Assembly: GCA_964348895.1 (NCBI GenBank)
Contig: CAYGEH010000001.1
Coordinates: forward strand, 453,586 to 517,585
DNA: 64,000 bases
Direction: 5' to 3'
Source: an uncultured Gammaproteobacteria bacterium
Lineage (GTDB): Bacteria > Patescibacteriota > Microgenomatia > 0-14-0-10-38-17
Shown: positions 1 through 64,000 of the stretch, one piece after another
How the letters are laid out: each line of letters starts with the position of its first letter
How positions within the stretch are numbered: position 1 is the first letter of the stretch
The notes under the pieces: model-generated
Seen by the model: the letters and a program-made list of their open reading frames with translations, nothing else
Told to the model about the DNA's origin: nothing
The model's database searches: none
Made by a program: the position numbers and the translations under genes

Positions 1-1937
1 TTACCACCAGACCAGATACTCTTTGGGGAGCAACCTTTATGGTGGTAGCACCAGAACACCCATTAATAGCCTTTTTGTTAAAACTTAAATTTAAAGATCT
101 AAAAATTGAAACAAAGCTAATTGAGAAATATATCGAAGAAACAAAAAAGAAATCAGATTTAGAGAGAACGGATTTAGCTAAAGAGAAAACCGGTGTTTTT
201 ACTGGAATCTATGCAATTAATCCAGCTAATAATAAAAAAATTCCTGTTTGGATGTCTGATTTTGTTTTGGAAGGTTATGGCACTGGGGCGATTATGGCGG
301 TGCCGGCTCACGACGAGAGAGACTGGCAGTTTGCCCAAAAGTTTAATCTGCCAATTATTCCAGTAATTGAACCAAAAGAGGGATGGAATTTTGACAAGAT
401 GGCTTACATTAAAACAAAACAGGGAAGAATGATTAATTCTGGTTTTATTAATGGACTCTTTCCCGAGCAAGCTGCTGAAAAAATGTTCGTTTGGCTGGAA
501 GAGAAGGGAATAGGCAAAAGAACCAACAACTATCATCTCAGGGACTGGATATTTTCTCGTCAACACTATTGGGGGGAACCAATTCCAATGATTTACTGTC
601 AAAGATGTGCAACAAATTGTAACTTTAAGGCTCGAGAGAGGCCATTGAAATCGAACTTGTTGCAGAAAGAAAATGACAAAAATCAAGATCTAAAAAAACA
701 ACAAAGAGGGAAAGCAGAAATAGAAAGGTTAAAAAAGTACGCCAAGAAGGAAGAAATAGATATAAAGGCTTTAATCAGCAACCCAGGTTGGTTTCCGGTC
801 TCCGAAGAAAAGCTTCCAGTCAAGCTGCCTCAGGTAGAAAATTATCAACCAACCGATACTGGTGAATCTCCTTTGGCTATTATGAAAAACTGGGGAAAAA
901 CAAAGTGTCCCCTTTGTGGCAGCGAAGCGAAAAAAGAAACAGACACAATGCCTAATTGGGCGGGATCTGACTGGTACTATTTGGCCTATTGTTTTTCTGA
1001 CAAACTAAACAAATTAAAAACAAAAAAACAAAAACTAAAAAACAATAATATTTTTGAGCAAAACAAAAACATTCTTAAACAATGGCTTCCGGTTGATGTT
1101 TATATTGGCGGAGACGAGCACAATACTCTGCATCTGCTTTATTCTCGATTTATTTATCAATTTTTATATGACCTTAGAGTGGTTCCTAAACGGCATCCTG
1201 AGCCATATTATCGAAGGTTTTCTCACGGAGTCATCTTGGGAAGCGATGGACAGAAAATGAGCAAGTCGCAAGGGAATGTCGTTAATCCTGATGATAAGTG
1301 GCAAAAGTGGGGCGTTGATACTTTAAGAACCTATTTGATGTTTATGGGCCCATTCGAAGCGACAATGGCTTGGAATGAAAACGCTCTCAAGGGAATAGCA
1401 AGGTTTTTAGTTCGCTTTAAAAACTTAATTGAGGACCAGATAAAGTCTAACAAAGAAACCAGCAAAGAGGGAAAGAGGCTTCTTAATAAATTAATTTTTA
1501 AGGTTAGTCGAGACATTGATGATTTTGGTTATAACACCGCTATTGCCGCAATGATGGAAACTCTCAACAACCTTAATGACAATAAGGTGGCTCTGGGGAG
1601 GGAAGAGTTACGATCGTTAATTAAATTAATAGCACCTTTTGCTCCTTATTTGGCAGAAGAATTATGGTGTCGGAGCTTGGGAGAAACGTTTTCTGTTCAT
1701 GAACAGAATTGGCCCAAAACTCAAAGAGAATATTTAGAAACCGAAAAGAACACAATAATTGTTCAAGTCAATGGTCGTTTAAAGGGAAAAATTGATATAG
1801 AAAGAGAGATATCAATAGATAAAGATAGGGTTGTTTTGTTAGTAAAGGAAAATGCTAATGTTAAAAAGTGCCTTTTAGGAAAAGAAGTAAAAAAAACTAT
1901 TTTTGTTCCCGGTAAGCTGGTCAACTTTGTAGTTTGA
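1..1937 (+). CDS. leuS: Leucyl-tRNA synthetase, C-terminal ~645 aa; 5' end lies outside the window
   Basis: The frame is open from position 3 ('TTRPDTLWGATFMVVAPEHPL', a LeuRS signature). The KMSKS motif and anticodon-binding region are present, and the protein ends at a stop at 1935-1937. The ORF track's Met at 39 is internal. Confidence 0.9.
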   Translation, partial: TTRPDTLWGATFMVVAPEHPLIAFLLKLKFKDLKIETKLIEKYIEETKKKSDLERTDLAKEKTGVFTGIYAINPANNKKIPVWMSDFVLEGYGTGAIMAVPAHDERDWQFAQKFNLPIIPVIEPKEGWNFDKMAYIKTKQGRMINSGFINGLFPEQAAEKMFVWLEEKGIGKRTNNYHLRDWIFSRQHYWGEPIPMIYCQRCATNCNFKARERPLKSNLLQKENDKNQDLKKQQRGKAEIERLKKYAKKEEIDIKALISNPGWFPVSEEKLPVKLPQVENYQPTDTGESPLAIMKNWGKTKCPLCGSEAKKETDTMPNWAGSDWYYLAYCFSDKLNKLKTKKQKLKNNNIFEQNKNILKQWLPVDVYIGGDEHNTLHLLYSRFIYQFLYDLRVVPKRHPEPYYRRFSHGVILGSDGQKMSKSQGNVVNPDDKWQKWGVDTLRTYLMFMGPFEATMAWNENALKGIARFLVRFKNLIEDQIKSNKETSKEGKRLLNKLIFKVSRDIDDFGYNTAIAAMMETLNNLNDNKVALGREELRSLIKLIAPFAPYLAEELWCRSLGETFSVHEQNWPKTQREYLETEKNTIIVQVNGRLKGKIDIEREISIDKDRVVLLVKENANVKKCLLGKEVKKTIFVPGKLVNFVV

Positions 1938-1992
1938 TTTTTCCTCTTTTCGATTGGTTTTTTTTGTGTTTGAATGGTTTTAGTTTGAAAAC

Positions 1993-2613
1993 ATGACTGA
2001 CCATCGATCTCCCTTTGAGTTATCCAAAACAAAACTCTCTCGGACTGTTATTTTAGATTGGTTGTTAATCTCTGTAGGTTTATTTTTAATTATTTTAGCG
2101 ATTGGTCAAGGTCAGGGTTGGTTGGAAAAGAGACCAGTCGTTTCTTTAACCACCTTCGAAGCCGTTACTGAAGAAAAGAACGAAACAATTTTCGTTGATA
2201 TTGCTGGTGCAGTCGCAAATCCGGGGTTTTATCAATTATCCACAAATTCTCGGCTTAATGATTTGATTATTGTTTGTGGAGGAGTTACCCGTTGGGCAGA
2301 TCGGGACTTTTTGGAAAAGAATTTGAATAGAGCCAGGATATTAGAAGATGGAGAAAAAATTTATATTCCTTACTATCAGGAGAAAGAGCAGAACCAACAG
2401 GTCCCAGGCAATCAAGGGGGCGACAAGATTAACATTAACTCTGCAAACCACCAAGAGTTAATGAGTTTACCTGGTATCGGAGAGAAGTATGCTCAAGCAA
2501 TTATTGATCATCGCCAATCAATAGGACCCTTTAAGACACCAGAAGAAATAAAAGAGGTTAAGGGTATAGGCGAGAAAATTTTTAACAACATCAAAGATAA
2601 AATAGAAATTTAA
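1993..2613 (+). CDS. comEA: Competence protein ComEA (membrane-anchored tandem helix-hairpin-helix DNA-binding protein)
   Basis: N-terminal TM helix, SLBB-like middle region and C-terminal tandem HhH ('LMSLPGIGEKYAQAIIDHR...IKEVKGIGEKIFNNI'). ATG start. Confidence 0.8.
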   Translation: MTDHRSPFELSKTKLSRTVILDWLLISVGLFLIILAIGQGQGWLEKRPVVSLTTFEAVTEEKNETIFVDIAGAVANPGFYQLSTNSRLNDLIIVCGGVTRWADRDFLEKNLNRARILEDGEKIYIPYYQEKEQNQQVPGNQGGDKININSANHQELMSLPGIGEKYAQAIIDHRQSIGPFKTPEEIKEVKGIGEKIFNNIKDKIEI

Positions 2614-2617
2614 CAAA

Positions 2618-3841
2618 GTGGTTGATTTCTTGAAAAAAATCTTGCCTAGTCCTATTTTATCTTTTGGCTTTTTAGTTATCTTATTATTGGTATGGTTTTG
2701 GCGTTTTCAGACAATCGAAACAAAGAGTGGCGGACTAGAAGGAGAAGTTGAGGTTGAGGGGTTTATTTGGGATGAGCCAAAAGTTTTTTATTCTACTCAA
2801 AGATTTTGGTTGAAAGGCTATTTGGTAGAAACTTCGGCTGAAAGAAGAATAACAGCAGGAGACAGGGTTTCTTTAGTTGGCAGAGAAGACTGTCAACCGA
2901 CAGGAAAACATAGGGAAAGATGTTTAATTGATTATCCTGATATTTCGCTGAAAAAAGACTCTGCTGTTTCGGAGCTTATCAGAGCAGTGATTAGGTTGCG
3001 AAAAGCCTTAATTGCTAGCCTAGAACGAGTTTTGCCGTCAGAAGCCGCTTCTTTATTAACTGGCATTGTTTGGGGAAATCAAGGTCAATTTTCAAAAAGA
3101 TTTTATGAGGACATGAAGCTTTCTGGTTTACTTCATGTGGTTGTTGCTTCTGGGGCAAATGTAATGACATTGGTTAGTTTATTAAAGAGGGCTGGAGGGG
3201 TTTTGGGACGGAAAATAACGGTTTTCATTAGTCTGCTACTGATAGTTTTTTATGGCTTCTTGGTTGGTGGTGACCCTCCTATTGTCAGAGCGGTATTAAT
3301 GAGTAGCCTTGTTCTTGTTTCTGGCTTAATTGGAAGACAAGTAAAGCCGTTAAGAAGCTTGTTTTTAACTGGCGGACTAATGATGGTTTTTTCTCCCAAA
3401 ATTTTTCTGGATATTAGCTTTCAGCTTTCGTTTGGGGCGACCTTGGGAATTTTATTGTTTAGTAAGAAACTGGAAGCAATTCTTCACTGGTCTGGTTTAT
3501 CTATCGCTTTAGCCGCCCAAACCATAACGGCACCAATTTTGGCTTTTTATTTTGATCAATTGTCGCCTTTTTCTTTTATCTCAAATGCCCTTATGTTGTG
3601 GTTAATTGAACCCCTAATGATTTGGGGCCTGGTGTTGACTTTTCTGGGGCTTGTTAGCACTTTTTTAGCGAGATTAGTTGGTATTTTTTTCTGGTTTCCG
3701 TTACAGAGTTTTATTTGGGGGGGGCGTTTTTGGGCTCAAGTTTTGCCTAGTTTCACTGCCTCTTCTTTAGTAATCTTATTGACTCTTCTTTTAATTCCTT
3801 TGGTTTGGTTATTTTTAAAAACGATTAAAATTAATGAGTAG
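2618..3841 (+). CDS. comEC: ComEC/Rec2 N-terminal polytopic membrane (Competence) domain, encoded as a separate ORF
   Basis: Multi-TM protein with the ComEC 'Competence' domain pattern. GTG start directly after the comEA stop. Ends with a TAG that overlaps the next ATG. Confidence 0.7.
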   Translation: MVDFLKKILPSPILSFGFLVILLLVWFWRFQTIETKSGGLEGEVEVEGFIWDEPKVFYSTQRFWLKGYLVETSAERRITAGDRVSLVGREDCQPTGKHRERCLIDYPDISLKKDSAVSELIRAVIRLRKALIASLERVLPSEAASLLTGIVWGNQGQFSKRFYEDMKLSGLLHVVVASGANVMTLVSLLKRAGGVLGRKITVFISLLLIVFYGFLVGGDPPIVRAVLMSSLVLVSGLIGRQVKPLRSLFLTGGLMMVFSPKIFLDISFQLSFGATLGILLFSKKLEAILHWSGLSIALAAQTITAPILAFYFDQLSPFSFISNALMLWLIEPLMIWGLVLTFLGLVSTFLARLVGIFFWFPLQSFIWGGRFWAQVLPSFTASSLVILLTLLLIPLVWLFLKTIKINE

Positions 3842-4763
3842 ATTTTTTAGTTTTTTGCTTTTCCTGGGAACGGTTTTAGCTTTGGTTTGGTTTTGGCCAG
3901 ACAAAAACTTTCGAATGGTTGTTTGTGATGTAGGCCAAGGAGATGCAATTTTATTCAACTATCGGAATTATCAAGTTTTAGTTGATGGTGGAGCCAACGA
4001 CAAGGTTTTAGGGTGTTTAAACAATAATATTCCCTTTTGGGACAGAGACCTGGAAATGGTCATTTTAACTCACCCAGACAAAGATCATTATGGCGGGTTA
4101 ATTTCTGTAGCAGAAAGATATAGATTATTGTATTTTGTTTGGAGTGGATTAATGCGGAAAGATTCAAATTTTGAAAAACTATTAGCTCAGGTTGGCAATC
4201 AAAGATCAAATATGATAAGGGTAGAGCAGGGCAATGAAATAGCGGTAGACAAGATAAAAATTAAATTCTATTGGCCAAATAAAGAATGGTTGTCTGAAAA
4301 ACTATCGGATAACAACCAAAAAGAGATTAGTCTGAACCAATCAGAGAGTGATAAAGAGTATCAAAAAGAATCAATTTTGGGGACAATTAACGAAGAAGGC
4401 CAATTGTCGATTAATGATTTTTCTTTAGTTTTTAACATTGCTTTTGACGAATTTGATGTTTTAATAACTGGGGACGCTGACAGCAGAATTCAACCAGAAA
4501 TTATGAAAACCACTGACCTTGTCGACGCTGAAATTTTGAAGGTAGCTCATCATGGTTCTAGGCATGCCTTTAATGATCAGTTTCTTGATTCATTTGAGTC
4601 GGCCTTGGCAATAATTTCGGTTGGGGGCAATAACCCCTGGGGACATCCAAGCCCAGATCTACTCCGCAAACTTGATCGTTTTGGTTTAGCTGTGCTAAGA
4701 ACAGACACGGAGGGAGAAATAAAGCTAATTAGCGACGGAAGAGAGTGGTGGAGAGAAAAATAG
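3834..4763 (+). CDS. comEC: ComEC C-terminal metallo-beta-lactamase-fold domain (separate ORF with its own N-terminal TM helix)
   Basis: One TM helix, then MBL motifs ('VVCDVGQGDAILF', 'HPDKDHYGG', 'HHGS'). The ATG at 3834 overlaps the upstream stop by 8 nt, and its frame is closed by a stop at 3816. Confidence 0.75.
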   Translation: MSRFFSFLLFLGTVLALVWFWPDKNFRMVVCDVGQGDAILFNYRNYQVLVDGGANDKVLGCLNNNIPFWDRDLEMVILTHPDKDHYGGLISVAERYRLLYFVWSGLMRKDSNFEKLLAQVGNQRSNMIRVEQGNEIAVDKIKIKFYWPNKEWLSEKLSDNNQKEISLNQSESDKEYQKESILGTINEEGQLSINDFSLVFNIAFDEFDVLITGDADSRIQPEIMKTTDLVDAEILKVAHHGSRHAFNDQFLDSFESALAIISVGGNNPWGHPSPDLLRKLDRFGLAVLRTDTEGEIKLISDGREWWREK

Positions 4764-4902
4764 CGTAAAACAAAGACTGATTGTCTCTTTTGTTTGTTTG
4801 TGTAAAATAAGGCCAAGGACTAAAGCAACAAAAAATCAGTAAAATCATGTCTGGCTTTTTTGACTTTTAGGTTTTGAAAGTTAGAGTATAATTCTTTTAA
4901 CT

Positions 4903-6639
4903 ATGGTAATAGAAGCGATTCTCGAAAAGGCCATTTTGGCCAGTCTAGAAGAACTGGGGTTGTCGGAGGTAAATTTTGATTTGGAATTAAACAACGACAA
5001 ACAGAATCGAGGGGATTATGCCACCAATGTAGCTATGTCAGCTTTTTCAACAAAGAGTAATCAAATAAAAGCTAAAACCCCCTTAGGCTTGGCTCAAGCA
5101 TTGGTGAAAAATTTAAACAAAGAGCTTCTGAACAGGGGCATGGTTGATCGAATAGTGGCAGTTTCTCCAGGATTTATTAACTTTTACCTAGAGGAAGCGT
5201 TCTTGAAAAAATTTCTAATTGAGGTTATTGAAAAAGGTGACGATTTTGGACGGCAAACGATTGGAGAGGGTAAAACGGTGGTTATTGATTACTCCGCACC
5301 TAACATTGCTAAGCCATTTGGAATTGGCCATCTAAGATCAACCATTATTGGTCAAGCTCTTTATAACATTTTTTCTTTTCTTGGTTATCGGGTCATTGGC
5401 GACAATCATTTGGGGGACTGGGGAACCCAGTTTGGAGTATTGCTATATCAGATTGAAAAAGAAAACCTCAATTCCCAGGAATTAACAATTAAAAAGCTAG
5501 AGAGTCTTTACGTCAGGTTTCATCAGAAACTGGAAGAAAATCAAGAAGAACAAAGCAGGGCTAGAGAACACTTTAGGCGATTGGAGTTAGGGGAATCAAG
5601 GTCAAAAAAAATCTGGCAACAGCTGGTTAGCCTGTCTTTGGTTGAATATGAGAAGGTTTATCGTCTTTTGGGAGTAAAAATTGATTTTACTCTAGGAGAG
5701 AGCTTTTACCAAGACAAGGTGTCGGCGGTTTTGGCCGATGCCAAAAAGAAGAAAATAGCGGTTAAAAGCGAAGGTGCACTAATAATACCTCTAAACAACA
5801 ATTCTGTGCCAGCAATGCTGGTGAAATCTGACGGCGCTACTACATATTTACTGAGAGATCTGGCTACCATAAAATACAGAATTGAGCGTTGGAATCCGGA
5901 ATTGATTATTTATGAGGTTGGTGTTGATCAAGGGTTTCATTTTTCTCAAGTTTTTGAGGCGGCAGAGAAGCTTGGTTATATCAATAAAAATAAATTAATT
6001 CATGTGGCCCACGGCATGATTCGAGGAAGTTTTGGTAAACTTTCAACTAGAAGGGGAGGGGGAATATATTTAGATGAGGTTTTGGCCGAGGCAATTGATC
6101 GAGCTCGAAAAATTGCAACTTGGGCTGGCGTTACCAAGAATCTTTCTGAGAGAGAACAAAAAAGAGTAGCCAGGGCTGTTGGTGTTGGAGCAATAAAATA
6201 TAACGATCTTAAACAAAACCCTAGAACAGAAATTGTTTTTGATTGGAAAAAAGTATTAAGCCTAGAAGGAGATTCTGGTCCATATTTACAATATACTTAT
6301 GCTCGAACAAGAAGAATTATAGAAGAAGCAAAAAAGAACAAGCTTAATTTAAAAAAAACACCTAAATACAGGCTAAAAGATGAAGAGCTATCAGTAGTTA
6401 GGCTAATTTGCTATTTTTGCAAAACAATTGAGAATTCGGCCATAAAATTTTCTCCAAACTTAATTGCGACACTTCTTTATCAATTAGCTCAAAAATATAA
6501 CGCCTTCTATGATAAACATCGAGTTTTAACTAAAGACAAAGAAGCCAAAAGATTTCGCCTATTGCTTACAAAAGCAGCCGCTCAAACCATGAAAAATGGA
6601 CTAAGTCTGCTTGGAATTGAGACACTTGAGAGAATGTAG
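4903..6639 (+). CDS. argS: Arginyl-tRNA synthetase
   Basis: Class I aaRS with HIGH-like 'PNIAKPFGIGHLRSTIIG', an 'MSTRRG' element and a C-terminal DALR anticodon-binding domain. 578 aa. Confidence 0.9.
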   Translation: MVIEAILEKAILASLEELGLSEVNFDLELNNDKQNRGDYATNVAMSAFSTKSNQIKAKTPLGLAQALVKNLNKELLNRGMVDRIVAVSPGFINFYLEEAFLKKFLIEVIEKGDDFGRQTIGEGKTVVIDYSAPNIAKPFGIGHLRSTIIGQALYNIFSFLGYRVIGDNHLGDWGTQFGVLLYQIEKENLNSQELTIKKLESLYVRFHQKLEENQEEQSRAREHFRRLELGESRSKKIWQQLVSLSLVEYEKVYRLLGVKIDFTLGESFYQDKVSAVLADAKKKKIAVKSEGALIIPLNNNSVPAMLVKSDGATTYLLRDLATIKYRIERWNPELIIYEVGVDQGFHFSQVFEAAEKLGYINKNKLIHVAHGMIRGSFGKLSTRRGGGIYLDEVLAEAIDRARKIATWAGVTKNLSEREQKRVARAVGVGAIKYNDLKQNPRTEIVFDWKKVLSLEGDSGPYLQYTYARTRRIIEEAKKNKLNLKKTPKYRLKDEELSVVRLICYFCKTIENSAIKFSPNLIATLLYQLAQKYNAFYDKHRVLTKDKEAKRFRLLLTKAAAQTMKNGLSLLGIETLERM

Positions 6640-6823
6640 GGGGTTTTAAATTTGAAGAACCAAGAAAAGACAAATAAATTATTAGTGACTTGCGGTTAAC
6701 AAAAAGCGCCTGTCAAAAAAACACAAGAGAAAAAAGAGGAGCAAAAAGCCACTCCTAAAAAAACAATAATTGCACCAAAGTGCATTTTTGAATAAACGCC
6801 TAAAACGTTTTTATTCTTGGCTC

Positions 6824-8086
6824 TTATGGCAGAGGAATAGAAATGAGGGGAATTATCATTTCTTCGGCTGAAAGCCCGCCATGATGGCCGAGTTTGTCGA
6901 TTTTCTTCTCGCCATCATCGAGCCAAACAGTTCCCTCTTTTTTGGGAAGAACCAAGACATCTCCTAGTCGATCTTGAAATTTCTTAGAGCTAACCGCAGA
7001 GTTGCCAAACCAGCCCTTTTTTAAGACTTGAGAAGTGTCGTAAACATCGGCCCGAGCGTTTAACTTCTCTTTCAAATATTTAATAGTATTGTTTTTTTCT
7101 CCCTTCTTTAAGTGCAAAAAAATATCTCTAGGTCCACCAGTAGCCAAAATTGGCTTTCCGTTGGCGTTTTGGGCAAGAACTTTTTTTAATTTATAGAAAC
7201 GATTTAAATAAATAGTTTTTTGGGGGTTAACCTGAATTTGACCATGATCAGCGGTAATTAATAACAAGCTTTTACTTTGGAGGCTCTCTTTGAGGTTTTT
7301 AATTAAAAATTTGCTAATCATTAAGGCAATTTGGGCCAGCTCGGTCTCAAAGTAGGGACTTTGAGGTCCATATTTATGACCAATAAAGTCTAGAGAGTCA
7401 AGATAAACATAAGAGAAGGTTTTAGAATGTTTTTCGGTGGCCCTAATGATTGTTTTATTTAAGGTTGTTAGTAGTTCAGAAAGATTAGTAAAGGGGATTA
7501 ACTTGGCTCCATTTTGGGCGATTCTGGCGAAAGCACTTTTGTAGTAATCTTGGTGGTTAAAACTGAAGCAGGTTACTCTTTTTTTAAGAAGTTTTTGATA
7601 AATAGTTGGTTTTTTGAAAAATATTTTTTCGGGATTAAAGCCTAGGGTTTCTAGTTGATCTTGTTGACGGCTACCATCTAGACAAAAAGGAAGAGTTTTA
7701 ATTATATCGCCAACTTCAGGTAAATATAGTCGCCATTCGAACAATCCATGTTCTTGGGGGAAAAGGCCGGTGCTAAAAGATGCTAGGGCGGCGGCAGTGG
7801 TTGAGGGGAAAATGCTTGTTATTGGTGAGATTATAGTTCCTTCTGGTAAAGTAAAATATTTTTGAAATTTTTTAAAAGATAAATATCCTAGACTGTCAAC
7901 TAAAATCAAAAAAACATGAGAAAAATCTCCCTTGGGAAAAACACTTTGGGGTAATTTCTGATCACCTTTGTCGTTGGTTAACAGATTGATAATCGCTTGA
8001 TGAAGATTTGTAAAACAATAGTCTTGATATCTGGGAGCAACTATTTTTGGGCCAATAAGTGCCCTTTCGGCTTGAAGATTAATCAC
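6824..8086 (-). CDS. Alkaline-phosphatase-superfamily type I phosphodiesterase / nucleotide pyrophosphatase
   Basis: Motifs 'LVDSLGY', 'FPSTT' (nucleophile Thr), 'YLDSLDFIGHKYGP', 'ITADHGQ' and 'GHHGG', as expected for an ENPP/AlkP core. GTG start. Confidence 0.65.
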   Translation of the reverse strand: MINLQAERALIGPKIVAPRYQDYCFTNLHQAIINLLTNDKGDQKLPQSVFPKGDFSHVFLILVDSLGYLSFKKFQKYFTLPEGTIISPITSIFPSTTAAALASFSTGLFPQEHGLFEWRLYLPEVGDIIKTLPFCLDGSRQQDQLETLGFNPEKIFFKKPTIYQKLLKKRVTCFSFNHQDYYKSAFARIAQNGAKLIPFTNLSELLTTLNKTIIRATEKHSKTFSYVYLDSLDFIGHKYGPQSPYFETELAQIALMISKFLIKNLKESLQSKSLLLITADHGQIQVNPQKTIYLNRFYKLKKVLAQNANGKPILATGGPRDIFLHLKKGEKNNTIKYLKEKLNARADVYDTSQVLKKGWFGNSAVSSKKFQDRLGDVLVLPKKEGTVWLDDGEKKIDKLGHHGGLSAEEMIIPLISIPLP

Positions 8087-8259
8087 AGGAAATATTATAC
8101 CCTAAATATTGATTTTAAAATTAAGGGGGAAATTGGAGGGAGTGGAATTTTTTTGTTTAGATCTTGAGGGTTACTTTAAAACAAAAACAGAAAAACTTGA
8201 AAATTTAATTTTATTGTTAATTCTAGTAAAGAAAGAAAACGAGTGTTAAAATTAACAGA

Positions 8260-9492
8260 ATGTTGCCAGAGGAGTTTAAGCTACCAAGCGGTTTGCGCGT
8301 TTTGCTGTTACCTGATCGGAGTGAAAGCGTTACCGTTTTGGGCTTGGTAAAAACAGGATCCCGTTATGAAAAAGAAGAACAGGAGGGAATAGCCCATTTC
8401 TACGAACACATGGTTTTTAAAGGAACAAAGAAATTTCCCTTTAAAAAGGACTTAGCTTTAGCGGTTGACAAAATAGGCGCAGAATGTAATGGCGCGACAG
8501 GACAAGAATATACTTACTATTTCGTTAAAACAGCAAAAAAGGATTTGCTTATTGGGCTGGACCTAATTTGTCAACTATTAACAGAACCCTTATTATCTAA
8601 AAACGAGATCCCAGCCGAAAGGGGGGTAATCTTGGAGGAGCTGAATATGTATAATGATGTTCCTCAATATCGATCCCAAATAGAGTTAGCCAAGCTTTTG
8701 TTTCCCAATCATCCTTTGGGAAAAAGTGGTGTTGGTCAAAAGAAAACAATTAATTCTCTCGTTCAGAAAGATTTTGTTGATTTTAAAAACAATTTTTATA
8801 GTTCAGAAAAAACGGTTTTAGTAATTGCTGGAGGCATAGGAAAAACAGAAGAGATTAAAGAAGAACTGAAACGACAATTTTTTGGATTAAAAAAAGCAAA
8901 TGAGATAATGGCCATTCCATTCAAGGCAGCCGATACTTTTAAAAAGAATAAAGTTAAAAAAATTTTCAAAAAAACGGACCAAGCTCACCTGGCAATTGGG
9001 ACAAGAGCCTTGTCTCGTAACGATAAAAGACACTATGCTCAAGGTTTGTTAAATATTATTTTGGGAGGAGGAATGTCTTCTCGTCTTTTTCAGGAAATTA
9101 GAGAAAAAAGAGGCCTTTGTTATTCGGTTAATTCTTCAGTGGAAACGTTTGAAGAGGTGGGAGCCTTTGAAGTTACGGCAGGACTAAACAAAAAAAGACT
9201 GAACGAGGCAATTGAAGCAATTAAAGATCAACTCTTTCTTTTAGCGAAAAAAGCGGTTGATAAAGAAGAGTTATCCAAAGCTAAACATTTTTTTGAAGGA
9301 AAACTGGCCTTATCCCTAGAAGATTCTTACCAAAAGGCACATTTTTATGGGAAACAGGCTCTTTTAGAGCCTGCTGTCAAAGACATTAATCAATTGCTAA
9401 AAGAAGTTAATAATGTCGAATCAAAGGACATATTGTTGGTCGCTAAAGAAATATTTCTAACAGACAAAATTCAGTTGGTTTTAGTAGAATAA
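8260..9492 (+). CDS. M16 family (pitrilysin/insulinase-like) zinc peptidase
   Basis: Inverted zinc motif 'HFYEHMVFKGT' (HxxEH) near the N-terminus. About 410 aa with the two-domain M16 layout. Confidence 0.8.
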   Translation: MLPEEFKLPSGLRVLLLPDRSESVTVLGLVKTGSRYEKEEQEGIAHFYEHMVFKGTKKFPFKKDLALAVDKIGAECNGATGQEYTYYFVKTAKKDLLIGLDLICQLLTEPLLSKNEIPAERGVILEELNMYNDVPQYRSQIELAKLLFPNHPLGKSGVGQKKTINSLVQKDFVDFKNNFYSSEKTVLVIAGGIGKTEEIKEELKRQFFGLKKANEIMAIPFKAADTFKKNKVKKIFKKTDQAHLAIGTRALSRNDKRHYAQGLLNIILGGGMSSRLFQEIREKRGLCYSVNSSVETFEEVGAFEVTAGLNKKRLNEAIEAIKDQLFLLAKKAVDKEELSKAKHFFEGKLALSLEDSYQKAHFYGKQALLEPAVKDINQLLKEVNNVESKDILLVAKEIFLTDKIQLVLVE

Positions 9493-9545
9493 ATAACAAG
9501 CTTAAGGATTTTTTTAAAAAAAAGAGGAGGTGACTTATAAACTAA

Positions 9546-10112
9546 ATGGAACAATCAGTGGTTTTAATTAAGCCTGACGGTGTTAAGCGCGGGCTAATTG
9601 GAGAAATTATTGGTCGTTTTGAAAAGGCTGGGCTAAAGCCAGTCGCAGCCAAAATGGTTTTGGTAAGCGAGGAATTAGCCTTTAAACACTATGGAGCAGA
9701 AGATAGTTGGTTTGACAACGTTGGCAAAAAAATTCGTCAATTTTATGAGGAACATGGTATGGATCCCAACGAAGAATTTGGAAAAATGACTGACCATCAA
9801 ATGGGAGAAATGGTTCAAAAATGGAATGTGGTCTACTTAGCGGAAGGCCCAGTGTTAGCAATGGTTTGGGAAGGCCCATTAGGAACAGTAGAGATCATTA
9901 GAAAAATCGTTGGTTCGACATATCCCATTTCAGCTCTTCCAGGAACAATTAGGGGTGATTTTGGCCTTGATTCTCCTGATGTTACTAACGCTGAAAAAAG
10001 ATCAATCCACAACTTGATTCATGCCTCAGGAACAGTTGAAGAGGCGGCCAGAGAAAAGGAGTTGTGGTTTAGAAAGGATGAGATTTATTCCGAAGAGTCT
10101 AGCAAAAGGTAA
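9546..10112 (+). CDS. ndk: Nucleoside diphosphate kinase, long form (188 aa)
   Basis: 'VVLIKPDGVKRGLIGEIIGRFEKAGLK' and 'NLIHASG' (catalytic His) are present, plus a ~40-aa internal insertion. Confidence 0.9.
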   Translation: MEQSVVLIKPDGVKRGLIGEIIGRFEKAGLKPVAAKMVLVSEELAFKHYGAEDSWFDNVGKKIRQFYEEHGMDPNEEFGKMTDHQMGEMVQKWNVVYLAEGPVLAMVWEGPLGTVEIIRKIVGSTYPISALPGTIRGDFGLDSPDVTNAEKRSIHNLIHASGTVEEAAREKELWFRKDEIYSEESSKR

Positions 10113-11133
10113 GTCGGTTTTTAAAGGAAGCCTTTTTTTGTTTGGGGCGATTGTGGGCATTGGCATTTTTGCCATACCGCTCAGTGTTTATCGGATTGGT
10201 TTAGCTAAAGGACTTTTTGTTCTTTGTTTGGCTGGGATAATAAGCTGGCTGCTTAATATGGCTTATGCCCGGTTAATTTTGTTACAAAGAGAGAACTGTC
10301 AACTTGGAAGATATGGTCAAAAATATTGGGGAGCTCCAGGGTGGGTTTTGGGAAGCTTAGTGGTGCTGGTAAACATCAATGGAGCTTTATTGGCTTATCT
10401 AATTGGAGCGGGAGATTTTTTGCATTTTCTCTTTCCACAACTTAGCTCTTTTAAGTGGGGATTAGTGTTTTTATTCTTGGTTCTGCCGGTGGTTATTTTG
10501 GGACTAAGGTCAATTGTTAAAGTTAATGCTCTTGTTGTTTGGGCATTAGTTCTTTTGCTTGTTGTTTTTTTGGGCTGGGGAATGACCAGGATTAATCCTG
10601 GTCATTTTTGGTTCTCCTCAGAAAATGACACTGTTCGAGCGTTTTCAGTGTTTTTCTTTTCTTATGCTGGATTTGCTGTAATTCCAGAACTAGCAGAAGT
10701 GATGGAGTTTAAAAGAAAACAGCTTTTTCAAGCAACAACAATAGGAAGCCTACTTCCAGGAGTTTTATATTTTTTGTTTGCGTTAATTGGAGTAGGGGTG
10801 TTTGGAGGGCAACTATCGGAAGAATTTATTTATGGGCTAGGAAAAATATCGCTATTTTGGTCACGATTAATGGGTTTAGTTGGGTTAATGGCAATTATTA
10901 CTTCTTTTTTCGCCTTCAGCTTTGCCTTGAAAGAATTTTGGCAAAGAGATTTCGGCCTCGACAGCTTAACATCTTTAGTGTTAACTTTTTTACCAGCAGG
11001 AATATTTTATTTGGGGGGCAATCGGGATTTTTTGGGAGTGATTAGCTTTACTGGTGGGGCCTCTTGTTTGTTAATGGCAACCTTAATTTTGTCTTGTTTT
11101 TTAAAAGAAAAAATTGGTAAAAAAAGGCGATAG
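10078..11133 (+). CDS. Amino-acid permease-like transporter (HAAAP/Trp-Tyr permease-like, ~11 TM)
   Basis: Polytopic membrane protein with the 'FLFGAIVGIGIFAIP' pattern typical of amino-acid permeases. The ORF track starts at 10021 inside ndk; the internal ATG at 10078 is the more likely start. It still overlaps the ndk 3' end in another frame. Confidence 0.45.
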   Translation: MRFIPKSLAKGKSVFKGSLFLFGAIVGIGIFAIPLSVYRIGLAKGLFVLCLAGIISWLLNMAYARLILLQRENCQLGRYGQKYWGAPGWVLGSLVVLVNINGALLAYLIGAGDFLHFLFPQLSSFKWGLVFLFLVLPVVILGLRSIVKVNALVVWALVLLLVVFLGWGMTRINPGHFWFSSENDTVRAFSVFFFSYAGFAVIPELAEVMEFKRKQLFQATTIGSLLPGVLYFLFALIGVGVFGGQLSEEFIYGLGKISLFWSRLMGLVGLMAIITSFFAFSFALKEFWQRDFGLDSLTSLVLTFLPAGIFYLGGNRDFLGVISFTGGASCLLMATLILSCFLKEKIGKKRR

Positions 11134-11209
11134 TTGAAAAATTATTGCAAATTTAAGCTCGGAATAACAAGGGTAATCTTTTAGATTAAAAAGACTTGAT
11201 TTGAATTTG

Positions 11210-11283
11210 TCGGAGAGCCGGGATTTGAACCCGGGACCTCTAGCTCCCGAAGCTAGCGCGCTAAGCCTCTGCGCCACTCTCCG
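11210..11283 (-). tRNA. tRNA-Pro (anticodon CGG)
   Basis: Manual cloverleaf: acceptor CGGAGAG/CTCTCCG, D-stem GCGC/GCGC, anticodon stem CTAGC/GCTAG with loop TTCGGGA, T-arm CCGGG-TTCAAAT-CCCGG, discriminator A. Confidence 0.85.
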
Positions 11284-11369
11284 TTTTTTTAATTTTTGTC
11301 ACAAAACATCTTGGCACACGGTTTATTTTAGCCCGAACTATGCTAAAATTCAAACTGTTAAAAATATTG

Positions 11370-11441
<72 letters not shown>

Positions 11442-11457
11442 CTTTACTTTAAAAAAA

Positions 11458-12762
11458 CTATTCCAGCGAGACAGAGTAGAGGTCTGGTGGTTGGTTTTTG
11501 TTTAATGAGGCTAAAATTAATAGTTGTCTTCCAGAAGGAAAAGGAAAAACATAATTGTTTACAAATGGGCCAGAATAAATGGCTGTTTGGTTATGTCCGT
11601 CGTATTCGATAGCCTCAATCGAAACGCTATCTTTGATTAAAAGAAGGTGTCGAGAAGTGGGGAGCCAATTAATTTTAATTTCTTGATTGTCTGAGATTAA
11701 AAAGTTTTTATCCTCCTTATTATTATAAACATACCAATATCCAGGTTTAAGCTGACGAGACTCTTTTTGTGTTGAGGCGCTGATAATCTCTCTGGTGATA
11801 AATCTTTCGGGTAAAAAAACCTCTTCCTTGGCCTGATAGAGAATCCTGGTTTCGTCAGGAGAAAAACTTAAGCTAATAGTTTTGTTGGCTAAGACATCTT
11901 GAAGTTTTTCTGGTAGTTTTTCGAAAGCCTGTTGAAATGACAATTCTTCTTGTTTTTGCCAATCAGCTAAAACTGCCATTGCCCGATCTTCTTTTTCTCC
12001 AATTAAAGGTGGAGTGGTAAAATCATAAGCCTGATTAGTGTCAAAAAGAAAATAGCTATTTGTTTTTTCAGTTTTAGGAACAATCATCATTATCTTTCTA
12101 GAATCTGGAGACCAGCGGACAACAGCTTTTTCAAAGTCAAAACCTGGTGTTAATTCAACCAAAACTCTGGGTTGAAAAGATCGGCTAAGAGGTCTTTCTG
12201 CTAAATTGATAAGCCACAATCCAGTTTTGGTTTCTGTTAATGTCGCTGTATTGGTGGTTTGATTTTCTTGATTTATTGGCAGGGGAGTGTTTTGCGTCTC
12301 CGCTTGTTTACTAGTGGAGTTGGTTAGTTGTTCTCGGGGGGGAACAAAGTAAACCAACCTAGTTCCATCAGGAGAAATTTGCGGTTGACTAGCACCAGTA
12401 AAACTCAGGGCCCTAAGGTCTGGGGCAATGGGAAATAGACGGACATTAATTTCAGTAACAACCTCTCTTTTTATTGTTATTTCTTTCCTCCAGCTGGTGA
12501 AACCAGGCTTCTTTATTTCTATTTGATAGTTATCTGGAGATAAAACCACTGTTTCGTTAGTGGCAGTTTTTAATTTGTCGTTAACCCAAACCTGAGCTCC
12601 CTCGGGGATTGAGGTTGTGGCCAAAAGGCCTGTTGGTTGAAAGATTTGGTTATTAATATCAAGACGATAGCCCCTGACAAAAAATCCAATTATGAAGGTT
12701 AGGGCGGTAATTAAAATTAGGCTTCCAAGAGTAATTAAGTTTCTTTTTTTCTCTCGGTTCAT
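11458..12762 (-). CDS. Membrane-anchored PEGA-domain / PD40 (TolB-like) beta-propeller repeat protein
   Basis: TM helix, then a PEGA-like segment ('IPEGAQVWVND...PGFTSWRKEITI') and several 'SPDGTRLVYF'/'WSPDSRKIMM'/'SPDETRILYQ' PD40-type repeats. I place the start at the internal ATG (12762) because the track start would overlap the mreB promoter and start. Confidence 0.5.
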   Translation of the reverse strand: MNREKKRNLITLGSLILITALTFIIGFFVRGYRLDINNQIFQPTGLLATTSIPEGAQVWVNDKLKTATNETVVLSPDNYQIEIKKPGFTSWRKEITIKREVVTEINVRLFPIAPDLRALSFTGASQPQISPDGTRLVYFVPPREQLTNSTSKQAETQNTPLPINQENQTTNTATLTETKTGLWLINLAERPLSRSFQPRVLVELTPGFDFEKAVVRWSPDSRKIMMIVPKTEKTNSYFLFDTNQAYDFTTPPLIGEKEDRAMAVLADWQKQEELSFQQAFEKLPEKLQDVLANKTISLSFSPDETRILYQAKEEVFLPERFITREIISASTQKESRQLKPGYWYVYNNKEDKNFLISDNQEIKINWLPTSRHLLLIKDSVSIEAIEYDGHNQTAIYSGPFVNNYVFPFPSGRQLLILASLNKNQPPDLYSVSLE

Positions 12763-12839
12763 ATTTAATATGATACCACACGAAAACAGGATTGTTTGCA
12801 GTGCTATAATTGGTTTAGAGGGATTTTTGAAACTTTTTA

Positions 12840-13874
12840 GTGAGCAAAAAAATATCAAACATTATCAAAAGACTATCGCCTCCACGGATAGGGATTGACC
12901 TTGGAACTGCCAACTCTTTGGTTTATTTAGAAGGAAGGGGAGTGGTTCTTAATGAGCCAACGGTCGTGGCTGTTGCCTTTGACGAAAACAGGGTGGTGGC
13001 AGTTGGCCAAAGGGCAAAAAAAATGCTCGGTCGGACCCCAGAAAATATTGTCGCTTCAAGACCGCTTAGAGAAGGGGTAATTGCCAATTATAGAATTACA
13101 GAAGCAATGATTCGTTATTTTATTCGCCAGGCGTTGGGTCCCCACCTCTTAAAACCAGAAGTAATGATTTGTATTCCGGCTGGAGCAACTCAAGTAGAAA
13201 GGAGGGCCGTTATGGAAGCCACTCTTCAGGCTGGGGCTAGGGTGGTTTATTTAATTGATGAACCCTTAGCTGCTGCCATTGGGGCCCAGATGCCAATTGC
13301 CGAAGCCTCTGGGAATATGATTGTTGACATTGGGGGAGGCTCAACAGAAATCGCCGTTATTGCTTTAGGAGGAGTAGTTGCCCATGATTCGCTTCGGGTG
13401 GGGGGGGATAAGATTGATGAAGCAATTATTTCTTTTTTAAGAAGAAACTATAATTTAATGATTGGCGACCAAACTGCCGAGGAAGTAAAATTTAATATCG
13501 GATCGGCAGTTAAGCTTAAAAAAGAAGTCAAGATGGAAATCAAGGGCAGAGACTCTCTGTTGGGACTACCTCGGTCAATTGAGCTTAACAGCACTCAAAT
13601 AAACGAAGCGATTAGTCCTGTTCTCGACCAGATAGTTGGAGCGGTTAAGGGTGTTTTGGAGGGAACTCCGCCAGAGCTAGTCCGAGACATTATCGACAAA
13701 GGAATTGTTTTATCTGGGGGAACAAGTCTGTTGAACAACCTGGATCGACTAATGACGGAAGAAATTGGCGTTCCGTGTTTTGTTGCCCCTGACCCCATCC
13801 TTTGTGTCGTTAAGGGAACAGGCGTTGCAATTGAAAATATTGATCTTTATAAGCGGGCAGTTAGAAGGCAGTAG
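12840..13874 (+). CDS. mreB: Rod-shape-determining actin homolog MreB (paralog 1, solitary)
   Basis: 'GIDLGTANSLVY', 'DIGGGSTEIAVI' and 'LSGGTSLL' actin-fold motifs. GTG start preceded by an extended -10 TGcTATAAT at 12802-12810. Confidence 0.85.
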   Translation: MSKKISNIIKRLSPPRIGIDLGTANSLVYLEGRGVVLNEPTVVAVAFDENRVVAVGQRAKKMLGRTPENIVASRPLREGVIANYRITEAMIRYFIRQALGPHLLKPEVMICIPAGATQVERRAVMEATLQAGARVVYLIDEPLAAAIGAQMPIAEASGNMIVDIGGGSTEIAVIALGGVVAHDSLRVGGDKIDEAIISFLRRNYNLMIGDQTAEEVKFNIGSAVKLKKEVKMEIKGRDSLLGLPRSIELNSTQINEAISPVLDQIVGAVKGVLEGTPPELVRDIIDKGIVLSGGTSLLNNLDRLMTEEIGVPCFVAPDPILCVVKGTGVAIENIDLYKRAVRRQ

Positions 13875-13921
13875 GAATACAGAGGTTTAGCCTTAAAAGA
13901 GAATATTTGATTTTTTAATCT

Positions 13922-14674
13922 ATGACAAAAATTGATGTTTTGGGGGTTAAATTTAACAAACAAAACAAAGAAGAGATTTTAGAAGAAATAGCTAGACTGG
14001 TAGGCAGGGGAGAAAGACACTATGTTGTTACGCCAAATCCAGAATTTGTTGTTTTGGCTCGGAAAGACAAACAGTTTCTTAAGATTTTAAACAACGCCAG
14101 TTTTTCGATTCCTGATGGCATTGGAATTGTTTTAGCTTCAAAGATTCTTTACGGACCAAGGGGTTTACGGGGAAGAATAACTGGCGTTGATTTAATGGTA
14201 GATATTTGTAGGTTAGCCGCCAAGAAAAACTGGTCTATTTTCTTGTTGGGAGCTGGTGATGGGGTGGCGGAAAAATGCGCCCTAAAGCTTAAAGAAAAAT
14301 ACGGAGTAAATATTTTGGGAACTTATTCTGGTTGGGCTGATTCGGCTGGAGATATAAAAACTAGGAGAACCATTAAGAATAAGGTTGGTCAAAAAAAATG
14401 TCAATTTATTTTTGTCGCTTATGGCGCTGGGAAACAAGAAAAGTGGATTAAGCGAAACTTGGAAAAAATTCCGGTTGAAATAGCCATGGGAGTGGGTGGG
14501 TCGTTTGACTTTCTAAGCGGTAAGATTAAGCGAGCCCCAGGAGTAGTTAGAAAAATAGGATTAGAATGGCTATGGCGTTTGATGAAAGAGCCTTGGCGAT
14601 GGCGGAGGCAGTTGACCTTACCAGAATTTACTTTTCTGGTTCTTAAAAAGAAGCTAAAAAAGAGAAACTGTTAA
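13922..14674 (+). CDS. WecB/TagA/CpsF-family glycosyltransferase
   Basis: Size (250 aa) and 'HYVVTPNPEFVV...IPDGIGIV' pattern match the WecG/TagA family. Confidence 0.7.
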   Translation: MTKIDVLGVKFNKQNKEEILEEIARLVGRGERHYVVTPNPEFVVLARKDKQFLKILNNASFSIPDGIGIVLASKILYGPRGLRGRITGVDLMVDICRLAAKKNWSIFLLGAGDGVAEKCALKLKEKYGVNILGTYSGWADSAGDIKTRRTIKNKVGQKKCQFIFVAYGAGKQEKWIKRNLEKIPVEIAMGVGGSFDFLSGKIKRAPGVVRKIGLEWLWRLMKEPWRWRRQLTLPEFTFLVLKKKLKKRNC

Positions 14675-14892
14675 TCTTTTTTATCCTGAATACCAAGAAG
14701 CCACAAAACTTGTTCTTTGCGATAGCGTCGATCTCCCCGAGAGTTAATTCTGATTGCTGGAAGCTTTCCTCTTTTCCCCCAACGCTTTATGGTTAATGGC
14801 GAAACTCTTAACAATTCAGCCACTTCTCTTACGGTTAACAGGTCAGGAAGACTATCGAGAGTTAGTTTTTTAGAGGCTTTTTCAATATTCAT
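14671..14892 (-). CDS. Excisionase-family helix-turn-helix DNA-binding protein (MerR-superfamily HTH_17-like)
   Basis: 'LLTVREVAELLRVSPLTIKRWGKRGKLPAIRIN...RRYRKEQV', about 73 aa from the internal ATG. The track's TTG start at 14907 is less likely. Confidence 0.55.
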   Translation of the reverse strand: MNIEKASKKLTLDSLPDLLTVREVAELLRVSPLTIKRWGKRGKLPAIRINSRGDRRYRKEQVLWLLGIQDKKD

Positions 14893-15279
14893 GGCACTAT
14901 AGGACAATAAATTATGTTTTCTAGCAGTAAATATATCAAAGTACTAATTATTTTGTCAAGGGAAAAAACATCTTTTTCTAAAAAATAGCCACAAAAGATA
15001 TTATTTGACATATTCTTTAATAAAAAGGTAAGGTTTTAAGAACTAGGTCAGTTTTTAGTGCCTAAAATTTAAATTAAAAAAAGAGAATAAAGTGATTATT
15101 TATTGATGATTTAATTAATAAGGGTTTTGGCGAGTGGTCACAATAAAAATCTTCTGGTTGACTTTAAGATTCTCTTGTGATAAAAATTAGTTTGCTTACC
15201 GAAGACAGCAGGAGCTTTTCTATTTTTAAGACTAACTTTCATTTTTTCAAAAAGGGGTCAAGAAAAGCTTAATTTCCCG

Positions 15280-15345
15280 CCGAGGTATATGTTTGTTATT
15301 GCGCTTAGTTATTAACAACACCTCGGAAAGAGGTGTTTTTTTTTT
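15280..15345 (+). promoter_or_regulatory. rplJ (L10) leader: intrinsic terminator hairpin with a competing upstream antiterminator pairing, i.e. an attenuator
   Basis: Terminator CACCUC-GGAAA-GAGGUG at 15319-15335 followed by a U10 run (15336-15345), 7 nt before the rplJ ATG. The upstream CCGAGGU (15280-15286) can pair with ACCUCGG (15320-15326), which excludes the terminator stem. Confidence 0.5.
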
Positions 15346-15351
15346 GAGACG

Positions 15352-15882
15352 ATGGTTAAACAAACAAAGCTTTACGAAGTTGACAATTTAAGGGCAAAGA
15401 TTAATGACTCGAAAGGGTTTTTTTTGGTGGGCTATCAAGGTTGGGACGCTAATTTATTTAATTTGTTGCGCCATACAGTTAGCCAAAAAGGCGGTCACTT
15501 AAAGGTGGTCAGAAACAATCTTTTTAGCAGGGCAATTAAAGATCTAACTGGTAGAGAAGAAAAAATAACTGGTCCAACCGCCTGCCTTTTCAGTCTGGTT
15601 GATGAGGTGACTCCCCTGTCTGTTCTGTGTAATTTCTTGAAAGAAAATAATCTTGATCCAGATCTAAAATTAGGTTTTTTAACAAAAACAGAACAACCCC
15701 TAGACAGCCAAGAAGCGTTTCGATTAGCCAAACTGCCTTCGGTAGACAACTTGAGGGCAATGTTAGTTGGGGGATTATCGGCAAACTTGAGCAAGCTAGT
15801 AATAACCCTTAACTCTCCGATTAGAAGTTTTACTTTGTTACTCAAAGTGTTACAAGAAAACAAGGGGGTGAATAAACAGTGA
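15352..15882 (+). CDS. rplJ: 50S ribosomal protein L10
   Basis: Typical L10 N-terminus ('KLYEVDNLRAKINDSKGFFLVGYQG'); 176 aa; immediately precedes rplL. Confidence 0.9.
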   Translation: MVKQTKLYEVDNLRAKINDSKGFFLVGYQGWDANLFNLLRHTVSQKGGHLKVVRNNLFSRAIKDLTGREEKITGPTACLFSLVDEVTPLSVLCNFLKENNLDPDLKLGFLTKTEQPLDSQEAFRLAKLPSVDNLRAMLVGGLSANLSKLVITLNSPIRSFTLLLKVLQENKGVNKQ

Positions 15883-16295
15883 CTGATGATAAGAAAAAAG
15901 ACCAAAAAACATCAAAGAAAGTTTCTTTGTTAATCGAAGAAATTGGTTCTCTTTCTGTTTTAGAGCTGGCAGACTTGGTTAGCGCCTTAGAAGAAAAATT
16001 TGGGGTTTCTGCCGCCGCTGCGATTACTCCGGTTGCCGCTGGGGCGACTGCGGTTAGCGAAGCTGGTGCGACAGAAGAAAAATCAACCTACACGGTGATT
16101 CTTCAAGAAATTGGCGGAAACAAGGTAGGGTTAATTAAGGCTGTTAGAGAAATCAATCAAAATTTGGGAATAAAAGAAGCCAAAGACTTAGTAGAAAGTG
16201 CTCCTGCCGAAATTTTAAAAGAGGTTAAGAAAGAAGAGGCAGAAGTGGCAGCCAAAAAGCTACAAGAAGCAGGAGGAAAGGTGGAGTTAAAGTAA
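15879..16295 (+). CDS. rplL: 50S ribosomal protein L7/L12
   Basis: 'LELADLVSALEEKFGVSAAAA', an Ala-rich hinge and the C-terminal 'GLIKAVREI...LGIKEAKDLVESAP' domain. GTG start overlapping the rplJ stop. Confidence 0.9.
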   Translation: MTDDKKKDQKTSKKVSLLIEEIGSLSVLELADLVSALEEKFGVSAAAAITPVAAGATAVSEAGATEEKSTYTVILQEIGGNKVGLIKAVREINQNLGIKEAKDLVESAPAEILKEVKKEEAEVAAKKLQEAGGKVELK

Positions 16296-16322
16296 GTTCA
16301 CAATCGTGATAGAATAAGGCCT

Positions 16323-16511
16323 ATGGTGGCAAGAGTTGTCAAATTTTTAATAGAAGCACAGGGTGAGCTCAAAAAAGTTGTTTGGCCAACCCAAAAAGAG
16401 ATTGTGAACTTAACCATTGTGGTGTTAGCCGTTTCTTTGGCTGTAGGCCTTTTCTTAACTGGAGCAGACTTTGTTTTTAGTTGGCTAATCAAGTTAATAA
16501 TTGATTATTAA
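16323..16511 (+). CDS. secE: Preprotein translocase subunit SecE
   Basis: 62 aa, with 'ELKKVVWPTQKEIVNLTIVVLAVSLAVGLFL' (single TM). Located upstream of nusG. Confidence 0.8.
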   Translation: MVARVVKFLIEAQGELKKVVWPTQKEIVNLTIVVLAVSLAVGLFLTGADFVFSWLIKLIIDY

Positions 16512-16521
16512 ATTTATTTTT

Positions 16522-17103
16522 ATGGTAGAGGAAAAGAAAAAAACTAAAAATCATTGGGTTATTAGCGAAGGCAATAATCCTGAAGCTAAATGGTATATTC
16601 TTCATACCTATTCTGGTCAAGAGTCTAGGGTGGCTAAGATTTTGCAACAACGAATCCAGTCTTTAAAATTAGAAGGCAGATTTTTCGAGATCTTAATACC
16701 AACAGAAGACAGAATGAAGATAAGAGCAGGGAAGCGCTTCACTAAAGAAGAAATGCTTTTTCCTGGTTATGTTTTTGTCAAAATGATTCTCGACGACAAC
16801 TCTTGGGCGGCCGCAAGGGGAAGCGAAGGGGTGACTGGATTTGTTGGTTCTGGCGATCAACCCACTGCGGTAGCGGAAAAAGAGATTAAGGCGATTGAAA
16901 ACTATTTAGCAACAGAAAAACCTAAATATACCGTTAAATTTTCGACTGGAGAGGCAGTTAAAATTGTTGATGGGCCGTTTACTGGCTTTTTGGGGACAAT
17001 TGACAACATAGACAAAGAGAGGGGGAAGTTACGAGTAATGGTTTCTGTTTTTGGAAGAGAAACCCCAGTAGAATTAGACTTTTTACAAGCAAAGAAAATA
17101 TAA
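16522..17103 (+). CDS. nusG: Transcription termination/antitermination factor NusG
   Basis: NGN domain 'WYILHTYSGQESRVAKIL' and C-terminal KOW 'GEAVKIVDGPFTGFLGTI'. I prefer the ATG at 16522 (just after the secE stop) over the track's TTG at 16501. Confidence 0.85.
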   Translation: MVEEKKKTKNHWVISEGNNPEAKWYILHTYSGQESRVAKILQQRIQSLKLEGRFFEILIPTEDRMKIRAGKRFTKEEMLFPGYVFVKMILDDNSWAAARGSEGVTGFVGSGDQPTAVAEKEIKAIENYLATEKPKYTVKFSTGEAVKIVDGPFTGFLGTIDNIDKERGKLRVMVSVFGRETPVELDFLQAKKI

Positions 17104-17125
17104 GCGAATTGAATGTTGAATAAAT

Positions 17126-17551
17126 ATGGCAAAAAAAATTGTTTCAAAAATTAAATTAAACTTACCAGCAGGAGAGGCGACACCAGCCCCTCCAGTTGGT
17201 CCGGTTTTGGGCCAACATGGAATTCCAATTATGGATTTTGTTAAGCAATATAATGCCGAAACGGCAGAAAAAAAAGGAAGCGTTATTCCAGTTGAAATTA
17301 CTGTTTATGAGGATCGTAGTTTTGACTTTATTACCAAACTACCGCCAGTGGCAGACCTTATCAAGAAAGCACTTAAGTTAGAAAAAGGGTCGGCAGAACC
17401 GGGACGTAATTCAGCGGGAAAGTTAACACAGGAACAAATATCCAATATCGCTAAAGAGAAAATGATTGACTTTAACACCAGCGATTTAGAGTCTGCCCGA
17501 AAAATTATTATAGGAGCAGCCAAGAGCATGGGAGTGGAGGTGGAAAAATAA
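17126..17551 (+). CDS. rplK: 50S ribosomal protein L11
   Basis: '[30 protein letters not shown]' is the diagnostic L11 N-terminus. Confidence 0.95.
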
Positions 17552-18315
17552 TGGGAAGAAAAAAAACGATTGAGATTAGCAAGGATAGCGTGAAAACTAA
17601 AAGCAGGCTTCCTGAAACAAAAGAAGAACTAGTCTCGCCTAAAGAAAAAGAAAATCTGGAAAAGCCCGCTAAAGAAAAAAAGAAAGCTAGGGGGAAAAGT
17701 GAAAAAAAAGTGCTAAAAAAGTCAAAGAAAGGAGTAAACTACCTAAAGGCTCTAAAACAGATAGAAAAGAAAAAAATATATTCTCCAGAAGAAGCGATGT
17801 CTTTGTTAAAGAAGATAGCTTGGGCTAATTTCAATGAGGCGGTTGAGGCACACCTGGTGGTTAAGAGAGAGGGGATTTCGGTTAAGGTTAATTTTCCCCA
17901 TGATCAAGGCAAAAGAAAAACGATTGCCATCGCAGACAATAAAGAAACGATGGCCAAAATAGAAACAGGAAAAATTGATTTTGACATATTATTGGCAAGT
18001 CCCAAAATGATGCCCAAACTAATTCCCTATGCTCGTTTCTTGGGGCCTCGAGGATTAATGCCAAACCCCAAGGAGGGAACGGTTAGTGCCGACCCAGCTA
18101 AGAAAGCAAAAGAACTTCTTGCGGCAGGAGTTATAATTAAAACAGAGAAAAAAATACCCCTAATTCATGTTGTTTTTGGTAGGATTAGTCAAGAATCAGC
18201 TCAGCTAAAAGCAAATCTTGAGGCTGTTGTTAAAGCAGTTGGAAAACAAAACATTAAGAGCTTGGCTGTTTCTACCACCATGAGCCCTGGAATTAAAGTT
18301 GAAATTAGTGATTAG
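17551..18315 (+). CDS. rplA: 50S ribosomal protein L1 with a ~55-aa Lys/Glu-rich N-terminal extension
   Basis: Core 'FLGPRGLMPNPKEGTV' and the following sequence match L1. The N-terminal K/E-rich tail has no counterpart in model-organism L1. Confidence 0.9.
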   Translation: MGRKKTIEISKDSVKTKSRLPETKEELVSPKEKENLEKPAKEKKKARGKSEKKVLKKSKKGVNYLKALKQIEKKKIYSPEEAMSLLKKIAWANFNEAVEAHLVVKREGISVKVNFPHDQGKRKTIAIADNKETMAKIETGKIDFDILLASPKMMPKLIPYARFLGPRGLMPNPKEGTVSADPAKKAKELLAAGVIIKTEKKIPLIHVVFGRISQESAQLKANLEAVVKAVGKQNIKSLAVSTTMSPGIKVEISD

Positions 18316-18591
18316 ATTTTAATAAACACTTTTTTTGTCCGCTAGTGTCATTATAAAACCCCTTTCTTTGTATTCTTTCGAGAAAACAATGCGGTCTTTT
18401 GATTGAAACTATGATTTTGGTTTTCCTAATCTTTTCAGCCAAATTAAATCGCTGTTAAGATTTTATTTCTTGTTATTTTAAGTTGACTGGGAATTAAAAA
18501 GAATAGACCTGAAAGGTCAAAAAGACAAGAAATAAGATAATGAAAAAAACTGAAAGTATAGCTTAAGCTAGCCTAGATTTGATTGCTTTGG

Positions 18592-18625
18592 TTGACACAA
18601 CTGCTTAATTTTGCTACTATTATTT
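18592..18625 (+). promoter_or_regulatory. Sigma-70-like promoter (TTGACA-17 nt-TACTAT) driving the noncoding candidate downstream
   Basis: TTGACA at 18592-18597, a 17-nt spacer and TACTAT at 18615-18620. No ORF follows on this strand for about 900 nt. Confidence 0.4.
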
Positions 18626-18631
18626 TAGTCC

Positions 18632-18795
18632 TGCCATTGAGGGGTAAGACTGCACGAGAGTCTTCCTCACCAAGCAAAAGTGTACGGGATCCGAAAGTTT
18701 CTGGCCCTAAAAAGTCGGAATAGGAACCCACCTGGGCAAACCGGGGAACACTTCTGCAGCAACCTCAGGGGCGGGACTTTTGGTGCTTTTTGTCT
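18632..18795 (+). ncRNA. Candidate structured small RNA (~165 nt, unclassified)
   Basis: A GC-richer island in AT-rich intergenic DNA. It contains a clean hairpin GAGG-GUAAGACU-GCACGAG-AGUCUUCC-CUC (18651-18680). The 5' UGAGGGG can pair with the 3' CCUCAGGGG, closing a ~135-nt multi-stem domain. It has no coding potential. Possible identities are 4.5S/SRP, 6S or RNase P-related RNA; I could not verify any of these by eye. Confidence 0.3.
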
Positions 18796-18834
18796 TGTAA
18801 AAACCTCGTTTCAATAACTAGAAAAAGAAGGGTC

Positions 18835-19491
18835 TCAAAGTATTCCTGTCGCAGAGGGGAGGCTAATAAAAACAAACTCAAAAAAACTAACCGCTGGAAC
18901 CAAAACAAGAGAAACAAGAGATCTTCCGAAAAAGACAGGCAATAGGGCAAAAATTAACAAAAAAACTCCATATCTTTTTAAAACTAAGTCAACAGCTTGG
19001 GCGGTTTTTTCTGGCAAGACACCGATCAAAATTTTGCTACCATCAAGAGGATAAATGGGTAAAAGGTTGAAAACCCCTAAAATTATGTTGAGTCTAATTA
19101 GACTCAACATAAGCCCGCTAATGACAAGGCTGTTTAGTCCCAGAAAATAAACAGGCAAACGAAAAAGACCAATAAAAAGAGCGACAACTAAGTTAACCGC
19201 TGGGCCAGCAAGGGCAATTAGGGCATTGTCTCGGCGAGGCTTGTTAAGATTGAACTCGTCAACAGGAACGGGTTTCCCCCAGCCGAAGCCAAAGAAAAAA
19301 AGCATAATCGTACCGATTGGATCAAGGTGGGCAAGAGGATTAAGGGTTAGTCGACCAGAAAACTTAGCGGTGGGATCACCTAATCGGTTAGCGGCCCAAG
19401 CATGAGCAGCCTCATGAACAGTTAAGGCAAAAAGCAAACTAATAACAAAGAGTAGCACGGAAAAGGGATCAGAGAAGATATTGGCAAACAT
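18835..19491 (-). CDS. M50-family site-2-protease-like zinc metalloprotease (SpoIVFB-like)
   Basis: 'LTVHEAAHAWAANRLGD' (HExxH in a TM helix); polytopic; 218 aa. Confidence 0.75.
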   Translation of the reverse strand: MFANIFSDPFSVLLFVISLLFALTVHEAAHAWAANRLGDPTAKFSGRLTLNPLAHLDPIGTIMLFFFGFGWGKPVPVDEFNLNKPRRDNALIALAGPAVNLVVALFIGLFRLPVYFLGLNSLVISGLMLSLIRLNIILGVFNLLPIYPLDGSKILIGVLPEKTAQAVDLVLKRYGVFLLIFALLPVFFGRSLVSLVLVPAVSFFEFVFISLPSATGIL

Positions 19492-19550
19492 AAATTGAAA
19501 AACTAGCGCTATTGTGTTAGTATAACATAGATAAATTTCTATTTTTAAAA

Positions 19551-19778
19551 ATGCACTGTCAATCTTGTACTAAAAGACCAGTTATGGGTGGCAAAATGAT
19601 TAGGACAGGAACCGGGAAGTGGATAAAAAAACGAGTTAAAGTAAAAAGAAGTCCTAATTTACAAAAGACTACCCTGGTGATTTCTGGTCAAGAAAAAGAA
19701 AAAATTATTTGCACCTCTTGTCTTAAAAAATTTAAGAAAGAAGGGAAGGTGAAGGTGGCCTATTTTGTTGGTCAATAG
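19551..19778 (+). CDS. rpmB: 50S ribosomal protein L28
   Basis: 'CQSCTKRPVMGG...' N-terminus and 'SPNLQKTTLVISGQEKEKIICTSCLKKFKKEGKV' align to L28 ('[29 protein letters not shown]'). Confidence 0.65.
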   Translation: MHCQSCTKRPVMGGKMIRTGTGKWIKKRVKVKRSPNLQKTTLVISGQEKEKIICTSCLKKFKKEGKVKVAYFVGQ

Positions 19779-20159
19779 CTTAAGGCTTCTTTGTTTCCCC
19801 CAAGTTTCCCCAAAAAATATTATTTGTTTCAAGGAAATTCTTCGGTCTGTTTTAATTAAATCTAAGAAAAAAATACTTCAAGTTCTTGGCTTGTTTCGTT
19901 GTTGAGTTGACGACAACACCAAGCCATAAAGATGTTTCCTTTTAAGAACAAAGCTTATTTTTGATCAAAAGAAGTAATTGGCTTGGTGTTTTTGACGGGA
20001 ACAACAGGGCTTATTTTTTTTAATTATTAACTTAACCATATTCTAACTTTATAAAAAAAGAAAAAGATAAATTAAAAAGAAGCGAACCAAAAGCCTTTTT
20101 CTGTGATGCTGGCAATATACCACAATGATTGACAAGGAAGGCAAAAACAGGATCTAGGC

Positions 20160-21056
20160 CTATGACCAAGGAAGCAAGAAAGACTTAGCTAAATCTTTGT
20201 TCCAGGGGATTGGTTTGCCTCCAGATAATTGAACTAAATCAAGTCTAAGACAATTATCTTCCTGGTGAGCCTTAATAATTTTTAACCTTTGGTTTTTAAC
20301 AAAAGTAAAAGTTCCTGGCCAAGAAAAAAAAGCCCTTATTTTTCGGTCAATTTTGTCTGCCAAGCCCTGGTCTCCCAAGAGAGCTCTTTTTAGGTGGTTA
20401 GGCTCAATATAGCCGTCTTGTCGAGAAAGTAATTTGGTGAAAGAGGCTTTTTGGTGTTCTTGGGGTTGGGGGGTAATTTTTTCCTCTAAATAGTCAAAGA
20501 GTTTTTTTTCAAGCAACCTGGCCCCAAGACAGAAAAGCTTTTCAGTTAAGGATTCTTGGGTGTCATTATTTTTAATTAAGGTTTTTTCTTGAGCAATAAT
20601 AGGGCCATGGTCAACTTTTTTGTCTATTAAAAACAAAGAGACACCAGTGGTTTTTTTGCCGCCGAGAATAGCAGAGGCGACGGGAGTTGCTCCTCTTAGT
20701 TTGGGTAAAAGAGAGGGGTGAACATTGATAATTCCTTTAGGAAAAACATTGATTAATTCTTGAGGAACTATTTGACCATAAGCAGCCAAAACGGCAACCT
20801 CTGGCTTAGTTTGGGCGATCTTTTGACAAAGCTGATGGTTTAATTCCTGGGGGGTCAGCAAGGGAAGAGAATTATTTTTAGCAAACTGTCCAACTGGAGT
20901 GGGGGTTAGTATTTGATTTCTGCCCGCAGGCCTTGGAGGTTTAGTAATAACAAGTGTTGTTTTCAGAGAAGAAAGAGAAAGAACTTTTTTTAAAATGATG
21001 ACCGAGGCTTCTTCTGAACCAAAAAAAACAATTGGGATAGCGATTCTTTTTTTCAT
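20160..21056 (-). CDS. fmt: Methionyl-tRNA formyltransferase
   Basis: N-terminal formyltransferase domain ('IVFFGSEEASVIILKKVL', 'VHPSLLPKLRGATPV') plus a C-terminal domain. Located upstream of def. Confidence 0.85.
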   Translation of the reverse strand: MKKRIAIPIVFFGSEEASVIILKKVLSLSSLKTTLVITKPPRPAGRNQILTPTPVGQFAKNNSLPLLTPQELNHQLCQKIAQTKPEVAVLAAYGQIVPQELINVFPKGIINVHPSLLPKLRGATPVASAILGGKKTTGVSLFLIDKKVDHGPIIAQEKTLIKNNDTQESLTEKLFCLGARLLEKKLFDYLEEKITPQPQEHQKASFTKLLSRQDGYIEPNHLKRALLGDQGLADKIDRKIRAFFSWPGTFTFVKNQRLKIIKAHQEDNCLRLDLVQLSGGKPIPWNKDLAKSFLLPWS

Positions 21057-21059
21057 ATT

Positions 21060-21617
21060 TCATAAGGGAAATCCTAGTTTTTGAGGACTAATCTTTTTTA
21101 GTTGATTATCCTCGTTACAGAAAAGCTGGCCCTTTTCTCTAATAACTCTTTGAATAAAAAGCCTTCCGTTTAGGTGGTCTAGTTCGTGTTGAAAAACAAT
21201 CGCCTCTAATCCAGTTAGAACTTTTTTTGTTTTTTTACCATTAAGGCTAAATCGTTGAATTTTGATAGTGGGCCAGCGCTTAACAGCACCATACAAATTA
21301 GGCAAAGACAAACAGCCCTCTAGAAACGGTTGAAGAGAATGGTCTGAATCATGGTCGTTTTCTTCAAGAAGAAAATGTTGTTTTGGGGAAGAATAATCAA
21401 GTATGGCTGGATTAATAAAAATTTCAGGTTGCCTTTGAGGGAGACTCAAAACAAAAACGGCTTGGTCATAGCCAATTTGAGGGGCGGCTAAACCAATACC
21501 CTTATTTGCCAAAGCGTTAATAAGCCTGTTTCCTAGAGATTTAATTTTATGATTAATTTCTAGGACTGGCAAGGCTGGTGTTGTCAAAATTGGATTAGGG
21601 GCGACAATAATTTTCAT
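21060..21617 (-). CDS. def: Peptide deformylase
   Basis: 'EGCLSLP' and 'QHELDHLNG' are the PDF motifs 2 and 3; motif 1 'GLAAPQIG' is also present. Confidence 0.9.
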   Translation of the reverse strand: MKIIVAPNPILTTPALPVLEINHKIKSLGNRLINALANKGIGLAAPQIGYDQAVFVLSLPQRQPEIFINPAILDYSSPKQHFLLEENDHDSDHSLQPFLEGCLSLPNLYGAVKRWPTIKIQRFSLNGKKTKKVLTGLEAIVFQHELDHLNGRLFIQRVIREKGQLFCNEDNQLKKISPQKLGFPL

Positions 21618-21653
21618 TTGAATTTAGTCAACACATTATAGCATTTGGCCAAA

Positions 21654-23705
21654 TCAGAGCTGCTTTAGTAGCTCTTGTGCTTCCCCATGATCGGGGTTTA
21701 AGTATTTAAGCAAAAAAACTAGTGCCCCTCTGGCTTCATCAATTTGATTGTTCTCTTGATAGAATCTGGCTATCCAGTAGTATGCATCTTGATAGTCGGG
21801 CTTTAGATTGATAGAGGTTTTTAGCCAAGCAATTCCTTGATCAAGATTTGTCTGTTGATGGGCCAAAACAGCCAAATTGTAAGTAATTTTAGGATTCATT
21901 GGCGCCAATTTATGAGCCGCCAAAAGAAGCTGATATGAGTCGACCAAATACTGAGGATTAATTCTAGAGAGAAGAAAATATGTTTGTGATTGTTGACGGT
22001 AGAAACCAACCTGATAAGGGCTTAAGTCGATGGTTTTTTTAGCCAAAATCTTAGCCTTATTAGTAAAGTTTTCTGCTTCTTGATTGTTTTGATTTTGACT
22101 AAAAACAACCGCCAGGTGAGCAGAAATAAAAGCAAGCTTGTTGCTATATAGCGGTTCTTTGGGGTTAAGTTGTTTGGCTTTTCGATAATGAAGATAAGAC
22201 TGAAGGAGGCTTCCCTGTTGTAATTCTTTTTCACCACGAGCAAAGTGGTAGTCTGCTAGCCAGTATCGACTTAGAGCTAAAATTAAATTAAGACCAACAA
22301 GAATTATTATAATTAGGGCAAATTTTTGCTGCCCTGACAGGGGGTTAGTGGAGGTCAAAAATGATGATTTTATTTGATTGTTAGAAGTGAAAACAAGGGC
22401 TGGAATTAAAAAGAATAACAGATTAACGGCCACGACTGAAAATCCAAAAAAATTGGTGATTAAGATTGTTAAGTAACCGGCAAAAAGACCCAAAAGAAAA
22501 AAATTTTTTGGGTCTTTTTTGATTGAGGCGAAAAGGAAAACAAGAGTGGCAATAATTAAGATAAAGTAAGCCCCGAAACCAACAAGGCCGGTGTTGGCAA
22601 GATAATTAAGATATTCGTTATGAGCCTTGTTATAGAGAAAATCCCACTCTGATAAAAGGTTGTGGTCTTTGGGTTGATGCCAGTAGTATGAATGAGCGAA
22701 AGTTTCTGGCCCTGTTCCTAAAAAAGGATGATTTTTAAAGACTTGAATCGCCCCTTGCCAAACAACCTTTCTTATGTCGGCAGTAGCACTGCCCAAATCT
22801 GGAGTAGCGCTATCAGCTGTTTCCCATTGGGGTAAAGATTGGGGGCTAATTAACGAAAAGCGTTTAAAGTGACGATTAATTTGCTCAAAGGGAGAAAGAA
22901 ACAAAACAGTTAAAATAAAACTAAAACCCCCAAATAAAACCAAAACTTTTTGATAACTTGATTTAAAAATAGGTCTGATGAGAATCGACAAGAACAGAAT
23001 AAAAAAATAAACTAGCCCAAAAGCTAGAAAACCAGAGCGAGAGCGAGTGAAAATAAGAGCCAAAAAAGCAACCAAGAAAACAAAAATAAAAAAGAAGCGA
23101 CCCTTTGATTTTTTTTGAGTGAAAAAAGCGGGAATCAAAAAGATCAAGCTGCTGATCCAAGCGGCTAACCAATTTGGTTGGCCTAGGCTAGAGAAAATTC
23201 GAGCAGAAACATCTTGGACCCAGAAACGATCATCGATACCTAGTCTTTGTAAAAGACCGTAAATCGAGACAACAATTAGAGCCGCCAAAGAAGCCTTAAG
23301 AAGATTAATGTTTGTTTTTGGAGAGTTAAGGTTACTAACAAGAGCAAAGTAAAGCAGAATATAGGCAGTAACAGACAAAAGACCGCCGTTTTGTCGAGTA
23401 TAATAACCCCAAAAAGAAATGTGAGGATCAATCGAGGTAATGGTGGTAATAATTTGACTTAGAAGAAAAACCATCAAGGGCCAAAAAAGAAAAGTCTTTT
23501 GAAAAATAATTTTTTTTTGAATAATCATTTTAATTATCCAAAACGTCAAGATAACAACAACTACAAGATAAACAAAAACCATTTTATTAAATTCAAACAA
23601 TTCGTGGTTAATAGTGGTAAAAATTAAAGGAGTAAGAAAAAAAAGAAGAAAGAAAGATTTTTCTAAAACTTTTTGACAAATCAGATCAAGTTTCAATGGA
23701 GTCAT
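21654..23705 (-). CDS. Polytopic membrane protein with O-antigen-ligase/polymerase-like (Wzy_C-like) region and C-terminal TPR repeats
   Basis: At least 10 TM helices in the N-terminal 450 aa and TPR-like repeats in the C-terminal ~200 aa ('AYYWIARFYQENNQIDEA'). Confidence 0.5.
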   Translation of the reverse strand: MTPLKLDLICQKVLEKSFFLLFFLTPLIFTTINHELFEFNKMVFVYLVVVVILTFWIIKMIIQKKIIFQKTFLFWPLMVFLLSQIITTITSIDPHISFWGYYTRQNGGLLSVTAYILLYFALVSNLNSPKTNINLLKASLAALIVVSIYGLLQRLGIDDRFWVQDVSARIFSSLGQPNWLAAWISSLIFLIPAFFTQKKSKGRFFFIFVFLVAFLALIFTRSRSGFLAFGLVYFFILFLSILIRPIFKSSYQKVLVLFGGFSFILTVLFLSPFEQINRHFKRFSLISPQSLPQWETADSATPDLGSATADIRKVVWQGAIQVFKNHPFLGTGPETFAHSYYWHQPKDHNLLSEWDFLYNKAHNEYLNYLANTGLVGFGAYFILIIATLVFLFASIKKDPKNFFLLGLFAGYLTILITNFFGFSVVAVNLLFFLIPALVFTSNNQIKSSFLTSTNPLSGQQKFALIIIILVGLNLILALSRYWLADYHFARGEKELQQGSLLQSYLHYRKAKQLNPKEPLYSNKLAFISAHLAVVFSQNQNNQEAENFTNKAKILAKKTIDLSPYQVGFYRQQSQTYFLLSRINPQYLVDSYQLLLAAHKLAPMNPKITYNLAVLAHQQTNLDQGIAWLKTSINLKPDYQDAYYWIARFYQENNQIDEARGALVFLLKYLNPDHGEAQELLKQL

Positions 23706-23770
23706 ATTAACAAACAGTATATAAGTTTTTTAAAGAAAAAGGAGGTATTTTTGGAGATACTAATTCAATT

Positions 23771-23844
23771 TGGTGGACCCGAGGGGAATTGAACCCCTAC
23801 TTTCGCTATGCCATAGCGATGTTCTACCATTAGACTACGGGCCC
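23771..23844 (-). tRNA. tRNA-Ala (anticodon GGC), CCA encoded
   Basis: Acceptor GGGCCCG/CGGGUCC with the G3:U70 alanine identity pair; anticodon stem UCGCU/AGCGA with loop AUGGCAU; T-arm AGGGG-UUCAAUU-CCCCU; 3' ACCA encoded. Confidence 0.85.
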
Positions 23845-23936
23845 CTAACAAGCTCTATTTTATTAGAGGAAGGTGTTTTTGGCAAGAAAGTAGGCTTTTG
23901 TGCTAAAATTAGCCCTGTTAGTTAGGCCTAAATTGG

Positions 23937-24010
23937 GCCACCTTAGCTCAGTTGGTTAGAGCAACTGTTTTGTAAACAGTAGGTCCTCGGTTCAAATCCG
24001 AGAGGTGGCT
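23937..24010 (+). tRNA. tRNA-Thr (anticodon UGU)
   Basis: Acceptor GCCACCU/AGGUGGC; D-arm GCUC-AGUUGGUUA-GAGC; anticodon stem ACUGU/ACAGU with loop UUUGUAA; T-arm CUCGG-UUCAAAU-CCGAG. Confidence 0.85.
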
Positions 24011-24023
24011 CTTGAACTCTTTT

Positions 24024-24095
24024 GCCGATGTGGCTCAGTGGCAGAGCACGTCTTTGGTAAAGACGGGGTCATGGGTTCGATTCCCATCATCGGCT
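24024..24095 (+). tRNA. tRNA-Thr (anticodon GGU)
   Basis: Acceptor GCCGAUG/CAUCGGC; anticodon stem CGUCU/AGACG with loop UUGGUAA; T-arm AUGGG-UUCGAUU-CCCAU. Confidence 0.85.
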
Positions 24096-24327
24096 CTAGT
24101 TATTTAAATGTAACAGCAGAGGAAAGATTATTTAAAAAAATTAAGAAATTTAAAACAGATTAGCCTTATTTATTTTTATTTTCTTTGTCTGCTGATTGAA
24201 AGTTGGTTTGTTTTTAGGAAAATTGTAAGATTAACATCTTTTGAGTACTCTAATTACTCTTTAAAATTAGCCGACACTTCGGTTATAAACCTCAATTTTC
24301 TTCTTTTAGAAGCGAATTTTATTTGTT

Positions 24328-24363
24328 ACTTGACATTGATATATTTTTATCGATATAGTTAAG
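24328..24363 (+). promoter_or_regulatory. Sigma-70-like promoter (TTGACA-18 nt-TATAGT) upstream of the small HTH gene
   Basis: 'cTTGACAttgatatatttttatcgaTATAGTtaagagaaggaaag', followed by the RBS AAGGAAAG and the ATG at 24390. Confidence 0.4.
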
Positions 24364-24389
24364 AGAAGGAAAGAAAAATTGAAAATTTT

Positions 24390-24569
24390 ATGGAAGAATT
24401 AAAAACAACCCTTTATACTGTTTCTGAGGCGGCTAAGATTTTGCGTTTCTCTCCAGTAACCCTATATCGCTGGATTGCTCAGGGGAAAATAAAGGTAGCA
24501 AAGCTTGGAACCAGAAGCTATAGAATTAAAAAAAGACATCTGGAAGAGCTGATGGAAAATAAAAAGTAA
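24390..24569 (+). CDS. Small excisionase/AlpA-family HTH DNA-binding protein (59 aa, below the ORF-track cutoff)
   Basis: Hand translation: MEELKTTLYTVSEAAKILRFSPVTLYRWIAQGKIKVAKLGTRSYRIKKRHLEELMENKK. HTH_17-type pattern 'LxTVxEAAxxLxxSxxTLYRWIxxGKI', good RBS, and a stop 5 nt before the giant-gene ATG. Confidence 0.6.
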   Translation: MEELKTTLYTVSEAAKILRFSPVTLYRWIAQGKIKVAKLGTRSYRIKKRHLEELMENKK

Positions 24570-24574
24570 AAGAC

Positions 24575-27394
24575 ATGCTCTGCCCAAAAAACTTCAACAA
24601 TGTAGTTTTAAAAATAAAAAAGCTATTGTCTGGGAACAGGAGCATTTTATTGAAAATAAAACCACAAACAAAGAAAAGAAAAAGAAGCTGTCTAGAGAAC
24701 AAGGGAAGCCTTAAAAAGATATCCTTGATTTTTTCGATTAAGACCTTTAAAAAGAAAAGTTTTACTAGAAAAAAAGTTGATTGCTTTTTTTTACGTGCCC
24801 ACGAGGTCTTTGATCTACTTGGGCGACATTTTGTTATTAAACATAAAACACTAAGACATTCCTCTTGTAATCGCAGAAACAACACTGTTTATAGAAACTT
24901 AAAAAAAAGAAACAACTGGCTGTTTAGTCTTAAAGAAAAAACCCTAAAGGGTTTAAAAATATTTTTGTTGACAACAAAGAATGTTTTTAAAAAATTATTT
25001 CACCTCGCTGTCAACAAGAGTAAGTCTTTATACTATTATATAAAAGAGGGGCGCTTTCGAGAAATTACTCCAGCTTTTGTAGCACACTCGGTACGACGAC
25101 ACTTGCCACTTTTTTTAGCTGTCTTGTTTATTACGCCTGCGGCGATTTTTTTGGGAATTTTTATTTATTCTAGATTAAACCAGCCACCTGCTTATGCGAC
25201 CCCTTTTACTGGTGCAATCAAGATTTCTCGGCAGTCTACTACTCTGTCTACCGACGGTGACTGGCTTACTTCGTTGGCACATTCAGGAGATGGGGTGACT
25301 GGTGACGCCGAGTCAGGAACCTTTAATCCAATTCATCCAGGTGGAACCTCAGATGGCACAGCAGGATCGGGCTTGGCGATTGGCTATATGACGGCTGGGG
25401 CGACAACCTATGCCACTACTGAGTTTATTGGTTTTAGGCCTAGTGCCAACGGAAACTTGACTGGCATAATGCTAGTTTTAGAGAACACCCTGTCTGCTTC
25501 TCGATCGGATGTGGACATAGTGGTTGAATTATTACGTTTTCCTTCAGCCGTTTGCACCACTACTTGCTCTAACTATGTGACTGGCTCTTTAAACTCTTTT
25601 ACCTTTCCAGCAGATACAGAGGTTTTAAGAAGAACTGTCTGGCAGTTTAATCAAGGTTTGTCGGGGGAAAACATGGCACCAGGAAACTTTGGTAGAGCAA
25701 CTTTTGATTTCCGTTTTGATTCGCCGGTAGCAGTAAACACTAGTAGTCATTATGGAATTAGGATTATTAACATGGGGTCAGGAGCACCAGTGTTTGGTGC
25801 GTGGGCAGCCAATGCCCCTTTTGCCAATTTTCCTATAATTAATGGTGCTTTTCGTACAATTGGGGTAAAAAGTATTGACAACGTCAATGCACCAACAGTT
25901 AACATGCCATTGGCTTTGTCTGGTAATAGCGTGATTATTTTAGGAACTTCACCTACACAAAGCTCTGGTATGGTAGCCGGAAATTCACTTGCTGGCGTGG
26001 GCTTGCCGACAATTAGAAGAACGGAGAACGAACATTGGACAGCAACCTATTCTTTAACCAATAACAACTGGACAATTGGGGGTTCAGTTTCTGGAGTTCA
26101 AAACAGAAGATTAACTACAGCGACGACTGGTGGTACAGGGCCGTCTTGGGTTAATGATGGAGTGGCAATAACACCACTGGCTGTTGACTCGGCCGCCTCT
26201 AATCGACTCTGTGTTACTTCAAGCGCTGGTTTTGCTGTTAATCAAACCATTGATCTTTGGGATTCGGACACAGCCACGCTGGGATACACTATTGCCTCAG
26301 TTAATGCTTCAGATGGTAGTTGTCCAGGAAATGGGCCATCAATTATTACCACCGCTGCGACCGTTGTTGGTTACACTGTTAATAAAAATGCCACTGTGGC
26401 CCAGGCGGTTTGGAAACAAAGAATTATCCAGGGGGCGGAAACAGCCTTTTCTCAAAACATGCCAACAACTAGCAAAATCTGTGTAGTTGACGCCTCGCAG
26501 TTTTCTGTTCGGCAGGGGGCAGCAGCTAATTTAGCTATTTGGGACAATAATTCGGTTATTTTGGCAACCAACGCCATTACTGCCATTACCGTTGATGATA
26601 TAGCCTGTGTTAATCCAACTCACGATGGCTTAACCTTAGCCTCTACGATTACCGCCGGAACCTATACAATTGACCAAAACGCTAGAGTAGCAGAAATTTC
26701 TACAACGCTTTCTAATATCGGAACGCCAGCTAATAATGCAACTATGCGCTGGACAACCTTTAATCATACCCAAAACCCAACCGCTTCTCCTCATCTTGCC
26801 AGAACCAGCTCGGTGATGATTGGTTTAGCAAAAAACTTGGCACCGGCCCAATCGGGCGTCAATTACCCCTTTCTTTCTAACAATCATATATTTTTTACAG
26901 CCTACGGCGACGCCAATACCCTGGCTCCAGCCGACGGCGACATTGTTGTTGTGGGAAATGGCAGGCCCGATCCAGACAGTGCTGATTCTCCGAATTTAAT
27001 AGATGATTTAAATTGGTCAGGGAAACAGGAACATGTGATTACTATTGATCGACATTGGAGTGCACCCCTGGTTTATACTGGTTCGTATGGCAGTGCAGTT
27101 TTAGATGGTGCCGGCGCTAGGGCTGATTTTTCCGCTTATTCGCAAAACGCAGGCTGGATTTCGGCGGTGATTGCTCCGAGTTCGCAGTTGCTTTTTGGCA
27201 ATGCCCTAACACTCATTATCGGATTACCATTCCCGGAAAAATTGTTATTGACTCTGATGCCTCTTTGGCTTTTGGGAAACAAGGAGCGGCTATTCCCGAC
27301 TCTTCATTTCAAAACATTTATTTTGACAACGTCAGCCCGGCGGTTTCCACCACGCTTACTACCAACTCTGACACTGGTACGGTGCTTACCGTAA
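24575..27394 (+). CDS. Giant surface protein, N-terminal ORF (frame A). The real reading leaves this frame at ~27.21 kb; sequence after that is out-of-frame read-through
   Basis: Only one in-frame ATG (24575), followed by a ~170-aa K/R-rich stretch over AT-rich DNA, so the true start is uncertain. A TM anchor 'LPLFLAVLFITPAAIFLGIFIY' lies at about 25.10-25.17 kb. T/S/G/A/N-rich ectodomain with repeated 'IWDNNSV...GYTIDQNA' modules that recur in the next ORF. Confidence 0.6.
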   Translation: MLCPKNFNNVVLKIKKLLSGNRSILLKIKPQTKKRKRSCLENKGSLKKISLIFSIKTFKKKSFTRKKVDCFFLRAHEVFDLLGRHFVIKHKTLRHSSCNRRNNTVYRNLKKRNNWLFSLKEKTLKGLKIFLLTTKNVFKKLFHLAVNKSKSLYYYIKEGRFREITPAFVAHSVRRHLPLFLAVLFITPAAIFLGIFIYSRLNQPPAYATPFTGAIKISRQSTTLSTDGDWLTSLAHSGDGVTGDAESGTFNPIHPGGTSDGTAGSGLAIGYMTAGATTYATTEFIGFRPSANGNLTGIMLVLENTLSASRSDVDIVVELLRFPSAVCTTTCSNYVTGSLNSFTFPADTEVLRRTVWQFNQGLSGENMAPGNFGRATFDFRFDSPVAVNTSSHYGIRIINMGSGAPVFGAWAANAPFANFPIINGAFRTIGVKSIDNVNAPTVNMPLALSGNSVIILGTSPTQSSGMVAGNSLAGVGLPTIRRTENEHWTATYSLTNNNWTIGGSVSGVQNRRLTTATTGGTGPSWVNDGVAITPLAVDSAASNRLCVTSSAGFAVNQTIDLWDSDTATLGYTIASVNASDGSCPGNGPSIITTAATVVGYTVNKNATVAQAVWKQRIIQGAETAFSQNMPTTSKICVVDASQFSVRQGAAANLAIWDNNSVILATNAITAITVDDIACVNPTHDGLTLASTITAGTYTIDQNARVAEISTTLSNIGTPANNATMRWTTFNHTQNPTASPHLARTSSVMIGLAKNLAPAQSGVNYPFLSNNHIFFTAYGDANTLAPADGDIVVVGNGRPDPDSADSPNLIDDLNWSGKQEHVITIDRHWSAPLVYTGSYGSAVLDGAGARADFSAYSQNAGWISAVIAPSSQLLFGNALTLIIGLPFPEKLLLTLMPLWLLGNKERLFPTLHFKTFILTTSARRFPPRLLPTLTLVRCLP
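27127..27394 (+). other. -1 frameshift junction between the two ORFs of the giant gene
   Basis: Frame B (codons at position 1 mod 3) opens after a TGA at 27124-27126. Frame A (2 mod 3) runs to a TAA at 27392-27394. Protein-like composition switches from A ('...APSSQLLFGNALT') to B ('HYRITIPGKIVIDSDASLAFGKQGAAIPDSS...') near 27205-27215. Local landmarks are a T5 run at 27192-27196 and, in frame A, the heptamer G_GGA_AAC at 27274-27280, whose -1 slip enters frame B. Confidence 0.6.
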
Positions 27395-30300
27395 CTTCCA
27401 CCTCTGGTTTTAATGTCGGCGATACCATTGTTATTCGCGATAACAACTCGGTAGCGATAACTAGATTGGTTGCTGCGATTGAAAATGCTACCCAGATTAG
27501 GGTAACAGCCGCGTTGGTTGCTGGCTATACGATAGATCAGAGTGCTTTTGTTGCCAAGGGCCCAACCACAGAATTACCTACTGGTGCTGATCGTCGAGCC
27601 GGAGTTTATACTATGACCGGCTTAATTGGAACAACACAAACCAACTTTCGGGTTGGTCGAGTAAGCTTGTATGGTCAGGGTTCAGATAGTTTTAGGACAA
27701 TGAAAAGTAATTTAGCAGTTGATGTTGAGGGTGATATTAATACTGGTTTCTTGGGAAACAATCTAACTGACTCTGGTAACACTTGGGTTGATGTTAAAGA
27801 CAATGTGGTGGGGAATTGGCAACCCCTAGATAGCATTGCTGTAGGTGGTGCCACTAATCAACTAGCGGACAACGAATTTTCTTCGATGAGAATGGGGGGA
27901 ACAGATGATGCTAACCAAATGCCAGTTTGGACTGGTCTTTTAACTGCTGGAGGCAGAAACGCCCTGCCAACCCCCAACATGGAGGTGGCAGAAATTGGAA
28001 CAATTCCCCTAACCGATATTTATAATAGTAATTTTAATGCTGGTTCGTCACTTTTTTCTTCTAATTACAACAATTCTAGTGTCTGGACGATTTTTGGCGA
28101 TGGTGCTAATAACGAAGTTAGCGATATGGTTTATTTTGGTGATCGGGGAAACAACATGTTTTATTCTTTAGAATTTAATCTTGGTATAACCATGGTGGCC
28201 AACGCTTCTTATGTTTGGGAATTTTGGAACGGAAGCGCTTGGCAAGGATTTACTCCTCGAGATGCTTATAGATATGAACCAAGAACGGACTACTGCATGC
28301 CACTTTCTGCTAATACAATTAGAAATTCTTTTACTCTGACTGTTCCCGAAGGTGGCACAAATTTTGGCTTAGATCAAATTGTGGCTATTAGCGACAATGA
28401 TTCGCCGAGAATTTTTCGAAGATTGGGAACTAGCGCTCCTTCTTCCACCACTTTGACTTTTTCTGAACCCCTGCCGGCTGGTTATGACACTGCTCAAGGT
28501 GCTCGAGTTTGTCGTTTAAGTGGCGGTCGCTGGATCGCCTTTGATCCAGCGAATATTTTTACAGCCAACACTGGTCGAAGAATTTTGAGTTGGACGCCAT
28601 CAAATTTGGGTAACGCGCCAGCTAGAACAACAGTTAATGGTGTGAACGCTTTTTGGGTAAGAGCGAGAATATCTACCCTTACTTCTTGGGAAGTCAATCC
28701 GGCTAATCAAACCACTCCAGTTAGCATGAGTGGATTAGAAAGAATTTCTTCTGGAGCTATTACGATGAGCTCTGGAGTACAAGAAGCTAAAATTACCGAA
28801 ATCACCCCTGGTTCGCTTTATAATCCCAACGAACAGTGGACCCTGGAATATGGCAATTCACCGGGATGGATAGAAACTATTCGTGGGGCTGCGGTTGGAC
28901 CACTTTCAGCCCCCTACCTTCATCGTGTTTCTGGAGGAGTTCTTAATTTTAGTCCTACCAACGTTCAAAACTGGTCAGTTCACAATAGCAATGTCCCTTT
29001 GGGCACAACAGACTATACAATGAGTGCTTTGGTTAGAATGGATATGCCAGCAGACGCCACTAGTCGTCGCTTAGGGCTTTTAATGCGTCAAAGCCTAGAC
29101 GGTGATGGCTATGCTGCTTTAATTACAAAAACTGCTTCTGTTAACACCGTTCAGTGGTGGACAACGTTAGCTGGTGTTCCCACCGCCATTGGTTCAGCAA
29201 CTTCTAAAACCTTTGATGTTGACACTTGGTATTGTTTAAAGGCAGAGGTTATCGGAACAACATTAAGAGCTAAATTTTGGGCAACAACGGATTGTGCTGT
29301 TGGAGAGCCAGGACCCTGGGATGTAACCGTTATCAATACTACTTATACTAATGGTCGAATTGGCCTTTATACTGGTTCGGCGACAGCCTCTCAGGGGGCA
29401 AGGGCAATGTTTGATCAGGTTTCTGTTATTGGCGGGGCTAATTTTTCTGATAACTTTAGTGATACTCAAACTTGGAGGGTAGAGGGTTCTATCCAGGGTT
29501 TAATTGGTGCAGCCACTCCGGGGACACCGTTTGCCAGCAATTTTATTAATTTTACTATAAAACATAGGGGCGGCTGGAATGGAGTGGTCAGCCCAGAAAT
29601 TGGCGATAAGATTTATTTAACTTCAACCGCTATTCGTAGTTATAGAGGACTAGATCCTTCGGTGCCGATTGTCACCAATAACAATAACACTAAATATGAG
29701 GTTTGGGATTTTGAATGGACTGGTTCGGCTTATGCGGTTACAGGGAGTGCTTCTGGCGCAGCAGGGACAGCTATCCCAGGCTTGACTTACACTGCTCCCA
29801 ACAATCAAATTTCTTTAAGAATAAACCCAGGAGCCCCCACGGCAACAAGGTTTGGCAACAGAATGCTTTTATTACAAGACAACCTTTTGCGCAGCAATGG
29901 CTCTTGGACTGGAGTAAATGGGATAGGAAGTGCGGCCTTGTTTTACCCTAGTTATACTTTAACAGGCAGTCCGGTTGCTACCCGCTACAACATTGAGGGA
30001 CAGAGTGGTACAGCCAATGCTCGACAACGAGGCACGATTGATTTTTGGTTTAAAACTAACTACGAGGGTAGCCCTTCTTCTGTAACTAATTCAGAAGGAA
30101 TGTATTTAATTGATTATGCTAATCAGGGTAACACTGACCGCCTGTTTGTTAGACACACCTCCGAAGGCTTTTTAGAAGCATCAATTTGGGCAGGTGCCAC
30201 TCAGGGACCGATTTTACGACAAAGCTTTTCTGCTGAGGCTGGTCGCTGGTATCATTTTCGCTTAGTGTGGTCCGAAGACGCCACTCCAACAATCCACAGA

Positions 30301-33300
30301 AGAGCTTGGCTTGATGGAACACCCTTTTCTATAAACCAAGGAAGCTCTCTTGCGGCGCGTGGTATTAATGCAGGGTTAATAAGAATAGGCAATAACTGGA
30401 CTTATAATGCGGCTTTTGATGGCGCCATTGACGAATTGGCTATTTTTGATGAAGATCTTGACACTTCTGGCGCTTGTAACTGGGGATCGTTTACTGTTCC
30501 TGCTTCGCCCTGGCTTGGGGCTGAAACCATTGGCTGTGCTGCCGACAGAAGCGGAATTAATATTTTTCGGGCTAGTTTTGATTCTGCCATGAACCCGCAG
30601 GAAGGGTTTATTTGGGCCGACTATGCATATGGGAACCCAGCTGTGATTTTTACCAATGGTGCAGATACAGGAAACGAGAGATTTAGAATAATTACTTATC
30701 CCGAAAGAACCCGTGTTTGGATAGATAATACTGGTGAAAAGTATACGCCTTCAGCCAGAATTAAATATGGTTCTGGTCATCTTGAAAACAATGCCCTGAC
30801 AACATTAGCTGGCTGGTCTCATAATTTTACTTTCCACCACAAGGCGGCCCGTGATTCAGAAACTAATCCGACTCATTCGCCAGTTTTAAATTTGAGGCGT
30901 AGTATTCATATTTGGTCTGAGGAAAACTTTACTTATACTGGGGCTACGACTGGTGCGCCGATCAATTCTGGTTTAGGTTTTGGTTTAACCGCAGTCGGTC
31001 TTTCTGGTTTGGCCAACATGAACATTAGCCATTTGTCGATGGAGAATCAGTTTAGTAATTTTTCCATTATGACGAACCCCTTTACTTCGATCAGACCATT
31101 TCCCAGCCAAGTTATATCTAAATCAGTTTTTTACAATTACTTTGATCGGGCTTACACGGTTTCTGCCAAAACCCAGGGTTCTAATTATGTTGGTGCCTAT
31201 TTTGTGACGACTAACTTTGCTGCAGCCAACATTGGTACAGGTTATAATGCTTCCGCCTCGCAAAACGTTGGCATTGATGGGAGTATTTTTATGGGTCACC
31301 GAAACAGTTTTGTCACTGTGCCCCCAGCAGCGGCAAATGGTGCGGCAGCGTTTTTCTCTGGCCGTCTTTACACTATTCGTAATAGCGAATTTCATAATAA
31401 TGGTATTTCTGGTTCAGGCACCACAGGGGCACTGAACTTCAGTGCTGGTGTAGCGAAATTGACCATTGAAAATAACATTTTTTCTATCAATACCAATGGA
31501 GTTCGGCTTTATGGTAATTCTTTTGTTGATCTTGCCAATAATGTCTTTGACGGTCATGTTTCTGACGATGTAATCACTGTTGCTGGTGGATATGGTTCTG
31601 GTATCCGTTCCGCCCAATCTTTCTCCTCGGTGTTTGTTAGAGACACTGGGAGTGTTTTGGGTCGAGGATTATGGAATGAGGCTGATATTAATTTACCTCC
31701 TAATACCGCCACTTTTGAGGCAGAATCAATGTTGCAGTTTATTGGTGAGGGCACATCTTTGTTTAGTCCGATTTTGTTTGGAACAGTGGATTATTTGAAT
31801 ATGGGACGAGTGCCAGAAGAATATTTTCACACGACAATTCCAGGAACAGAGATTCGGCTTGGTTCTGGCAAAGATATTGTTAATTTGACGACTTTCGGCA
31901 ACATGCGCACCACTGGCGGAGGCTTATCGGACACAACTGTTCGCACAAGTGGTGGTTATGCTTGGCGACTAGACCCTCGAAGTTCTGATGTTGCCCTAGA
32001 TTATACCGCTAAAGTAGTAGGCGTAGCTGGAAAGCCCCTGGCTGTTACTGGCTATTTACGAATTAACGAGGACTATGGATCTTCTGGTTTACCAACAGTA
32101 ACGCTTTCTGGATTGGGAATGGCAGGGCCAAATTTGACTTGGACGGCCCAAGCTTCTTCTAATGTTTGGCAGCAATTTGTGGTTTCTGGTACGCCAACAG
32201 AATCAGCCCTAGCCGAAGTGAAAATAAGCGTTAGTCTCGAGGGTGTGGTGGTGGCCGATTCTGGTACAAGTCAAATTATTGCTAATCCGATAGGTAATTA
32301 TTTGCCAGCCTTAGTTGAAGATGTTAATAAATCTTGGAGACCAAACCAGTGGGTTGGATTTTTAATGAGAGACAGCAACGGTAAGATTTTTGAAATTGTT
32401 AGAAACACCGGTCAGCTTTTGTATGTGAAGGGGATTGTAGCACCACACCTTTTAAGTACTACTTTTACTGCGGCAACTCCGGGAGACTATATTATTTTTC
32501 GTCAACCAATGGTTTATTTAGACGATGTTTCAGTTTTGTCTGGAACGGTTGACACAGGCACCCTAGACTTACATATTGCTGGTCAACCGGTTTCACCTTG
32601 GCTTGCGACTGGTCTGACTGCCGAATCAGTTTGGAGTGCTCAATATGGTGTTTTTGCTGATATTACTGGCTCTTTTGGTCAACTTATGCAAGATGCCCTG
32701 GTTGCTCGGTATGCCAATGTGCTTGATCCCTCGCCAACCACAATTTCTTTTAACACCAACTTAACGGCCTCTGCTGATGATTTTTATAATGAAGGAGTAA
32801 TTATATTCACTGAAGGTCAAAACAGGGGAGTGGTAAGGCGCATTTCTGCTTACGGTGGTGCCAGTAAAACCATTACCATTGCTCCGCCTCTTCCTTTTGC
32901 TCCGAAAAATGGGGACAGATTTGCCGTTTTGGCCGCAACTAGCTTTTCGGCCGGTGGTACTGGTGGGGCCAGTGCGGCGGAAATTTGGAACTATGCTGTT
33001 AGATCTCTAACGGACGCCACCCTAAACTCTGGCAGTTTAGCAACGAGTTTTGACATAGCAGCGATTCAATCTAGTCTAACTACAATTTTGTCCCAAACCA
33101 ATAACATTGTGGCAATAAAAACAAAAACAGACACGATTAATTGGGCCGACATAATCGGACTTATAACTACCACAGGTCAAATTAGGGCCAAGACCGACAC
33201 AATAAATTGGAGCGACATTTCCGCTGTTAAAACCAGAACTGACACAATAAACTGGAACGATGTTACTGGTATCAAATTAAACACAGACACAATTGTTTGG

Positions 33301-36300
33301 GGAGATATTACAGCAATCAGAAATAATGTTGCCACTCTAATTAGCGAAATAGGTGTTGGCAATATTGCAGCAATCAGAACCAAAGCCGAGACCATTTCTT
33401 GGGGAGATATTACTGGGCTAGTAACGACATCAGGGCAAATTAAAGAGAAAACTGACACCATTAATTGGGCAAATGTGGTAGCAATAAAAACAAAAACAGA
33501 CACGATCGCTTGGGATGATGTTACTGGTATTAAGGTTAAGACAGACACGATCGCTTGGGGCGATATTGGTGTTTTACAATCTTCAATAAATTCTTTAAAT
33601 AATATTTCTGCCACTGACATTTGGGCTTATGCGACAAGAACCATAACTGGCGAAGTGGTGCTAACCGCGGATTCAAGACGAGCTATTTGGGACACAGCCT
33701 GTGCCATTCTGAATACCTCTGGTAGTGTTGGAAAACAAGTTTGTGACAATCTTGACACAACTATTTCTTCTCGCTCAACTTTAACCGCGGCCCAAGTTTG
33801 GGCTGAGGCAACCAGAACTATCACTGCCCTAGAAAGCCCAGCCCTAGCTGCAATTGCTAACAATGTTTGGAGTAACGCCACAAGAGCTCTGACTTATTAT
33901 GGCAACGATATAACAGCCCAGCAGGTTTGGAGTGTTTTGACTTCTTCTTTAACAACGATTGACTCTATTGGTAAGCTTTTGGTAACCAATGTTGACGAGA
34001 CGATCTCTTCTCGTTCCAGCCAGGAAAGCTTGGATGTTTTATCAGAAAATGTTGCAACCACCTCTGCTTTAATTGATGCTCCAATATCTTCTCGAGCCGC
34101 TCAGTCGAGCTTGGACGACCATGAAGCGGCAGAGTCAGCTTTTAGAACTCAAACGACCAATACCTTAGGATCAATGACCATTAATATTGCCGCTATCTTG
34201 ACCCAGCTTTCAAATATTGAAACTAAAATTAATACAATTCAATCAACTTTAGCCGTTATGGACGGCAAGTTAAACATTATTGACGCCAATGTAACTAGCG
34301 TCAAAACAACGATTGAAGACACTAATATTAAGGTTACGGCGATGCAAACGGTAACCAACAATATTTTAGCTAAGTGGGGAAGCTATAACGCAACAACGAT
34401 TCTTGGCTATGTTGATGCTTTAGAGGCCAACTTGGGGGATCCCAATGACCCAACGTCTTCGGCCACGGTTTTTGGCAAACTTAATTATCTTAAACAAAGT
34501 GGTGCTGGTGGCGGCGCTGGTGGCGGTGGCGGCGGCATGATCGATTTAGTTTATGCTCAAGCCCAGTCAACCCACACTAAACTTTTAGAGGTTCAAACAG
34601 AGCTTGGATTCAATGGTAAATCCACAAACGCCTATGATGAAATGATTGCTGTTAAGGGTTATGTTAATGAGATTGAACTATCCTTGTCGACACTAGATTT
34701 AAATACTTCCGCAATTACCGCTTCTGTTACTAATGTTTCTAACGACCTAAGAGCTGTTACTAATAAAATTGGCAAGGTTAATGTTGACTCTCTCGCCCCT
34801 CTTTTTGAGGTGCAAAGAATGGACATTGACTATTTGAAAACTAAAATGGTTGAACTAAAAACAGTTGCGGACATTAATCGTCAGCTTTTGGAAAAAACAG
34901 TTAATCAGCCGATTGTTAAGGTGATTATGGAATGGGGGTCGGTAATTATTAAGTTTGTCATCGTTAACCCTTCGGACTCAGTTACCCAAACAATTCCGTT
35001 TAAGGCCTTTTTACCCAAAGAAGTCAGACAAGAGTACATTATAGACCTTGGTGGGTTGATGCTCAACTATGATGCGACAACAGAACAGTATTATGTAACA
35101 GCAGAAATTACTCTAGAAAAGGGCGAATCAGTTATTAGAAGTGTGAAAATTAAAGACATTTGGGTTATTTCTGAAGATGAAATTGCCTCTTTGCGTCAAC
35201 AGGCGGAAGATCTATATGAAGGATTAAAAAAGACCCCCTATAGCGCTCAGGCCTTGATTTTAAGAACTGATATTAACACCAGATTGGACAGAGTCGTTAG
35301 AAAACAGAAAGATGGCAGATCTACTCCACAGGAGCATATTTTGGCTTATCGAGAAAACGCTGAAGATATGAAAGCAATTAATGAAAACATTAAGGGTCTT
35401 AAGGATTTGGTTTTAACCTCTGGGGTTGGGAGTAACTTTTTGGCCTCAATTGGTGGTATTCAAACATTTGCGACATGGGGTATTGTTTTAGTTTTAATTT
35501 TTGGTATGGGAACTTTAGGAATGTTTTATTATCAATTGTGGCGAAGAAAGGTAGTTACTGTGAGTAGCGAAACTAGAAAAAAAACAAAAAAAATAGAAAT
35601 ATCAACACCATCGCCATTTATGCTTCCTGGATTTGACTTAGCTTGGTTGAAAAAAATTCTTTTCGGTTGGTTAATTTTAATAAGAGATATTTTTGCCAAT
35701 TTGATTCGACTGATCAAGCTCTTTAATTTTCAAACAAAATCAACGACCACCAAAGCAAAAATAACACAGAAAACACTAATTGTTTTTTTAATGATGGGGG
35801 GAACTGTGGTTGCAATTATCAGCGGAATAGTGGTAACGCGAAACTTTTTGAAAAAAAATCAAGACCAGAACACAGAGACAAGGGTGACGACTTCGATGCC
35901 TAATTCAACCTTAGTTGCCACCAGAGAGGAAAGAGTCGAAGTCCTAGTTGCGGAAATGATCGAAAGGGCAACTGAAAAAAAAGAAACCCACGAAAGGATT
36001 GAGGAGCTGACAAAAGAGTCAGAAGAGGAAGGAGTTTTGAGGGCTACTTTTGAATATCAACAATTACTGGTAATTAAGCAAACACCGAACGGTTGGGTTG
36101 ATGTTCGACAAGAACCCTCTTTGTCAGCAGAAATAATTACCAAGGTTTATCCTGGGGAAAGTTATCCTTTCTCTGAAACAGAAGGAGAATGGTATAAGAT
36201 ACTACTCAAAGACTTGACTGAGGGATGGATTCCGGCCAAGTTTGTAAAACCGGAAGAGAAAATAACAAATGCTGTTGGCGATATCTTTGTGGAAATTATT

Positions 36301-36486
36301 CCTCCGGAAGGAGGCGGAGTTAATATTCGCCAGTCGGCTGATAAGGAAAGCAAAATTATTAAGACTGTTTATGTCAAGAACAAATATCTCAAGCTGGGAG
36401 AAGAGGGTGATTGGATAAAAATTGAGCTATTAGGTGGAAAGGCAGGCTTTGTTTTTAAAGAATTTATTCAAACGATAAGCGAATAA
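27265..36486 (+). CDS. Giant surface protein, main ORF (frame B, 3,073 aa from an in-frame TTG; the frame is open from 27127). Contains lectin-like jelly-roll domains, a parallel beta-helix, tandem repeats, coiled-coil-like sequence, poly-Gly, TM helices and two SH3b domains
   Basis: DUF1080/ConA-like region at about 28.9-29.4 kb ('YTMSALVRMD...GYAALI...DTWYCLKAEVIGTTLRAKFW...GRIGLYTG'). LamG-like region at about 29.97-30.45 kb ('GTIDFWFKT...RWYHFRLVW...FDGAIDELAIFDEDL'). Parallel beta-helix at about 31.37-31.68 kb ('LTIENNIFSINTNGVRLYGNSFVDLANNVFDG'). A 15-aa repeat array at 33.11-33.58 kb, poly-Gly at 34498-34536, TM helices at ~35.45 kb and ~35.8 kb, and two SH3b-like domains at 36.08-36.47 kb. 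Confidence 0.7.
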   Translation: MAFGKQGAAIPDSSFQNIYFDNVSPAVSTTLTTNSDTGTVLTVTSTSGFNVGDTIVIRDNNSVAITRLVAAIENATQIRVTAALVAGYTIDQSAFVAKGPTTELPTGADRRAGVYTMTGLIGTTQTNFRVGRVSLYGQGSDSFRTMKSNLAVDVEGDINTGFLGNNLTDSGNTWVDVKDNVVGNWQPLDSIAVGGATNQLADNEFSSMRMGGTDDANQMPVWTGLLTAGGRNALPTPNMEVAEIGTIPLTDIYNSNFNAGSSLFSSNYNNSSVWTIFGDGANNEVSDMVYFGDRGNNMFYSLEFNLGITMVANASYVWEFWNGSAWQGFTPRDAYRYEPRTDYCMPLSANTIRNSFTLTVPEGGTNFGLDQIVAISDNDSPRIFRRLGTSAPSSTTLTFSEPLPAGYDTAQGARVCRLSGGRWIAFDPANIFTANTGRRILSWTPSNLGNAPARTTVNGVNAFWVRARISTLTSWEVNPANQTTPVSMSGLERISSGAITMSSGVQEAKITEITPGSLYNPNEQWTLEYGNSPGWIETIRGAAVGPLSAPYLHRVSGGVLNFSPTNVQNWSVHNSNVPLGTTDYTMSALVRMDMPADATSRRLGLLMRQSLDGDGYAALITKTASVNTVQWWTTLAGVPTAIGSATSKTFDVDTWYCLKAEVIGTTLRAKFWATTDCAVGEPGPWDVTVINTTYTNGRIGLYTGSATASQGARAMFDQVSVIGGANFSDNFSDTQTWRVEGSIQGLIGAATPGTPFASNFINFTIKHRGGWNGVVSPEIGDKIYLTSTAIRSYRGLDPSVPIVTNNNNTKYEVWDFEWTGSAYAVTGSASGAAGTAIPGLTYTAPNNQISLRINPGAPTATRFGNRMLLLQDNLLRSNGSWTGVNGIGSAALFYPSYTLTGSPVATRYNIEGQSGTANARQRGTIDFWFKTNYEGSPSSVTNSEGMYLIDYANQGNTDRLFVRHTSEGFLEASIWAGATQGPILRQSFSAEAGRWYHFRLVWSEDATPTIHRRAWLDGTPFSINQGSSLAARGINAGLIRIGNNWTYNAAFDGAIDELAIFDEDLDTSGACNWGSFTVPASPWLGAETIGCAADRSGINIFRASFDSAMNPQEGFIWADYAYGNPAVIFTNGADTGNERFRIITYPERTRVWIDNTGEKYTPSARIKYGSGHLENNALTTLAGWSHNFTFHHKAARDSETNPTHSPVLNLRRSIHIWSEENFTYTGATTGAPINSGLGFGLTAVGLSGLANMNISHLSMENQFSNFSIMTNPFTSIRPFPSQVISKSVFYNYFDRAYTVSAKTQGSNYVGAYFVTTNFAAANIGTGYNASASQNVGIDGSIFMGHRNSFVTVPPAAANGAAAFFSGRLYTIRNSEFHNNGISGSGTTGALNFSAGVAKLTIENNIFSINTNGVRLYGNSFVDLANNVFDGHVSDDVITVAGGYGSGIRSAQSFSSVFVRDTGSVLGRGLWNEADINLPPNTATFEAESMLQFIGEGTSLFSPILFGTVDYLNMGRVPEEYFHTTIPGTEIRLGSGKDIVNLTTFGNMRTTGGGLSDTTVRTSGGYAWRLDPRSSDVALDYTAKVVGVAGKPLAVTGYLRINEDYGSSGLPTVTLSGLGMAGPNLTWTAQASSNVWQQFVVSGTPTESALAEVKISVSLEGVVVADSGTSQIIANPIGNYLPALVEDVNKSWRPNQWVGFLMRDSNGKIFEIVRNTGQLLYVKGIVAPHLLSTTFTAATPGDYIIFRQPMVYLDDVSVLSGTVDTGTLDLHIAGQPVSPWLATGLTAESVWSAQYGVFADITGSFGQLMQDALVARYANVLDPSPTTISFNTNLTASADDFYNEGVIIFTEGQNRGVVRRISAYGGASKTITIAPPLPFAPKNGDRFAVLAATSFSAGGTGGASAAEIWNYAVRSLTDATLNSGSLATSFDIAAIQSSLTTILSQTNNIVAIKTKTDTINWADIIGLITTTGQIRAKTDTINWSDISAVKTRTDTINWNDVTGIKLNTDTIVWGDITAIRNNVATLISEIGVGNIAAIRTKAETISWGDITGLVTTSGQIKEKTDTINWANVVAIKTKTDTIAWDDVTGIKVKTDTIAWGDIGVLQSSINSLNNISATDIWAYATRTITGEVVLTADSRRAIWDTACAILNTSGSVGKQVCDNLDTTISSRSTLTAAQVWAEATRTITALESPALAAIANNVWSNATRALTYYGNDITAQQVWSVLTSSLTTIDSIGKLLVTNVDETISSRSSQESLDVLSENVATTSALIDAPISSRAAQSSLDDHEAAESAFRTQTTNTLGSMTINIAAILTQLSNIETKINTIQSTLAVMDGKLNIIDANVTSVKTTIEDTNIKVTAMQTVTNNILAKWGSYNATTILGYVDALEANLGDPNDPTSSATVFGKLNYLKQSGAGGGAGGGGGGMIDLVYAQAQSTHTKLLEVQTELGFNGKSTNAYDEMIAVKGYVNEIELSLSTLDLNTSAITASVTNVSNDLRAVTNKIGKVNVDSLAPLFEVQRMDIDYLKTKMVELKTVADINRQLLEKTVNQPIVKVIMEWGSVIIKFVIVNPSDSVTQTIPFKAFLPKEVRQEYIIDLGGLMLNYDATTEQYYVTAEITLEKGESVIRSVKIKDIWVISEDEIASLRQQAEDLYEGLKKTPYSAQALILRTDINTRLDRVVRKQKDGRSTPQEHILAYRENAEDMKAINENIKGLKDLVLTSGVGSNFLASIGGIQTFATWGIVLVLIFGMGTLGMFYYQLWRRKVVTVSSETRKKTKKIEISTPSPFMLPGFDLAWLKKILFGWLILIRDIFANLIRLIKLFNFQTKSTTTKAKITQKTLIVFLMMGGTVVAIISGIVVTRNFLKKNQDQNTETRVTTSMPNSTLVATREERVEVLVAEMIERATEKKETHERIEELTKESEEEGVLRATFEYQQLLVIKQTPNGWVDVRQEPSLSAEIITKVYPGESYPFSETEGEWYKILLKDLTEGWIPAKFVKPEEKITNAVGDIFVEIIPPEGGGVNIRQSADKESKIIKTVYVKNKYLKLGEEGDWIKIELLGGKAGFVFKEFIQTISE
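33112..33580 (+). repeat. In-frame tandem repeat array (about 9 copies of a ~45-nt / 15-aa unit 'KTDTINWxDVTGIKx', with occasional longer spacers)
   Basis: 'gcaataaaaacaaaaacagacacgat' recurs at 33112 and 33481, and 'acagacacgatcgcttgggg' at 33497 and 33541. Protein: KTDTINWADI.../KTDTINWSDISAVKT/RTDTINWNDVTGIKL/NTDTIVWGDITAIR.../KTDTINWANVVAIKT/KTDTIAWDDVTGIKV/KTDTIAWGDIGVL. Confidence 0.8.
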
Positions 36487-36980
36487 ACAACCTGGTTATA
36501 TAAGAAATGAACAAACATCGCCAAAAAGGTTGCTGGAAAGACTAACTGCTGGTTTTGTCGACTAGGCAGAAAAATAATTAATCCTGTTAAGGCATGTAGG
36601 GTTGTAGTCAAAATAAATCTTTGCCAAAAACTGTAAAGAATGCCGTCAGCAATGAAGTTTGTCAGATAAAACATGTTCTCAGAAAAAGCAAAGAGAAACA
36701 ACATCATTAATGTTATCTTTAATTGATTTTTTCTTGAGGAAAACTTGAGAATTTGTAAAATAAGGATTGCTTTAACAATTTCTTCAATTATAAAAAAATG
36801 AGAAACAACTCTTCCCAGAGGAATAAGAACAAGGGGTAGGACTAGAGCTATAAGGCAAACTAAAAAGAGAACTGACGATTCATGGTTTTCTTTCTCCATG
36901 AATTTAATATACCAAAAATAAACAAATAATTTTTCAAAATAAGCGTTTTGTTCGTCTTTGTTTTTTGTAATTATACTCAT
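36468..36980 (-). CDS. CPBP/PrsW-superfamily intramembrane metalloprotease-like membrane protein (CAAX-protease/Abi-like)
   Basis: 170 aa, 4-5 TM, with a motif-1-like 'IIEEIVKAIL', 'TTLHALTG' and 'FVHFLYNQ' (HxxxN). Convergent with the giant gene, overlapping its end by 19 nt. Confidence 0.4.
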   Translation of the reverse strand: MSIITKNKDEQNAYFEKLFVYFWYIKFMEKENHESSVLFLVCLIALVLPLVLIPLGRVVSHFFIIEEIVKAILILQILKFSSRKNQLKITLMMLFLFAFSENMFYLTNFIADGILYSFWQRFILTTTLHALTGLIIFLPSRQNQQLVFPATFLAMFVHFLYNQVVYSLIV

Positions 36981-37202
36981 TCAAAAATAAAAATGAGGAA
37001 GAAAAATAAGGGTGGAAACGACAGGAGATAGAAGGGAGTGATAATTACTTTTTTTCCATAATTCCGTTGCTAACAATTTTTGAAAGTTTTTGATAAAATA
37101 AGTGCGAGCTGTTTTTTTTGTAGTTTGTAGTTCTTGTAATTAAAAAAAACATAAACAGCAAGCGGTAAATAAATAATATTTTTTTCAAAGGAGGGGATTA
37201 TT

Positions 37203-37376
37203 ATGGCTAAAAAAGGCAATAGAGTTTTAATTGGGCTGGTTTGTCCTGCCTGCAAAAACAGAAACTATATTACTCAAAAGAATAAAGTTAACTTGCCAGA
37301 AAAGTTAACAATAAAAAAATACTGCCCCAAATGTGTCAAGGCGACTGTTCATAAAGAAACGAGCAAGTTAAAATAA
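37203..37376 (+). CDS. rpmG: 50S ribosomal protein L33 (57 aa, below the ORF-track cutoff)
   Basis: Hand translation: [57 protein letters not shown]. Zinc-ribbon CxxC...CxxC and 'RNYI..KNK.N.PE...KKYCP' match L33. The RBS AGGAGGGG sits 6 nt upstream. Confidence 0.8.
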
Positions 37377-37415
37377 TCAAAGAAAGAGAGCCATTTTAAG
37401 GTTTGGGGAAAAAAT

Positions 37416-37487
37416 AGGGCTGTCGGTTAATTGGTAAACCACGGGTCTCCAAAACCCGGACTGAGAGTTCGAGCCTCTCCAGCCCTG
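37416..37487 (+). tRNA. tRNA-Trp (anticodon CCA)
   Basis: Acceptor AGGGCUG/CAGCCCU; D-arm GGUU-AAUUGGUA-AACC; anticodon stem CGGGU/ACCCG with loop CUCCAAA; T-arm GAGAG-UUCGAGC-CUCUC; discriminator G. Confidence 0.85.
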
Positions 37488-37575
37488 CAAGCATCTTATT
37501 TATTTAGAGGAAAAATATTTTTATTAAGAAAGAAGAAAACTATTTTTTTGAAAATATTTACTTTGTTGAACCCTG

Positions 37576-38256
37576 TTACGGATTTTGTTGCTGATAAAGA
37601 GCCCAGTCTTGGCTGTTGACAATGCCATCTTTGTTTAGGTCAAACTCAGGATTAGAGGTACCAAATTTTTCCACGAAATCTCCAATGGTTTTCCTTGGTT
37701 TTTCTGATAAAACATTTTGAGGGGGGGGAGAGACAATTGGAGTTGGTGTAATTCTTAGCGGCTCTTCTTGCTCTTCCCGTTCTTCTTGAATCAAGTCTGG
37801 ACCTAGAGTTGTTTGCTGGGGGGGTTGTTGGTTTTGGGTAAGTGGTGTTGTTTGGCTTGTTTCAGCCAGGGATTTGGTTGTAAAAGAATAGGGAGCCCCA
37901 TTATTATCGTAGACTTGATCACCGACTCGAATTCTAAAGTAATAAATTGTTTCTGGAAGAAGAGGAGATAAGGTTAGGCTGTGATTGGTGGTTTGATTGT
38001 TTCCGGTGTTGCGTAGCAGAAAACTTCCAGGAGTAGTTCCATATTCAATTTGGCCAATAACCGGAGTAGTTGTTTGCCAGACAACGGTAACGGAATTGGC
38101 GGTAATATTGGTGGTTCTAACCCCTTGGGGTTGTTGTTGACCGGCAGCTTGACCAAACAAAGCTCTGACTCTATCTAGTCCTAAAACCAAACCAGCAATT
38201 AAGGCTAGGGCCAAGACTGAAGAAACAGCAACAATAACAATCTTTTTGTGTTTCAC
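37576..38256 (-). CDS. Membrane-anchored fibronectin-type-III-like domain protein with a Pro/Gln-rich linker and a C-terminal dockerin-like calcium-binding repeat
   Basis: N-terminal TM helix, FN3-like 'TNITANSVTVVWQTTTP...YYFRIRV', then a P/Q/T-rich linker. The C-terminal 'DLNKDGIVNSQDWALY' matches the dockerin loop consensus DxNxDGxVNxxD. GTG start. Confidence 0.5.
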   Translation of the reverse strand: MKHKKIVIVAVSSVLALALIAGLVLGLDRVRALFGQAAGQQQPQGVRTTNITANSVTVVWQTTTPVIGQIEYGTTPGSFLLRNTGNNQTTNHSLTLSPLLPETIYYFRIRVGDQVYDNNGAPYSFTTKSLAETSQTTPLTQNQQPPQQTTLGPDLIQEEREEQEEPLRITPTPIVSPPPQNVLSEKPRKTIGDFVEKFGTSNPEFDLNKDGIVNSQDWALYQQQNP

Positions 38257-38270
38257 ACCGAGAGGTTATT

Positions 38271-38948
38271 TTAATTAAACTTAAAAATGAAAGTTAACCC
38301 AAGAAACATTAAAATCATGCCTCCGCCGAATATCAAGGTGGTTGGTTCTAAGAAGCCAGTTTTGGGAAGATCCTCACCGGTTAAATTTGCTGCAGGAGTA
38401 GCTGCTTGTCCGCCAATAACATAAGAAGCGTTGATATTGCTAGGACAAACGATAATGTCAGTATTGTTGGTGGAGTTTATATTTGAGTCGTTAGTGCCAC
38501 CAGGCTGACAAAGAAAGCCTACTGAGGCCGTTCCTGGTGCCCTTCCCCTAAAGGTAATAGTTGCCAAGGTTCCTGTTCCTGTTTTGGGGCTACCAGTATC
38601 AGCTACACCATAAATTTCTATTTTTCCTGCGGTTGTTGTTATCGTGGTGATGGTAGGAAAAAATGTTCCCTCGGTGACGTTAACCACCTCTAATAAGGTT
38701 GAATTATATTGGACAATAGCGTCAACCCCATTTGTAGACTGACCGCCAGTGTTAACAGAAACAGTAACATTGAAAATGAAACCAGCATCAACCTCTCTAA
38801 CGGTAGGATTTAAGCTCAGGTGAGGAGAAGCTGTTTGGGCCAGAAGAGAAGAGAACGGAGCCAAGAGAAAAAACAAAACAAGTAACAAAGAGGTTACTAC
38901 ATTATATTGATGACCAATAGGAGGCTGTTTTTGTACCATTAAATTCAT
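38271..38948 (-). CDS. Secreted cohesin-domain protein with an LPXTG sortase cell-wall anchor
   Basis: Signal peptide, then a cohesin-like beta-sandwich pattern ('FIFNVTVSVNTGGQSTNGVDAIVQYNSTLLEVVNV...GKIEIYGV...TGTLATITFRG'). The C-terminal 'LPKTG' is followed by a hydrophobic segment and a basic tail. Confidence 0.55.
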   Translation of the reverse strand: MNLMVQKQPPIGHQYNVVTSLLLVLFFLLAPFSSLLAQTASPHLSLNPTVREVDAGFIFNVTVSVNTGGQSTNGVDAIVQYNSTLLEVVNVTEGTFFPTITTITTTAGKIEIYGVADTGSPKTGTGTLATITFRGRAPGTASVGFLCQPGGTNDSNINSTNNTDIIVCPSNINASYVIGGQAATPAANLTGEDLPKTGFLEPTTLIFGGGMILMFLGLTFIFKFN

Positions 38949-39079
38949 AATAACTTAAAATTTCCAAGTCGTCAAGAGAGGATTTTTAGATAAATATTTG
39001 GGGAAAATTTGAGTGTTTATTATTTTAAATTCGATGTTAATTAAACGATGATTGATTTAAAAGCCACCAAGAGGGGCTG

Positions 39080-40150
39080 GTGTTATACTATTTGTTAATG
39101 CTAACAACATGGAGACGTTTTTTTTCTAAAGTTTCTCCGGGGATTGCGATAGACCTGGGAACGGCCAATACTTTTGTGTACCAAAGAGGCCGGGGATTGG
39201 TTTTTCGAGAGCCGTCGGTGGTAGCCAGACAAAAAAAGTCTAAAAAAGTGCTGGCAATTGGTTCTAGGGCAAAAAAAATGATCGGCAAAACCCCAGAAGC
39301 AATTGAAGCTTTTTACCCGCTTCACAATGGGGTTATTGCTGATTTTGACGCTGCCCGAGCAATTTTGACTTATTTTTTAGATAAACTAGCTGAAACAAAC
39401 TCTTTTTGGGGTAAATTCTTAAAAGAAACCGTTATTATTGGAACTCCTTCTGGGTCAACGGAAGTAGAAAGAAAGGCAGTTTTTGATGCGGCCATTGAGG
39501 CTGGAGCGGGGAATTGTTTTTTAGTTGAAGAGCCGATGGCTGCTGCTATTGGGGCAGGGCTACCAGTTGACAGTCCCAGCGGAAGCTTAATTTGTGACAT
39601 TGGCGGAGGGACAACAGAAATTGCGGTTATTTCTTTAGGAGGAATAGTCTTGAATCGCTCTCTGAAGCTAGCTGGTCATAAAATGGATGAAGTAATTGTT
39701 AATTTTTTAAGATTAAAATATTCTCTTCTTGTCGGCTTATCAACGGCAGAAGAAATTAAAATGGAAATAGGCAGTGCCTTACCAGAAAAGAAAGAGCCAG
39801 AGATGGTTGTTCGGGGTAGAGGATTGGAAAAAGGTTTGCCAATTACTGTCAAGATTGCCGCTCCAGAGATAAGGGAGGCAATTGCTCCGATCTTGAATCA
39901 AATTATTCGTGCCGTTAACGAGATGATCGAAGAAGCACCCCCTGAATTGGTTAATGATTTTCTAGAGAGGGGAATAACCTTGTGTGGTGGTGGAGCAAAG
40001 CTGCCTGGAATTGATAGGCTTTTTTCTCAAGAAACTAAAATGCCGGTTTTTATTGCCGAAGACCCTCAGGCGGCAGTGGCCCTAGGGTGTGGGCGCTTAC
40101 TAGAAAACGTCGACTTGCGAGATCGAGTAAAAATTGTCGGTATTAGCTAG
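39080..40150 (+). CDS. mreB: Rod-shape-determining protein MreB (paralog 2, first gene of an mreBCD-PBP2 operon)
   Basis: 'GIAIDLGTANTFVY', 'DIGGGTTEIAVISL' and 'LCGGGAKL' motifs. The start is ambiguous: GTG at 39080 or ATG at 39098. Confidence 0.85.
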   Translation: MLYYLLMLTTWRRFFSKVSPGIAIDLGTANTFVYQRGRGLVFREPSVVARQKKSKKVLAIGSRAKKMIGKTPEAIEAFYPLHNGVIADFDAARAILTYFLDKLAETNSFWGKFLKETVIIGTPSGSTEVERKAVFDAAIEAGAGNCFLVEEPMAAAIGAGLPVDSPSGSLICDIGGGTTEIAVISLGGIVLNRSLKLAGHKMDEVIVNFLRLKYSLLVGLSTAEEIKMEIGSALPEKKEPEMVVRGRGLEKGLPITVKIAAPEIREAIAPILNQIIRAVNEMIEEAPPELVNDFLERGITLCGGGAKLPGIDRLFSQETKMPVFIAEDPQAAVALGCGRLLENVDLRDRVKIVGIS

Positions 40151-40167
40151 TCAGTTGGTTTTTTGTT

Positions 40168-40974
40168 ATGAAAATGAGTTTTTTGGCAAAGTTTAACAAA
40201 AAAGGATTTAGTAGTTATTTTCTGATAGCCTTAATAATCTTTTTCTTAGACTTTTGGTTAATATTTAATCCACTAAGGAATGTTTTTGCTTGGGCTCTTC
40301 GTCCACTGAGAGGCTCAACCTACTATTTGCTCGGACAGATTGACTTTGAGGATATTTTTTTATCTAAAAGATTAAAGCAATTGAAAGACGAAAATTGGGA
40401 GTTAAGGAAGAGAATGGTGGAAACAACAGGAGATAGAGTTAGAATACAGCTTCTTCACAGGGAAAATGAGAGGCTAAAAACCTTAATAGATTTTTTTCCC
40501 AAAGAAACAAGTCTTATTCCAGCCAAAGTTCTTGGTCGTCGAGACAACTATTTGATTATCAACAAAGGAGAAGAAGATGGGGTTATTGTTGGTCAAACAG
40601 TGGTCGAAGGGCAGCACCTTGTTGGAAAAATTGTTGCTGTTTATGATCACGAGTCAAGGGTTGTTAAGTTGGGGAGCGCTTCCTTGGATTTGCCAGTGCT
40701 AGTTTTCTCTGATCAACAGGAGTGTTTTAAAGAGCCTCTTTCTTGCCAGAAGGGGAGGGGAATAATTGTTGGAGAAACAGTGAAAGAAATATTAAGAGAA
40801 GAGGAGGTTTTAGCTGGGGACCTAGTTGCTCTTCTTGACGAACCAACGGGAATCTTAGTGGGCAGAATAAGGGAGGTTCGAGAAAGTCAAGATGAGCTCT
40901 ATAAACAAGCCCAAATAGAGAAGTTAATTGATTTTAATCGATTAATTGAAGTTTTTTTGATTGTTGAAGAATGA
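40168..40974 (+). CDS. mreC: Rod-shape-determining protein MreC
   Basis: N-terminal TM helix, a coiled-coil segment ('LKQLKDENWELRKRMVE...ENERLK') and a C-terminal beta-rich domain. Sits between mreB and an mreD-like ORF. Confidence 0.7.
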   Translation: MKMSFLAKFNKKGFSSYFLIALIIFFLDFWLIFNPLRNVFAWALRPLRGSTYYLLGQIDFEDIFLSKRLKQLKDENWELRKRMVETTGDRVRIQLLHRENERLKTLIDFFPKETSLIPAKVLGRRDNYLIINKGEEDGVIVGQTVVEGQHLVGKIVAVYDHESRVVKLGSASLDLPVLVFSDQQECFKEPLSCQKGRGIIVGETVKEILREEEVLAGDLVALLDEPTGILVGRIREVRESQDELYKQAQIEKLIDFNRLIEVFLIVEE

Positions 40975-41270
40975 AAACAAGCCCAATTTTTAAAATATTG
41001 CTGATTTTAGCTTTATTTTTTGTTGCTTTTTTAGAAGCAATTTTTATTTCCCTGCCCTTGACACTGATCTTCATAATAGTACTGGCTTTTCGTTGGGAAG
41101 AAGGAGTTTTTCCTTGGGCTTTTGCTGTTGGTTTGTGGTTAGATTTGCTTCTTTGGCGTCATCTAGGATTATGGTCAATGATTTTCTTGTTAATCGCTTT
41201 TTTGACCGTTCGAGCGATTAAAGGTAGGATCTTTGGATTAGAGCGGGGAAAATTGAGTTTACCAGAATAG
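40971..41270 (+). CDS. mreD: MreD-like small polytopic membrane protein
   Basis: 99 aa with 3 TM helices. Overlaps the mreC stop and sits just before PBP2. The call rests on position and hydrophobicity only. Confidence 0.45.
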   Translation: MKTSPIFKILLILALFFVAFLEAIFISLPLTLIFIIVLAFRWEEGVFPWAFAVGLWLDLLLWRHLGLWSMIFLLIAFLTVRAIKGRIFGLERGKLSLPE

Positions 41271-41272
41271 AG

Positions 41273-42835
41273 ATGGCAAAATTTTATCGTTTAATCCTAC
41301 TGATTTGTTTTTTTCTTTTATTGCTACGCTTAGCTTTTTTAACAATCGTTCAAGGAGAAGAATTTCGTTTTCAGGCGGAACAAAACCGAGTAGTCAAAGA
41401 AAGACTGGCTTCTGCTCGGGGGACAATTTTTGATCGTAATGGTGAACCACTAGCAATTGATGTTCCTTACTGTCTTTACTTGGGAGAAGAGAAAGAAAGA
41501 GAAGAGTGTTTGAGACTAAGGTCTGCTGGAGAAAAAGTTGATAATTTTTTCCGCCGTTATTATCCCCTAAAAGAAGCTGCGGCTCATGTTGTTGGTTATT
41601 TAGGCCAAACCTCTGAAGAAGAAGTTAAAAGCAAACAGTATCAGCCAGGACAGCTGGTTGGTCGAGGAGGGATAGAGGAATACTATCAAGACCTTCTTTT
41701 TGGTCAGGACGGTTATCGATTAAGCGAAACCAACATTAGGGGAGAAACAGTTCGTGATGTCGGTGAAATAACAGGCCGGGATGGAAAAAGCGTTGTTCTT
41801 TTTCTTGATAATCGAATTCAAAAAAAAGCTTTTGAGCTTATTTCGGAAAGAACAGGGGCCGTTATAGTTAGTAATCCCCAGAACGGAGAAGTTTTAGCCT
41901 TAGCTTCTTCACCCTCTTTTGACCCCAATCTTTTTATTCTTAATCAAGATAATCAGCTGATTAGCAGTTTACTGATTAGCCCAAATCAACCCTTTCTAAA
42001 CCGAGCAATATCGGCCCGATTTCCTCCAGGATCAATTTTTAAGCTTGTTTCTGGTTTAGCTGGCTTAGAAGAGGGAGTTATTGATTCTAAAACGGAAATA
42101 GAAGACACTGGTTTTATTGAGGTTAATAATTATCGATATAATAATTGGCTGTATACCCTACACGGGAGAAAAGATGAGAATGTGAATATTGTTGAGGCAG
42201 TTAAAAGGTCAAACGACATCTTCTTTTATCGGCTAGGAGAGAAATTAGGTCCCGATAAAATGGCCGAATGGTCTAAAAAGTTTTTTTTAGATAAACTTTC
42301 GGGGATTGACTTGCCAACCGAAGCCCTTGGTTTTGTCCCGACTGCCGAATGGAAAGAGGAGGTGCTTGGTGAGCCTTGGTTTTTAGGAAATAGCTTTCAT
42401 TTTGCTATCGGTCAAGGAGACCTGGCTATTACTCCCTTAATGGCCAACTTAATGACAAGTTATTTTGCTAACGACGGTTATTTTTGTCGACCAAGGTTAG
42501 CCAAAAGCGTTGAGCCAGACTGTAAAAAAATTGTTTCAAGCAAAGATAATCGTAGGCTAATTCTTGATGGATTGCTGGCAGCCTGTCAACCGGGAGGAAC
42601 AGCTTCAGTTTTTTTTGATTTTGAAATTAATGGTAAAAAAAACCAAGTCGCTTGTAAAACTGGAACAGCAGAGTTTGATGCCTACAATGAGGAGACTCAT
42701 GCCTGGTTTACCGTCTTTGCTCCTGTTGTCGACCCAGTTATTTCAGTGGCAGTTTTTTTACAAGCTGGTGGAGGTGGGGGTAGAGATGCCGCTCCTATCG
42801 CTAAGGCAATTTTAGAGGAATTTTTTAATAATTGA
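41273..42835 (+). CDS. mrdA: Penicillin-binding protein 2-like D,D-transpeptidase
   Basis: N-terminal TM helix and dimerisation region, then transpeptidase motifs 'GSIFK' (SxxK), 'SND' and 'KTGTAE'. Ends with a TGA overlapping the dprA TTG. Confidence 0.85.
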   Translation: MAKFYRLILLICFFLLLLRLAFLTIVQGEEFRFQAEQNRVVKERLASARGTIFDRNGEPLAIDVPYCLYLGEEKEREECLRLRSAGEKVDNFFRRYYPLKEAAAHVVGYLGQTSEEEVKSKQYQPGQLVGRGGIEEYYQDLLFGQDGYRLSETNIRGETVRDVGEITGRDGKSVVLFLDNRIQKKAFELISERTGAVIVSNPQNGEVLALASSPSFDPNLFILNQDNQLISSLLISPNQPFLNRAISARFPPGSIFKLVSGLAGLEEGVIDSKTEIEDTGFIEVNNYRYNNWLYTLHGRKDENVNIVEAVKRSNDIFFYRLGEKLGPDKMAEWSKKFFLDKLSGIDLPTEALGFVPTAEWKEEVLGEPWFLGNSFHFAIGQGDLAITPLMANLMTSYFANDGYFCRPRLAKSVEPDCKKIVSSKDNRRLILDGLLAACQPGGTASVFFDFEINGKKNQVACKTGTAEFDAYNEETHAWFTVFAPVVDPVISVAVFLQAGGGGGRDAAPIAKAILEEFFNN

Positions 42836-43980
42836 CAACCACAATCAAACAGCAGCGAAGCCCTGATCGGGAAAGACCATTTTGGTTAGCTTTTAGTTTT
42901 TTGAAAATTAGCCCCAAGCGCTTTGGCCAAATTATAGATTTTTTTGGTTCAGCTGAAAAGGCTTGGCAGGCTTCTGATCAAGACTGGAAAGAATTAACCC
43001 ATTGGAACAGTGAAGTGCTTGCTGGTTTTCTTGCCCGCAAAAAAAAGATTTGTCCCCAAGTTTTCCTAGACGGATTGGTAAAAAATTATCAACCGCTAAT
43101 TTGGCCGATTACTAAACTTGATAGCTACTATCCAGCCAACCTGTTGGTAATCGAGGATGCTCCACCAGTTCTGTATGCTCGAGGAAGAATTGTTGACACT
43201 CTGGTTAAGGGCAATTCTACCCTCTGGGACTCTTTTTGGTCTAGTCAGATTTTAGCTGTGGTGGGAACAAGAAGACCAACCGCTTACGGCTGCCAAGTTG
43301 TCAGAAGACTGGTTGAAGCTTTGGGTCAGAACGGGCTAATAATTGTTTCGGGACTAGCAAAGGGAATCGACGCGCTGGCTCATCAATCAGCTCTTGAGGT
43401 TGGAGGAAAAACAGTAGCCGTTTTAGGTAGCGGAGTAGACGTAGCTTATCCAATTAGAAACAAGCATTTATATCAAGAAATTTTACTTAAGGGGGTTGTT
43501 TTTTCTGAATTACCCCCCGGAACTAACCCTCTTCCAGCACATTTTCCAGCTAGAAACAGAATTATTGCTGGGCTGTCGATGGCAGTTTTGGTAATTGAAG
43601 GAAGTATAAAGTCTGGCTCTTTAATTACGGCTTCTTTGGCTGCTGACCAGGGCCGGGAGGTTTTGGCAGTTCCAGGAGATATTACCAGCCAGTCTTCTTC
43701 CGGAACTAATTATTTGATTAAAAATGGGGCAGGAGTGGTTACTGAAGTAGCTGATGTTTTGGCGGAGCTTGGCTTAAGCCATCAAGGAAAAAGCCCAGCC
43801 CTCGATCTTGATGGTGATGAAAAACTGGTCACAGATTTACTATCCGGACACAATTTTACCGTTGATGAAATTAGTTTTCGTTTAAAAATTGAAATAAATA
43901 GAGTAAATATTGCCCTAACTAAATTAGAAATTAAGGGGGTGGCAACAAATTTGGGGTTAGGAGAATGGGGACTAAAATAG
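42832..43980 (+). CDS. dprA: DNA-processing protein DprA (Smf)
   Basis: Rossmann-like core 'VVGTRRPTAYGCQVVRRLVEAL...IIVSGLAKGIDALAHQSAL...TVAVLGSGVDVAYP'. TTG start. Confidence 0.85.
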   Translation: MTTTIKQQRSPDRERPFWLAFSFLKISPKRFGQIIDFFGSAEKAWQASDQDWKELTHWNSEVLAGFLARKKKICPQVFLDGLVKNYQPLIWPITKLDSYYPANLLVIEDAPPVLYARGRIVDTLVKGNSTLWDSFWSSQILAVVGTRRPTAYGCQVVRRLVEALGQNGLIIVSGLAKGIDALAHQSALEVGGKTVAVLGSGVDVAYPIRNKHLYQEILLKGVVFSELPPGTNPLPAHFPARNRIIAGLSMAVLVIEGSIKSGSLITASLAADQGREVLAVPGDITSQSSSGTNYLIKNGAGVVTEVADVLAELGLSHQGKSPALDLDGDEKLVTDLLSGHNFTVDEISFRLKIEINRVNIALTKLEIKGVATNLGLGEWGLK

Positions 43981-44175
43981 AAAGAAAGCTTTGTGGTTAA
44001 GAAGTTTCAAAATAAAACATTTTTTCTAGTGACTGTTTTTCATGAAAAAAAACAAAGAGATCTATATCTATTTAAGAAAGAAAAATAAATTATTAAATGA
44101 CAGTTTTTTGCTGAGAGAACTTAAAAAGACTGTTTTTCTCTTGGCAAAAAAAAGAGTTTCTGTTACCCTAATACC

Positions 44176-46149
44176 ATGAAGCTGATTATTGTTGAGTCGC
44201 CAACCAAGGCTCGAACGCTAGAGCGTTTTTTAGGCAAAGACTATCAAGTTTTGGCGACAATGGGTCACATCAGGGACTTACCTAAAAGCAAGCTGGGTAT
44301 TGATGTTGACAATCAATTTGAACCTCAATACGAGCTTGGGTCCGGTCGAGAAAAAGTAATTACCAAAATTAAAAAATCGGCTTTAGTGGCCGAAGACATT
44401 TTTTTAGCAACAGATCCGGATAGAGAAGGAGAGGCAATTGCTCATCATGTTTTAGCGGCGATTATCTCTGATAACAAGAAAGCTTTACGAGTTAATAGAA
44501 TTATCTTTCATGAAATTACTAAACAAGCGATAACTTCAGCCCTAAGTCATCCAGGAAAAATAGATGATGACTTGGTTTTTGCTCAAACTGCTCGTAGAGT
44601 TTTAGATCGTCTAGTGGGTTATAAGTTATCACCAGTACTTTGGAAAAAAATTCGTCGTGGGCTGTCTGCTGGTCGAGTTCAGTCAGCGGCAGTTCGTTTG
44701 ATAGTGGAAAGGGAAAAAGAAATAGAGAAATTTGCTGTTAGCAAATATTGGCGAATTTGGGGAGAATTTATTAAGAACAAAGAAGCCTTTAGGGCCGAAC
44801 TGGTCTCTTGGAAAGGAAAAAAATACGAAACCAGAGAAAAAAAATCTCTTTTTGCTGGTGAATATGTTTCAACCAAGACAAGCATTGATAGTGTCGACAA
44901 GGCAAGAGAGATTATTGACAACCTAAAGCCCCCCTATCAAGTTGAAGGAGTCGACAAAAAAACCTCTAGTCTTCATCCCTATCCGCCGTTTGTAACTTCA
45001 ACACTACAACAAGCGGCTTATCGAACACTAAGGTTCTCTTCTAAAAGAACAATGAGAGCAGCTCAAAAATTATATGAAGAGGGGTTAATTACCTATCATC
45101 GGACCGACTCTACTGTCTTAGCCAAAGAGGCGATTAGTGGGGCAAGAAGTTTAATTATTGAAAAGTTTGGTCAAGAATTTATTCCAGAAAAACCAAACTT
45201 TTACAAAACAACAACTAGAGTGGCCCAAGAGGCCCACGAAGCCATTAGGCCAACTGATTTCAGAAAAGAAGGGGTTCAAATAGATCGTGACGCTGATCGA
45301 CTTTATCAGTTAATTTGGCAAAGAGCCTTGTCTAGTCAAGCCGCTAGCGCCAAGACAGAAGTGGTTACCGCAGAAATAAGCTCTGGTGATTATCAATTTG
45401 TCGCCCGAGGAAGAAGATTAGTTTTTGCCGGGTTTACTAAAATTTTGAAAGTTAATCAGGAAGACGAAAGGCTTCCTGATTTAATTTCTGGTGATAAATT
45501 AAACTCAGTCGGGTTTGATAAAGAAGAATTGTCGACCAATCCTCCTCCTCGCTATTCGGAAGCAAGTTTAATTTCTGTTTTAGAAAAAAAGGGAATTGGG
45601 CGACCCTCAACTTATGCTCCAACTATTTCTACGATTCAAGATCGTCATTATGTTCAAAAACAGGAAGGTAAATTTGAGCCAACAACCCTCGGCCGAACAA
45701 CCAATGATTTTTTAGTAGAACACTTTCCTTTAGTTTTAGACTTACCGTTTACAGCTAAAATGGAAGAGGACTTGGATGAAATTGCCAATGGCCGAAAAGA
45801 ATGGCGCAAGACAATAGAGGGGTTCTATCGCCCTTTTATTATTCAAGTTGAGGGAGTTGAAAAAAATGCTGCTCGAGTTAAGGTTCCTGTTGAAGAAACC
45901 GACATGAGTTGCCCAGAGTGTCAAAAAGGAAAGCTGGTGATTAGAACTGGACGATTTGGAAAATTTCTTTCCTGTTCTCTTTTCCCTGATTGTCGATACA
46001 CGGCTGCGCATATTGAAAAAATTAAGAATGTGGTTTGTCCAACTTGCGGTGGCGAAGTGGTTGTAAAAAGAACAAAAAAAGGAAGACAGTTTTATGGTTG
46101 CGGTAAATACCCCAAGTGTCAGTGGGCATCATGGCGAAAACCCAAATAA
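44176..46149 (+). CDS. topA: DNA topoisomerase I with C-terminal zinc ribbons
   Basis: TOPRIM 'LIIVESPTKARTLERFLG', the active-site region 'ITYHRTDS' (catalytic Tyr) and at least two C4 zinc-ribbon motifs at the C-terminus. Confidence 0.9.
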   Translation: MKLIIVESPTKARTLERFLGKDYQVLATMGHIRDLPKSKLGIDVDNQFEPQYELGSGREKVITKIKKSALVAEDIFLATDPDREGEAIAHHVLAAIISDNKKALRVNRIIFHEITKQAITSALSHPGKIDDDLVFAQTARRVLDRLVGYKLSPVLWKKIRRGLSAGRVQSAAVRLIVEREKEIEKFAVSKYWRIWGEFIKNKEAFRAELVSWKGKKYETREKKSLFAGEYVSTKTSIDSVDKAREIIDNLKPPYQVEGVDKKTSSLHPYPPFVTSTLQQAAYRTLRFSSKRTMRAAQKLYEEGLITYHRTDSTVLAKEAISGARSLIIEKFGQEFIPEKPNFYKTTTRVAQEAHEAIRPTDFRKEGVQIDRDADRLYQLIWQRALSSQAASAKTEVVTAEISSGDYQFVARGRRLVFAGFTKILKVNQEDERLPDLISGDKLNSVGFDKEELSTNPPPRYSEASLISVLEKKGIGRPSTYAPTISTIQDRHYVQKQEGKFEPTTLGRTTNDFLVEHFPLVLDLPFTAKMEEDLDEIANGRKEWRKTIEGFYRPFIIQVEGVEKNAARVKVPVEETDMSCPECQKGKLVIRTGRFGKFLSCSLFPDCRYTAAHIEKIKNVVCPTCGGEVVVKRTKKGRQFYGCGKYPKCQWASWRKPK

Positions 46150-46248
46150 ACAAATCAATTTTGTTAACAGTAGTAGGCTTTTTAGTAAAAAACCAAGACT
46201 GGTTGACAAAAAAATAAAATCTGCCTAAGATTAATTTTAAGTTTTTTA

Positions 46249-47919
46249 ATGACGACACGTTATGTTTTTGTCTCTGGTGGTGTTATTTCTGGTCTAGGTA
46301 AAGGAATTACTGCCGCCTCTTTGGGTTTGTTACTCAAATCTTCTGGTTTTAAGGTGGGAATAATGAAGGCCGACATGTATCTTAATCAAGACGCTGGGAC
46401 CATGAATCCCCTAGAACACGGCGAAGTTTATGTTACCACTGATGGGGTTGAAACCGATCAAGATGTTGGTCATTATGAGCGGTTTTTGGGGAACGGTTTA
46501 ACCGCCAAGAATTATCTTACTGCTGGCCAAGTTTATCAGACAGTCTTAGATAAAGAAAGGCGCTTGGATTATGGGGGCAAGTGTGTTGAGGTTTACCTTG
46601 CTTTCCCTCAAGAAATTATTAGAAGAATTAAAAAAGCAGGAGAAGACAAGGACTTTTTAATTATTGAGTATGGTGGAACGGTAGGGGAATATCAAAACAT
46701 TCTTTTCTTTGAAGCCCTAAGAAGAATGAAAATTGAAGCTCCCAATAAAATTTTTCTCATTCACGTCGTCTATGTTCCGATACCAGATTTTTTAGGAGAA
46801 ATGAAGACTAAGCCAGCCCAGCAGTCAATCAGTCAATTAAACAGCCTGGGTCTTTCTCCAGATATTATTGTTTGTCGTTCTTCTAAAGCTTTGGATGAGC
46901 CTCGTAAAGAAAAGTTAGCCTTGTCAGCGGCGATTTTGTCAGAAAGAATTTTTTCTAATATTGATGTTAAAACAATTTATCAGGTTCCTCTAATGTTGGA
47001 AGAACAAGGCTTTAGTCGAGTTTTTTTCAAAACAGTGGGCGTTAAAGGAAGAGTTTCTTTAAATAAACACAGAAAATTACTGGAAAAGATTAACCTAGTG
47101 ATTAACTCTGACAGAACAATTAAAATCGGAATTGCCGGCAAATACTATAACAGTGGACATTTTTATTTAAGTGATGCCTATGTTTCAGTGATAGAATCAA
47201 TTAAGCATGCCGCCTGGGACCAGGGCTTAAACCCAGAGATTGTTTGGCTGGACAGCGAAAAATTAACAGAAAATCGATATTTATCGAAAAAAATGGCTAA
47301 AGTTGATGCACTAATAGTTCCTGGCGGATTTGGTCATCGAGGAGTAGAGGGAAAAATTGTCGCAATAAAATTCGCTCGAGAGAATGGAATTCCTTTTTTG
47401 GGATTGTGTTACGGTATGCAGTTGGCAGTAGTAGAGTTTGCCCAGAATGTTCTAGGCAAAAAAAAGGCTAACAGTGCTGAAATTGACAAAAAAGCAAGTG
47501 ATCTGGTTGTTCATTTGATGCCGGATCAGGAGAAAAAAATGCTTGAGAAAAGCTATGGTGGTACGATGAGATTGGGGGAGTGGACCTGTTGCCTTGAGAA
47601 AGGGACTCACAGCTATCGGTTATATCAAAAAAAGCATTGGGGGGTAGGCAATAAATTAAGACTAATCAAAGAGCGTCATCGCCATCGTTTTGAGTTTAAC
47701 AATGAATACCGCCAAGAATTAAAAAAAGCTGGTTTGATAATTGCTGGAACTACCACCGATGGAGCCTTAGTGGAAATTATCGAACTTTCTGAAAAAAGAC
47801 ACCCCTTTTTTGTTGGAGTTCAATTTCATCCAGAATTTTTATCTAGACCAGATAGGCCCCATCCGCTTTTTTGTGGACTGATAGAAGCGGCCCAGCAAAA
47901 ATTAATTAACAATGAATAG
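46249..47919 (+). CDS. pyrG: CTP synthase
   Basis: '[21 protein letters not shown]' N-terminus and the C-terminal GATase 'GLCYGMQ' (catalytic Cys) and '[10 protein letters not shown]'. Confidence 0.95.
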
Positions 47920-48391
47920 GACTATTAACGAACAGCGACCATCTTGGGATGATTATTTTATGAAGTTGGCCCAACTAGTCGCCACCAGAAGCACTTGTAT
48001 TAGGGAGGGAAGAAAAATTGGAGCAGTATTGGTAAGAGATAAACACATCCTTGCGACTGGTTTTAACGGGGCTCCAGCAGGAATGGTTCATTGCGAAAAG
48101 ATTGGTTGTATTCGCAATCAACTAAAGATTCCCTCTGGTACTCGTCAAGAAATTTGTCGAGCTATTCATGCAGAGCAAAATGCCATCATTCAGTGTGCCC
48201 TACACGGAGTCTCTTCTCAAAACAGCACTCTATATGTAACCCATCAGCCCTGTACCATTTGTACCAAGATTTTAATTAATGCGGGAGTAAAGAAAATAGT
48301 TTACTATGAACCATATCCAGATAAATTTGCTCAAAGCTTAATTAATGAGGCGGGGCTTAAACTAGAACAATGGCAACCAAAAAAAAATTAA
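47912..48391 (+). CDS. comEB: dCMP deaminase (ComEB-type cytidine/deoxycytidylate deaminase)
   Basis: Zinc motifs 'HAEQNAI' and 'PCTICTKIL'; 159 aa. Confidence 0.8.
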
Positions 48392-48951
48392 TCATCGGCC
48401 TCGTTAGTCCAATTAGTGCTGGAAAAGGAACAGTAATCGAGTTTTTGCAAAACAGAGAATTTTCCTGTTTTTCTCTTTCTGATCGAATAAGAGAAGAAAT
48501 TATTAATAGAGGAGAAGAAATAACAAGAGAAAGGTTGTTGGTGGTTGCTGATCAATTAAGACAGAGTTTCGGACCAGATGTTTTGGCAAAAAGAACCTGG
48601 GATCTCGTTTTGGGAAACGACAGCCCCAAAATTGCCATAGACTCCATTAGGGGAATTGCCGAAGTTAGTTTCTTTAAAAACAAACCTGGATTTTACCTGA
48701 TTGGTATTACCGCTCCCCAAAAACTACGTTTTATTTGGGCCAAAAAGAGGGCTCGAGAAAGGGAGCCGTTGACCTGGGAAGAATTTGTCAGAGTTGACAA
48801 GCAAGACTTTTTTAGCCAAGATGGGCAAATAGGGCGAAACATTTCTGCTTGTTTAGAAAAAAGTGATTTCTTAATTGAAAACAAAGGGACAATTGATGAA
48901 TTAGAACAAAAAGTGATCGAAGTTTTAAGAAAGATTTCACTAAATGGCTAA
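48370..48951 (+). CDS. P-loop NTPase, putative (deoxy)nucleotide kinase
   Basis: Walker-A-like '[13 protein letters not shown]'. Located between dCMP deaminase and thyX. The family is not resolved. Confidence 0.35.
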
Positions 48952-49678
48952 AGAAGCAAGACTTAAGGTTAAACTAATTTCTTTTACCAAAGAAGCCGAG
49001 GAGACGGTTAGTGCAGCGATTCGTCAATGTTATTCTTCAATTGGAGCAAATCAATTATTAAAGAAAGCAGATCAGGCCACCAAAAAAAAGCTAATTAACC
49101 TGGTTATGTTTTCAGGCCACACTTCAACAATAGAGCACGCTTCTTTCACTTTTGCAATTGAGGGTATTTCTCGGACCTGCTCTCATCAGCTAGTCAGACA
49201 TCGAATTGCTTCATTTTCTCAACAATCGCAGCGCTATGTTGATCTCTCAAAAAAGGAAATAGCCTATATTATTCCTCCTGAAATATCTCATAGTAAGAGA
49301 AATAGCTTAAAATTTAGAAAAATGATGTTTGAGGTAGAAAAGAGCTATCGGGATTTAGTTAGCAATGGGACTGCACCAGAAGACGCTCGTTTTATTTTAC
49401 CTAATGCTTGTGAAACAAAAATTGTGGTAACGATGAACGCTCGATCGTTAGTTAACTTTTTTCGGCTTAGAACCTGTATGCGGGCTCAATGGGAAATTAG
49501 AGCTTTGGCCAACCAAATGATGGTTTTGGTTAAATCGGAGGCGCCACTGCTGTTTGCCAACATCGGTCCAAGCTGTCAAACAGAAAAAATTTGTTGGGAG
49601 GGGAAGCTTTCCTGTGGTTTGTGGAAAAAAATCTCCCAAGCTCAACTAAAAACAAGAGAGGGGAATGATTCTTTTTAA
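48944..49678 (+). CDS. thyX: Flavin-dependent thymidylate synthase ThyX
   Basis: The ThyX signature 'RHRIASFSQQSQRY' (RHRxxSxxxxSxR). Confidence 0.85.
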   Translation: MAKEARLKVKLISFTKEAEETVSAAIRQCYSSIGANQLLKKADQATKKKLINLVMFSGHTSTIEHASFTFAIEGISRTCSHQLVRHRIASFSQQSQRYVDLSKKEIAYIIPPEISHSKRNSLKFRKMMFEVEKSYRDLVSNGTAPEDARFILPNACETKIVVTMNARSLVNFFRLRTCMRAQWEIRALANQMMVLVKSEAPLLFANIGPSCQTEKICWEGKLSCGLWKKISQAQLKTREGNDSF

Positions 49679-49701
49679 AATTAATAGTTTTTGTGTAAAA
49701 A

Positions 49702-50331
49702 ATGAAAAAAAATAAGTTTTTAGGTAAACTTTTGGTAATCGAAGGACTAGATGGGAGCGGAAAGTCAACCCAAATTCGTCTTTTAGGAGAAGAGCTTGCA
49801 AAGAGAAAAGTTAGGCACTATCTAACCAGAGAACACACCCGAGAGGGAATGATTGGGAAAGTGATCGAGAGGGTGGTTAGCGGCCAAGAAAAGTTGGACC
49901 CAATCGCTTTGCAACTTCTTTTTGTCGTCGACAGACTAGATCATTTAAGAAGAGAAATTGAGCCGGAGTTAAAAAAAGGAAAACTAGTTGTTTGTGATCG
50001 CTATTATTGGACTACTGTTGCCTACGGTTCTTTGGTGGCTGAAAAGAATTGGTTTATTAAAGTTAACCGATACTGTCTTGAGCCCGACCTAATAATTTAT
50101 CTTGACATTAATCCCAAGGAGGCTGTTCTTAGGTTGAAGACAAGAGGAGAGAAAATGACAATTTTTGAAAAGCTGTCCCATTTAAAATATTTTAAAAAAA
50201 TTTATGATTGGCTTTTGGAGAAATTTCCTGAAAAAAGCGTTAGGGTTGATGGAAAAAGATCGCCAAAGAAAATCACAAGAGATATAATAAAGATATTAGA
50301 GGAAAGGGGCTTGTTTATTTATGAACGATAA
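49702..50331 (+). CDS. tmk: Thymidylate kinase
   Basis: P-loop 'LLVIEGLDGSGKSTQ' and the 'DRYYWTTVAY' region. Confidence 0.85.
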   Translation: MKKNKFLGKLLVIEGLDGSGKSTQIRLLGEELAKRKVRHYLTREHTREGMIGKVIERVVSGQEKLDPIALQLLFVVDRLDHLRREIEPELKKGKLVVCDRYYWTTVAYGSLVAEKNWFIKVNRYCLEPDLIIYLDINPKEAVLRLKTRGEKMTIFEKLSHLKYFKKIYDWLLEKFPEKSVRVDGKRSPKKITRDIIKILEERGLFIYER

Positions 50332-51550
50332 AATAATTTTTTCCTTAATAGAAAAAGAGGCCAAACGGCAGAAAGAAACCTTAATGATGATTCCGTCGGA
50401 AAACTATGCCTCAAGGGAGGTTTTATTGGCTTTAGGTTCGATTTTGCAAAATAAGTATGCCGAAGGATATCCTGGTCGGCGCTATTATCAGGGTCAAGAA
50501 TTTATTGATAAGATTGAAAGGCTGGCGATTGAGCGAGCCAAGAAATTGTTTAAGGTTCCCCATGCCAATGTTCAACCCTATTCTGGTTCTCCAGCAAACG
50601 CGGCGGTTTACTTTGCTCTGTTAAACAGAGGCGACAAAATTATGGGATTGGGGCTTAGTTCTGGAGGACATCTAACTCACGGTCACCCTAAAATTACTTT
50701 TTCTGGTAAGTACTTTGAAAGTTGTCATTATCAGGTTGACCAAAATGGCCTAATTAACTATGATCAGGTTGAAGAGTTGGCGGTTAAAATAAAACCAAAA
50801 ATTATCGTGGCTGGAACAACTTCTTATTCACGCCTTTTAGATTTTGCTCGTTTTAGTAGAATTGCCGATAAGGTTGGAGCTTATCTTTTGGCAGACATTG
50901 CCCACATTGTTGGCTTAGTGATAGCGGGGGTTCATCCTTCTCCAGTTTTTGACGCTGACATTATTACCACCACCACCCATAAATCTCTTCGAGGACCAAG
51001 GGGGGCGATAATTATGGTTACCAATAAAGGGTTGGCCAAAGACAGAGATTTGTCTGTCAAAATTGATCGGGCCGTTTTTCCTGGTCTTCAAGGTGGACCT
51101 CATGAAAATAATATTGCTGCGATTGCGGTTGCCTTGAGTGAAGCTAACAAAGAAGCTTTTAGGCGATATGGTCGTCAAGTTGTCGCCAATGCTTATTGTT
51201 TAGCTCAAGGCTTAATTAAGCAGGGATTTAATTTAGTTTCCGGTGGAACAGATAACCACTTAATGGTGATTAACCTAAGAAACAAGCAAATTAGCGGAAA
51301 AGAGGCGGCAAGACTTTTAGAAAACGCTGGCATTACTGTTAATGCTAACAGTATTCCTTTTGATCCTAATCCGCCACTAACTCCATCTGGGATCAGACTG
51401 GGAACACCAGCCCTAACCAGTCGGGGGATGGGCAAAAAAGAAATGGAACAAATTGCTCAATGGATTAAAATAGTAATTACTGAACCAAACAGGGCTCTTG
51501 AAATAAAGCAGGCAACTAAAAAACTAGCCAAAAGCTTCCCCCTGCCGTGA
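50321..51550 (+). CDS. glyA: Serine hydroxymethyltransferase
   Basis: The PLP-lysine motif 'TTTTHKSLRGPRGAII' and the overall SHMT pattern; 409 aa. Confidence 0.95.
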   Translation: MNDKIIFSLIEKEAKRQKETLMMIPSENYASREVLLALGSILQNKYAEGYPGRRYYQGQEFIDKIERLAIERAKKLFKVPHANVQPYSGSPANAAVYFALLNRGDKIMGLGLSSGGHLTHGHPKITFSGKYFESCHYQVDQNGLINYDQVEELAVKIKPKIIVAGTTSYSRLLDFARFSRIADKVGAYLLADIAHIVGLVIAGVHPSPVFDADIITTTTHKSLRGPRGAIIMVTNKGLAKDRDLSVKIDRAVFPGLQGGPHENNIAAIAVALSEANKEAFRRYGRQVVANAYCLAQGLIKQGFNLVSGGTDNHLMVINLRNKQISGKEAARLLENAGITVNANSIPFDPNPPLTPSGIRLGTPALTSRGMGKKEMEQIAQWIKIVITEPNRALEIKQATKKLAKSFPLP

Positions 51551-51595
51551 AACAAAAAACCGCTATAAGACCCTATTAATTATTTTCATATTAAG

Positions 51596-52447
51596 ATGGT
51601 TAAAATTTTTACTGGAAATGCATTTGCCAAAACAAAAGAGCAACAATTGATCAAAGATTTTGCTCAACTACCAATCGAGTGGCAACGATTAAAACTAGTT
51701 GACATTCTAGAGGGAAATGATCAAGCTGCTCGGCTCTATGTTAATCTAAAAAAACAAGCGGCCCAAAGAGTTGGAATTAACTTTGAAACAATTGAAATTG
51801 AGCGGAATTATTCTAAAAAAAACATAATTTCTTTAATTAAAAAGCTTAATCAAGATCGGAAGATAGGGGGAATAATGATTCAACTACCCTTGTCAGAGAC
51901 TTTCAGGAAAGAGCAAGCAGAAATAGTTGAGGCAATTACAGCAGAGAAAGATGTTGATTGTTTGGTTAGCAAAAATTTAAACAAAATTATTACTGACGCT
52001 TCACCGCTTTTGCCAGCTACAGTAAGAGCGATAATTTGGATACTAGAACAGGCAGGATTAAGACAAGTTGATCTTATCAATAAAAGAGTTGTTATCGTTG
52101 GCCGATCTAGAATTGTTGGAAAACCACTGGCTGATTTTTTAAACAAGACAGGAGCCTTAGTAACGATTTGTCATCGGCAAACTCAACGACTATCGGATCA
52201 AACCAAGAAGGCTCAAATTTTAATTTCAGCGACTGGTCAGCCGAACTTAATTAAAAAAAACATGGTTTCCTTGGGGGCAGTTGTGATTGATGTTGGTTCT
52301 CCTAGGGGAGATGTTGATTTTGATCAAGTTAAAAGCAGGGCTAGTTTTATTACTCCAGTTCCTGGTGGGGTTGGTCCAATAACCGTCATTAGCCTGTTAG
52401 AAAACTTTAAACAAATTTTGTTGCAAAAAAGAAAGAATGAAAGTTGA
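51596..52447 (+). CDS. folD: Bifunctional methylene-THF dehydrogenase/methenyl-THF cyclohydrolase
   Basis: 'VVIVGRSRIVGKPLADFL' (NADP Rossmann) and the C-terminal 'TPVPGGVGPITV'. Confidence 0.85.
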   Translation: MVKIFTGNAFAKTKEQQLIKDFAQLPIEWQRLKLVDILEGNDQAARLYVNLKKQAAQRVGINFETIEIERNYSKKNIISLIKKLNQDRKIGGIMIQLPLSETFRKEQAEIVEAITAEKDVDCLVSKNLNKIITDASPLLPATVRAIIWILEQAGLRQVDLINKRVVIVGRSRIVGKPLADFLNKTGALVTICHRQTQRLSDQTKKAQILISATGQPNLIKKNMVSLGAVVIDVGSPRGDVDFDQVKSRASFITPVPGGVGPITVISLLENFKQILLQKRKNES

Positions 52448-52610
52448 CTCTGCTTTTTATTGGAATAAAAAAGATTTGTGTTTTAAACCGTTTCGGGTTA
52501 AAATAGTCATTTGAAGGTTTATATTAGAAATAAAAATCACACACATTCGAATTATCTCCTGGCTTTTATAAAAATAAAAGCGGGTCGAATGGAGGCTAAA
52601 AGGAGATTCT

Positions 52611-53375
52611 ATGGTTAAATCGGCGACTAAAAAAACTACAACCAAATCCGCTATTAAAAAAACTACTTTTAGGGACAAACCTAAAAAAGTAATTAACAGT
52701 CTTGATATTTCTTTAGAGGAACTACTTGGGGCTGGCTGTCATTTTGGTCATCTGGTTTCTAAGGTTAACCCCAAGATGCAGGAATACATTTTTGCCGTTA
52801 GAGAGGGGGTTCATATTTTTGACTTAGTAAAGACAAAAAATCAGCTGGAGGAAGCGATTAACTTTTTAGCGGAAATAGTTGCCAGTGGCGGAAAAATTAT
52901 CTTTTTAGGCACTAAAAGACAGGCGGCTGAAGCAGTGAAAGAGGCGGCGATAAAAATGGGAATGTTTTATGTTAACACTCGTTGGATTGGTGGTTTATTG
53001 ACTAATTGGCCAGAGGTAAAGAAAAACTTAACTCGACTAGAGGAATTAAAACAAAGATTGGCGGAAAAGGAAACCTCGCTAACAAAATATGAGATTAGTG
53101 TTTTAAAAAGAGAACAGCGAAGACTGGAAGATCTTTACGGAGGCCTAATTGGCCTTGAAGAATTGCCACAAAACTTGTTCATTGTTGATCCCAAAAAGGA
53201 GCGAACAGCGGTCAGGGAAGCTAAAATAATGGGAATTAAAGTGGCTGGTATTGCCGATACCAATGCTGATCCCGATGATATCGACTATATTATTCCAGCC
53301 AACGATGACGCTAAGGCTAGTGTTGAGTTTATTTTTAGCAAAATAACCGCAGGAGTTAAAAAAGCTCAAAAATGA
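52611..53375 (+). CDS. rpsB: 30S ribosomal protein S2
   Basis: 'LLGAGCHFGHLVSKVNPKMQEYIFAVREGVHIFDL' is diagnostic of S2. Confidence 0.9.
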   Translation: MVKSATKKTTTKSAIKKTTFRDKPKKVINSLDISLEELLGAGCHFGHLVSKVNPKMQEYIFAVREGVHIFDLVKTKNQLEEAINFLAEIVASGGKIIFLGTKRQAAEAVKEAAIKMGMFYVNTRWIGGLLTNWPEVKKNLTRLEELKQRLAEKETSLTKYEISVLKREQRRLEDLYGGLIGLEELPQNLFIVDPKKERTAVREAKIMGIKVAGIADTNADPDDIDYIIPANDDAKASVEFIFSKITAGVKKAQK

Positions 53376-53836
53376 TCAAAAAAAGCAATCCTTCTTTAGA
53401 AATTGTTAAAAAGATCAGAGAACAAACTGGGGCTGGGATTATGGACTGTCAATGGGCTCTCAGGGAAGCAAAGGGAAACTACGAAAAGGCAATCGAAAAA
53501 CTTGGGGTTCGTCACCAGAAAGCAGCCGTCAAAAAAGTCAGCAGAACAACAAGTGAGGGAAGAGTATTTGCTTATATTCACAACAATGGTCGAGTGGGAG
53601 CGATGGTTTTCTTGCTCTGCGAAACAGACTTTGTCGCTCGCACCGATGGGTTTCAGAGCTTAGGGAAGGAGCTGGCAATGCAAATAGCGGCGATGAGTCC
53701 GACTTCTTCAATTGAACTTTTGAAACAAGAATATATTCGCGATCCCAAAATTACAGTGAAAGAATTAATTAATAAAGTTATTGCTCAAACTGGAGAAAAC
53801 ATTCGCATTGGGGAAATTAGTCGCCTGGGGCTTTAA
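53372..53836 (+). CDS. tsf: Elongation factor Ts, short form (154 aa)
   Basis: N-terminal UBA-like 'IVKKIREQTGAGIMDCQWALREAKGNYEKAIEKL', then 'GRVGAMVFLLCETDFVAR'. Lacks the long duplicated core of EF-Ts from model organisms. Confidence 0.8.
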   Translation: MIKKSNPSLEIVKKIREQTGAGIMDCQWALREAKGNYEKAIEKLGVRHQKAAVKKVSRTTSEGRVFAYIHNNGRVGAMVFLLCETDFVARTDGFQSLGKELAMQIAAMSPTSSIELLKQEYIRDPKITVKELINKVIAQTGENIRIGEISRLGL

Positions 53837-53877
53837 TTTAACTTTTTTTTATTGTATAGTCTTAGGATAAGAAACTA

Positions 53878-54429
53878 ATGTTTGAGGAAGCTAGGGATAA
53901 AATGGAGAAGGTCCTTGACTTGCTCAAGGAGGACCTTGCCTCAATTAGAACTTCAAGAGCCAATCCGGCTTTGATTGAAAACATTGGCGTCTTGGCTTAT
54001 GAAGGGGCAGGGAAAATGAGAATAAAAGAACTGGCCTCGATTACTATTGAGGGTGCTAGTGTTTTGCTGATTCAGCCTTGGGATTTTGGTGTTACCAAAA
54101 ATATAATTCGAGCCCTAGAGGAATCAGAAATTGGGTTGTCAGTAACTGTTAGTAAAGAAACAGTTAGAGCTACTCTGCCACCTCTTTCAGCTCAAAGAAG
54201 AGAGGAATATGTTCGGCTTTTAAAAAAGAAACTGGAGGCGGCCCGAGTAATGATTAGACAAATTAGAGCGGAAGAAAGAAGCCAGATTTTAGAACAAAAA
54301 GAAGAGGGTAAAATTAGTCAAGACGAGTCTTTTCGTTTGGAAGAAAAGCTTCAGGAATTAACTGACAGCAAGATTAGCCAGGTAGAGCAGTTGGGCGATA
54401 AAAAAATCGCGGAGCTAGAATCGCTTTAA
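53878..54429 (+). CDS. frr: Ribosome recycling factor
   Basis: 183 aa with an 'ASIRTSRANPALIENIGV' start typical of RRF. Confidence 0.9.
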   Translation: MFEEARDKMEKVLDLLKEDLASIRTSRANPALIENIGVLAYEGAGKMRIKELASITIEGASVLLIQPWDFGVTKNIIRALEESEIGLSVTVSKETVRATLPPLSAQRREEYVRLLKKKLEAARVMIRQIRAEERSQILEQKEEGKISQDESFRLEEKLQELTDSKISQVEQLGDKKIAELESL

Positions 54430-54534
54430 AGAAAAAAAGGATGATCTTTTTCTTAAAGCTAAAAGCCTCTTTATCGGATTTTTTTTAAAATTTCTCTTGC
54501 TCTTCTCTATAGGAAAAACAAGCTTTAAAAAGCG

Positions 54535-55656
54535 ATGACGATATTATATTTTTTTCTTATACTATCTTTGTTGATTTTGGTTCATGAGGGGGGACATTTT
54601 CTGTTAGCCAAAAAAGCAGGAATTCGAGTGGAGGAGTTTGGTTTTGGTATTCCGCCAAGAATTTGGGGAAAAAAAATCGGTGAAACAGTCTACTCAATCA
54701 ATCTTTTTCCCTTTGGAGGCTTTGTTCGCCTTTGGGGAGAAGAGTCTGGCGTTAAAAAAGACTCGCAACGCTCCTTTTCAGCGAAAAATAAAAGAACTAG
54801 GGTTGGAATTCTGTTAGCAGGGGCGATTATGAATTTTCTTCTGGGAGTGGGTTTGTTTTGCTTAGTTTATTCTTTTTTAGGAATACCGGAAAAAACAGAC
54901 AGAGTTAGGGTGGTGGGAGTTATGCCAAATTCGCCAGCCGAGAAAGCAGGATTGATCGAAAACGATCAAATTGCCTTAGTTAACGATAGTGTTATTGTTG
55001 ACACCCAGAACTTCACTCGCTTAATTAACGAAAACCTAGGAAGAGAAGTCATTTTGACAATTAAGCGGGAACCCAATCCCTGCCTCGATCAAGAAGGTGT
55101 TATTAGAAAGAATGAAGAAGTTTCTCAATATTGTCAGGACGGTCACTTAATATCAAGATTGACACCAAGAGAAACTCCTCCCGAGGGAGAGGGGGCAGCT
55201 GGAGTAGTTATTTCTCAAACAGAAAATCGCTTTTATCCGTTTTACAAAATGATACCTAAAGCGATTTATAATGGAGTTCGAGAAGCTCTTTTTTGGGTTG
55301 AACAAATGGTAATAGCTCTTGGTCAAATATTAACGGGAATTATTTCCGGACAAGGAGTTCCCAAAGAAATTGCTGGGCCGATTGGTATTTATCAGGCAAC
55401 GGGTGAAGTTTCTCGTTCTGGGTTTTGGGCTTTGGCGTATTTTACTGGAATTTTATCGATTAATTTAGCAATTTTTAACTTAATTCCCTTTCCAGCTCTT
55501 GATGGTGGGCGAGTTTTTTTTGTTTTGTCGGAAAGCTTGATCGGAATAAAAAAAAGAGAGAGAATCGAGGGATGGGTTAATCAAATAGGTTTAATTTTAT
55601 TAATTGGTTTGTTAATTTTTGTGACAATAAACGACCTAAAGAGATCTTTTGGTTAA
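54535..55656 (+). CDS. rseP: RIP zinc metalloprotease RseP (M50 family, with PDZ domain)
   Basis: 'LVHEGGHFLLAKKAG' (HExxH) in TM1, a central PDZ region ('GVMPNSPAEKAGLIENDQI') and a C-terminal 'LIPFPALDGG' motif. Confidence 0.85.
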   Translation: MTILYFFLILSLLILVHEGGHFLLAKKAGIRVEEFGFGIPPRIWGKKIGETVYSINLFPFGGFVRLWGEESGVKKDSQRSFSAKNKRTRVGILLAGAIMNFLLGVGLFCLVYSFLGIPEKTDRVRVVGVMPNSPAEKAGLIENDQIALVNDSVIVDTQNFTRLINENLGREVILTIKREPNPCLDQEGVIRKNEEVSQYCQDGHLISRLTPRETPPEGEGAAGVVISQTENRFYPFYKMIPKAIYNGVREALFWVEQMVIALGQILTGIISGQGVPKEIAGPIGIYQATGEVSRSGFWALAYFTGILSINLAIFNLIPFPALDGGRVFFVLSESLIGIKKRERIEGWVNQIGLILLIGLLIFVTINDLKRSFG

Positions 55657-55657
55657 T

Positions 55658-55686
55658 TTGTCAAGGGTTTTATCTTAAAGTATAAT
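55658..55686 (+). promoter_or_regulatory. Consensus-like sigma-70 promoter (TTGTCA-17 nt-TATAAT) for rpsU-yqeY
   Basis: TTGTCA at 55658-55663, a 17-nt spacer and TATAAT at 55681-55686, followed by the RBS AAGGAGG at about 55728. Confidence 0.5.
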
Positions 55687-55758
55687 CACCAGTAGTGAAA
55701 TTAAGGTTTATTTTTTTAAAATAATTTAAGGAGGTGTTCATTTTAGTATAGTAAAAAT

Positions 55759-55938
55759 ATGGCGGTAATAGTTAAAAAAAAACCAGGAGAATCCAGTGAT
55801 CAGCTTATTTCTTCTTTTCGAAGGAAAACAGCCGATATTATAATTAATGTAAAAAAACGAGCGCGCTATACCAAGCCGTCTCAACAGCGACGAGAAGAAA
55901 AGAAACAAAAAGAAAGGGAGGCCAAAGCAAGAAGATGA
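55759..55938 (+). CDS. rpsU: 30S ribosomal protein S21 (59 aa, below the ORF-track cutoff)
   Basis: Hand translation: MAVIVKKKPGESSDQLISSFRRKTADIIINVKKRARYTKPSQQRREEKKQKEREAKARR. The 'SFRRK...R.RY.KPS..RR' pattern matches S21. Its stop overlaps the yqeY ATG. Confidence 0.7.
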   Translation: MAVIVKKKPGESSDQLISSFRRKTADIIINVKKRARYTKPSQQRREEKKQKEREAKARR

Positions 55939-56387
55939 TAAGTCAAAAAAAACTGGAGCAGTGGCTAAGAGAAGCCATGATTGGTCGAGATAAAATTAGA
56001 GTTTCAGTTTTGAGATTAGTTTTATCGGTGGCTCATAACCAAGCAATCGAAAAAAAAAGAGAGTTAACCGAAGAAGAATTGGTTTTGGTGGTTAAGAAAG
56101 AAATTAAGAACCGCAAAGAGGCGATTGATATTTATCGCAAAGCTGAAAGAAAAGATTTGCTGGAGAAAGAAGAGACAGAGTTGGCGATCTTGTCTGAATT
56201 TATTCCTCAAACAATGCCAGAAGAAGAGATTGCCTTGATTGTTAGTAGGGTTATTAAAGACGGAAAGCTTTTAGATCAAGCCCACTTTGGGAAAATAATG
56301 AGCCAGGTAATGGCCAAAATTGGTAAAGAAAGGGCCGACGGATCTCTTGTAGCAAAAGTCATTAAAGAACAGCTTTCGAAAAACTAA
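55935..56387 (+). CDS. yqeY: GatB/YqeY-domain protein
   Basis: About 150 aa, an all-helical YqeY-like sequence, in the conserved rpsU-yqeY arrangement. Confidence 0.65.
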   Translation: MISQKKLEQWLREAMIGRDKIRVSVLRLVLSVAHNQAIEKKRELTEEELVLVVKKEIKNRKEAIDIYRKAERKDLLEKEETELAILSEFIPQTMPEEEIALIVSRVIKDGKLLDQAHFGKIMSQVMAKIGKERADGSLVAKVIKEQLSKN

Positions 56388-56416
56388 TTAGTTCTTATAA
56401 AAGCAAACATAGCAAA

Positions 56417-56791
56417 ATGATTTTAATAGAAATAAAGATTAATGCCAACTATCGCCTTAATAGGCCTGGATTGAAAAAAAAAATTAATCTCTATTTAAGC
56501 AGAACAGGGATAGAGGAAGTAGAGCTGAGTTTGGCTTTTGTTGGCAAGAGAAAAATGCGCCAACTAAATCAAGTCTATCGGGATTTTGATGGAGTTTCTG
56601 ATGTTTTGGCTTTTCCTCAGAAAGAGGGACGAACCCCAGAAGGAAGATTAATTTTGGGAGACATTGTGGTTTGCTATCCTTGTGCGCAAAAAGAAGCGAT
56701 TGATTATCAAGAATCAATCGACAAAGTGATTTGGGATTTTGTTGACCATGGATTAACCCGGCTAGTGGAAGAGAATGAGAAGAAAGAATAG
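56417..56791 (+). CDS. ybeY: YbeY-family rRNA maturation factor homolog with a degenerate metal-binding His triad
   Basis: 'LNQVYRDFDGVSDVLAFPQ' and 'ILGDIVVCYPCAQKEA' align to YbeY. Where the H-x3-H-x5-H motif should be, the sequence reads 'DHGLTRLVEEN', so only the first His is present. Confidence 0.65.
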   Translation: MILIEIKINANYRLNRPGLKKKINLYLSRTGIEEVELSLAFVGKRKMRQLNQVYRDFDGVSDVLAFPQKEGRTPEGRLILGDIVVCYPCAQKEAIDYQESIDKVIWDFVDHGLTRLVEENEKKE

Positions 56792-56917
56792 TTGGTTTTT
56801 TGTAAGAACCCTAAAGGTTAGATTTAACTTTTTTTCAGTATTTTCGTTTATTTGTTGATATCAATATGTTAAATGGACAAATTAAAAATTAATAAAATTT
56901 AGATTAATCCTTAGAGC

Positions 56918-58498
56918 GTGACTTTTTACTTAAAATATCGTCCCAAAAAAATAGCCGACATTGACTTGGTCGAAGCCCGAGAGGTCTTGACTAAATTTTT
57001 GGCCTCAAGCTCTTTTCCTCATGCTGTTTTACTATCTGGCCCCAAGGGAATTGGTAAAACTTCAGTTGCACGAATTATTGCCAAAAGTCTTAATTGTCAA
57101 GAAAAGGTTCAGATGCAAACAGAGCCCTGCGGCGAATGTCCATTTTGCCTAGAGATTGACAGAGGATCTTTCTTAGATGTTTTAGAAATTGATGCTGCCT
57201 CTAATCGAGGTATAGATAGCATTCGTCAGCTTAAGGAGGGAGTCAGTTTGGCGCCGGTAAAAGGAAAGATTAAAATATATATTATTGATGAAGTTCATAT
57301 GTTAACCAGTGAAGCCTTTAATGCTCTTTTAAAAACACTGGAAGAGCCACCCGAAAGAGTTGTTTTTTTGCTCTGCACCACTAATCCAGAAAAAATTCCC
57401 CAAACAATTCTGTCTCGCTGTTTGAGAATTAATTTTCGCAAAGCTAGCAACAAAGAAATCGTTCAATCTCTAAGGCGAGTGGTTGAAAGAGAAAAATTAA
57501 AAATAGAAAATAGTCAGGTTTTAGAGGTTATTGCCCAAAATGTTGATGGAAGCTTTCGCGACGGCCAAAAACTTCTTGAAGAATTGTCTTTTGGAGTAAA
57601 CAAAATTACCCTAGAGGGGGTTAACAAAATTATTGGCAGGCAGGCGTTCCTTGATCCAGCTAGGCTTTTAACCTTGCTGTCAAAGAACGAACTATTTCTA
57701 GCCCTAGAAGAAGTTAATCGCCTGGAGGAAGAGGGGGTTGATTGGTCGTTTTATTTAAAAAATCTTTTAGAACTTCTAAGAAGATTACTTCATGGAACTT
57801 GGGGTTTAGCAGATGGAGAAAAAGGAGAATTTTTGACCGATCAACTTCTTGCTTGGGTAGAAGCTTTTTCTCGGGCGGCCAGAGAGGTTAAGACCTCATC
57901 CCTACCAGTTTTGGCGATGGAGCTAGCAATCAGCAGGATGATTAGTCAAAAAACTCTTGTAGACAGCGATAGTAATTTAGGGAAAAACAAAGAAAACAGA
58001 GACCAAGACCAGGACAAAACGACTAATCCTGTTCTGACTAAAAACCTACAACAAGATAAAGAAAAAGCTGAGTCAAGCGCTATTTCCGAGGCGAAAAAAA
58101 TCAAAAAATTAAAAAAAAATTCACCTAAGCTATCAATTAGTGAAGAGCAATGGCAAATGCTTTTGAAAAAAATTAAGACTAAAAATCATTCTCTAGAAGC
58201 TTTTTTGAAAGCGGCCTATCCAATTTCTTTTGAAGCCGACAGGTTAACCCTGGGGGTTTATTATAAGTTTCACAAAGAGTGTTTGGAAAAAGAAGCTAAT
58301 CGTCGTATTGTTGAAGCAACAGCAGAGGAGATTTTGAGCTGTCAAGTTAGTCTTTTCTGTCGCCTAGAGGAAAGACCGCTGAGAGCAATTGTGAAAACAA
58401 AAGAAAACGAGAACAGCCAAGCAAATTTGTCGGAAAAATCAAAAGATGATTATGTGTACGATGCGGCCAAAGAAATTTTTGGAGGTGATGAACAATGA
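56918..58498 (+). CDS. dnaX: DNA polymerase III subunit gamma/tau
   Basis: 'KYRPKKIADI', Walker A 'GPKGIGKTSVARI', a zinc module 'CQEKVQMQTEPCGECPFC' and an SRC arginine region. GTG start. Confidence 0.85.
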   Translation: MTFYLKYRPKKIADIDLVEAREVLTKFLASSSFPHAVLLSGPKGIGKTSVARIIAKSLNCQEKVQMQTEPCGECPFCLEIDRGSFLDVLEIDAASNRGIDSIRQLKEGVSLAPVKGKIKIYIIDEVHMLTSEAFNALLKTLEEPPERVVFLLCTTNPEKIPQTILSRCLRINFRKASNKEIVQSLRRVVEREKLKIENSQVLEVIAQNVDGSFRDGQKLLEELSFGVNKITLEGVNKIIGRQAFLDPARLLTLLSKNELFLALEEVNRLEEEGVDWSFYLKNLLELLRRLLHGTWGLADGEKGEFLTDQLLAWVEAFSRAAREVKTSSLPVLAMELAISRMISQKTLVDSDSNLGKNKENRDQDQDKTTNPVLTKNLQQDKEKAESSAISEAKKIKKLKKNSPKLSISEEQWQMLLKKIKTKNHSLEAFLKAAYPISFEADRLTLGVYYKFHKECLEKEANRRIVEATAEEILSCQVSLFCRLEERPLRAIVKTKENENSQANLSEKSKDDYVYDAAKEIFGGDEQ

Positions 58499-58734
58499 TT
58501 GATATGGGTTTATTAAAACAATTGGGAGATTTAAGAAAAATGCAAAAAGAAGTGTCTCGGCAAAAAGTTACTATTGAAAGCGAGGGAGTAAAGGTGACTA
58601 TTACTGGAGAGCAAAAAATTAAAGAGTTAGACTTTGCTGAGGGTGTTGCTCCAAAAATAGTAGCAAAAGTGATTAATCAAGCCTTTGATCGGCTAAAAAA
58701 ACGTCTAGCTAAAAATTTAATGGCAAACAGATGA
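58495..58734 (+). CDS. ybaB: YbaB/EbfC nucleoid-associated protein (short, 79 aa)
   Basis: Conserved position between dnaX and recR, and a 'LKQLGDLRKMQKE...VKVTITGEQKI' pattern. Confidence 0.65.
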   Translation: MIDMGLLKQLGDLRKMQKEVSRQKVTIESEGVKVTITGEQKIKELDFAEGVAPKIVAKVINQAFDRLKKRLAKNLMANR

Positions 58735-59348
58735 AGCTACCAAAAGCCCTAGAAGAATTGATCAACTCTCTTGAACAACTGCCTGGTGTTGGTCCCAAAA
58801 CTGCTGCTCGATTAACGTTTTATCTACTCCATACTCCTCAGGAGTACCTAGATCGTTTTGGCCAGGCGGTAATTAACCTTAAAAAAAACACCAGTGAATG
58901 CTCTTTATGTCACAACATTGGGTCCAGCGATCCTTGTTCTGTTTGTCAGGACTCAAACAGAGACGGAAGGATTATTTGTGTGGTAGAACAACCAATGGAT
59001 TTGCTTTCAATTGAAAAAACGGGCCATTTTAAAGGGCTCTATCATGTTCTTCATGGGGCAATTAATCCGCTACAGTCGATTGGCCCAGAAGAAATTAACA
59101 TTGACAGCCTGTTGACAAGAGTTGTTTCTAGCCCTGAGCTTAAAGAAATAATTTTGGCTACGAACTCTGGCATGGAGGGAGAGGCAACAGCGATGTATCT
59201 TAAGCGAGAATTGATAAAAATTAATCAAAGCAGAGACTTTGGGTTTCGTTTATCTCGGATGGGTCAAGGTCTACCTGTCGGAGCTGACCTAGAGTATGCC
59301 GATGAAGCCACCTTGCGACAAGCTCTTCAGGGAAGGAGAGAGTATTAG
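58731..59348 (+). CDS. recR: Recombination protein RecR
   Basis: N-terminal HhH 'LPGVGPKTAARL', a C4 zinc finger 'CSLCHNIGSSDPCSVC', Toprim 'ICVVEQPMD' and Walker-B-like 'ILATNSGMEGEATAMY'. Confidence 0.9.
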   Translation: MKLPKALEELINSLEQLPGVGPKTAARLTFYLLHTPQEYLDRFGQAVINLKKNTSECSLCHNIGSSDPCSVCQDSNRDGRIICVVEQPMDLLSIEKTGHFKGLYHVLHGAINPLQSIGPEEINIDSLLTRVVSSPELKEIILATNSGMEGEATAMYLKRELIKINQSRDFGFRLSRMGQGLPVGADLEYADEATLRQALQGRREY

Positions 59349-59362
59349 TTTTTTATAAGCAA

Positions 59363-59836
59363 ATGAATCAACCCAGGACGAATTCAAACAAAAAGCCGAT
59401 AAGTCCAGGAAATATAGCAAGCTTTTTCCGTGAAGAATTGGAGGAGATTGCAAGAGAGGTTGGTAATCAAACTGAAATTTTAGGAAAGAGTTTGGTGACA
59501 GAACTGCCACCCTCTCCAAAAGGCGATACCAGTAATGGAGTTGAGGCAAGAGAAAGAGAAGAAGAGGAAGGTCGGAAACAAAGAATATCAAAAACCAGAG
59601 ATCTTTTATTTGGAATAAAAGAAAGAACTGCTTGTTCAAGAAAAGTCATTGAGCAAGAACGACAAGAGCAGGCTCAAAAACGAGACCCAGTTGTTGAGGG
59701 AATAGGCGAGAAAGAGTCTAGCGGAGAAATTGCTGGGGAGAGCGTGAAACCGCTTCCGCCGCCCCAAACAACTAGTCGGCCAGGAAGAGGTTTGCCGATG
59801 GCGACTGGTGAACCAGAAAAAAGACAAAAAAGATAA
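59363..59836 (+). CDS. Hypothetical charged (E/R/K-rich) low-complexity protein
   Basis: An ORF that fills the recR-cysS gap. It has no recognisable domain and may not be a real gene. Confidence 0.3.
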   Translation: MNQPRTNSNKKPISPGNIASFFREELEEIAREVGNQTEILGKSLVTELPPSPKGDTSNGVEAREREEEEGRKQRISKTRDLLFGIKERTACSRKVIEQERQEQAQKRDPVVEGIGEKESSGEIAGESVKPLPPPQTTSRPGRGLPMATGEPEKRQKR

Positions 59837-59887
59837 AAAAACACCTTCTTAGATCCCAAGCTTGATGACGATGATATACTAAAGACG

Positions 59888-61369
59888 ATGAAAAAGAAAA
59901 CAAAAAAACTTTTTTTGTTCAACAGTTTAACCAGAAAAAAAGAACTTTTTAGCCCCATTCTTTCTTCTAGAGTAAAAATCTACAGTTGTGGTCCAACCGT
60001 TTATGGGCACACTCATTTGGGACACATGCGCACCTACACTAATACTGACGTTCTCTTAAGGGTTTTAAAATATTGTGGTTATCAACCCTATCAGATAATG
60101 AACATTACCGACGTTGGTCATTTAACTGGTGATCGAGATTCTGGTGAAGACAAACTAGAGAAAGCAGCCAGAGAAGAAAAGCTAGATGCTTGGCAATTAT
60201 CAAAAAAATATGCCAAGGAATTTTTTGAAGCGATGGCAAGATTAAACATTTCAAAGCCAAAAGCAACTCCTAGGGCGACGGAAAATATTGAGGAAATGAT
60301 TCTCTTGATTAAGAAACTAGAAGATAAAGGTTTTGCCTACCGGACCGCTGATGGAATTTATTTTGATACCAGCAAGGTTTCTGGTTACGGAAGACTAGCT
60401 AATGTTTCTTTAGCTGATCTAGAAGAAGGGGCAAGGGTTGAAAAAAATCTACAAAAGAGAAACCCAACCGATTTTGCTTTATGGAAATTTAGCCCAAAAG
60501 GAAGTAATCGACAAATGGAGTGGTCTAGTCCTTGGAGCAAAAAAGGTTTTCCTGGTTGGCACTTAGAGTGTTCGGTAATGGCAATGAAATATTTATCAAA
60601 TTGTTTTTCTGGAAAAAAATTTTTGCCCAAGCGGTTTAAAACTATTGATATTCATAGTGGGGGAATAGAGCATATTAATGTTCATCACACCAACGAGATT
60701 GCCCAAACAGAGGCGTCTACCGGAAAAAAGTTTGCTAACTATTGGGTTCATTATAATTGGCTTCAGGTTGAGGGCAGAAAAATGAGCAAATCCTTGAATA
60801 ATTTTTTTTATCAAAAAGATTTAATCAAGAGGGGATATGAAGATTTTATGCCATTAAGATATCTATTTTTGGGGACTCACTATCGAAAAAAAATGAATTT
60901 TACCTGGACAGCCTTAAAACAAGCCAAGGAAAACTACTGGGGAATAATTGATCTTCTTGAAAAGAATGAAACAGAAGGGGATCAAGAAGAAAAACAAGAT
61001 CAAGAAAACAAGGTGAAAAATTATCTTAATGATTTTGAAGAGGCAATAACAACCGATCTTAATCTTCCTCAGGCCTTAGCGGTGTTTCATCAAGTTTTAA
61101 AAAACAAAAGCCTGACCAACAAAGCTCGTTGGAAATTGTTAAACTGTTTTGATCAAGTTTTTGGGCTAAGACTGAAAGAGCAAGTTGCTTTAATAAAGAA
61201 AGGAAAAAGAAACATTTCGACCGAAATTAAAAAACTAGTCGAAGACAGGGAACAAAGTCGTCGAGAAAAAAATTGGCCAAAGGCGGATGAGTTTAGAATT
61301 AGGCTCGAAAAAATGGGTTATTTAATAGAAGATACTCCTTCTGGGCCTAAGGTTATTTCCAAAAAATGA
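59888..61369 (+). CDS. cysS: Cysteinyl-tRNA synthetase
   Basis: HIGH 'GHTHLGHMRTY', zinc-site Cys residues and 'KMSKSLNN'. Confidence 0.9.
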   Translation: MKKKTKKLFLFNSLTRKKELFSPILSSRVKIYSCGPTVYGHTHLGHMRTYTNTDVLLRVLKYCGYQPYQIMNITDVGHLTGDRDSGEDKLEKAAREEKLDAWQLSKKYAKEFFEAMARLNISKPKATPRATENIEEMILLIKKLEDKGFAYRTADGIYFDTSKVSGYGRLANVSLADLEEGARVEKNLQKRNPTDFALWKFSPKGSNRQMEWSSPWSKKGFPGWHLECSVMAMKYLSNCFSGKKFLPKRFKTIDIHSGGIEHINVHHTNEIAQTEASTGKKFANYWVHYNWLQVEGRKMSKSLNNFFYQKDLIKRGYEDFMPLRYLFLGTHYRKKMNFTWTALKQAKENYWGIIDLLEKNETEGDQEEKQDQENKVKNYLNDFEEAITTDLNLPQALAVFHQVLKNKSLTNKARWKLLNCFDQVFGLRLKEQVALIKKGKRNISTEIKKLVEDREQSRREKNWPKADEFRIRLEKMGYLIEDTPSGPKVISKK

Positions 61370-62088
61370 TCACCACCCCCATCAATGGTCCAGAGTTAAT
61401 TTATCAAGATGAGGATTTGTTGGCACTCAACAAACCACCCCTTTGGATTGTTAATAGAGCTAAAACTACTTTAAAAAAAGTCACGATTCAAGACTGGTTG
61501 GAAAAAAATTTTTATTTTGAAACAATCAAAAAGAAAAACCTTAGAGCCGGCATAGTTCATCGATTAGATAAAGACACTAGTGGAATTTTACTAGTTGCCA
61601 AAACAGAAGAGGTTTTAATTAAACTTCAAGAGCAATTTTTTAATCGTCAAGTCGAAAAAAAATATTTAGCTTTAGTTCACGATATTTTACCTGAAGAAGG
61701 GGAGATTAATGCTCCAGTTAGTCGATTGCCTTGGGATCGGGAAAAATTTGGAGTAACCCTCGGGGGTAAAAAGTCACAAACAAGCTTTTGTCGAAAGGGA
61801 GTTTACCAAAAAGGAGGAGAGAAATATTCTTTAGTTTTGGTTTTCCCTAAAACTGGTCGAACCCATCAAATTAGAGTCCATTTTCGCTATTTAGGCTATC
61901 CAATTGTGGCTGATCAAGCTTATGTTGGTCGAAAACGTTTTAAAAAAGACCAGGCCTGGTGTTCAAGAATTTTTCTTCATGCCGCAGCGCTTTCTTTTAT
62001 TCATCCCAGAAGAAAAGAAAGGATGGAGCTTGAAGTTCCTCTTCCTAAAGACCTTTCTTCCGCTTTAGAAACAATGAAAAAGATTTAA
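61366..62088 (+). CDS. RluA-family pseudouridine synthase
   Basis: Catalytic 'HRLDKDTSGILLVAK'; 240 aa. Confidence 0.85.
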   Translation: MITTPINGPELIYQDEDLLALNKPPLWIVNRAKTTLKKVTIQDWLEKNFYFETIKKKNLRAGIVHRLDKDTSGILLVAKTEEVLIKLQEQFFNRQVEKKYLALVHDILPEEGEINAPVSRLPWDREKFGVTLGGKKSQTSFCRKGVYQKGGEKYSLVLVFPKTGRTHQIRVHFRYLGYPIVADQAYVGRKRFKKDQAWCSRIFLHAAALSFIHPRRKERMELEVPLPKDLSSALETMKKI

Positions 62089-62304
62089 GGGTCTTATTTT
62101 GTTGTTTAAAAGTTAGTCTTCTTAAAAAGTGTATCGGAAAAGATAAACAGGAAAAAACAGAAGAAAGAAATTAATTAAAACAAGAAATTGATTTTTTTAA
62201 TATTTAGCCTGCTTAGTGATAAAATAAAGACAATAACAATGTGAGTAGCAATCCTGTGACAAGCACGAACAGCAACAAATATGGTAAAAAATTAACCCTA
62301 TAAT

Positions 62305-63063
62305 ATGTCGGGACACTCAAAGTGGTCAACCATAAAACATCAGAAAGAAGCCAATGATAAGGCTCGTGGACAAATTTTTTCTAAATTATCTCGAGCAATA
62401 ACTATTGCTATTAGGGAGGGTGGGGGAGAGGTAGACCCCAGTATTAACTATAGATTAAAAGTGGCAATCGATCGAGCCAGAGAGGCTAATATGCCCAAAA
62501 ATAATGTAGATAGGGCAATCGAAAAAGCAACCGGCAAAGAGGCCGATCTACTAAAATCAATTCGCTTTGAAGGTTATGGCCCGTTTGGGGTGGGGCTAAT
62601 TATTGAGGCTATTACTGATAATCGACAAAGAACAGTCCAAGAGATTAAAAATTTAATTGAAAAAGGGGGAGGGTCAATTGCTTCGCCCGGGGCGGTAATT
62701 TACAACTTTTCTCCCAGGGGAAAAATTTTGATTAAAAAAACTTCTGACTATTCAGAGGGTCAGTTGTTGACCTTGATGGACATAGATGGAGTAGAGGATT
62801 TTTTAGAGGAAGAGGGGAGAATCGAAGTTTTTGTCGATAAAGACAAGCTGGTCTCTGTTACCAGTCTAATAAAGGAAAGCGCCCTCGAGGTGGAGTCGTC
62901 TTCTTTAGTGATGGTTCCGAAAACGAAAGTGCCAATTACTAATATTGACCAAGCGACAAGAATTATTAGTTTTATTGAAAAACTAGAGGACCATGACGAT
63001 ATTCAGGCTGTTTTTGCCAATTTTGATGTTCCAATTGAGATTCTAAAACAAGTATCTGATTAA
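62305..63063 (+). CDS. yebC: YebC/PmpR-family transcriptional regulator
   Basis: 'MSGHSKWSTIKHQKEANDKARGQIFSKL' is the family's signature N-terminus. Confidence 0.9.
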   Translation: MSGHSKWSTIKHQKEANDKARGQIFSKLSRAITIAIREGGGEVDPSINYRLKVAIDRAREANMPKNNVDRAIEKATGKEADLLKSIRFEGYGPFGVGLIIEAITDNRQRTVQEIKNLIEKGGGSIASPGAVIYNFSPRGKILIKKTSDYSEGQLLTLMDIDGVEDFLEEEGRIEVFVDKDKLVSVTSLIKESALEVESSSLVMVPKTKVPITNIDQATRIISFIEKLEDHDDIQAVFANFDVPIEILKQVSD

Positions 63064-63078
63064 AATTTCTTCTCTTTT

Positions 63079-63888
63079 ATGACCAATTTGAAAAAAACAG
63101 TCTTATCTCTTTGGTATAACAAAAGGGCCAGATTCTTAGTCAGTGCGGTTATTTTGACAGGCTCATTGCTTTTAACCCAACTAGTTCCTTTTTCTTGGCG
63201 CTATTTTTCTATTTTTGGCTTGTTCTTTTTATCTTTTCTGTTTTCTTTTTGGTCGCTATCAGAGGGAACAGACAGCTGGCCAATAAGGATAATTACAGCA
63301 ATTTTGCCAGGATTCTTTAGTGTTGGAGTAGCAATGTTTTACTTTTTGTTTCCGGAATCACCGGTTTATCAGATTTTTTTGTTGATCTTTTTTGCTTTAG
63401 CTATTTATGTGATTTTTTTAACGGAAAACATTTTTGCTGTTGCTTCAATTAGAACTATTGCCTTGTCACGGGCTGCCCAGACGATTGGTTTTTTAATTAC
63501 TCTACTAACCGCCTTTTTCTGCTATAACACCATTTTTTCTTTTCGCCTTTTGGGTTGGTGGAATGCTTTGTTAGTATTATTAGTTTCCTTTCCTTTATTT
63601 TTTCAGGCCTTTTGGTCAATGAAGTTAACTGAAAAAATAGAAAGTAATATTTTACTCTTTTCTGTAATTTCATCGCTAGTGGTTGGACAATTAGCCTTGA
63701 TAGTGTCTTTTTTTCCGGTTAATGTTTTAACGGGGTCACTTTTTATAACCTGTGCCGCCTATATTTTGATTGGCCTGATTAGTGCTTATTTGGTTGGTCG
63801 TCTTTTCAGGCAAACAATTGGAGAGTACTTGATTGTTGGCGGTCTGATGTTTTTATTTATTTTGCTTACAACTTCTTGGCGAGGTTAG
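63079..63888 (+). CDS. Hypothetical polytopic membrane protein (~8 TM)
   Basis: Hydrophobicity pattern only. Confidence 0.4.
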   Translation: MTNLKKTVLSLWYNKRARFLVSAVILTGSLLLTQLVPFSWRYFSIFGLFFLSFLFSFWSLSEGTDSWPIRIITAILPGFFSVGVAMFYFLFPESPVYQIFLLIFFALAIYVIFLTENIFAVASIRTIALSRAAQTIGFLITLLTAFFCYNTIFSFRLLGWWNALLVLLVSFPLFFQAFWSMKLTEKIESNILLFSVISSLVVGQLALIVSFFPVNVLTGSLFITCAAYILIGLISAYLVGRLFRQTIGEYLIVGGLMFLFILLTTSWRG

Positions 63889-64000
63889 GAAGTAGTGGAT
63901 AATCAAAGCGAAAAGCACTTTGTTTTTTATTTTTTACCAGCTAAAGAGGTTGTTAGTTGACAGACCAAAGAGGGCTTTTTAGACACGGTGTTGTTTGTAT

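Follow-up and report, generated by a model that had tools for sequence, protein, structure and literature searches.

A Probable Recent Single-Nucleotide Deletion Splits a Giant Surface-Protein Gene in a Saccharibacteria-like (CPR) Bacterium

Overlapping open reading frames (ORFs) in a -1 relation are familiar from programmed -1 ribosomal frameshifting, in which slippage at an in-phase heptamer of the form X_XXY_YYZ joins one ORF to the next, as in E. coli dnaX (A_AAA_AAG), orfA/orfB of the IS3 family, and G/GT of phage lambda (G_GGA_AAG). A stimulatory element is expected at such sites, either a hairpin or pseudoknot about 5–9 nt downstream of the heptamer or a Shine-Dalgarno-like sequence upstream of it. 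In the contingency loci of Neisseria and Haemophilus, a frameshifting 1 nt change in the length of a homopolymer tract alters a surface-protein gene; classical phase-variable tracts are at least 7–8 nt long. Giant surface-protein genes can also be split, or pseudogenised, by frameshift mutation.

Here we describe a split gene in a 64,000-nucleotide stretch of DNA (the window), in which two long ORFs overlap at 27127–27394 in a -1 relation (Table 1). We conclude that a genuine and recent single-nucleotide deletion at 27205/27206 has very probably disrupted, in a Saccharibacteria-like (CPR) bacterium, a gene of ~3,970 codons that encodes a giant surface protein anchored in the membrane. The lesion would be an ordinary frameshift mutation.

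Table 1. Coordinates of the features discussed, in window positions
Feature	Position	Strand	Remarks
ORF A	24575-27394	+	N-terminal fragment of the giant gene; frame 24575 + 3n
N-terminal transmembrane/signal-anchor segment (RHLPLFLAVLFITPAAIFLGIFIYSRL)	25097-25177	+	Hydropathy scan; conserved at ortholog N-termini; present in the ORF A fragment only
ORF B (frame B ORF)	27127-36486	+	C-terminal part of the giant gene, ~3,090 codons
T5 run	27192-27196	+	Error site suspected in the preliminary description; identical (GCTTTTTGG) in intact L018
1 nt deletion site	27203-27207	+	GCCCT here, two codons in all relatives
Intervening frame-B codons	27208-27273	+	22 codons (NTHYRITIPGKIVIDSDASLAF), conserved in all orthologs
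G_GGA_AAC heptamer	27274-27280	+	X_XXY_YYZ, in phase in frame A (TTG GGA AAC)
Laminin_G_3 (concanavalin-like) domain of ORF B	30022-30459	+	Pfam PF13385, E = 2.3e-12
Two C-terminal hydrophobic (transmembrane) segments	35467-35526, 35770-35841	+	Hydropathy scan
Bacterial SH3_3 domain, C-terminal	36097-36249	+	Pfam PF08239, E = 8.5e-20; best of two matched stretches

One giant gene in two reading frames

ORF A opens with ATG 24575 and closes with TAA 27392–27394; frame B lies one base behind frame A, and the preceding frame-B stop is at 27124–27126. A preliminary description of this DNA had proposed that the two ORFs are one gene, as both contain the same module. Copies of the module (IWDNNSV...YTIDQNARVAE in ORF A and IRDNNSVA...GYTIDQSAFVAKG in ORF B) yield cross-hits in tblastn searches. 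We found a single frame at the site in all ten related loci compared (L002–L010 and L018), which supports the proposal that ORF A and ORF B are the two parts of one disrupted gene.

The close strain L018 is 96.3% identical to the window over 10.5 kb and has exactly one extra base at the junction. In a pairwise blastn alignment, GGT AAT GCT CCT AAT ACC (G N A P N T) in L018 corresponds to GGC AAT GC-CCT AAC ACT in the window. This alignment contains no compensating indel near the junction, its only other gaps being one at 25020 and an in-frame 3 nt indel at 27632, and a 3,134-aa ORF of L018 crosses the deletion site. At the junction the window thus departs from a close relative with an intact gene by one indel that nothing compensates, as expected of a recent frameshift mutation. 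In L003, a complete Saccharibacteria MAG chromosome, the gene is a single 3,910-aa ORF; its homology follows frame A up to 27205, and its residues 797–3906 match 27208–36468 in frame B. L002 and L004–L010 each gave one tblastn HSP across the junction. When one base was restored to the window sequence, the proteins aligned without gaps, and a codon alignment that included distant orthologs points to the same deletion site.

The missing base, at 27205/27206, is the third position of an Ala codon, and it falls within the interval (27205–27215) to which a 1 nt indel had been assigned in the preliminary description. The junction of the fused protein predicted there ('...GNALT/HYRI...') was misplaced by two residues; the intact strain gives ...LLFGNA/PNTHYRITIPGK....

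The native coding sequence of ORF A runs for 877 codons, from ATG 24575 to 27205, and is followed by an out-of-frame tail of 62 codons (27206–27391, containing LIIGLPFPEKLLLTLMPLWLLGNKER...), giving a product of 939 aa. Conserved coding in ORF B begins at 27205/27208. Gene callers start ORF B at GTG 27382, 10 nt upstream of the ORF A stop, and report 3034 aa; the earliest possible start is TTG 27265, and an exact look-up of the version from this codon returned no public record because the callers use GTG 27382. The public entries of 939 aa and 3,034 aa should accordingly be corrected to one disrupted giant gene, rather than two genes or a recoding site.

From its N-terminus onwards, the giant protein comprises a signal anchor, modules of ~60 aa that are repeated, a LamG domain, two C-terminal transmembrane segments, and SH3 domains. 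Scans of the protein against PHROGs and NCBIfam gave baseplate- and tail-like matches, all of them below threshold. An HTH_17 gene was considered as a conserved partner and rejected, because among the loci whose DNA was examined it adjoins the giant gene in L018 only and not in distant orthologs.

Three further observations concern the ortholog set. The gene of L009 has an independent frameshift at another position. An in-frame stop in L002, considered as a further independent disruption, turned out to reflect an N-run (a masked region or scaffold gap) with a duplicated flank, together with a G7 tract, and is uninformative. A word-indexed protein search with the fused junction peptide returned one fragment (P0001/L001) that lies wholly downstream of the junction and is uninformative.

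Age and consequences of the deletion

In comparisons of the window with L018, dN/dS within the overlap was 0.14 when the sequence was read in frame B and 0.99 when it was read in frame A, and downstream of the overlap it was 0.07–0.09. Across the 30 codons at 27208–27297, the two strains differ in frame B by five synonymous and no nonsynonymous changes. ORF B contains no stops over 9.3 kb, and the downstream decay expected of an old pseudogene (stops, further indels, and relaxed dN/dS) was not found in it. As ORF B is free of stops and its frame still shows purifying selection, the mutation is probably recent: the lesion appears to be young, or else the downstream part is still in use. Continued expression, through re-initiation or slippage at a low level for instance, would also predict a perfectly intact ORF B.

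We propose that GCN CCT became GCCCT by the loss of one base. Past Ala877, the deletion shifts translation into the +1-displaced frame. ORF A then encodes 877 native residues, anchored in the membrane, that end in a nonsense tail of 62 aa, and the ~3,090 downstream codons in ORF B are cut off from the start and signal anchor native to the gene. The strain most likely has a gene that is inactive or severely hypomorphic, and its downstream part would still be open, and still look selected, only because the mutation is young. The preliminary description had offered a real pseudogenising change as one possibility. The reality of the one-base deletion is borne out by contigs from three runs and by assembly ERZ27247803; inactivation we infer. 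The largest surface protein of this epibiotic-type (CPR) bacterium has, it seems, only just been lost from the strain, which persists in several samples. This is a hint that the conditions there make the protein dispensable or select against it.

Alternative accounts of the split

If the split were a sequencing or assembly error, the true genome would read GCNCCT (six bases) and contain one unbroken ORF of 3,970 codons. The deletion falls in a short run of C (CCC, 27204–27206), the source is of the MAG type (longest contig 691 kb), and assembly-type disruption does occur at other orthologous loci (the N-run and G7 tract of L002); a fully intact ORF B with a selection signature like that of an intact gene is also what an error would produce. 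Against this stands the recovery of the same allele by independent assembly. Logan contigs of three runs (ERR3094288, ERR3094290, and ERR3094291) and a MEGAHIT assembly at ENA (ERZ27247803) carry the deletion allele at 100% identity to the window, over 10–20 kb; reproducibility was judged here from assembled contigs rather than reads, so that an intact allele may exist as a minority in the same population, and the three runs probably belong to one study and may sample one clonal population rather than independent biological occurrences. The exact 939-aa product of ORF A, tail included, is found on eight public contigs and recorded in NCBI, Logan, and ENA. Contigs of 40 kb built from k-mers imply accurate short reads, which have no systematic 1 nt deletions at C3 or C4. 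The flanking genes (those for M16 peptidase, NDK, MreB, WecG, L10, L7/L12, NusG, L11, and L1) look intact and free of frameshifts, so the assembly is not generally prone to indels. The T5 run near which an error had been suspected was rejected as the indel site, as it is unchanged in the intact strain L018. An assembly error is thus, on the contigs and alignments at hand, an unlikely cause of the split. Literature searches on the run accessions and on giant-gene frameshifts in Saccharibacteria found nothing usable.

A second account accepts the deletion but supposes fortuitous leaky rescue: occasional -1 slippage within 27206–27391, most likely at the accidental G_GGA_AAC, would restore frame B and yield a little full-length protein with a substituted patch of 23 residues, and some selection on the downstream part would thereby persist. 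In a variant of this account, ORF B would be re-initiated at GTG 27382. The heptamer is in phase in the mutant allele only, ORF B is intact, and GTG 27382, the start preferred by gene callers, stands to the ORF A stop in an overlapping, coupling-like geometry. However, no stimulatory element was found (fold z = -1.51; no Rfam match), and, unless a stimulator is present, heptamers of the XXA_AAC type are weak in bacteria. Rescue would give a protein from which a conserved segment is missing, re-initiation would give an ORF B product devoid of the N-terminal signal anchor, and the candidate ORF B starts do not have the AT-rich leaders present at the other genes of the window; Shine-Dalgarno (SD) motifs, mostly absent from the genome, were uninformative as to a start for ORF B. 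A recent mutation explains the intact ORF B equally well. We consider leaky rescue quite improbable, and the chance correspondingly slim that the strain is not null but receives some ORF B product from slippage at the in-phase G_GGA_AAC or from re-initiation at GTG 27382. If it did, a fortuitous slippery site would be buffering a fresh frameshift in a 12 kb gene and could be the starting point from which a programmed frameshift newly evolves.

Phase variation, in which a hypermutable tract would act as an on/off switch for the giant surface protein, had also been raised in the preliminary description, and we find it very improbable. Giant surface proteins are a class that is often switched on and off, and at least one other ortholog (L009) has a frameshift of its own. 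The tract at the indel site, however, is C3 (C4 if the base is restored), far below the classical length and neither a long homopolymer nor a short tandem repeat; intact L018 has GCTCCT and no repeat at this position, and Tandem Repeats Finder detected no tandem arrays in 24500–36500.

The G_GGA_AAC heptamer and comparison with known systems

The heptamer noted in the preliminary description lies at the reported position and in phase in frame A, and a -1 slip there does land in frame B. Where the gene is intact, these seven bases lie out of phase inside TTT GGG AAA CAA (F G K Q). Its sequence is identical in L018, and among orthologs the Gly codon varies between GGG, GGT, GGA, and GGC, showing no conservation beyond coding need. 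Nor is it in excess over chance: the window's long ORFs contain 295 in-phase X_XXY_YYZ heptamers in 18,723 codons (~1.6 per 100 codons), GGGAAAC among them four times, which predicts ~1.4 in a 90-codon overlap (~1.1 with Y restricted to A or T), and a second in-phase heptamer, T_TTG_GGA, begins at 27271.

Homology switches frames 68 nt upstream of the heptamer, rather than at it, so a shift at the heptamer (with the junction ...MPLWLLGN/KQGAAIPDSSFQ...) would lose the 22 conserved frame-B codons in between. We looked for the downstream stimulatory structure that programmed slippage would call for. The fold of 27281–27400 has an MFE of -25.2 kcal/mol (z = -1.51, with 12 of 200 shuffles as stable; pseudoknots are outside the model), and its first stem starts ~1 nt past the heptamer, where a small hairpin may form. 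Rfam gave no family match at E <= 1, and no SD-like motif is present 10–14 nt upstream. Two other slip sites were considered and rejected: one at the deletion itself (GCC CTA), which allows no tRNA re-pairing (GCC on TGC, CTA on CCT), and A_AAA at 27238–27241, from which the conserved NTHYRITIPG segment would still be lost. We regard the heptamer as a coincidence, brought into phase only by the deletion.

Evolved programmed -1 frameshifting at G_GGA_AAC, joining ORF A to ORF B, is hardly credible: the canonical in-phase heptamer, a -1 slip that reaches frame B, and the hairpin that can form directly downstream are set against continuous frames in ten of ten relatives (one of them the 96%-identical strain), purifying selection in frame B on the 22 codons ahead of the site, nucleotide-level variation of the heptamer in orthologs, its chance-level frequency, and the misplaced, nonsignificant fold. 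In a frameshift overlap of this AT-rich genome, an in-phase X_XXY_YYZ carries no weight without comparative support.

Compared with the described systems, the locus shares with contingency loci a frameshifting 1 nt length change in a surface-protein gene, but its tract is 3–4 nt and absent from the intact relative, and the contigs give no sign of both states within one population. With programmed -1 sites it shares ORFs that overlap in a -1 relation and an in-phase heptamer in the overlap, one base off the lambda G/GT site. Unlike those systems, the architecture is conserved in no relative, the heptamer lies downstream of the homology switch and is explained by FGK codons and chance, and neither a properly spaced stimulatory hairpin or pseudoknot (the latter outside our fold model) nor an upstream SD-like element was found. 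The secondary decay of old pseudogenes is absent here, as expected of a very young lesion, whose functional consequence is a predicted one. The closest likeness is to giant surface-protein genes split by frameshifts, with which this locus has in common the uncompensated loss of a single nucleotide when it is set against a close relative whose gene is intact, a pair of overlapping ORFs that gene callers treat as distinct, and a very long gene that presents a large mutational target.

Continuity of the giant gene among its relatives

The preliminary description proposed that ORF A and ORF B, which share a repeated module, are one gene interrupted by a 1-nt indel near 27205-27215. We confirmed the geometry of the overlap, the in-phase heptamer and the shared ~60-aa module (reciprocal tblastn cross-hits) on the window sequence, and comparison with orthologs supports the single gene. 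A scan of contigs from one genome per species gave two ortholog loci and a metagenome scan gave seven more, the latter encoding proteins with 55-63% amino-acid identity to the giant protein. When 520 residues centered on the junction were used as a tblastn query, all nine loci returned one HSP in one frame, and only the window was split between two frames. In L003, from a complete Saccharibacteria MAG chromosome, the giant gene is a single ORF of 3,910 aa, of which residues 45-795 correspond to window 24899-27205 in frame A and residues 797-3906 to window 27208-36468 in frame B. Codon alignments set the five nucleotides GCCCT (27203-27207) against two codons in every ortholog, and restoring one base at the junction gives an alignment without gaps (...PSSQLLFGNAPNTHYRITIPGKIV... 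vs ...PGSQLGIDNSANKHYRINIPGKIV...).

Features of the giant gene, its product and the adjoining DNA (window positions unless stated)
Feature	Position	Strand	Details
tRNA-Ala/Thr/Thr cluster	23771-24096		shortly before HTH_17 gene
HTH_17 (excisionase/MerR-like) gene	24390-24569	+	59 aa; 5 nt upstream of ORF A
ORF A	ATG 24575 to TAA 27392-27394	+	frame A
ORF B	open 27127 to 36486	+	frame B, one base behind frame A
T5 run	27192-27196	+	
Heptamer G_GGA_AAC	27274-27280	+	frame-A codons TTG GGA AAC; in-phase X_XXY_YYZ
N-terminal hydrophobic anchor	fused protein residues 175-201		giant product
Laminin_G_3 domain			giant product
Two SH3_3 domains			giant product
Two hydrophobic segments	C-terminal part		giant product

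The frame is likewise unbroken in L018, a Logan contig from the unrelated run SRR34485632 that was found by exact look-up of the HTH_17 gene and is 96.3% identical to the window along 10.5 kb, with three gap events in all. At the junction L018 reads GGT AAT GCT CCT AAT ACC CAT (G N A P N T H) and the window reads GGC AAT GC-CCT AAC ACT CAT. L018 is one base longer here, and therefore one base was lost in the window lineage, at 27205/27206 and inside the interval first proposed; this strain-level comparison settles the matter in favor of a deletion. The site has no repeat tract (C3 in the window, GCTCCT in L018).

L018 is otherwise intact, except that it lacks one G present at window 25020 (L018:1039; AAGA-TAAG vs AAGAGTAAG), in a K-rich stretch upstream of the transmembrane anchor. 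Gene calling splits its giant gene into parts of 155 aa and at least 3,134 aa, with a start at the equivalent of TTG 25103, and only ~15-30 residues ahead of the anchor can be aligned with orthologs. The stretch 24575-25100 may therefore not be coding, and the gene may start either at ATG 24575 or near 25103. Divergence between the window and L018 rises to 18-25 mismatches per 100 nt at 27298-27630, which spans one copy of the repeated module (STSGFNVGDTIVIRDNNSVA...GYTIDQSAFVAKG) and is followed by an in-frame 3-nt indel at 27632. In this tract dS is 0.84 (0.06-0.22 in the rest of the gene) and dN/dS is still 0.12, a pattern that suggests recombination or gene conversion rather than relaxed selection. 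A DGR-like origin was rejected, as the substitutions are not adenine-specific.

Assembly error and programmed frameshifting as alternatives

An assembly error near the T5 run had been suspected, but the run is the same in L018 and is therefore not the indel site. Eight contigs of public assemblies (NCBI, Logan and ENA; longest 691 kb) encode exactly the 939-aa ORF A product, with the 62-aa out-of-frame tail. Separately assembled contigs from ERR3094288, ERR3094290 and ERR3094291 (Logan) and a MEGAHIT contig (ENA ERZ27247803) show 100% identity with the window at the junction, and the adjoining genes have no frameshifts. Support for the deletion allele comes from assembled contigs, the ERR runs probably representing one study and one clonal population; that an identical 1-nt error recurred in independent short-read assemblies is unlikely.

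No comparative test made on these sequences supports programmed -1 frameshifting at the heptamer. None of the relatives compared has a two-frame architecture. Homology changes frame 68 nt upstream of the heptamer, and the 22 intervening frame-B codons (NTHYRITIPGKIVIDSDASLAF) are kept in all orthologs. Between the window and L018, the 30 codons at 27208-27297 show five synonymous and no nonsynonymous differences in frame B, and dN/dS across the whole overlap is 0.14 in frame B and 0.99 in frame A. The heptamer is present in the intact L018 as the out-of-phase interior of TTT GGG AAA CAA (FGKQ); in more distant orthologs its Gly codon is GGG, GGT, GGA or GGC, and the slippery pattern is therefore not conserved. 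Ordinary ORFs of the window contain 295 in-phase X_XXY_YYZ heptamers per 18,723 codons, and ~1.4 are therefore expected in the 90-codon overlap. As to a stimulatory structure, folding of the 120 nt after the heptamer does not exceed that of shuffles (z = -1.51), with a stem that abuts the heptamer, and an Rfam search of the region gave no family match. A slip at the deletion itself (GCC CTA) was dismissed by inspection, as the tRNAs there could not re-pair in the -1 frame.

Genome setting and the giant protein

The window is cellular DNA (GC ~38%) with tRNAs and apparently intact housekeeping genes (ribosomal proteins L10, L7/L12, L11 and L1, plus NusG, MreB and NDK), and its nearest genomes are Saccharibacteria MAGs. 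There are two MreB/Mbl paralogues, at 12840-13874 (Pfam E = 1e-134) and 39080-40150 (4e-127), the second adjoining mreC and a PBP2-like transpeptidase. Most well-defined gene starts have AT-rich leaders without a Shine-Dalgarno motif, which makes RBS-based start prediction unreliable in this genome. GC in the giant gene is 43-46% along most of its length, 5-8 percentage points above its flanks; together with the HTH_17 gene and the tRNA cluster, this may point to an island-like origin. In the flanking DNA available for the distant orthologs, no HTH_17 gene was found.

In family scans of the giant protein, the parts outside Laminin_G_3 and SH3_3 were not covered by any curated family. In its C-terminal third (window 33000-33700), ~10 imperfect copies of a ~13-17-aa motif (K/R-T-D/E-T-I-x-W-x-D-I/V; ...KTDTINWADIIG...KTDTIAWGDIG...) precede a long coiled-coil-like Ser/Thr/Asn-rich sequence. 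The copies have no family match and were not detected at the DNA level by Tandem Repeats Finder.

Probable consequences of the deletion and comparison with known systems

After the deletion, ORF A would encode a fragment of 877 aa, anchored at its N terminus and followed by a nonsense tail, and the ORF B product would have no signal anchor. Neither candidate ORF B start, TTG 27265 or GTG 27382, is convincing; AT-rich leaders like those of other genes are missing at both. With an anchored fragment on one side and no good start or anchor on the other, the gene is most likely inactivated in this strain. Low-level fortuitous rescue could occur through slippage at the accidental heptamer, or through coupling at GTG 27382, 10 nt ahead of the ORF A stop, but nothing positive supports either. 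The lesion appears recent, since ORF B is still open along 9.3 kb, with a dN/dS of 0.07-0.09 downstream (window vs L018).

The ortholog L009 (1940-2100; contig Ga0228535_1000003, 841 kb) has an apparent frameshift of its own at window-equivalent residues about 290-299, where homology in frame 2 ends at about 2035 (..AAQFIGFKP) and homology in frame 1 begins at about 2008 (KSDGNLAGVQLVFENL..). This may be a second, independent disruption in another lineage, real or artefactual. An apparent in-frame stop in L002 (2043-2145, 2224-2252) was rejected as a disruption; it reflects a G7 tract and an N run whose flank is duplicated, SNWTIVGS occurring on either side. The L002 contig, labelled as a 'Bdellovibrionales' bin, is probably mis-binned, because its giant gene is of the Saccharibacteria type.

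The window locus resembles -1 frameshifting cassettes (dnaX, IS3 orfAB and lambda G/GT) in ORF geometry and motif only, and lacks their defining comparative features; it also lacks, at the deletion site, the repeat tract that defines phase-variable loci. It corresponds to an ordinary frameshift mutation of recent origin in a very long gene, and the main value of this result is a corrected annotation of ORF A and ORF B.

Follow-up and report, generated by a model that had tools for sequence, protein, structure and literature searches.

A cohesin gene paired with a dockerin-like gene: a likely non-cellulosomal docking unit in a Shapirobacteria-like (Microgenomates, CPR) bacterium

In a Shapirobacteria-like bacterium with a tiny genome, two adjacent genes raise the question of what a cohesin and a dockerin-like module, encoded side by side, do where the surrounding DNA holds no cellulosome. 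A sequence-only reading of the window (the whole 64,000-nucleotide stretch of DNA that was analysed) had proposed a minimal, cellulosome-like surface docking module with a sortase-type anchor. The gene pair itself was largely confirmed, and both open reading frames, ORF-A and ORF-B, lie on the minus strand where that reading had placed them; the interpretation as a whole is partly supported. Because almost every related species keeps the two genes adjacent, the pair is probably a simple plug-and-socket device that holds a protein on the cell surface, and not a cellulose-degrading machine. The upstream gene supplies the candidate wall anchor. Its features are as follows.

38271..38948, minus strand: ORF-A, 225 aa, a predicted secreted protein with a single cohesin and, at its C-terminus, an LPKTG sorting signal
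38835..38948, minus strand: N-terminal leader or signal peptide of ORF-A, approximately aa 1-38, with hydrophobic core VVTSLLLVLFFLLAPF and conserved ..AQT
38409..38828, minus strand: cohesin beta-sandwich of ORF-A, approximately aa 41-180, with 10 strands in the AF2 model
38355..38369, minus strand: LPKTG motif of ORF-A, aa 194-198, with P195 and T197 invariant
38274..38354, minus strand: hydrophobic C-terminal segment and minimal charged tail of ORF-A, FLEPTTLIFGGGMILMFLGLTFIFKFN, with a model helix at 203-223

The cohesin assignment of ORF-A, already made by the sequence-only reading, is borne out by both domain and fold comparisons. Pfam Cohesin (PF00963) matches residues 52-134 with 34.5 bits (GA 24.1; E 2.8e-8), and 22 of 23 family members match the same model, the best with E 8.1e-13. 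The AF2 model has a mean pLDDT of 71.6, most of the beta-sandwich core lying between 73 and 94, and in overall fold it agrees with the flattened beta-sandwich (jelly-roll), nominally of nine strands, that characterises cohesins. A Foldseek search of the PDB with this model returned cohesins at every rank from 1 to 34 (E 4e-8 to 4e-5; best 6kgf_A, E 4.3e-8). Target TM scores span 0.25-0.72, or 0.43-0.72 without the three cohesin-dyad chains of 3l8q, which are ~340 residues long. These matches include the sortase-anchored single cohesin ScaE (2zf9) and, at rank 6, a non-cellulosomal cohesin of A. fulgidus (2xdh). When the cohesin family was compared as a sequence profile with the PDB, it reached no cohesin and gave chance matches only (E > 0.05); the assignment therefore depends on Pfam and on the fold. 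NCBIfam had no useful match for either protein. A loop bounded by Cys147 and Cys168 (DSNIN...D) is highly conserved and modelled with low confidence; C147, D154, S155, N156, N158, D164 and C168 are invariant in the family alignment. The leader forms a helix at 15-29 in the model, A37 and Q38 are nearly invariant in the family, and these features suggest that it is cleaved. The true start of ORF-A may be the second ATG, at 38939; homologues begin at the position of M4.

The C-terminus of ORF-A carries most, not all, of what had been claimed for a cell-wall sorting signal. After the LPKTG motif comes a hydrophobic stretch of 24 residues. All of the 76 orthologues carry an LPXTG-like motif, and ORF-A has the only C-terminal LPXTG signal with a hydrophobic tail within the window. 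The basic tail is weaker than claimed: it consists of a single Lys, three residues from the end (...IFKFN). Among the 76 orthologues, 51 have K or R within the last six residues and 25 have no basic tail residue. The Pfam model PF00746 does not match ORF-A at E<=1, which counts against the docking unit; 4 of 23 relatives match at that level, and two reach the gathering threshold (20.0 and 20.3 against 20). The earlier reading had also suggested looking elsewhere in the genome for a sortase gene. None was found in the window or within ~10 kb of about 80-89 related loci (~1.2 Mb of flanks) using the TLxTC motif, phmmer with S. aureus SrtA as query, and relaxed motif scans; this result, too, weighs against the docking unit. 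A sortase family is reported to be near ubiquitous in Microgenomates (PMC6744442).

The downstream gene encodes a protein of a different build.

37576..38256, minus strand: ORF-B, 226 aa, GTG start, with membrane helix, FN3 domain, disordered stalk and single-loop dockerin-like module
38176..38241, minus strand: N-terminal hydrophobic helix of ORF-B, aa 6-27, a 22-residue hydrophobic core
37876..38133, minus strand: FN3 or purple-acid-phosphatase-N-like domain of ORF-B, aa 42-127, from Pfam, alignment and Foldseek
37699..37875, minus strand: Pro/Gln/Thr/Glu-rich linker of ORF-B, aa 128-186, with ~55 residues disordered
37579..37698, minus strand: C-terminal helix-loop-helix or 'half dockerin' of ORF-B, aa 187-226, 40 residues
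37606..37641, minus strand: Ca-binding loop DLNKDGIVNSQD of ORF-B, aa 206-217, with canonical dockerin positions

The FN3 domain and stalk of the sequence-only reading were recovered by Pfam, the AF2 model and Foldseek. Pur_ac_phosph_N matches with 35.4 bits (GA 30) and fn3 with 24.6 bits, just below its threshold of 25; the strands span residues 44-126 in the model, and the domain is rich in invariant residues (EYGTTP, YYFR, D..G.P.SF.T). A truncated purple acid phosphatase was considered and rejected: only the FN3-like N-domain is present, without the metallophosphatase domain. The N-terminus is modelled as a helix at 2-39, followed by a conserved motif with an invariant A37; from its sequence it may serve as a signal anchor or else be a signal peptide of unusual length. 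In the linker, pLDDT is below 50 over most of 134-184, and neither length nor sequence is conserved. Foldseek with the whole model gave a top 50 made up overwhelmingly of FN3 domains and therefore says nothing on the small C-terminal module.

Type I dockerins (PF00404), such as C. thermocellum Xyn10B (1ohz_B) and C. acetobutylicum Doc0917 (6kg9), share with ORF-B a D-x-N-x-D-G-x-V-N-x-x-D loop followed by a helix. Canonical dockerins have two such repeats, which give them a dual binding mode. The type I fold calls for two tandem repeats of Ca loop and helix, each of ~22 residues, and ORF-B has one loop: it keeps only the second repeat, which is intact, and the first is cut down to a loop-less helix (DFVEKFG). 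The single loop had been noticed before, and no second one was found. Loop positions 1, 3, 5, 9 and 12 are D206, N208, D210, N214 and D217, as dockerin Ca-coordination requires; D206, G211, N214 and D217 are invariant across the family. The model places helices at 191-197 and 215-224 with pLDDT above 90. Against Dockerin_1 (PF00404) ORF-B itself scores 13.2 bits, short of the threshold of 22.9 (E 0.11), over profile positions 35-52 of 57. This sub-threshold match over half the model likewise counts against the docking unit.

The claim of a dockerin-type Ca loop is not borne out by ORF-B itself; it is supported by the family profile when compared with solved dockerins, and by two-loop orthologues that exceed the Pfam threshold. 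Dockerin_1 is matched at E<=1 by 13 of 24 family members (best 2.6e-6), and the two-loop orthologue P0147 exceeds the threshold with 25.3 bits in two stretches. Searched against the PDB, the module profile found 12 dockerin chains (E 7.3e-7 to 2.5e-3) ahead of any EF-hand protein, the best sequence matches being type I dockerins, for example Xyn10B and Doc0917. When the single-loop module was aligned with two-loop orthologues by hhalign, repeat 2 alone was aligned, with a probability of 97.9%. At the level of sequence profiles, these comparisons establish the dockerin ancestry of the single-loop module. As a precedent, PMC4728124, citing Karpol 2009, reports that a dockerin shortened from its N-terminus largely retains its binding to cohesin as long as the shortening stops before helix 1.

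Across orthologues the C-terminal module comes with two, one or no Ca loops. Approximately one-quarter to one-third of the orthologues have none, and Ca-loop chemistry is therefore not the conserved feature. Alignment of the zero-loop with the one-loop module by hhalign is weak (probability 17.6%), and the zero-loop profile found nothing in the PDB; homology of the zero-loop module consequently rests mainly on position and synteny.

That the two genes belong together is supported by their arrangement.

38257..38270, minus strand: spacer between ORF-A and ORF-B, 14 nt
38947..38975, minus strand: promoter-like site TTGACG-17-TATTAT at the 5' end of ORF-A, 10/12, a consensus match only

The short spacer indicates operon-like coupling of the pair. 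In 76 of 79 species-level loci, drawn from Shapiro-, Roizman-, Woesebacteria and other Microgenomates, the cohesin-LPXTG gene lies immediately upstream of the FN3 gene on the same strand. The gap measures -20 to +31 nt in 70 loci, and a 4-nt overlap occurs in 30 of the 76. A profile search for the two-protein unit recovered 1,773 cluster representatives at E<=1e-10. The view that the two genes form a unit is thereby upheld. The connection drawn earlier to the neighbouring giant protein found no support: in neither the giant 3073-aa protein nor the 939-aa ORF was a cohesin or dockerin module found, and in relatives the pair persists where the giant protein is missing. Genes around the conserved pair vary between loci. 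A link to the mreBCD/PBP2 genes was rejected, that neighbourhood not being conserved in relatives.

On balance the evidence leans towards a two-gene, non-cellulosomal cohesin-dockerin docking unit in which ORF-B would bind ORF-A. The two proteins could instead be co-expressed without being partners, the cohesin taking dockerin proteins encoded elsewhere and the hairpin of ORF-B binding something else or serving only for stability. Some relatives (L004, L006, L018, L020, L023 and L030) do encode additional proteins in the same operon: some end in a dockerin-like module of two repeats, and others are membrane proteins resembling cohesins. The former could be cohesin clients, which counts against the docking unit. 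Multi-cohesin proteins with the cohesin type of ORF-A and canonical double dockerins also exist, P0153 with 9 cohesins being an example, and many orthologues do without the Ca loop. Homologues of the relatives' additional operon proteins are all absent from the window, however, and its cohesin and its dockerin-type loop are each the only one there. Across the 76 loci, moreover, no gene other than the FN3 gene invariably accompanies the cohesin gene, and the two are often translationally coupled. That the two proteins are co-expressed without docking onto each other is on these grounds rather unlikely.

Two further explanations concern the identity of the domains. LPXTG signals mark sortase-assembled pilins too, and ORF-A could be a pilin-like or fibre subunit, polymerised by sortase or part of a CPR-specific pilus, with ORF-B as accessory or base protein. 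Weak Foldseek matches of ORF-A to a C. perfringens pilus protein domain appear at rank 39. The CPR-specific Pam pilus is described as having Ig-like nine-strand beta-sandwich pilins and an FN3-containing membrane anchor, with homologues in Microgenomatia (10.64898/2026.03.03.709456). By that description, however, the pilins of the Pam system, of 38.7 and 55.3 kDa, each have two domains. [quoted passage not shown] The Pfam match and the first 34 fold matches are without exception cohesins, and no sortase or chaperone genes lie nearby, all of which makes a pilin quite improbable. The likeness could also be fortuitous, ORF-A being a generic Ig-like surface protein and ORF-B carrying a chance DxNxDG motif without docking. 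The marginal Dockerin_1 match of ORF-B and the failure of the cohesin family profile to reach a PDB cohesin would fit this, as would the presence of Dx[DN]xDG loops in many unrelated Ca-binding folds (PMC3123361). Against chance, translation of the whole window in six frames yields a single dockerin-loop pattern, where residue shuffles predict 0.012, some 80-fold fewer. The module profile places dockerins ahead of EF-hand proteins, two-loop orthologues pass the Pfam threshold, and ORF-A is a cohesin above threshold and by best fold. A fortuitous resemblance is thus already disfavoured and is highly improbable.

How the proposed docking unit relates to established cohesin systems can be judged by architecture. 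The term 'cellulosome-like' survives as an analogy of the docking principle only: ORF-A has one cohesin, ORF-B carries only FN3, and the window contains no multi-cohesin scaffoldin, no dockerin-bearing enzyme and no CBM. With neither enzymes nor a multi-cohesin scaffoldin, the pair is classed as non-cellulosomal. Peer et al. reportedly described non-cellulosomal cohesin and dockerin modules in bacteria and archaea in 2009. Such modules resemble the present pair in having no cellulolytic role and in occurring as single cohesins without scaffoldins (2xdh); surveys of them predate or leave out CPR bacteria. They are also known from ANME archaea (PMC9012536). ScaE of Ruminococcus flavefaciens is built like ORF-A, with a single cohesin joined by a short linker to a sortase signal of the LPXTG type. 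It anchors dockerin-bearing, non-catalytic surface and adhesion clients (ScaB, CttA) to the wall, and the same layout is proposed here. ScaE differs in belonging to a large cellulosome and in serving X-dockerin clients with two Ca loops, whereas ORF-B has one loop and no X module. The adjacent genes for ClcC and ClcD of Cellulosilyticum lentocellum, one with a single cohesin and one with a single dockerin, offer a close parallel in gene order; these proteins form a heterodimer, are cellulase-related and enhance cellulose hydrolysis (PMC13487519). Binding is known for that pair; ORF-A and ORF-B differ from it in an FN3-only dockerin protein, a sortase-type anchored cohesin and a half-sized dockerin.

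The following mechanism may be proposed. (i) ORF-A would be exported, and its single cohesin fixed to the envelope via the C-terminal LPKTG signal. (ii) A sortase gene elsewhere in the genome could provide for covalent fixation to peptidoglycan; alternatively, the protein could be retained through the C-terminal helix. (iii) ORF-B, co-expressed from the same operon, would expose its conserved FN3 domain and flexible stalk of ~55 residues. (iv) Its one-loop dockerin, presumably stabilized by Ca, would plug into the cohesin of ORF-A in a 1:1 complex. (v) If the N-terminal helix of ORF-B is cleaved, the FN3 protein would be displayed on the wall; if the helix is retained, the complex would tie membrane to wall.

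A bolder reading can be offered only tentatively and is on the unlikely side. The pair would be a core envelope module of the Microgenomatia in which the dockerin has been progressively minimised opposite the same cohesin partner, yielding a new minimal class of cohesin ligand and, with the helix retained, a non-covalent membrane-to-wall tether. The series would run from two disulfide-stapled Ca loops through one loop to a loop-free helical hairpin with four Cys. A dockerin-domain envelope protein is reported to be essential in a cultivated Saccharibacterium (PMC10633639), and by analogy the pair might match it in importance to the cell.

The literature searched on cohesins and dockerins in CPR bacteria, Patescibacteria and Microgenomates contained no description of this gene pair; the fixed two-gene unit, its anchoring by LPXTG and the series of modules with two, one and zero loops are undescribed there. 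The prevailing view is that CPR bacteria, or Patescibacteria, live in attachment to other cells, yet to our knowledge a mechanism can be assigned to few of their surface proteins. ORF-A and ORF-B constitute a small, testable and very widely conserved two-protein unit. If the two proteins bind, the pair would provide a handle on how CPR bacteria fix proteins to their walls, and a natural series for how far a dockerin can shrink while kept beside its cohesin; this series would also interest those who employ cohesin-dockerin pairs as protein-assembly tools. Cohesin-dockerin docking would then extend to an entire class of ultra-small bacteria that are not cellulolytic.

Two adjacent reading frames make up the pair, both of them real and located as the sequence-only reading had placed them:

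38271-38948, minus strand: ORF-A, cohesin gene with an LPXTG-like C-terminal signal; 225 aa
37576-38256, minus strand: ORF-B, FN3 gene with a C-terminal helix-loop-helix module (aa 187-226); 226 aa, GTG start

They share a strand and are separated by 14 nt. For both proteins the nearest relatives come from metagenome bins of Candidatus Shapirobacteria, Microgenomates, Patescibacteria. Their neighbours in the window are ordinary housekeeping genes: mreB, mreC, mreD and PBP2 are located upstream and divergent, and ribosomal protein L33 and tRNA-Trp downstream, followed by a PrsW-like membrane protease and a 3073-aa protein. A promoter-like TTGACG-17-TATTAT (within 38939-38975, minus strand) extends over the first ATG of ORF-A, and homologues start where codon 4 lies, so the true start may be the ATG at 38939. 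The window carries six tRNA genes, and ahead of the L10/L12 genes sits a ribosomal protein L10 leader (15181-15350, plus strand; Rfam RF00557, 63 bits).

The cohesin first read from the sequence of ORF-A is borne out by profile and predicted fold. ORF-A scores 34.5 bits against Pfam Cohesin (PF00963; gathering threshold 24.1), which also matches 22 of 23 family members. In the AlphaFold2 model (mean pLDDT 71.6) the beta-sandwich core lies mostly at 73-94, and cohesins fill Foldseek ranks 1-34 (E 4e-8 to 4e-5). Among them are types I, II and III, the cohesin of A. fulgidus, which is non-cellulosomal, and that of the sortase-anchored ScaE. A PDB sequence-profile search with the ORF-A family found no cohesin; the relation is therefore remote at the sequence level. 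With the family profile, 7,264 representatives score E<=1e-3 or better and 1,773 of them pass E<=1e-10; the majority of the 150 matches listed are ~210-260 aa long and aligned over nearly their full length. Relatives are already annotated as 'cohesin domain-containing' in databases. Scaffoldin-like architectures also occur: P0153 (2276 aa) combines nine cohesins of ORF-A type with FN3 domains and ends in a canonical double dockerin, and P0155 and P0156 carry several such cohesins and a dockerin-like end. Conservation within the cohesin protein peaks in the Cys147-Cys168 loop (38445-38510, minus strand), in which T152, D154, S155, N156, N158 and D164 are invariant. The model gives this loop a pLDDT below 50, and it could be a metal- or ligand-binding insertion.

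ORF-A ends in a short linker, LPKTG (aa 194-198), a hydrophobic helix and one Lys. The sorting signal proposed earlier thus stands in its motif and hydrophobic stretch; the basic tail shrinks to that single residue. An LPXTG-like motif with hydrophobic tail is present in 76 of 76 orthologues (LPQTG 26, LPETG 11, and LPKTG, LPQSG and LPRTG 9 each), and K or R falls within the last six residues in 51 of the 76. The Pfam sorting-signal model PF00746 does not match ORF-A and only just attains its threshold in two orthologues. Within the window ORF-A alone carries such a C-terminal signal. Neither the window nor the roughly 10 kb flanking each related locus was found to encode a sortase; a survey describes one sortase family as near ubiquitous in Microgenomates (PMC6744442), and a sortase is reported in one closed Microgenomates genome (PMC7143001).

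The ORF-B model (mean pLDDT 80) opens with a long helix (2-39, with its hydrophobic core at 6-27), followed by an FN3 sandwich (aa 44-126) and a disordered linker, whose pLDDT lies under 50 from about aa 134 to 184. A confidently modelled helix 191-197/loop/helix 215-224 closes the protein. The FN3-like domain had been recognized correctly: Pur_ac_phosph_N scores above threshold, fn3 itself slightly under, and Foldseek confirms the fold. Its 30-odd invariant positions in an alignment of 24 sequences suggest that it has a ligand of its own.

Whether the C-terminal module is a dockerin is answered at the level of the family. Dockerin_1 (PF00404) reaches 13.2 bits on ORF-B against a threshold of 22.9, matching only with the second half of the model, so the proposed dockerin falls short in ORF-B itself; the relation is upheld through family profiles and a two-loop orthologue. 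Dockerin_1 matches 13 of 24 family members (best 2.6e-6), and the orthologue P0147, with two loops, scores 25.3 bits. Against the PDB, the whole-family profile retrieves FN3 and dockerin chains and nothing else. The single-loop module profile (43 positions) retrieves 12 solved dockerin chains, along with two serine-protease chains (8x39/8x3a), at E 7e-7 to 2.5e-3 and ahead of the first EF-hand protein. Aligned with the two-loop form, it matches repeat 2 at a probability of 97.9%. D, N, D, N and D occupy positions 1, 3, 5, 9 and 12 of the ORF-B loop. When the entire window is translated in six frames, the dockerin-loop pattern is seen a single time, versus 0.012 expected in shuffles. Taken across the family, this evidence argues that ORF-B ends in a dockerin that has lost its first calcium loop and kept a first helix. 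With the profile threshold and two repeats both lacking, the module is named a dockerin-derived half module and is not placed in PF00404.

Across species the module occurs in three forms of roughly equal number, with two, one or no loop. A Cys pair surrounds each loop of the two-loop form. The one-loop form carries either a single Cys pair or Tyr/Tyr at those positions; the latter is the variant of the window's clade, with Lys/Tyr in the window's own module. The zero-loop form has four Cys. Zero-loop and one-loop profiles align with an exact 11-residue deletion of the loop, a weak match (probability 17.6%). The two-helix hairpin is conserved in all forms. Dockerin helices make the contacts to cohesin. 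In published work, truncated dockerins retain binding up to the point where residues of helix 1 are lost (PMC4728124). The two Cys that flank the one-loop module in many lineages, at its positions 6 and 38 (region of aa 192 and 224), are swapped jointly for Tyr/Tyr in the Shapirobacteria clade (loci L010-L033), a paired change which suggests that these positions are in contact.

Scanning a single genome for each species yielded 80 loci, with the FN3 gene clearly present in 79. The cohesin-LPXTG gene lies immediately upstream on the same strand in 76 of these; two of the three exceptions are interrupted by a contig end. The suspected two-gene unit is thus kept, with a gap between -20 and +31 nt in 70 loci and a 4-nt overlap in 30. 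Flanking genes vary among lineages, and hence the pair itself is the conserved element. In some more distant relatives a larger operon lies upstream (L004 3-3917, L006 4163-9259, L030 331-2088, L018, L020, L023), encoding Cys-rich proteins with two-repeat dockerin-like C-terminal segments as well as additional cohesin-like proteins anchored in the membrane. Common to the N termini of these proteins are a helix and, directly after it, a (T/V)R(K/R)GA-like motif that may be a processing signal specific to the lineage; no homologue of these proteins was found within the window. Among public MAG records with this clearly Patescibacteria-type pair, many bear the title 'uncultured Gammaproteobacteria' (including L012 and L017-L023) and one 'Candidatus Methanoperedens sp.' (L028); they look like mislabelled or contaminated bins.

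The nearby giant protein had been called an adhesin and linked to the pair:

24575-36486, plus strand: 3073-aa ORF (Laminin_G_3, two SH3_3, weak Phage_BR0599) with the preceding 939-aa ORF

The link is incidental, since relatives keep the pair without the giant protein, and no cohesin or dockerin is among its domains. The 939-aa ORF overlaps it by 130 nt and has no Pfam match. With a GC of 0.43-0.46, against 0.36-0.39 in its surroundings, this block may represent an insertion of distinct composition, perhaps an acquired one. Convergent with the giant ORF, and overlapping its end by 19 nt, is a small PrsW-family intramembrane protease-like protein (36468-36980, minus strand; 31.5 bits, GA 23.5) with visible EExxK, FxxxE and HxxxN motifs.

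The best-supported reading, and on balance a probable one, is that the pair forms a 1:1 plug-and-socket unit. The LPXTG signal would hold the ORF-A cohesin on the wall, or failing that on the envelope, and the FN3 protein would dock on that cohesin via the reduced dockerin that tips its flexible stalk. Should ORF-B lose its N-terminal helix, the unit would display FN3; should the helix be kept, the unit would tie membrane to wall. The main rival, in which the ORF-A cohesin serves other dockerin proteins, is considered unlikely. A role in a pilus is less likely still and rather improbable, and a resemblance by chance would be the least expected of all.

With a single client, the plug-and-socket unit would share its working principle with ScaE-type anchoring scaffoldins. 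In layout the pair resembles the adjacent single cohesin and single dockerin of C. lentocellum, which have been shown to heterodimerise (PMC13487519). It differs from a cellulosome in having one cohesin and neither enzyme nor CBM; on these grounds the cellulosome reading was rejected, and the original 'cellulosome-like' label holds as an analogy for the way of docking. The pair belongs among the non-cellulosomal cohesin-dockerin modules of many bacteria and archaea. No paper on this cohesin-dockerin pair in CPR bacteria was found in the literature searched. What is new is a fixed two-gene unit throughout Microgenomates, together with the loop-loss series of its module.
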